DNA from: Raillietiella orientalis
Taxonomy: Eukaryota
DNA: 20,000 bases
NCBI GenBank assembly: GCA_036172245.1
Contig: JAYWIR010000030.1
Span: 2,720,706-2,740,705, forward strand
Reading direction: 5' to 3'
This document shows, piece after piece, positions 1-20,000 of this stretch. The notes under the pieces are model-generated. The model made no database searches. It was not told where the DNA came from and was given only the letters and a program-made list of their open reading frames with translations. Numbering within the stretch: the first letter of the stretch is position 1; the number at the start of each line of letters is the position of its first letter. A program made the translations under genes and the position numbers.

Positions 1-1395
1 AGTCACGGAGGCGTCTTTGCGCGGGAACGACGGCGAGGATGTCGTACAAAGGGAAAACGAAGAAAAAACTCCGAAACGGAGCCACAGTAGAGGGAGGACG
101 CCAGCGCGCCATAAGCGTCATTACGCGCCGCGCGAGCGCTTTTTCCGACGCACGCCGGAGGGGATGGCGCGGGGACGCCAAACGACGGCGGATCGGTCGA
201 AGAAAGGCGCCATGTGCGCGTCGGACGCTCAACGGGGAAAGCCGAGAAGAGGGCGGGAAGGCGGCGAACCGTGCTTGCCGCGAGGGAAAGCGCGGCGGAC
301 GGGGTTCCCGCCATCTCCAGGAGAGCTGCGTAAGCGACCGGGGTGTGCCGCTCCTTCGCGAGAGGGTGCAGCGCGCAGCGCCCACCGGGAGGTCGGGATG
401 CAGGTCCCGTGAGCTCCACGTCGCGTCCCCATATAGGCTTTCCTTCGCGCGGTTCGCGTCGGTGTCTCCGAGCAGTGATTCGCTCTCCGCTTTTCGCCTG
501 CGTGCCGCCTCCTTTGCCGCGATTTCCAGGAAGATTCCCAGCAGGCGTGGTCGAGCCTCCAAAAGCGAGCTAAACAGTCAACCTGGAATCCGACTCTGAG
601 CCCCGGGTGGGCAGGGGGGGGGCAAACCTTTGTCGAGCCCTGTTGCGCGCGGGACCTGCATTTTCCTCCGTGTAGTGGCCGTCAGCGGCATTGTATCCCT
701 CGGCGCCCGCCGCTCGCCCGGACCGGGAGCATCTGTCTTGGTCTGCTTGGTTCACGCGAGGAAAGCAAACTGAAAGGTCAACGCGAAATTGCTGACCGGT
801 CTCCGGATAGGCGACGGGGAGCATTTCATCCCGCGCTCGGTCTCACGTGCCGCCCTTGCGCCACTCCGAGCAGTGGTTCGCTGGTACTCGGTCCGCCGTG
901 CTGCGCGCCTCCCGTCGGGAGCGAGCGGATCGCTTGGCCAGGACGTCGTAGGGTATCGGAAAGCTAACTGAACGGCCAACGCGGAATCGGCTATGAGGCA
1001 CCGGGAGGTCTTCGCAGCGCGTCCGTTGGTGCGTCAGCAGAAAGCAAACGGAACGCTCGAAGCGAGAGCGAACGGAGGCGTACCTTGGGCAAGCAGAAAC
1101 GAGAGAATTCAGGGGAATATGAGCGCGTATGTCTTCTGGCCTATTACCGTCCACGATGGAAACCCATCCCGGAATCGATCGCTGTCCCCGTGGTTGATGT
1201 TTTCGATGCTTTTAGTTTGCGTTTTCTCTTTTGCCGCGCCCCTGAAGGGATTACCTGAACTATTCAGCAGTCTGCGTAGCAGCGTCGACGGACGGAACCT
1301 GCAGAGATCCGCCGGAGCGAACCATGCCGAAGACGAGCCACCGAATGGCTCCGCCGGGCGAAAAATTCGTCTCACTTTGCGTTCCGCTTTTCGGT
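1..1395 (-). repeat. GC-rich U2 gene spacer / downstream flank (copy A)
   Basis: Lies directly downstream of the minus-strand U2. About 395-1391 aligns inverted to 8172-8978 (e.g. gtcttcggcatggttcgct; caggggcgcggcaaaagagaaaacgcaa). About 1-430 aligns inverted to about 4535-4975 (e.g. cgccgcgctttccctcgcggca). Confidence 0.85.
400..990 (-). repeat. Degenerate ~197 bp subrepeat (about 3 units)
   Basis: Minus-strand motif ttc.cgttg.c.gtt.agtt.gcttt starts near 985, 790 and 590. A second motif cactgctcggag-like follows about 110 nt later each time (near 875, 678, 477). Confidence 0.7.
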
Positions 1396-1413
1396 CCTCC
1401 CGTGTTGAGGGGT

Positions 1414-1560
1414 AGTGGGCGGATCCCGTAGGTACTGCAATACCGGGTCAACCCGCGACAGGAGAGCAGCAAGCTCCAAGCATCCCGTCCACTTCCAAAA
1501 ATTTAATATACTGGCCACCAGATAGGTGGCGTATCAGATATTAAGCTGATAAGAACAGAT
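1414..1560 (-). ncRNA. U2: U2 snRNA, 3' portion (nt ~39 to end), separated from its 5' end by a retrotransposon
   Basis: Minus strand reads ATCTGTTCTTATCAGCTTAATATCTGATACG (stem IIa), Sm site AATTTTTGG, GGAGCTTGCT (stem-loop III) and CCCGGTATTGCAGTACCTACGGG (stem-loop IV loop ATTGCAGT). The 3' end is approximate. Confidence 0.95.
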
Positions 1561-4530
1561 TTTTTTTTATTAAGAAAATACAAACATAGTACAAATTTGC
1601 AGAATAATTTTGCCGTATCTCCTTCTTAATCTCTCCTGGCTCATGTAAAAAGGGCCATTTAATGGGGTTTCCCATTATCCAACGTTGCATGTAGAGCATC
1701 ACCAGGTGGGTACCCTGAGCGATGCGTCCAGTAGATGTCCCTGCTGTATTTCATAGTACTTGCAATGATTAATTTTGTCATGGTGTCAGAGTACCGACGG
1801 GGAATTTTCAGTTCTTTCAATACTGCATCATTTCTGGGATCCCATGAACCAAGAGAGCCAACCAAGAAGGCGCGGGCTTCTGCGCTGCATCCAATCCTCC
1901 TAAAATATTGAACGATGTCTTGGTACTTGTCTTCCTTCTCACTTCTTGTTGTAGTAAAGGACTCTTCCGTCTTTTCAAACGGACAGGAAACATCCAAGAC
2001 AACAACGGAATTAGCCTTTTGTAAAACTAAGTCCGGACGCAGCGAGCTTCCACTTCCTCTTATGGGCTGATTTGCTGTGAAGAGCTGCCATCCAGCCACT
2101 TTCTCCGCAGCTTTACATAATCTCCTTACAATTTCATCATGTCGGGCAGTATACAGACGAGAGTGCCTCATGCAGTGGTTGAGTACATGAGGCAAGGTCT
2201 CATCGTATAGAGTGCACCTTCTGCAGCTTCTCTCCGCAGGTCTTCTCTTCCCTCCCCTAATCGATGGAAGATTTAGTCGTGCTGCATGAATAAATCGGTA
2301 GTCGGCAAAACGCAAGTACTCCCCATTATTGATAAAAAAACTTGATGCACGATGCAGACCGACTCATCGCATGGCTTTCCCTTGATCAGGATGCAAATTA
2401 ATAAGGTCTAGCCATGCCTGATGTATCTGTGCATCGCGAATCGCAGCAGTGAATCTTCGGCGCATTACAGAATTAAATGACAGGTCTCCTACATGGAGCT
2501 TGACTTCTTGATCTTCAAAACTCTAAGTTGCATGTATCCGGGAAGAAGCTTGGCGACCTGTTGTCCAGATTCTCTTAATATCGCCAGAAGATCTTGAGAA
2601 TTTGTCAGAACAGTCACCACTCATAAATCTTGCCAAGTCTTCGGTGGGTAGTTGCAGAATTTTCTTCTTCACTACCTCACGTAAGGAATTCTTGGCAAGA
2701 TGGGAGACTGACTGATCATGGGATGAAAGCAACTTGAAGCAGCTGTCTATAATGAAGGTGTCCCCTTCATCCGAAAGCCGCATCAATGCCAAACATCCCA
2801 TCTTCCTGTCACCGTATAGATACTCATTTGCAGCTCTCGCTGGAAGATGTAATATTTCTTTAATAATCTTTCGTATTTCCCGATCGACAAACTTCCACTC
2901 TTGTTTTTGATGGGTGCCCAGCCTTTGAAAATGAACAAGGCTCGGAAAATAAAAAGTTCGGAGGGCATCCATTTTTTGCCAAGGCGAAAGGCCAGAGTTT
3001 AAGATCTGGCTTGCTTTGGCAACCATTTCCTCCTTTGAAGGGATATTGGGGAATACTTGAATTCCAAATGGTTTCCCCAAGTAACGGCAGGCTTCAGCTA
3101 ATGTCAAATCAGGAACAATTTGATCTTCAACATGGAGCTGTAAACTTCGGCATCCCTTCGGTGTTTTCCCGGAGTACAGCAATGACGCACACTTATTTGC
3201 ATTGATCTGTAGACCTGCTCTTTTAATGAGAGTTTTAAAGTGATCAAATCTTTGAATTATTTCTTCCTTAGAGTTAGCCATTACTGCCAAGTCGTCAGCA
3301 TAGGCTAACAGGGAACCTTCTCCATAGAGTTCCCTCATTTCACGCAGAAGAGGCTCCATAGCTAAAATAAAAAGCAAAGAACTTAAAGGGCAACCCTATT
3401 TCACTCCTCTTCGCAGAATGAAAGGTCTTGTTGTAGAATTATCCAATTGTATATATGTGGAGCTATCCTGGTAAAGTTCTTTTACCAGCTCCAAAAACTT
3501 CGCGCCAACGTTGATTCTCTCCAACGTGTGAATCAACATATGATGACTCAACGAACCAAATGCATTGGCGAGGTCAATAAAAACCACGCCAAAATCTTTG
3601 GAACATCTTCTGGCCTGGTCTAAACAAGTTTGCAAAGCAAAATTGTGTTCTAGTACACCATCAAATGGCAGGATTCCTTTTTGCTGCGGACGTATTACTT
3701 GATATTCTACAATCCAGTCCCGCAGACGACCAGCCAGACATTTCGAGTACAGGCGAGAGATGGCGTTACCAATTGATATCGGACGCCAATCCGTTATATT
3801 CATAGATGTCGAGTCACGTTTTGGAATCAATACGGTTCGCGTACACTTCCACGAAGATATTATTTTCTTGTGTTTTAACAGGTTGTTAAAGATGGACGTA
3901 AACAACTCTGCCTCAGGGTCTACCCTCTTCCACCCTTAGTAAGTTATACCGTCGAGGCCAGGGAATGAGTTCTCTGCTTTTCTTAGCCAAGAGGCCACCT
4001 CTTCTTGAGTGAAAGCAGACAGTTCTAAAGGAGAAACTTGAGAGTTTATCGCTAGAAGTATATTCCCCGTCAAATTACATTCTATCGTAGGGGATGACTC
4101 CAGTTCTAGTTGAAAATGCTCCTCGACCTTCACAGCGTCGATTTGGCGGTGTGTTTCCATCTGTCCCAAGATTGATCAGAACGAGCTCCAGCGATTTCTA
4201 CGATACAAGCATTGTATCTTCCATTTATTTTGCGGGTCCACTTGCTTAGGTTTACTATGACCTTTTGGTGGATTAATCTTTAAAATCTTCTGTACTTTCT
4301 TCACCAACTCTTCGAAAGCATTATTGAAGTCGGACCATTCCATAATATCCGATTTCAAGTAACCAGAAAAGGCCTTCCTGTCTTCTTCGAATTGATCACT
4401 AATCTCAGTGTGTTGAAGACGTTTTCTAGATTGTCGTCTAGCAACATCGGAAATATGCGTCTCATCAGGGACCTGAGCAATATTGTTTGCTTGTTCTTCT
4501 TCAGATTCAATTGGTCTTTGCTCATGACCT
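1561..4530 (-). mobile_element. Utopia-like (NeSL-related, restriction-like endonuclease) non-LTR retrotransposon, family 1; 5'-truncated and decayed
   Basis: The 3' end TTAATAAAAAAAA is fused directly to U2 ATCTGTTCTT, with a ~100 nt 3' UTR. It encodes RT, a CCHC knuckle and an RLE. The 5' boundary is approximate (4530-4570). Confidence 0.9.
1659..4530 (-). pseudogene. RT + CCHC zinc knuckle + restriction-like endonuclease ORF with five in-frame stops
   Basis: ORF pieces 4176-4559, 3936-4169, 3396-3905, 2523-3377 and 1659-2315 are all in one frame. Motifs: WRPISI, QKG, IDLANAFGS, GVK*GCPLS, AYADDL, YLG, PDQGK, RFADYRFIHAARLN, CRRC-ETLPHVLNHC, RHD, LRPDLV-DVSCPFE-KEDKY. Stops lie at about 4176, 3936, 3396, 2523 and 2364. 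Confidence 0.92.
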
Positions 4531-4534
4531 AGTC

Positions 4535-5886
4535 GAATGGGTTTCGCACGCGATCGCACTGGCTAGCGAATCCCGGCCTATCGGTGGGCGCTGCGCTTCC
4601 TTTCCTCTAGCGGACGAGCGACGAAACTCTTTCCGCCTACGCAGCTAGACGGGAGATGGCAGGCACGCCGTACGCCGCGCTTTCCCTCGCGGCAGGCGCG
4701 GTTCGCCGCCTTCCCGCCCTTTTATCGGCATTTGTCGTGGACCGTCCGACGCGCAGACGGCGCTTTTGTTGGGCCATCTGCCGCCGTTCGGCGCCCGCGC
4801 ACCCTGGCTTTCGGCGTGCGTCGGAGAAACTGCTCGCAAGGCGCGCTGCGCGGGAGGACGCGGATGGCGCGCGCGCGTCGTGGCGAGACGGGGTCCCTGT
4901 TTCGTCGTTTTTTTTTTTTTCTTCTTCGTTTTATGTTTGCACGGAATCCTCGCCGTCGTTTTGATGCGAAAAGACGCTTCCGTGGCTGGCTGCAGGCGAA
5001 CGGCCGGCTGCCGCGCTTGCGGTCAAGTTAGTTCCGCCGTTCCCCTCCTTATCCTCGGGAGCTTCCGAACGGCCGCAGCGCAACGGCGGCAAACGCTGCT
5101 GCATCTCCAGTTCGCCCCGGTCGACACAAACGCTCCCGCCTCCGCCTGGCCACTCGTATGCCGGTGCGGCGGAACGTTCGGACGCCCGGGGTTCGGGAGC
5201 GAGGGCAATCGCGTGCAAAACGCATTCGACTGGAAGGCGGGTTCCGTGACTGCAGCCCTACGAACAACGCACGCAGCCATCATCCTCTTGCCAGCTTTCC
5301 TCTCCGCGCGCATGCCAGCTTCCGCGCCTGCGATTTCGGGGCGCGGGAAGCGGGGAAGGGTGGCGCGGAAGGGGACGCGCCTCCCCAGCGCGGTTTCGCT
5401 GCGCTAATAAGTGCGCGGGAGCGCTCCCGAACGCTCCGCCCCTTTCGGTCACGTTCCGCCCCTTCTTCGGAACAGCCCGCCGCCAGCGGAGGCCAGCGTG
5501 CGAGCGCGAAGCGCATCCCCATGGGAGCGCCGTCGACTAACGAACGCGAAGGCGCCGCTTCCGGCTCAGCGCGACACGCGTGCAGGATGCATTCCGTGCA
5601 GCCATCTAGCCGAATGCGCGTCCACCACGCTCGTCTTCCGCGAGATGGCGCGCACGACGCGGCGTGCCTCGGGCGATCGAGGTCCTCGTCTCGCACGCGC
5701 GGACGGTCCCGCCGCACCGCCCCGCGGGCGCCGCAGCACTGAGCTCGGGAAGTCCAGACGGCGCGTCGCGCGAGCTCGCCGGGCACGTGGGCGCGCTGCC
5801 GCGCCGCAACCGTGTGCCGGGCGGTCCAGCACTGCGCGGAGCACGCATCTTGAGAGAATTACCGATCTTCCGCAGCTTCCCAAGCT
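4535..5886 (+). repeat. GC-rich U2 spacer / upstream flank (copy B), inverted relative to copy A
   Basis: About 4535-4975 is the inverted homologue of about 1-430. The block runs continuously into the U2 5' end at 5887. Confidence 0.75.
5834..5877 (+). promoter_or_regulatory. Candidate snRNA proximal promoter element
   Basis: Lies at -53 to -10 of the U2 start, where PSEs are expected. It recurs ungapped at 9944-9977 (gcg.ggagcacgcatc...aga...t..c.gatc). It does not match a PSE consensus I recognise. Confidence 0.3.
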
Positions 5887-5922
5887 ATGGCTTCTCGGCC
5901 TTTTGGCTAAGATCAAAGTGTA
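5887..5922 (+). ncRNA. U2: U2 snRNA 5' portion (nt 1-36), interrupted copy
   Basis: ATGGCTTCTCGGCCTTTTGGCTAAGATCAAAGTGTA matches U2 nt 1-36 except C3>G. U2 resumes only briefly as ATCTGTTC at 6044-6051. Confidence 0.93.
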
Positions 5923-6044
5923 AGTTTTACTGTGCTTTGGTCGGTCATTTGGCCAAGGGCGCTCAAATCGATTACAGCCAATGGCTGTGAACGATACTCC
6001 ATACGTATCTCCATTCTTATTCTTCGTTTGACCTTATATAAAAA
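5923..6044 (+). mobile_element. ~120 bp A-tailed insert at the Utopia/Keno target site of U2 (probable 3' stub of a U2-targeting retroelement)
   Basis: Sits between U2 ...AAAGTGTA and ATCTGTTC and ends TATATAAAAA. This is the same 3' junction as at 1560. Confidence 0.6.
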
Positions 6045-6051
6045 TCTGTTC

Positions 6052-8003
6052 GATCTCATCATCCTGCACAATCCAATGTACGGGAAGTCTGCGCGTGGAT
6101 TTCCGCACACGGGATTAAAAGCTTGTCGGATCTCCGCCAGGATTGTCGAAGGGGGGACTAAGATCACCATTAAGATAACTTGCTAGGACATTCGATGGGG
6201 CCACGCGTGTTTTACGCGAGACTACGTCTCGGAGCGTGTTCAAGGCAAGGTCAGCCACCATGCGATCTGGGCTCGTAAGCAGCTTGTACGCCAAGTCGAT
6301 CGTCATAATTCCGCTTTACTCTTGAAGGATCATGCAATTCATTCCACCGGACATTTGGGACGTATATAAATATTCTAAGGATGCTGCCTGGGGGAGCGTT
6401 AGAATCTTGATCTTTATCGCATCCTTGACGATCTTGTCCAGTTTCTTCCAGAACGCCAGGGGCTTCTGCCCAAGTCGCAACGCGTGCGTTAGGGCAGGAA
6501 AGAAAAAGGTTTTAATAGCGAAAAGTTTCTGCCACGGGAGAAGGGGACACTCCAGGAGCTTCTGGAAGGAGAGTATAATGTTGTCCTCATCAGCGTCGTT
6601 TTCCATCGCATAAAAACCAATGGGTTTTCCCAGATAACGATAGGTTCTTGTTTCTTCCAGGGCAGGCATTGGCGCTTGAGAAACATAAAACCTGGTGGGA
6701 CGTGCGCCGGACGGGCGGGTATGGGAAATTTGAAGCGAGCCACATTTGCTTGGATTGCTCGTCAGGCCGCAGCGGGCGGCAGCCTGATGAAGAGTGTCAA
6801 TCGCTTTCTGCAGGGTTTGGGGAGATTCACTTATCAGTGCGACATCGTCCGCGTATGCGAGTGTCACACAGCTGGGAACAGAGGCTGCGAGTAGCCTCAG
6901 TATGGGTTCTAATGCAAGGTTAAAAAGAAGCCCGCTGAGTGGACAACCTTGCCTGACACCCGCTCGTATGAGGACCGGTTCGGACGTTCCTTTCTCTCCG
7001 CGAAAGATAGTAGCGGACTCCTCATATAATTCCTTTATCAGGTTGGTGAATTGTTCACCAACGCCACAGTGTATCAAGGAGTCGAACAGGTATTCGTGCG
7101 GAACAGACGAGAACGCATCCTTAAAATCTACCCACTCCACACATATATCCTTGCGATGTCTGCGTGCTTCCTCAATAAACGTATTGAGTGTAAAATTGTT
7201 TTCCAGCACACCGTCAAAGGGCAGGAAACCTTTTTGATTGAGGCTGATAATGCCATTACGCATTATCCAGCCTCGTAGCCTCCTAGCAATGCATTTCGCG
7301 AACACTCTCCCCATGGTGTTCGTGATGGCTATGAAGCGAAAGTGTTCGAGGCTCGTCTCCTGGGGATCGGCCTTTTTTGGGATTAGGATGGAAACACTGT
7401 TTTTCCATTCCTTTGGGAGCCGTCCGTGAAGTAAACACAGGTTGAAGATCCTGGTCAGCAGGGAGCATTGCGGATCTGCTCGCTGCAGTGCATTATAGCA
7501 TATCCTGTCTTCTCCTGGAGAAGTGTTTTCACAGGAGGCTAAGTTCTGTGCGACCTCTTCAGGGAGGAGAGGGGAGAGGTCCAGGGCGTCTGCAGGCGGG
7601 AAGGGGGGGGTAGTAGCAAGCAATTGAGCATCGAAGCTCTTCACTGCGTGAATGTTTTGGAAGTGCTCGCGAATTTCATTCAAGGGGACCGTGCATCGCC
7701 CTTTGTTAATCCCTTGTATTTCTCTAACAGCACGCCTACGATTCGTTCGGTAAATGTTCTGTAGGCGCACGCGGCCGGTTTATTCGCTTTACCCTTATGG
7801 CCGGAGGGATTTTTGTTGGGGTTACGTGAACGAGTTCTCTGCACATGTATCCGGGAGCGAAATTCCTGTAAGACAAGCAGTGTCTTCTCCCAAGTATCGA
7901 GGTTAGGAGTTAGCTTTGCGATATCCTCGAGTTCCCGTATCAAATCGAGGTTCGTGCTGATCGTTTCTCCATGTTCAAAAAAGCTTTCTGCCGCTGGGTG
8001 CAC
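6052..8003 (-). pseudogene. Reverse transcriptase (RT domain complete in 6316-7770), disrupted
   Basis: Motifs SPGED, QKGF, VDFKDAFSSV, GVRQGCPLS, AYADDV, YRYLG, LLPWQK. In-frame TAA at 6316 and 6115; frameshift near 7770. Confidence 0.9.
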
Positions 8004-8160
8004 CTCCGATGTGTCTGGCTAGTCCCTGCGATCATGTCGATGAAGGCGGTGAACGGTTAGACTCGATTCTCGGCAAAGATGTTGAAATGTTTCGCTAGCA
8101 AGAAACCTCCTCACCTGTCGTTCCCATGGAAACCATCAGGTGTTACAATTACGACAGGCG
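6052..8160 (-). mobile_element. Utopia-like retrotransposon family 2, internal fragment (both ends missing), antisense to its host U2 unit
   Basis: Protein is collinear with family 1 from the pre-RT region (LQNIYRTNRRRA) to the post-thumb region (HWIVQDDEI at about 6052). The knuckle, RLE and tail are absent. The right boundary is approximate; spacer homology resumes at about 8172. Confidence 0.85.
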
Positions 8161-8171
8161 AACCTAACGTG

Positions 8172-8978
8172 GAAGCGGAACGCGAAGCAACACGAAGTTT
8201 TCGCCCGGTGGAGAAGCCTTTCGGTTGCGCGTCTTCGGCATGGTTCGCTACGGCGGATCTCTGCAGTTTCCTTTCTTCGACGCTGCTGCAACGGATACTG
8301 CTCAATCGTTCAGGCAATCCCACCAGGGGCGCGGCAAAAGAGAAAACGCAAGCCAAAGGAATCGCAAACAAGAACCACGGGGAGAAGGCAATCGATCCGG
8401 ATACGGGTATCCATCGGGGACGGAGATGGGCTGGAGGAGACACGCGCGCATCTTCCCCTGCATTGCCTCGTGTACGCTTGCCCAACGTACGCCGCCGGGC
8501 GGTGTGGCTTCGAGCGTTCCGTTTGCTATCTGCTGACGGTACAAGGGTCGCGCTGGGCATTGCTCGCGGAGCCTCGCAGCCGAATCCGCGTTGGCCGTTT
8601 AGTTTGCTTTGCTAACGCGAACCAAACACACCAGGATAGATGCTCCCGGTCCGGGCGAGCGGTGGGCGGCGCGGGAAACAATGCCGCCGGCCTCCACTGC
8701 ACGGAGGAAAATGCAGGTCCCGCGGGCCATGGAGCGAGCCACCTGTTGGCCCCCCTCCCGCCCGCCCGGGGTTCTAAGCCGAATTCCACGTTGACGGTTT
8801 AGCTCGCTTTCGGAGGCTCGAGCAGGCCCGATGGAAAGCTTCTTCGGAATCGCAGCGAACGAGGCCGCGCGCAGGCGACAAGCGAAGAGCGAATCACTGC
8901 TCCGAGGGGCGGACGAGATCCGCGCGAAGGAAAGCCTATACAGGGACGCAACGCGGGTCTCCCGGGAACTGCATCCGG
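8172..8978 (+). repeat. U2 downstream flank (copy B), inverted homologue of 395-1391, lacking one ~197 bp subrepeat
   Basis: Collinear alignment from aagcggaacgc (8173) to gcatcc (8976). At about 8585-8610 it jumps from the '985' subrepeat to the '790' subrepeat of copy A. Confidence 0.88.
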
Positions 8979-9300
8979 TATTCGCGTTGGCAGTTCAGTA
9001 GGATTTCAGGGTTGGTACGATTTCAGCGCAAAGCCATCGGTCTGGGTTCTGTGCGGTCCGAATGGCACGGGAGACAACGCTCCCGCGAGCCACTGCTCCG
9101 AGGTTCGGCACTTCATCGCGCGGAAACCGGAGCCGCGTTTCGCGTTGGACGTTCAGTTTGCTTTCAGGGGAGCAACGATTCCGGCGCCGAAACGTCGTCC
9201 CAACTGCGGCACCGCGCGAAAGGCGTGGGAAACAATGCGACCGCGCGCCACAGCTCGGGAGAGCGAAAGGGCTTCGCGCGCACCCGAACGCGCGCTCCGG
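8585..9300 (+). repeat. Degenerate ~160-200 bp subrepeat (about 4 units)
   Basis: Motif cgttg.c.gtt.ag near 8585, 8783, 8981 and 9139. Motif cac.gc.c.gag near 8695, 8895, 9091 and 9249. Confidence 0.7.
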
Positions 9301-9422
9301 TCCAGGAATCGCATGGGCGAGTCGACGCGAGGCCGGGACGGCGCGCTGAAAAGAGCGCATCAACTGCACATCGAGGAATGAGAAAAAATTCGCTTTCGCG
9401 AAATTCACGCGCCGTTAGCATA

Positions 9423-9705
9423 TTTTTTTTTTCCAAGCACACACACTGCACACTACCAAGCCAACCAGTTAACCAAGCCAAGTCCAGGTTGACTAGTTTT
9501 ATGAGAACGTTTCTCTTGAAAAGGAAAATTCTTCTACTCAAGCCATACAAGGAGCAGGCGACGTACCTTAGAACAAGGACTTGTTCGATGAGGATGGCTC
9601 GTTGCACACCGTTACCACGAAAACCCAACCTGCAGAAATCAAAGCTGGTGGGCTCGCACCGCATTCCGGTTACGTCCCTTCCATCCCCTTATCCTCTTTC
9701 TTCAT
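9423..9705 (-). other. Lower-GC island ending in A10 on the minus strand; possible short retroposed fragment
   Basis: T10 at 9423-9432 is followed by about 280 nt clearly less GC-rich than the flanks. No TSD or protein motif recognised. Confidence 0.3.
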
Positions 9706-9949
9706 GCTTCGCTAGGAGACTTGTTGCATTCGAAACAGCCGAGCGGCGATCTTTTCCGCCAGGCAGCGCAAGAAGGAACACGCTCCTCGCGACTCACAGC
9801 GACAGAACGGTCCAGGTACGTGAGAACGCAAGGCAGCGTGCGAGACCGAGAACACGCGAGGAGGCTGCAGCAGAAAATTGTCGCGGGACGTGACTTCTGC
9901 CCGAATGGCGCTCGCCTGGGATGCGAACTTCGACGGCTGGGAAGCGAGG

Positions 9950-10226
9950 AGCACGCATCCGAAGAACGTGGCGGATCGGCGCGCTAAGAAATTCTCTCTT
10001 TGTCTTGGGAAAGAAGGTATCACAAGGCGAGGGAAACCGCCCTGGCAGCTTCCACCCCTTGACCAGGAAAGCGAGTTTCCCGGTCGGCCGCGAGCCACGG
10101 CGACGCTTTCGCGTCGCTCGCAACCGCGAACTTTCCCTCGCCTTGACCACGCCGGCTTGCAGCCCGGCGGAAGCGATGCTTACCATAAACTGTAGGGCCC
10201 TCAGTGCGCAGTCGCGGTGAGGGAAG
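9950..10226 (-). ncRNA. Unidentified putative structured RNA adjoining the 3' end of the Tx1-like array
   Basis: Perfect 14 bp inverted repeat 10023-10036/10132-10145 encloses nested stems. Flanking hairpins are present. G-U pairs and a GAAA tetraloop favour the minus strand. Confidence 0.45.
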
Positions 10227-10244
10227 TTTATTCTAGTTCTTTCG

Positions 10245-13125
10245 TTACAACAGTCTGTGCTCGCGTAGTCGGTCCATAAGTATACTTATTACAGGAAGGG
10301 GGATATTCCTTCGGTGTCTTATCGCCCTCTCTCTTAACACCAGGCCAACTGCTATGTTGATTGCTGACGCCGTTCTTCCTTGGTTGATGCGGTGCCATTT
10401 CCGCATTGTTGCTTCTATGTAGATGCACATGAAGAACCTCTGTAGTGGATTCAGGACAGGAGCTCCGTTTTCCGAAGTACAAAGTCTCCGAATGGTATGT
10501 CGCGCCGGCTCTAGTGGTAACCTGAGTACTTCCTGGATGGTGTGCCATTCTTGTTGATTGTGTTGACATTCAAACAGATGTACGGTGGTTTCTTTGTCCC
10601 CGCATTGGCTGCATGTAGGCTGTGTGGTCTGCGATGTGTCCCAGTGGTGCATCTTGGCCTTACATCTTAGACCGTTCTGAAAAAAGAGAAAGGTTGTATC
10701 CATGACATCCGGTGGTAACCACGATCGATGCGTGGTTACATATACCACCTGATTTTTCATTACTTGGAATCTGAGGGTTTCCTGATCCAGTAGTTGGATG
10801 GCTCGTGTTGTTATGATTTTTGTGTTAATGTTTGCTTTTGTGGCTTTTGTATATTTGTCATGTTCTTTGATGTATATTTCGTATTGTTTGCTGCTCTATG
10901 TCCAGTTGTTTTCTTCTAATATGTGTTGTATTCTTTTACGGATGATTGGTGCTTGGTTGCTTTGGTTTAGTACGCGGCGTATGTTTGTTTTAGGGTGTGA
11001 GAGGCACCATTCTTCTATAACGCGTGGGAAGTTGTAAAATTTTGGTAGAATGCTAACAGACTCTGCTTCCCAGTTTTCGCGTGTTTTCGGGACGGCTATA
11101 AGTTGGGCTGTTGCAAAAATGGGTCTTTTCAGAGACCACGTAGGACTCAAGTTTGCGATTCCTCGTGTCGGAATTCTTAATAGTGATGATAATCCGTCGG
11201 TTCCTAGGTATGTTTTCCCATATTCACGTAAAAAATCGAAGTGAACTGACTGCCAGTTCTCGGCTATACGTATTATGTTTTTCAAGTGGTACTTGGTGGC
11301 TGCCGCAGTGGGATGAATCACGCCTAGGTCTCCCTTGGTCGTCGGCGAACAGAGAGTTTTTATTTTTACTTTCGGTTTCCCGCGTCTCCATAGGAGGTCT
11401 CGGATTAATGCGTTGATGGTTCTGTGTTGGTGTGCGCGAATATTATAAAACTGTTGTTGATAAGTTAAGATGGGCAGGAGGGACGTGTTCCACGCTTTGG
11501 CTCTCTGATGGAGCGTAAGTGAGGAGTTCACGAACATCCTACTCTTCCTGCGTACCGTTCCACACCAATTTTGGAAAGGCTGAAATTGTTTTGCTTCTCC
11601 TATAGTCACTCCTAAGTATTTAAGCGTTGTACATACGTTTATTTTTGCTCCGTCTAGCCATTGGGTAGGAAACCCAGCGAACGTGAACGCGTTTGTTTTT
11701 CCGATGTTGAGATGGAGATCTAGCGCTTGTTCCACTTGCGGAATAAGAACCTCAGGTTGTGGACGTCCCGCTGACTTGTGAGGAAAAACAAGAAGTCGTC
11801 CGCGTATGCTAAATGGGTTAGTGTTGAACCGAGGTTTGATGTTCCGTCTAACAGTTTTTTCCTGTATATGAAGTCTGTAATTGTTTGAGTATACAGTGAA
11901 AAGAAAAGTGGGCTCAGGGCATCGCCGTGTCGAACCCCTCTTTCCATTGAAATGTTAGCGGTAGATATCCCGTTTCCTGTTATCTTAAAATTTGCATTTT
12001 TTAAAATTTGTTGTGCATAGCTACAGAAGATTTTGGGAAATCCGAGTTTTTCTAGAACGTTAAGCAGTGTATCGTGTGAGACGCAATCGAATATGCTTTG
12101 GATAGGTCGGTGCCAACCACCGCTACTGGGGTATTGCTTTTTCTTGCGAGCCCTATGAGGTTCTGTACCGTGTGGACATTGTCTGCTACTTGTCTGTATT
12201 GTAGTCCGCATGTGTGTTCCGGTGAGACGATAGAAGGTGGTATTTTGCGAAGTCTGTTCGCCCATAACTTTGCAAACCATTTGGAGTCGATGTTCAAAAC
12301 TGAAATCGGTCTCCAGTTGGTTAGGTATCTGAGGTCTCCTTTTTTTGGGACAAGTTTCATTTTACCGTTGTGGAAAGACTGTGGTAATGGTTGGTCAGAG
12401 TGTATGGCTAGAGTGAGTTCCCACATCAGTCTACTGTATTGTGTTGTATGGGAACCGAAATGTGCGTGGGTAAGGCCACTCGGACCTGGAGCAGCTTTCC
12501 GATTCAGCGCTGCCCAGGCTTCTTTTACCTCCTGAAGAGAGAAAGGTTCTTGCAAGTTTTGCTGTTGCTGAACAGTTGATTTGTTGCGTAAACTCTCTAT
12601 AAATTGTTTCATAGCGTCTCGGTAGATGTTCGTTTTTTTGAAGTGTGTATGGTATTCTTTTTCTATGGCTTTTGCGATTTCTTGTTGGTCACTTAACGGT
12701 TCCCCGTCATTAATGAGATCAAACGTATCTGTTTCTAGGTTTTTTATTTCTGGTATCTGTGGGTCGGTTTGTAAGCGGTGTTGTTCGTATCTTTCATGTG
12801 CCATTTTTTGGTGCCTTGTAATGGTTCCCGATGGTTTTATTATGATATCTTTGCACCAGGTTATTATCTTTTTAATCATGTCTTTCATGTTGTCCCACTC
12901 TTCAGATGTGGAAATGTGGATTTCTGCAAGCAGTCCTCCGATGAGTTGCTGAGTTACCTCGGCTTCTTGTACCCATTGGGGAATACTGCAGAGACCATGT
13001 ATTTCTACGTTCCTCCTGGGATTATGAGTGATGACGGTAATCGTTTGTAATGGATGGTCGCTAAAGTGCTTTCGGGTTTCTGTCACGTTGGTGATGCGTG
13101 TAGGGAGGGTGGAGGATACGATCAT
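10245..13125 (-). pseudogene. RT ORF of copy 1, disrupted
   Basis: Relative to copy 2: 2 nt insertion at about 12092, 1 nt deletion at about 11738, TAT>TAG at 10896, small indels at 10755-10810, and QG>HG. Confidence 0.9.
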
Positions 13126-13709
13126 GTGATCAATTGAGTATTTTCTGCTTTTCCGAATTTAATAGGGATCATGTCCATCTCCTGCAGTGTCCGTTGGTAT
13201 GCATTTCTGGTATCGAGTTTGGTGTGTGTGGGGTGCAAGATGTCTACATTTAGGTCTCCTGCTAGGAGGAATAGTGTTCCAACGCTATCAAGGAATTTAA
13301 GTGATTCTCGAATTTGTTTTCCAAAGTGTGGTTTTCTATTTTGTGGCCCGTAGGCTGCAATAATACAGATAGATATGTTGTGTGAGCATGCAAGACGTAC
13401 GCTCATCAATCGTGCTTTCATGAAAGTATGTATCTCGCGGACCGCCGGAATGAGCGTTGATTCTAGCAGTATCATCACACCACTTGAATGTTGATGTCCG
13501 TGCGTGTAGATAGCTTTACCGCGATACTCTTTTTCTATGTGCGTGATTGCTGCTGAAGTCGGTGAGTGTGTTTCGGTGAGCACGCATATGAGTGTATTCT
13601 TGATTGTTGTGAGTAGTGTATGTCTTTTGTTCACATTCGTTAAACCGTTAATGTTAATGTGGGCCACGTCGATGCGTGGAAGTGCATTTAATAGTGTTAC
13701 GCAGTTCAT
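13122..13709 (-). CDS. APE (AP-like) endonuclease, N-terminal part, copy 1
   Basis: NINGL, LTETH, SGV, YGP and GDLN motifs. The IDH and SDH motifs are in the next frame. Confidence 0.85.
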   Translation of the reverse strand: MNCVTLLNALPRIDVAHININGLTNVNKRHTLLTTIKNTLICVLTETHSPTSAAITHIEKEYRGKAIYTHGHQHSSGVMILLESTLIPAVREIHTFMKARLMSVRLACSHNISICIIAAYGPQNRKPHFGKQIRESLKFLDSVGTLFLLAGDLNVDILHPTHTKLDTRNAYQRTLQEMDMIPIKFGKAENTQLIT

Positions 13710-14772
13710 CGTTTTTTCAGTTTTTGTTTTTTTGGTCTCTTGCTACGAGACCTCGAACGCGTGCTGCCATGTGTATCGGGTGTTGTGCTTGCGTCTGAGT
13801 CTATTTCTTCTGCATCTGGGATTGGTAAGGGAGTTAGGTTTTGTATTTCACTTTTGGGTAAGTGTTGAAGAACTGTCTTGGGTGTGGTCGGGTTTCTAGT
13901 TTGGGTGGCGTCTTTTTGCTGTGGTTCTGGAAGCGATGTTTCTGTGGCTATCTTATCGATGTGAGGATTTGCTGTATCAACGTTTTGACATTGTGGGATT
14001 GGTATTTCTTGTGTGCTGATAGGTGCGATCCAATTTTGGTATTCAGGGCATTCCTGTGACTTATGACGTATCTTTTTACAGAAGGAACATCGTACTAGAG
14101 TACAAGTGTCCGCCCTGTGGCCTGTGAGTTTGCAAAGTGCGCACCGTATTTGAGTACAATTTGCACGTCTATGTCCGTAGGTGAGACAGTGAGAGGAGAA
14201 CGGTGGTTGCTTGGTGTAGTTTATTTGAGTATTGGTGGAAAGTTGGTCGATGTGGGCTCTCATTGGAATGTCTGTGTTTTCGTCAAGTTGAATCTTGACC
14301 CTATAGCTGCCTGTATACAGGTTGGCCAGATTTGGGTCATTCGTGATACTACAGTGTTGAATGTTAGCAACTTTTCCGAACTGCCCGAAGAAGTTGCGTA
14401 TGTCTTCGCACGTGGTGTAAGGGTTAACACCCTGTATATATACGTATTGAATTTTTGTTCGCTATTACCATGGACGGTTCTTCCCTTATATTGGAAACCT
14501 TCTGTTCTTAGTGTATGTACCGTGTCTTCGTTATCGCTGTAGATCGTTACGCCTGCCGCATGCGGGATAATGGCTTTTATGGTGTTGAATGCTATTTTAG
14601 CGTGGAAAAGTCCTGAATAGATATCTTTTACCGCGTCGAATGTTAGGCTGGGGATGCGGAAGGGAACACATGGCAAGCCTTCTTTAAAGTTGGCCACTGT
14701 GCCATTGCGATCGCCAATGTGGAAGTCGCTTGAAGGTGGCGCGCTTTGTTTCAGAGCGGCAGAGTAGTTCGT
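13706..14772 (-). CDS. ORF1 (gag-like; RRM-like segment + 3 CCHC knuckles), frame break near 14452, copy 1
   Basis: As copy 2, but the likely start ATG is ACG and the first knuckle Cys is Ser. Confidence 0.75.
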
Positions 14773-15132
14773 GTTTAGAGGTGACGATGAAGAACCTGCT
14801 GTGACAATTTGGCTAGCAGGGTTTGTCCTAGACCACCCCTCAGCCACGGTATATTTGGGCTAGGTAGAGCTAACAACCAACGTTGCTCCTTCTCGGGTAG
14901 ATTTTCAACCGTGGTCAAAAAATCCCTAAAGGAGAGATCGTTTCTCACTTTTCTAGTCAAGAGTTCCGCTGAGCCCAGTAACTCAATGGAAGTCTTGGGA
15001 GCACCACCTTCAACCACGAAGAGTTTCCAGTGTAGCCCTCTTTAGGCTGTTTCAAGAAAACAGGTATTTATAGCTGATTCGGGCTCACAAGCTGGAGACA
15101 CCTTTAGCTTTCATTTTATTCTAGTTCTTTCG

Positions 15133-18012
15133 TTACAACAGTCTTTGCTCGCGTAGTCGGTCCATAAGTATACTTATTACAGGAAGGGGGATATTCCTTC
15201 GGTGTCTTATCGCCCTCTCTCTTAACACCAGGCCAACTGCTATGTTGATTGCTGACGCCGTTCTTCCTTGGTTGATGCGGTGCCATTTCCGCATTGTTGC
15301 TTCTATGTAGATGCACATGAAGAACCTCTGTAGTGGATTCAGGACAGGAGCTCCGTTTTCCGAAGTACAAAGTCTCCGAATGGTATGTCGCGCCGGCTCT
15401 AGTGGTAACCTGAGTACTTCCTGGATGGTGTGCCATTCTTGTTGATTGTGTTGACATTCAAACAGATGTACGGTGGTTTCTTTTTCCCCGCATTGGCTGC
15501 ATGTAGGCTGTGTGGTCTGCGATGTGTCCCAGTGGTGCATCTTGGCCTTACATCTTAGACCGTTCTGAAAAAAGAGAAAGGTTGTATCCATGACATCCGG
15601 TGGTAACCACGATCGATGCGTGGTTACATATACCACCTGATTTTCATTACTTGGAATCTTGAGGGTTTCGATCCAGTAGTTGGATGGCTCGTGTGCTGTT
15701 ATGATTTTTGTGTTAATGTTTGCTTTTGTGGCTTTTGTATATTTGTCATGTTCTTTGATGTATATTTCGTATTGTTTGCTGCTATATGTCCAGTTGTTTT
15801 CTTCTAATATGTGTTGTATTCTTTTACGGATGATTGGTGCTTGGTTGCTTTGGTTTAGTACGCGGCGTATGTTTGTTTTAGGGTGTGAGAGGCACCATTC
15901 TTCTATAACGCGTGGGAAGTTGTAAAATTTTGGTAGAATGCTAACAGACTCTGCTTCCCAGTTTTCGCGTGTTTTCGGGACGGCTATAAGTTGAGCTTTC
16001 GCAAAAATGGGTCTTTTCAGAGACCACGTAGGACTCAAGTTTGCGATTCCTCGTGTCGGAATTCTTAATAGTGATGATAATCCGTCGGTTCCTAGGTATT
16101 TTTTCCCATATTCACGTAAAAAATCGAAGTGAACTGACTGCCAGTTCTCGGCTATACGTATTATGTTTTTCAAGTGGTACTTGGTGGCTGCCGCAGTGGG
16201 ATGAATCACGCCTAGGTCTCCCTTGGTCGTCGGCGAACAGAGAGTTTTTATTTTTACTTTCGGTTTCCCGCGTCTCCATAGGAGGTCTCGGATTAATGCG
16301 TTGATGGTTCTGTGTTGGTGTGCGCGAATATTATAAAACTGTTGTTGATACGTTAAGATGGGCAGGAGGGACGTGTTCCACGCTTTGGCTCTCTGATGGA
16401 GCGTAAGTGAGGAGTTCACGAACATCCTACTCTTCCTGCGTACCGTCTCCAACGGTTCTTGGAAAGGCTGAAATTGTTTTGCTTCTCCTATAGTCACTCC
16501 CAAGTATTTAAGCGTTGTGCATACGTTTATTTTTGCTCCGTCTAGCCATTGGGTAGGAAACCCAGCGAACGTGAACGCGTTTGTTTTTCCGATGTTGAGA
16601 TGGAGACCTAGCGCTTGTTCCACTTGGTGGAATAAGAACCTCAGGTTGTGGACGTCCCGCTGACTTGTGAGGAAAAACAAGAAGTCGTCCGCGTATGCTA
16701 AATGGGTTAGTGTTGAACCGAGGTTTGATGTTCCGTCTAACAGTTTTTTCCTGTATATGAAGTCTGTAATTGTTTGAGTATACAGTGAAAAGAAAAGTGG
16801 GCTCAGGGCATCGCCTTGTCGAACCCCTCTTTCCATTGAAATGTTAGCGGTAGATATCCCGTTTCCTGTTATCTTAAAATTTGCATTTTTTAAAATTTGT
16901 TGTGCATAGCTACAGAAGATTTTGGGAAATCCGAGTTTTTCTAGAACGTTAAGCAGTGTATCGTGTGATACGCAATCGAATGCTTTGGATAGGTCGGTGC
17001 TAACCACCGCTACTGGGGTATTGCTTTTTCTTGCGAGCCCTATGAGGTTCTGTACCGTGTGGACATTGTCTGCTACTTGTCTGTATTGTATTCCGCATGT
17101 GTGTTCCGGTGAGACGATAGAAGGTGGTATTTTGCGAAGTCTGTTCGCCCATAACTTTGCAAACCATTTGGAGTCGATGTTCAAAACTGAAATCGGTCTC
17201 CAGTTGGTTAGGTATCTGAGGTCTCCTTTTTTTGGGACAAGTTTCATTTTACCGTTGTGGAAAGACTGTGGTAATGGTTGGTCAGAGTGTATGGCTAGAG
17301 TGAGTTCCCACATCAGTCTACTGTATTGTGTTGTATGGGAACCGAAATGTGCGTGGGTAAGGCCACTCGGACCTGGAGCAGCTTTCCGATTCAGCGCTGC
17401 CCAGGCTTCTTTTACCTCCTGAAGAGAGAAAGGTTCTTGCAAGTTTTGCTGTTGCTGAACAGTTGATTTGTTGCGTAAACTCTCTATAAATTGTTTCATA
17501 GCGTCTCGGTAGATGTTCGTTTTTTTGAAGTGTGTATGGTATTCTTTTTCTATGGCTTTTGCGATTTCTTGTTGGTCACTTAACGGTTCCCCGTCATTAA
17601 TGAGATCAAACATATCTGTTTCTAGGTTTTTTATTTCTGGTATCTGTGGGTCGGTTTGTAAGCGGCGTTGTTCGTATCTTTCATGTGCCATTTTTTGGTG
17701 CCTTGTAATGGTTCCCGATGGTTTTATTTTGATATCTTTGCACCAGGTTATTATCTTTTTAATCATGTCTTTCATGTTGTCCCACTCTTCAGATGTGGAA
17801 ATGTGGATTTCTGCAAGCAGTCCTCCGATGAGTTGCTGAGTTACCTCGGCTTCTTGTACCCATTGGGGAATACTGCAGAGACCATGTATTTCTACGTTCC
17901 TCCTGGGATTATGAGTGATGACGGTAATCGTTTGTAATGGATGGTCGCTAAAGTGCTTTCGGGTTTCTGTCACGTTGGTGATGCGTGTAGGGAGGGTGGA
18001 GGATACGATCAT
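15133..18012 (-). CDS. Reverse transcriptase ORF, 959 aa (APE C-terminal remnant, RT, C-terminal CCHC)
   Basis: SDH, KAAPGPSG, NWRPISVLNID, DLSKAFDCV, GVRQGDALSP, AYADD, KYLG, CSQC-ETTVHLFEC; uninterrupted. Confidence 0.93.
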   Translation of the reverse strand: MIVSSTLPTRITNVTETRKHFSDHPLQTITVITHNPRRNVEIHGLCSIPQWVQEAEVTQQLIGGLLAEIHISTSEEWDNMKDMIKKIITWCKDIKIKPSGTITRHQKMAHERYEQRRLQTDPQIPEIKNLETDMFDLINDGEPLSDQQEIAKAIEKEYHTHFKKTNIYRDAMKQFIESLRNKSTVQQQQNLQEPFSLQEVKEAWAALNRKAAPGPSGLTHAHFGSHTTQYSRLMWELTLAIHSDQPLPQSFHNGKMKLVPKKGDLRYLTNWRPISVLNIDSKWFAKLWANRLRKIPPSIVSPEHTCGIQYRQVADNVHTVQNLIGLARKSNTPVAVVSTDLSKAFDCVSHDTLLNVLEKLGFPKIFCSYAQQILKNANFKITGNGISTANISMERGVRQGDALSPLFFSLYTQTITDFIYRKKLLDGTSNLGSTLTHLAYADDFLFFLTSQRDVHNLRFLFHQVEQALGLHLNIGKTNAFTFAGFPTQWLDGAKINVCTTLKYLGVTIGEAKQFQPFQEPLETVRRKSRMFVNSSLTLHQRAKAWNTSLLPILTYQQQFYNIRAHQHRTINALIRDLLWRRGKPKVKIKTLCSPTTKGDLGVIHPTAAATKYHLKNIIRIAENWQSVHFDFLREYGKKYLGTDGLSSLLRIPTRGIANLSPTWSLKRPIFAKAQLIAVPKTRENWEAESVSILPKFYNFPRVIEEWCLSHPKTNIRRVLNQSNQAPIIRKRIQHILEENNWTYSSKQYEIYIKEHDKYTKATKANINTKIITAHEPSNYWIETLKIPSNENQVVYVTTHRSWLPPDVMDTTFLFFQNGLRCKAKMHHWDTSQTTQPTCSQCGEKETTVHLFECQHNQQEWHTIQEVLRLPLEPARHTIRRLCTSENGAPVLNPLQRFFMCIYIEATMRKWHRINQGRTASAINIAVGLVLRERAIRHRRNIPLPVISILMDRLREQRLL

Positions 18013-18596
18013 GTGATCAATTGAGTATTTTCTGCTTTTCCGAATTTAATAGGGATCATGTCCATCTCCTGCAGTGTCCGTTGGTATGCATTTCTGGTAT
18101 CGAGTTTGGTGTGTGTGGGGTGCAAGAGGTCTACATTTAGGTCTCCTGCTAGGAGGAATAGTGTTCCAACGCTATCAAGGAATTTAAGTGATTCTCGAAT
18201 TTGTTTTCCAAAGTGTGGTTTTCTATTTTGTGGCCCGTAGGCTGCAATAATACAGATAGATATGTTGTGTGAGCATGCAAGACGTACGCTCATCAATCGT
18301 GCTTTCATGAAAGTATGTATCTCGCGGACCGCCGGAATGAGCGTTGATTTTAGCAGTATCATCACACCACTTGAATGTTGATGTCCGTGCGTGTAGATAG
18401 CTTTACCGCGATACTCTTTTTCTATGTGCGTGATTGCTGCTGAAGTCGGTGAGTGTGTTTCGGTGAGCACGCATATGAGTGTATTCTTGATTGTTGTGAG
18501 TAGTGTATGTCTTTTGTTCACATTCGTTAAACCGTTAATGTTAATGTGGGCCACGTCGATGCGTGGAAGTGCATTTAATAGTGTTACGCAGTTCAT
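18009..18596 (-). CDS. APE endonuclease, N-terminal part, copy 2
   Basis: NINGL, LTETH and GDLN motifs. The start ATG overlaps the ORF1 stop (ATGA, 18593-18596). Confidence 0.85.
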   Translation of the reverse strand: MNCVTLLNALPRIDVAHININGLTNVNKRHTLLTTIKNTLICVLTETHSPTSAAITHIEKEYRGKAIYTHGHQHSSGVMILLKSTLIPAVREIHTFMKARLMSVRLACSHNISICIIAAYGPQNRKPHFGKQIRESLKFLDSVGTLFLLAGDLNVDLLHPTHTKLDTRNAYQRTLQEMDMIPIKFGKAENTQLIT

Positions 18597-19659
18597 CGTT
18601 TTTTCAGTTTTTGTTTTTTTGGTCTCTTGCTACGAGACCTCGAACGCGTGCTGCCATGTGTATCGGGTGTTGTGCTTGCGTCTGAGTCTATTTCTTCTGC
18701 ATCTGGGATTGGTAAGGGAGTTAGGTTTTGTATTTCACTTTTGGGTAAGTGTTGAAGAACTATCCTGGGTGTGGTCGGGTTTCTAGTTTGGGTGGCGTCT
18801 TTTTGCTGTGGTTTTGGAAGCGATGTTTCTGTGGCTATCTTATCGATGTGAGGATTTGCTGTATCAACGTTTTGACATTGTGGGATTGGTATTTCTTGTG
18901 TGCTGATAGGTGCGATCCAATTTTGGTATTCAGGGCATTCCTGTGACTTATGACGTATCTTTTTACAGTAGGAACATCGTACTAGAGTACAAGTGTCCGC
19001 CCTGTGGCCTGTGAATTTGCAAATTGCGCACCGTATATCAGTACAATATGCACGTCTATGTCCGCAGGTGAGACAGTGAGAGCAGAACGGTGGTTGCTTG
19101 GTGTAGTTTATTTGAATATTGGTGGAAAGTTGGTCGATGTGGGCTCTCATTGGAATGTCTGTGTTTTCGTCAAGTTGAATCTTGACCCTATATCTGCCTG
19201 TATACTGGTTGGCCAGATTTGGGGCATTCGTGATACTACAGTGTTGAATGTTAGCAACTTTTCCGAACTGCCCGAAGAAGTTGCGTATGTCTTCGCACGT
19301 GGTGTAAAAGTTAACACCCTGTATATATACGTATTGAATTTTTGTTCGCTATTACCATGGACGATTGTTCCCTTATATTGGAAATTTTCTCTACTTAGTG
19401 TACGTACCGTGTCTTCGTTATCGCTGTAGATCGTTACGCCTGCCGCGTGCGGGATAATGGCTTTTATGGTGTTGAATGCTATTTTAGCGTGGAAAAGTCC
19501 TGAATAGATATCTTTTACCGCGTCGAATGTTAGGCTGGGGATGCGGAAGGGAACACATGGCAAGCCTTCTTTAAAGTTGGCCACTGTGCCATTGCGATCG
19601 CCAATGTTGAAGTCGCTTGGAAGTGGCGCGGTTTGTTTCAGAGCGGCAGAGTAGTTCAT
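18593..19659 (-). CDS. ORF1 (gag-like), frame break near 19340, copy 2
   Basis: Starts MNYSAALK (ATG at 19659). The -1 frame, open from 19348, reads YVYIQGVNFYTTCEDIRNFFGQFGKV...YTGRYRVKIQL...IP...YTKQP, then three CX2CX4HX4C knuckles and a basic tail. Confidence 0.8.
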
Positions 19660-20000
19660 GTTTAGAGGTGACGATGAAGAACCTGCTGTGACAATTTGGC
19701 TAGCAGGGTTTGTCCTAGACCACCCCTCAGCCACGGTATATTTGGGCTAGGTAGAGCTAACAACCAACGTTGCTCCTTCTCGGGTAGATTTTCAACCGTG
19801 GTCAAAAAATCCCTAAAGGAGAGATCGTTTCTCACTTTTCTAGTCAAGAGTTCCGCTGAGCCCAGTAACTCAATGGAAGTCTTGGGAGCACCACCTTCAA
19901 CCACGAAGAGTTTCCAGTGTAGCCCTCTTTAGGCTGTGTCAGGAAAACAGGTAGTTATAGCTGATTCGGTCTCACAAGCTGGAGACACCTTTAGCTTTCA

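Follow-up and report, generated by a model that had tools for sequence, protein, structure and literature searches.

A putative spliced-leader RNA gene interrupted by an L1/Tx1-group element within a mixed U2/SL repeat array

The window, i.e., the whole stretch of 20,000 nucleotides that was analysed, almost certainly carries on its minus strand, from position 10194 down to about 10020 or 9950, what is left of a spliced-leader (SL) RNA gene, namely its 3' part, and the copy found there is very probably such a gene in disrupted form. This reading is based on genomic sequence and is carried by the combination of an intact-gene exon directly followed by a GT donor with the same exon placed on AG acceptors in intron-less retrocopies, which together are interpreted as the DNA footprint of SL trans-splicing. 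Judged by its spacers, the SL gene sits in a mixed U2/SL repeat array. In the initial annotation, the stretch had been suggested, among other options, to be what remains at the 3' side of a hitherto unrecognised non-coding RNA gene on the minus strand, snRNA-like and multicopy, which had been struck by the adjoining element. This suggestion holds; its statement that no family could be assigned is superseded, as the uninterrupted allele, the leader-bearing retrocopies and the AG acceptors allow the family to be named as spliced-leader RNA.

A genome search with the stretch returned two matches, the window itself and locus L002 on contig C450, which is 96% identical over 150 nt, diverges from the window at 10194 and then continues into spacer homologous to the U2 upstream flank. 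A contig from a sequencing run (X1) spans 9400-10194 and then reads the same letters as L002; since X1 perhaps represents the source sample, it confirms the junction but not as independent biology. In this way, the pre-insertion allele was recovered twice (L002, X1 contig). A third contig (L057) covers the upstream part together with the larger portion of the leader. Using L002:700-860 as query, 13 matches were obtained, comprising five of gene type (L002 itself, C467, an upstream part on C21, a fragment on C26 and the window) and eight restricted to the leader. A second copy of the 3' part of the SL gene was not found in the genome search, that part being assembled only in the disrupted window copy, and the assembly holds no complete SL gene. 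The copy on C21 (L058:1503-1586, minus strand; L091:2379-2631, G000:C21) comprises about 265 nt of the SL upstream region and stops at leader base 3, beyond which unrelated GC-rich sequence without an Rfam match follows; it may be a further disrupted SL copy or else a second gene driven by this type of promoter. The C26 copy (L059:1501-1593, G000:C26) is a dispersed, decayed SL fragment with leader bases 13-45, a mutated donor and 60 nt of intron.

At 10187, the exon remnant in the window differs by one substitution from the intact allele as well as from the retrocopies and, thus, looks decayed. In the intact allele, the GTAAG donor forms the loop of a 4-5 bp hairpin, and 8 of 11 positions can form Watson-Crick pairs between the donor and the 5' end of this genome's own U1. 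The 45-nt leader is predicted to fold into a stem-loop of its own. Comparison of the upstream 70 nt with snRNA promoters passed shuffles at p of 0.03 or less in 5 of 12 cases (U2 2/2, U4 3/7, U1 0/3), the SL upstream region weakly resembling U2 and some U4 promoters. Two words of the leader in DNA spelling matched nothing in the literature, RNA spelling, figures and supplements lying outside this search.

The eight leader-only matches are dispersed in the genome, are confined to L002:785-835 and lack the SL intron throughout. Their likeness to the gene ends at L002:831, the G in front of GTAAG, exactly in six cases, with one mismatch in another and 5 nt short in the last; in six of the eight, ATG forms the very end, flush with the donor position. 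The intron is not entered by any of the copies, only 3-7 of the next 20 bases being identical. Because two of these copies are identical to the leader at 45/45 positions and start with the same first base, L002:787, this base is likely the transcription start site. Both copies carry a G in front of the leader where the gene has a T, and an extra G is what a reverse-transcribed cap would give, albeit as a weak hint. Seven of the eight loci precede a host gene, each a different one; these are protein kinase D and BRX1 according to protein comparison and, as we presume from the translations, DDX3, elongin C, PP2A B55, YKT6 and ubiquitin. A 19-base leader pattern with 2 mismatches allowed gave 15 matches vs 2 for the control. 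Eight of these loci were new and were excluded from the above tally of eight; they comprise three good leader copies, which match in 25-28 of the final 30 bases, two weak ones and three which are probably chance matches.

Parent genes were covered for three of the seven leader-headed genes, and an AG was found at the leader junction in all three: in BRX1 and protein kinase D, the junction coincides exactly with a CAG acceptor, and the DDX3-like parent has a TAG there, with one base difference. The parent's next intron is missing from the copies in 3/3 cases tested, and no leader is present within about 4.6, 6.3 and 1.5 kb upstream of the parent loci, nor elsewhere on the parents' contigs. On this pattern, the leader-headed loci are understood to have arisen by retroposition of trans-spliced mRNAs. 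Among seven copies, two have the leader AUG in frame, and the gene in each of these offers a further in-frame ATG no more than 5 codons away; in four others, the AUG starts a short upstream frame, and the ubiquitin copy has lost it. Start-codon donation by the leader is therefore considered possible at most. Ahead of BRX1, a long same-strand reading frame (L089:2770-4630, G000:C1) has its stop 360 nt before the trans-splice acceptor, and this frame and BRX1 form a candidate operon.

The coordinates of all features are collected in Table 1. The helices named for the minus strand in the initial annotation are all found at their places, including the 14-bp helix (10145-10132/10036-10023) proposed to close a multibranch domain, within which hairpins are predicted at 10125-10086 (GAAA loop), 10085-10061 and, a small one, at 10056-10044. 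The 277 nt of 9950-10226 fold better than dinucleotide shuffles on the minus strand (z -3.18; 0/200 shuffles as good) and on the plus strand (z -2.06; 6/200), and 10016-10194 on the minus strand reaches z -4.46 (0/200), while the fold of 9945-10015, including the last hairpin, is not significant vs shuffles (z -1.56, 16/200). Mean pair probability of the 14-bp helix is 0.15 in the whole 277 nt vs 0.96 in 10016-10194; the element tail and sequence near 9940-9950 compete with it. The multibranch domain is the strongest fold within 8900-10475 (z -6.0; window picked afterwards). However, 113 of 5000 base shuffles contained a perfect 14-bp inverted repeat, and z -2.9 was reached by a 125-nt window in the flank as well; hence, folding alone is insufficient proof of a gene. 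Concerning the further hairpins that had been listed, 10168-10151 belongs to the gene, 10198-10223 is retroelement tail and 9950-9985 falls into the region without a significant fold; the U-rich motif preceding the latter is present at 9993-9984. The U2-like octamer noticed at 10177 is part of the SL intron, has not been kept in the intact allele and is regarded as a coincidence.

Window and L002 show six differences over 150 positions, one being exonic (10187), one converting GAAA into GCAA with the GNRA loop kept, one changing a G-U into a G-C pair and the remaining ones residing in loops or linkers. None of the six breaks a predicted pair in L002, and together they favour the minus strand; a compensatory double change is absent between these two alleles within the 150 nt. 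Between the X1 contig and the window, 40 differences fall within 9431-9897 among those listed, with 21 more presumably beyond, so that the gene part is not clearly better conserved than its flank. A plus-strand gene with a U2-like promoter at 9944-9959 was dropped (E 0.28; the allele changes favour minus).

Table 1 Features of the window and their coordinates (the SL RNA gene and its 3' signals are putative)
Feature	Position	Strand	Basis or remark
3' half of U2 behind Utopia-like element	1410..1560	-	Rfam
Spacer and 5' half of U2 (5887-5922)	4566..5922	+	Spacer homologous to upstream flank of intact SL gene; head to head
Spacer homologous to U2 3' flank	8173..8976	+	80-81% to 960-1389 and 396-785; SL and U2 tail to tail
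Candidate Sm site and weak terminal hairpin	9950..9993	-	Within the RNA only if model B (see text) applies
Candidate Sm site	9993-9984	-	Only RR-Y(4-6)-RR match within 460 nt of donor
Candidate 3' box	10002-9993	-	Resembles motif behind U2 and one U1 type; defined after the fact
Pyrimidine tract, candidate long Sm site	10021-10005	-	Sequence
Multibranch domain (14-bp closing helix and three inner hairpins), probable SL intron	10023..10145	-	Fold prediction
First intron hairpin of gene remainder	10151..10168	-	Fold prediction
Splice donor GTAAG	10179..10183	-	Directly behind exon in L002 and window
Last 11 nt (bases 35-45) of 45-nt SL exon, ending ATG	10184..10194	-	Full leader at L002:787-831 (G000:C450)
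3'-terminal hairpin tail of element, outside RNA gene	10195..10226	-	Missing from L002 and X1 contig
Element, downstream copy, reading frames broken	10227..15113	-	L1/Tx1-group
Element, upstream tandem copy, encoding AP endonuclease and reverse transcriptase	15115..20000	-	98.6% identical to downstream copy

Candidate signals for the end of the RNA lie behind the domain. No AT(4-6)G Sm motif occurs up to 480 nt from the donor, and the RR-Y(4-6)-RR motif closest to it stands at +190. The looser Sm candidates are located at +162 and +190, vs a usual distance of 20-60 nt, which is also the default setting of SLIDR (PMC7986045). Two indels in the X1 contig change the motif at +190, and the 3'-box-like motif occurs twice in 4.8 kb of spacer searched on both strands, namely behind U2 and here. 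Two models are conceivable. In model A, the SL RNA would end near 10016-10005, before the 3'-box-like motif, while in model B it would include 9993-9984 and the hairpin behind it. Both models lead to a probable length of 206-280 nt.

In the inserted element, Pfam domains PF03372 (AP endonuclease) and PF00078 (reverse transcriptase) were found, and L1-group features, i.e., CCHC knuckles in ORF1 and a C-terminal Cys-His motif in ORF2, were read by eye. Its closest proteins are only 24-32% identical. By these features, the element is classified into the L1 group, Tx1 or L1 clade; a restriction-like endonuclease as in CRE/NeSL was not found, an AP endonuclease being present instead. Two elements in tandem lie between leader bases 34 and 35 in sense direction, 11 nt before the donor, and the 5' end of the upstream copy coincides with the contig end (20000). 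At the tandem junction (15113-15115), the AATAAA end of one copy is joined directly to the 5' end of the next, with neither the 32-nt tail nor target sequence in between. The same tail, with three changes, also follows an 84%-identical copy on C331, forming a hairpin in both cases. Because L002 and the X1 contig leave the window at 10194, positions 10195-10226 are assigned to the element, and the insertion point, previously set at 10226, moves to 10194/10195. A 13-mer (10226-10214) tried as target marker gave 17 matches vs 41 for the control, only those in the window and on C331 being relevant, and proved to be element tail. Insertion occurred probably through target preference, and leaves the window copy dead as leader donor, as the element interrupts it 11 nt before the donor; the SL promoter could provide for transcription and capping of the element itself, whose 5' junction is unassembled.

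As to the identity of the RNA, a search with Rfam covariance models, as had been suggested in the initial annotation, gave no match in 9600-10400 up to E 5, and nothing for the stretch at gathering or E-value thresholds; the stretch, failing the scores of SL1, SL2, other SL and snRNA models, therefore lies outside every curated family. Two bacterial sRNA matches on L002 (E 0.13 and 2.4) are due to chance, and U3, U7, U11, U12, 7SK, SRP, RNase P/MRP and telomerase RNA, considered by their motifs, were dropped, there being no Rfam match. That the stretch abuts the element and contains a U2-like octamer would suit a structured SINE, the element's own 3' UTR, or a known snRNA, be it U2-derived or another. 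Such a reading is nevertheless largely refuted already and extremely improbable: only two copies of the domain are assembled, the domain occurs without the element in L002 and the X1 contig, Rfam gives no match, and U1, U2 and U4 exist separately in the genome. The SINE or UTR option offered initially is thus unsupported, and U2 sequence, as expected for U2 snRNA or a Keno or Utopia target, was not found at the insertion site. Alternatively, the leader-headed loci might be chimeric retrogenes generated by template switching from an abundant small RNA, for which U6-L1 chimeras are a precedent, without any trans-splicing. The many snRNA-derived fragments in the genome and the fact that the evidence consists of DNA fit this idea; still, template switching would neither stop at a GT donor in 7 of 8 copies nor resume at an AG acceptor in 3/3 parents, and it is considered very unlikely, if slightly less so than a SINE, UTR or known snRNA. 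The stretch is hence best read as part of an SL RNA gene.

For the SL RNA itself, it is rather probable that the multibranch domain is inside the RNA, which would then measure 206 nt or more. An ordinary-size SL RNA of about 90-130 nt, with the folded domain being spacer or precursor tail behind the mature 3' end, would agree better with reported lengths of 75-123 nt (PMC3795323) and of 108-158 nt in copepods (PMC4664967), with the GC-rich spacer and its well-folding flank window, with the lack of covariation, and with the only dispersed gene fragment (L059), which stops 60 nt behind the donor. It remains the unlikelier option, given that no Sm-like motif occurs in the first 160 nt behind the donor, that no fold in the surroundings surpasses the domain (in a window picked afterwards), and that both candidate end signals directly follow it. 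With respect to the element, the evidence leans modestly towards specificity for the SL leader site. Of the proposed new target, it stands that the element sits in the SL exon, with specificity resting on one observed junction. That single junction, the tandem junction without target sequence and an array crowded with other elements would also suit a chance landing or a general preference for U2/SL arrays, a non-specific mode that keeps an appreciable, though smaller, share of the probability. The 3'-end search, however, revealed three copies, the two tandem ones and that on C331, which has the same tail and ends one base into the target; none of the three lies in unique DNA, and both element 5' ends coincide with contig ends, as is expected for repeated flanks. 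Site specificity, thus, stays the preferred, if modestly favoured, view.

Among known SL systems, flatworm SL RNAs share a long leader ending in ATG before the donor and a possible donated start codon, an ATG end being called unique to flatworms in one of the sources (PMC3795323). In Schistosoma mansoni, a 36-nt leader, a 90-nt RNA and a long Sm site are described (PMC7986045, PMC3795323). In contrast, the leader here measures 45 nt, shows no evident sequence likeness by eye and would precede a much longer intron. Crustaceans with SL trans-splicing comprise calanoid copepods, with a 46-nt leader (PMC4664967), and amphipods (PMC5111886); they possess leaders of similar length with their own stem-loop as well as long, variable, pyrimidine-rich Sm sites. 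However, these leaders, which have AG or CTG at the end, show no kinship by eye, and the RNA is shorter. According to the Background of PMC7986045, SL trans-splicing is absent from insects and restricted among arthropods to amphipods and copepods, without operons. The host of the window differs from flatworms in that its genes find their highest-scoring matches in insects, sea spider, priapulid and molluscs. For BRX1, best matches of 73-76% were obtained with sea spider, priapulid, molluscs and insects, summed scores slightly favouring molluscs; for protein kinase D, insects lead by a small margin (46-50% among the best matches listed; vertebrates 45-50%). From these comparisons, the host is probably an arthropod-like, long-branched protostome.

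Mutsu and Dewa belong to the target-specific elements of the Tx1 clade. Keno (U2), Kibi, Koshi and Tx1L are others, and the targets named in PMC4494074 comprise U2, microsatellites and DNA transposons, an SL target not being among them. Like Keno and its kin, the element described here is a two-frame AP-endonuclease element in a multicopy small-RNA gene, even though its closest proteins are as distant as given above. Non-LTR elements in the SL exon of a repeated gene are otherwise represented by CRE/SLACS/CZAR of trypanosomatids and NeSL of nematodes, which are SL-specific and use a restriction-like endonuclease (PMC12278014, PMC3636483, PMC4640811). In CRE/NeSL, this endonuclease is located behind the reverse transcriptase, whereas the element in the window has its AP endonuclease at the N-terminus and, in a frame of its own, a zinc-knuckle ORF1. 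The literature passages retrieved, including those of PMC8869645, contained no account of SL targeting by a Tx1 or L1 element.

As a tentative scenario, to which we attach less than even confidence, an arthropod-like lineage outside amphipods and copepods would have independently evolved SL trans-splicing with operons, a 206-280 nt SL RNA whose intron is multibranch and which donates a flatworm-like AUG; an L1/Tx1-group element with AP endonuclease would, in addition, have converged on the SL exon as specific target. If true, SL RNA would reach up to about twice the reported sizes, and the element would parallel CRE and NeSL with a different enzyme, constituting a third, independent origin of SL targeting. 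The unusual features of this system are its probably arthropod-like host, the flatworm-like AUG end, the probable length, the linkage to U2 repeats and the AP-endonuclease element in the SL exon. A long, branched SL intron would broaden the range of SL particle forms and would escape default searches which expect the Sm motif 20-60 nt from the donor. For this genome, an SL donor gene and its leader are now supplied.

The left half of the window is a U2 repeat array interrupted by Utopia-like elements, a name taken from PMC4640811. From the homologies of their spacers, SL and U2 stand head to head at a distance of about 1.5 kb, and on the opposite side the arrangement is tail to tail; a whole U2/SL unit is found on no single contig, and the unit at window positions 1-1409 lacks the SL part. 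Within 5887-8170, the U2 5' half is followed by a restriction-type reverse transcriptase element in opposite orientation; at 8173 the 3' flank sets in again, without the 3' half of U2 in front of it. All 28 U2 loci listed (L003-L032) are 3' halves beginning at the same U2 position, with AT-rich tails of many sequences ahead, and none of the 28 is an intact U2. Judging from these junctions, the 3' halves form a large, diverse and scattered set of Utopia- or Keno-type insertions. Beyond the end of the Rfam model, the U2 copies (L003-L032 and window 1410-1380) share an additional conserved hairpin, after which comes a motif also present in the flank of one U1 type, and U2 may be longer than usual in this genome. 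Two distinct U1 types and two U4 types are discernible (L097-L116; 42 matches each), and several U1/U4 copies display AT-rich upstream sequence instead of a promoter-like flank.

Follow-up and report, generated by a model that had tools for sequence, protein, structure and literature searches.

The Tx1 clade of non-LTR retrotransposons comprises Tx1L, Keno, Mutsu, Dong and similar elements, whilst amongst telomeric elements arrays grow by new units joining the 5′ end of the previous unit. Keno and Utopia are non-LTR elements that target the U2 snRNA gene, with a known insertion site at ~nt 38–39 of U2, and Utopia elements are described as occasionally inserting in tandem (PMC4640811). Tandem dimers of transposable elements are, in the account given by McGurk and Barbash (2018, PMC5932611), a common outcome of repeated insertion at one preferred site. 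With regard to translation, an overlapping UAAUG stop–start is reported to couple the ORFs of SART1 (Kojima et al. 2005, described in PMC3894237).

The window analysed here, 20 000 nucleotides of Raillietiella orientalis DNA, is a U2 snRNA gene region in which a separate RT element lies directly upstream of a U2 3′ part that begins at ~nt 38–39. Two further units, copies A and B, are adjacent and head-to-tail on the minus strand, with a period of 4888 and no spacer (Table 1). Self-BLAST of the window aligns 10227–15113 with 15115–20000 at 98.57 % identity across 4892 columns; copy B is truncated by the window edge and is 1–2 nt shorter than a full unit. The 5′ end of copy A is joined straight onto the 3′ end of copy B, with no target sequence between them, and the 3′ end of copy A adjoins an unrelated GC-rich flank at 10226. 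From this position downward the flank, the only one visible, displays no Rfam family match and no similarity to anything elsewhere in the window, and U2 sequence was not found at the visible 3′ end of the tandem element. As the repeat unit has precisely the length of a single element and ends 18 nt past the RT stop, the dimer appears to have been made by retrotransposition and not by arbitrary segmental duplication. An earlier, sequence-only reading had described the coding region as split identically in both copies. The sequence at both breaks is indeed identical between A and B, but because these form one tandem pair the shared breaks do not represent two independent observations.

Table 1. 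Features of the two tandem units, in positions of the window
Feature	Position	Strand	Description
Copy B	15115–20000	−	Defined by self-BLAST, sequence and three-frame translation; 5′ leader of ~340 nt, ORF1, ORF2 and an 18-nt 3′ end closing with AATAAA
Copy B ORF1a	19147–19659	−	170 aa
Copy B ORF1b	18593–19150	−	185 aa; first ATG at 19150
Copy B ORF1 C-terminal frame	18593–19348	−	Second RRM, three CCHC knuckles, basic tail
Copy B ORF2a	18009–18596	−	195 aa; AP-type endonuclease without C-terminal catalytic motifs
Copy B ORF2b (RT)	15133–18012	−	959 aa; first ATG at 18012
Copy B ORF2 downstream frame	15133–18036	−	SIDH and SDH motifs, RT with YADD, C-terminal Cys/His motif
ORF1 break window	19333–19348	−	Must hold the −1 shift; includes A5 run
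ORF2 break window	18022–18047	−	−1 shift and ~14 missing codons; identical in copy A
Copy A	10227–15114	−	Decayed edge unit of the array; defined by self-BLAST and junction sequence
Copy A ORF1a, ORF1b and ORF2a counterparts	13122–14772	−	Three ATGA junctions kept
Copy A RT	10245–13125	−	Broken by indels and a stop; invariant residues changed

Judged by its domains and database matches, the element is an APE-type non-LTR retrotransposon of the L1/Tx1 group, with an ORF1 of the RRM–RRM–3×CCHC type. It is a very divergent and previously unseen family of this type: protein identity does not exceed ~32 % amongst the matches listed from a collection of 5.8 billion proteins, the matches are metagenome or animal proteins, and no close or intact relative was found in the collections searched. 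The C-terminal frame of ORF1 has 290 remote matches, ORF1 being detected only with exhaustive HMMER searches.

In copy B every stop overlaps the following ATG as ATGA (19150–47, 18596–93 and 18012–09), and the same three junctions are present in copy A (14260–63, 13706–09 and 13122–25), so that the overlaps reported previously at all boundaries are confirmed by the sequence and the ORF list. Four ORFs were claimed for both copies; this holds for copy B but not for copy A, where the ORF1 start is ACG (14771) and the RT lies in pieces, and an RT open for 959 codons is likewise true of copy B only. Both extra boundaries, one inside ORF1 and one inside ORF2, are −1 shifts. Translation of copy B shows, as had been noted, that the RRM-like and SIDH motifs precede the ATG of the downstream ORF whose frame they share, and the proposal that the ancestral ORF1 and ORF2 were continuous is confirmed by profiles of relatives.

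Within ORF1, the ORF1b frame opens at 19348, immediately past TAA TAG, and harbours EDIRNFFGQFGKV 48 codons before the ORF1b ATG. The profile built from 15 relatives aligns with residues 2–195 of this C-terminal frame (E = 9.3e-38) and runs uninterrupted across Met67, which is the ORF1b ATG and falls within the second RRM; Pfam RRM_1 aligns to residues 7–37 (E = 0.0015, under the cut-off), and the N-terminal part of ORF1 has no significant match. The break is bounded by TAA TAG, which closes frame 1 up to 19349, and by homology to relatives from 19345, and its window is identical in copy A (14446–14461). ORF1a begins with 107 codons from the N-terminal part of ORF1 and continues as a 63-codon out-of-frame tail leading to the TGA of ATGA. 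No other such run in the element is as long, and it stops precisely where the next ATG lies. Read in the relevant alternative frame, the sequence reaches a stop after a median of 9 codons, and runs of at least 63 codons occur at 0.26 % of 1512 positions, whilst for a 63-codon open run that stops precisely at an ATGA P is ~0.003 by position. ATGA is not enriched overall (16 in 4886 nt vs ~23 expected from base composition), and the joint chance of both lesion-made overlaps is estimated at ~1e-4 to 1e-5, with no correction yet made for the pattern having been picked post hoc.

For ORF2, the upstream frame (ORF2a) matches Pfam Exo_endo_phos (E = 1.3e-6, over the cut-off) and the human L1 endonuclease (E = 3e-8, residues 11–174 to 6–164 of 239), and covers nodes 3–146 of a 328-node profile of relatives. 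The RT frame opens at 18036, with SIDH sitting immediately before the RT ATG, and contains RVT_1 (E = 2.4e-30); the RT matches human L1 ORF2p (E = 3e-31) and R2 (1e-22). A CxxC...H...C pattern is visible at the C-terminus, where zf-RVT reaches E = 0.0036 and 18.4 bits, below its cut-off of 27.5. In the profile of 79 relatives the upstream frame extends to node 146–150 and the downstream frame begins at node 202 (E = 1e-6), with too few residues to bridge nodes 146 to 202 and ~14 nodes unaccounted for. When hmmalign is run with an X placed at the break, 14 nodes drop out of the interval from the DxWR-like to the SRID-like motif, and comparison with the human L1 endonuclease gives a similar shortfall of residues. 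The missing segment is the strand carrying the FTW-type motif together with the next hairpin. Because ~14 codons are gone, including a strand present in 14/14 relatives aligned, the ORF2 break is a deletion. The catalytic motifs on either side of both breaks are still intact in copy B.

Copy A is visibly decayed. Its RT carries a stop at Tyr751 and 5–7 indels, leaving pieces of 357, 186, 213 and 171 aa, along with Gln407His (Gln in 70/70 relatives) and Gly477Asp (Gly in 67/70), and in ORF1 a Cys88Ser change loses a zinc-knuckle residue that is Cys in 145/145 relatives. Wherever an RT difference is informative, it is copy B that retains the conserved residue, and the stop and every indel fall in copy A; the copy B lineage has therefore barely changed while copy A decayed. 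Several of the RT differences are complex indel clusters. The RT differences are neutral (8/32 synonymous vs 7.8 expected). In ORF1, amino-acid changes are in excess: its 30 substitutions, accompanied by no indels and 2.6 times as dense as those in the RT, include 29 that are non-synonymous and one that is synonymous, against 7.7 expected (P = 0.001). The earlier figure of about 26 ORF1 residue differences agrees with our count of 11 plus 15. Differences between the copies are strongly clustered (dispersion 3.58, with 0/5000 permutations as extreme), and each lesion falls in an identical block, 54 nt long in one case and 1032 nt, with 2 differences, in the other, a combination that fits sequence exchange between units. 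One read-derived contig is a mosaic, with B, B and A states at 16000, 15998 and 15994, respectively.

Both breaks are probably ordinary mutational lesions, inherited by or converted between the copies. The ORF1 lesion would be a length change of one-base type in a 15-nt window holding the A5 run, and the ORF2 lesion a deletion of ~40 nt that would have cost ~14 endonuclease codons and shifted the frame. Both would be common to A and B because the units are kin, each unit carrying them via one broken template or through gene conversion within the array; the patchy pattern of differences points to exchange of this kind. The two additional ATGA overlaps would be by-products, the old frame chancing to end at the first ATG of the new one. 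We infer that translation does not proceed across the lesions, and, since a full ORF1 protein and a fully motif-bearing endonuclease could not then be made, the element would not be autonomous. Amongst the options put forward previously, that of old lesions common to both copies is the best-supported, with gene conversion between the units also possible. The accompanying argument against simple decay is weakened by the tandem units, the decayed copy A, the neutral RT differences and the ORF2 deletion, but it keeps some force, as symmetric duplication and decay predicts neither an almost unchanged B beside a decayed A nor the ORF1 amino-acid excess. The lesion reading needs either that copy B came late, out of a lineage kept under purifying selection, or that conversion was strongly one-sided; should the lesions predate the A/B split, it follows that such a selected lineage carried them. 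Also weighing against it are the position of the ORF1 lesion within an identical stretch of just 54 nt flanked by divergent islands, which implies a short conversion tract, and the improbability of both the 63-codon run and the double ATGA overlap.

It is unlikely that propagation of the element continued with both breaks in place. The fullest version, a living LINE lineage that tolerates them by way of four ATGA-chained ORFs or non-canonical A-rich shifting, with an RT lacking a working endonuclease, array growth at the 5′ end and a positively selected ORF1, is rather improbable. Decidedly improbable is the more specific case in which copy B inserted later, from an already broken master that is expressed by termination–reinitiation at ATGA, yielding an ORF1b protein with knuckles alone and an RT that lacks the endonuclease, with new units joining the 5′ end of older ones. 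The near-zero branch of copy B, the confinement of private lesions to copy A, the ORF1 amino-acid excess in the biological frames on either side of the break, the improbable chaining with its open tail, the direct meeting of the B 3′ end with the A 5′ end, and the stop–start precedent described for SART1 (PMC3894237) all speak for such a lineage. However, reinitiation, the third option of the sequence-only reading, would omit conserved and still intact coding sequence: starting at 19150 it loses 66 codons of the second RRM that strongly match relatives, and starting at 18012 it omits the SIDH Asp and parts SDH from the remaining endonuclease, so that neither product is a complete unit. There is also no fold signal after the ORF1/ORF2 (z = −0.12) or ORF1a/ORF1b (z = +0.03) junctions, and one array with one flank is visible. 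Copying of a broken RNA in trans by the proteins of an intact relative, through two insertions at one site or one insertion with a template jump to a second RNA, is comparably unlikely to continued propagation. It would explain a unit exactly one element long, and dimers by double insertion (PMC5932611) and occasional tandem Utopia insertions (PMC4640811) are documented, but alone it does not account for a conserved B RT beside a decayed A, and the intact relative was not found in the collections searched.

Programmed −1 frameshifting at both breaks, restoring full-length ORF1 and ORF2 proteins, is highly improbable. Both shifts are indeed −1, the copy B catalytic motifs survive on both sides, and each window contains a partial slip site of the single-tRNA A AAA type; such sites, however, occur at 185/1500 in-frame positions, and the canonical X XXY YYZ heptamer is absent from both windows. 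Folding of the RNA downstream of the ORF1 break gives a modest signal (z = −2.56, 2/200 shuffles as good), but the hairpins start ~26 and 60 nt away; no structure signal follows the ORF2 break (z = +0.27), and at neither site is there a stable structure 5–9 nt downstream. A read-through endonuclease would, moreover, still be short of ~14 residues that every aligned relative retains. Neither recoding nor reinitiation, as offered earlier, thus gains direct support, given the lack of a heptamer and of a fold at the ORF2 site. The least probable reading is that one or both breaks, or much of the copy A divergence, are assembly or consensus errors within a repeat. The ORF1 break does lie at a homopolymer, complex indel clusters occur amongst the RT differences, and 12/13 read-derived contigs are at least 99 % like copy B. 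Against this, an Illumina-derived contig, from a short-read run in which adaptor was seen and which may be the assembly's own source, spans 19225–19437 with neither difference nor gap, and the A5 run is therefore taken to be real. Read-derived contigs contain no indel anywhere in the 23/30 bins covered, although no piece amongst those listed bridges the ORF2 break, and the ORF1 differences, substitutions throughout, are unlike long-read noise.

Taken as plain lesions, the breaks would mark an ordinary retrotransposon that is dead or dying, of value mainly as a new, very divergent L1/Tx1-type family in the U2 region beside U2-targeting elements and also as a clean full-length tandem dimer whose units have decayed unequally. 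If instead the B lineage kept copying whilst broken, it would be a rare LINE with chained stop–start translation or non-canonical frameshifting inside domains, and its array growth without an endonuclease of its own would likewise be a rare case.

Amongst solved proteins, human LINE-1 ORF2p comes closest and gives the best match to the RT as well as to the endonuclease. The element resembles the L1/Tx1 group in an ORF2 with an N-terminal AP-type endonuclease, RT and C-terminal Cys/His motif, in an ORF1 with a second RRM and three CCHC knuckles, and in the overlap of the ORF1 stop with the ORF2 start; it differs in having one −1 shift inside ORF1 and another inside ORF2, and in a 3′ end of AATAAA without an A tail. 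Its RT is only 23–25 % identical to those of the neighbouring elements at the Keno/Utopia site. As in the dimers of McGurk and Barbash (PMC5932611), the units are full-length and head-to-tail with no intervening target, although that account concerns Drosophila population data, and here there are two units, one visible flank and unequal age or decay. The likeness to SART1, as described in PMC3894237, lies in consecutive ORFs on one RNA being linked by overlapping stop and start codons. The SART1 overlap, however, is the natural ORF1/ORF2 boundary, with downstream RNA structure affecting its efficiency, whereas in the present element two of the three overlaps interrupt conserved domains and have no fold signal after them.

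For the chain of ATGA-linked open reading frames in the window's right half, the best reading is a secondary effect of two lesions carried by tandemly paired elements. The two copies, units A and B, lie head-to-tail on the minus strand and without a spacer, and self-comparison of the window aligns 10227-15113 with 15115-20000 at 98.57 % identity (4892 columns, 59 mismatches, 9 gap openings), with the window stopping 1–2 nt before the full length of unit B. Unit B terminates at its 3′ side in ...AATAAA, 18 nt past the stop of the reverse transcriptase (RT) frame, and is joined there directly to the 5′ leader of unit A, whilst the 3′ end of unit A adjoins unrelated GC-rich sequence at 10226. That the repeat unit is one whole element of ~4888 nt points to retrotransposition, with either two insertions or a template jump, as the origin of the dimer, and away from arbitrary segmental duplication.

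On its endonuclease, RT and ORF1 matches the element is an APE-type LINE of the L1/Tx1 group. ORF2a matches Pfam Exo_endo_phos (E=1.3e-6), with the L1 endonuclease as its closest solved protein (E=3e-8); ORF2b matches RVT_1 (E=2.4e-30), with human LINE-1 ORF2p as the closest (E=3e-31; R2, 1e-22), and the RT C-terminus displays a weak zf-RVT match under the cut-off (E=0.0036). An exhaustive HMMER search with the C-terminal frame of ORF1 returned 290 proteins at E<=0.001 (best 9.1e-12), the inspected ones being ORF1 proteins that combine three CCHC knuckles with two RRM-like parts. To judge by such searches, the family is isolated from known sequences. Among the 120 listed of 567 RT matches at E<=0.001 in proteins of near length, none exceeds ~32 % identity; a search of shorter proteins gave 17 matches, all <=35 % identical; a metagenome contig scan matched 71 stretches by pattern, with no relative among them; and a word-based search with ORF1 found zero relatives. 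For the N-terminal part of ORF1, ESM Atlas features reached a top score of 0.90, for unnamed arthropod clusters, with nothing usable. The element represents a novel, highly diverged member of an established kind, and one that is most likely broken.

Coordinates of the tandem pair, the unit B reading frames and neighbouring features
Feature	Position	Strand	Length
Unit A	10227-15114	-	
Unit B	15115-20000	-	
ORF1a, unit B	19147-19659	-	170 aa
ORF1b, unit B	18593-19150	-	185 aa
ORF2a, unit B	18009-18596	-	195 aa
ORF2b (RT), unit B	15133-18012	-	959 aa
U2 snRNA match (Rfam)	1410-1587	-	
Element upstream of U2 match	1553-4562	-	
RVT_1 match in that element	2526-3935		
Lone U2 5′ fragment	5887-5925	+	
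Third RT element	6319-7779	-	
Stop-to-stop frame in GC-rich flank	8778-9893	+	371 codons

In unit B, every stop of the four ORFs overlaps the following ATG as ATGA, as the sequence-only reading had described. Its claim that the four ORFs occur identically in both copies stands in part: the three ATGA junctions recur in unit A, with the sequence around both breaks identical, but the four ORFs do not: ACG stands at the ORF1 start there, and the RT is reduced to fragments of 357, 186, 213 and 171 aa. The motifs it had located upstream of the new starts are also borne out, the RRM-like motif lying 48 codons ahead of the ORF1b ATG in a frame open from 19348, immediately past TAA TAG, and SIDH lying in the RT frame just ahead of its start, with that frame open from 18036. 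Both extra boundaries, termed here the ORF1 and ORF2 breaks, are −1 shifts. Enrichment of ATGA as such was rejected (16 observed, ~23 expected).

Residues 2 (19345) to 195 of the frame downstream of the ORF1 break match a profile from 15 relatives (nodes 82-261, E=9.3e-38), continuously across Met67, the ORF1b start. The relatives have ~81 more profile positions upstream, here encodable only by the ORF1a frame, and the shift is thus confined to 19333-19348; the N-terminal part itself has no significant match to this profile (E ~1). The interval harbours an A5 run, with no residue loss apparent. One contig from a public short-read run spans 19225-19437 with no difference and no gap; the break is thus no homopolymer miscall, although the run may be the assembly's own source. 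It is the one DNA run listed as carrying the element, with no RNA run listed. Contigs of this low-depth run leave 7 of 30 bins without cover, and none listed is shown to bridge the ORF2 break. Beyond the ORF1 break, the old frame (19150-19338, minus strand) remains open for 63 codons in both copies and its stop coincides exactly with the new frame's first ATG; runs in this alternative frame have a median of 9 codons, with only 0.26 % of 1512 positions attaining 63. This out-of-frame tail of ORF1a is the longest open run of its frame in the whole element.

At the ORF2 break (18022-18047), an endonuclease profile from 79 relatives is matched by ORF2a to node 146-150 and by the downstream frame from node 202 (E ~1e-6). 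When X is placed at the break, 14 nodes between the DxWR-like and SRID-like motifs stay empty in hmmalign; the missing stretch, a strand with a FTW-type motif and the following loop, is kept in 14 of 14 aligned relatives, and comparison with the L1 endonuclease gives a similar shortfall. Together these alignments identify the break as a frame-shifting deletion of ~40 nt, and ribosomes that crossed it would still make an endonuclease without a conserved strand. A 50-residue piece past the break had no match among solved structures.

Units A and B differ by 68 substitutions (34 transitions, 34 transversions) and by indels. The substitutions are uneven over regions (chi-square P=7e-5), with 4 in the 5′ leader (341 nt), 30 in ORF1 (1063 nt), 2 in the endonuclease (560 nt) and 32 in RT (2904 nt), and the differences show strong clustering (dispersion 3.58, a value matched by 0 of 5000 permutations). 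The ORF1 break lies inside a 54-nt identical block and the ORF2 break inside a 1032-nt block with 2 differences. RT differences look neutral, with 8 of 32 synonymous (7.8 expected; dN/dS 0.77), an outcome that the sequence-only reading had itself set against its proposal. Among the 20 RT amino-acid differences, B has the conserved state at every site informative among relatives, including Gln407 (70 of 70), Gly477 (67 of 70), Ser346 (40 for B, 0 for A), Leu529 (32, 0) and Arg124 (18, 0). Unit A carries Tyr751-to-stop and all the indels, and its ORF1 has lost a knuckle cysteine kept in 145 of 145 relatives. In ORF1, where the copies differ by no indel, only 1 of 30 changes is synonymous (7.7 expected, P=0.001; ~0.01 by hand estimate with neighbouring changes as single events), and these changes fall within the biological frames to either side of the break. 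Antisense or other-frame coding was rejected as the source of this pattern, the other five frames being marginal (P 0.026-0.047) and the sense ones stop-rich. Clusters in RT at 16447-16458 (8 changes in 12 nt) and 15645-15696 (small insertions paired with small deletions) resemble single complex events, or else a consensus fault in copy A. A read-derived contig is mosaic, with B states at 16000 and 15998 and the A state at 15994, and a further contig from that public data set matches neither copy at 16217, indicating more sequence types than A and B.

Several other elements accompany the pair. The U2 match (100.4 bits) is U2-like only from ~nt 38-39 on, its first 35 nt (5′) being the A-rich tail of the upstream element. 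That element has no endonuclease by Pfam, and this, with a 234-aa ORF past its RT, suggests a Utopia-like identity; U2 ~nt 38-39 is described as the Keno/Utopia insertion site (PMC4640811). The lone U2 fragment (nt 1 to ~36; 38.9 bits overall, under the gathering score) ends at about the same U2 position as this junction. A third RT element, distinct from these, contains a frame of 487 codons between stops (RVT_1, E=1.6e-33) and shares 25 % identity with the RT of units A and B. For the frame in the GC-rich flank beside copy A, Pfam gives no match, and chance in GC-rich DNA is its probable origin. The GC-rich stretch 124-1389, downstream of the U2 3′ part, recurs inverted at 4570-4845 and 8173-8990 with 77-87 % identity. 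These three look like diverged U2 repeat-unit flanks, and the region thus seems to be a U2 gene cluster that has been rearranged and in which several LINE families have settled.

For the shared breaks, the reading ranked first, and held to be rather probable, is that two lesions would be common to both units through kinship; the units are neighbours, long identical blocks have been exchanged or inherited between them, and tandem dimers of transposable elements are described as a known outcome of repeated insertion (PMC5932611). Selection is not needed to explain the sharing. That a lineage propagated with both breaks, whether by reinitiation or by non-canonical shifting, is considered unlikely, yet it retains that probability through three features unexplained by lesions: B almost unchanged whilst A decayed, the synonymous deficit in ORF1, and the 63-codon run ending exactly at the new ATG. 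The pattern was singled out in hindsight, from a scan covering very many windows, and is not taken as proof. The unequal decay implies that B arrived late from a lineage under purifying selection, or that conversion ran nearly all from B-type to A; if the breaks are older than the A/B split, the purifying-selected lineage carried them. Copying in trans by an intact relative, rated separately, is similarly improbable.

As to signals for the −1 recoding or reinitiation proposed earlier, neither break window contains a zero-frame X XXY YYZ heptamer; partial A AAA-type sites are present, and such sites occupy 185 of the 1500 in-frame positions of the element. The RNA is unstructured downstream of the ORF2 break (z=+0.27), and no fold signal follows the ATGA junctions (z=+0.03 for ORF1a/ORF1b, −0.12 for ORF1/ORF2); downstream of the ORF1 break z is −2.56, with 2 of 200 shuffles as good, but the helices begin at distances of ~26 and ~60 nt. 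Were translation to reinitiate at the two new ATGs, the SIDH aspartate and a 66-codon part of the second RRM would be lost, and since these still match relatives well, a long-standing four-protein arrangement is not supported. The unit asymmetry and the ORF1 substitution pattern are worth examining at full-genome scale. Amongst known systems, Utopia elements are noted to occur now and then in tandem (PMC4640811), and stop–start coupling is real in SART1, where it is described as operating via UAAUG (PMC3894237).
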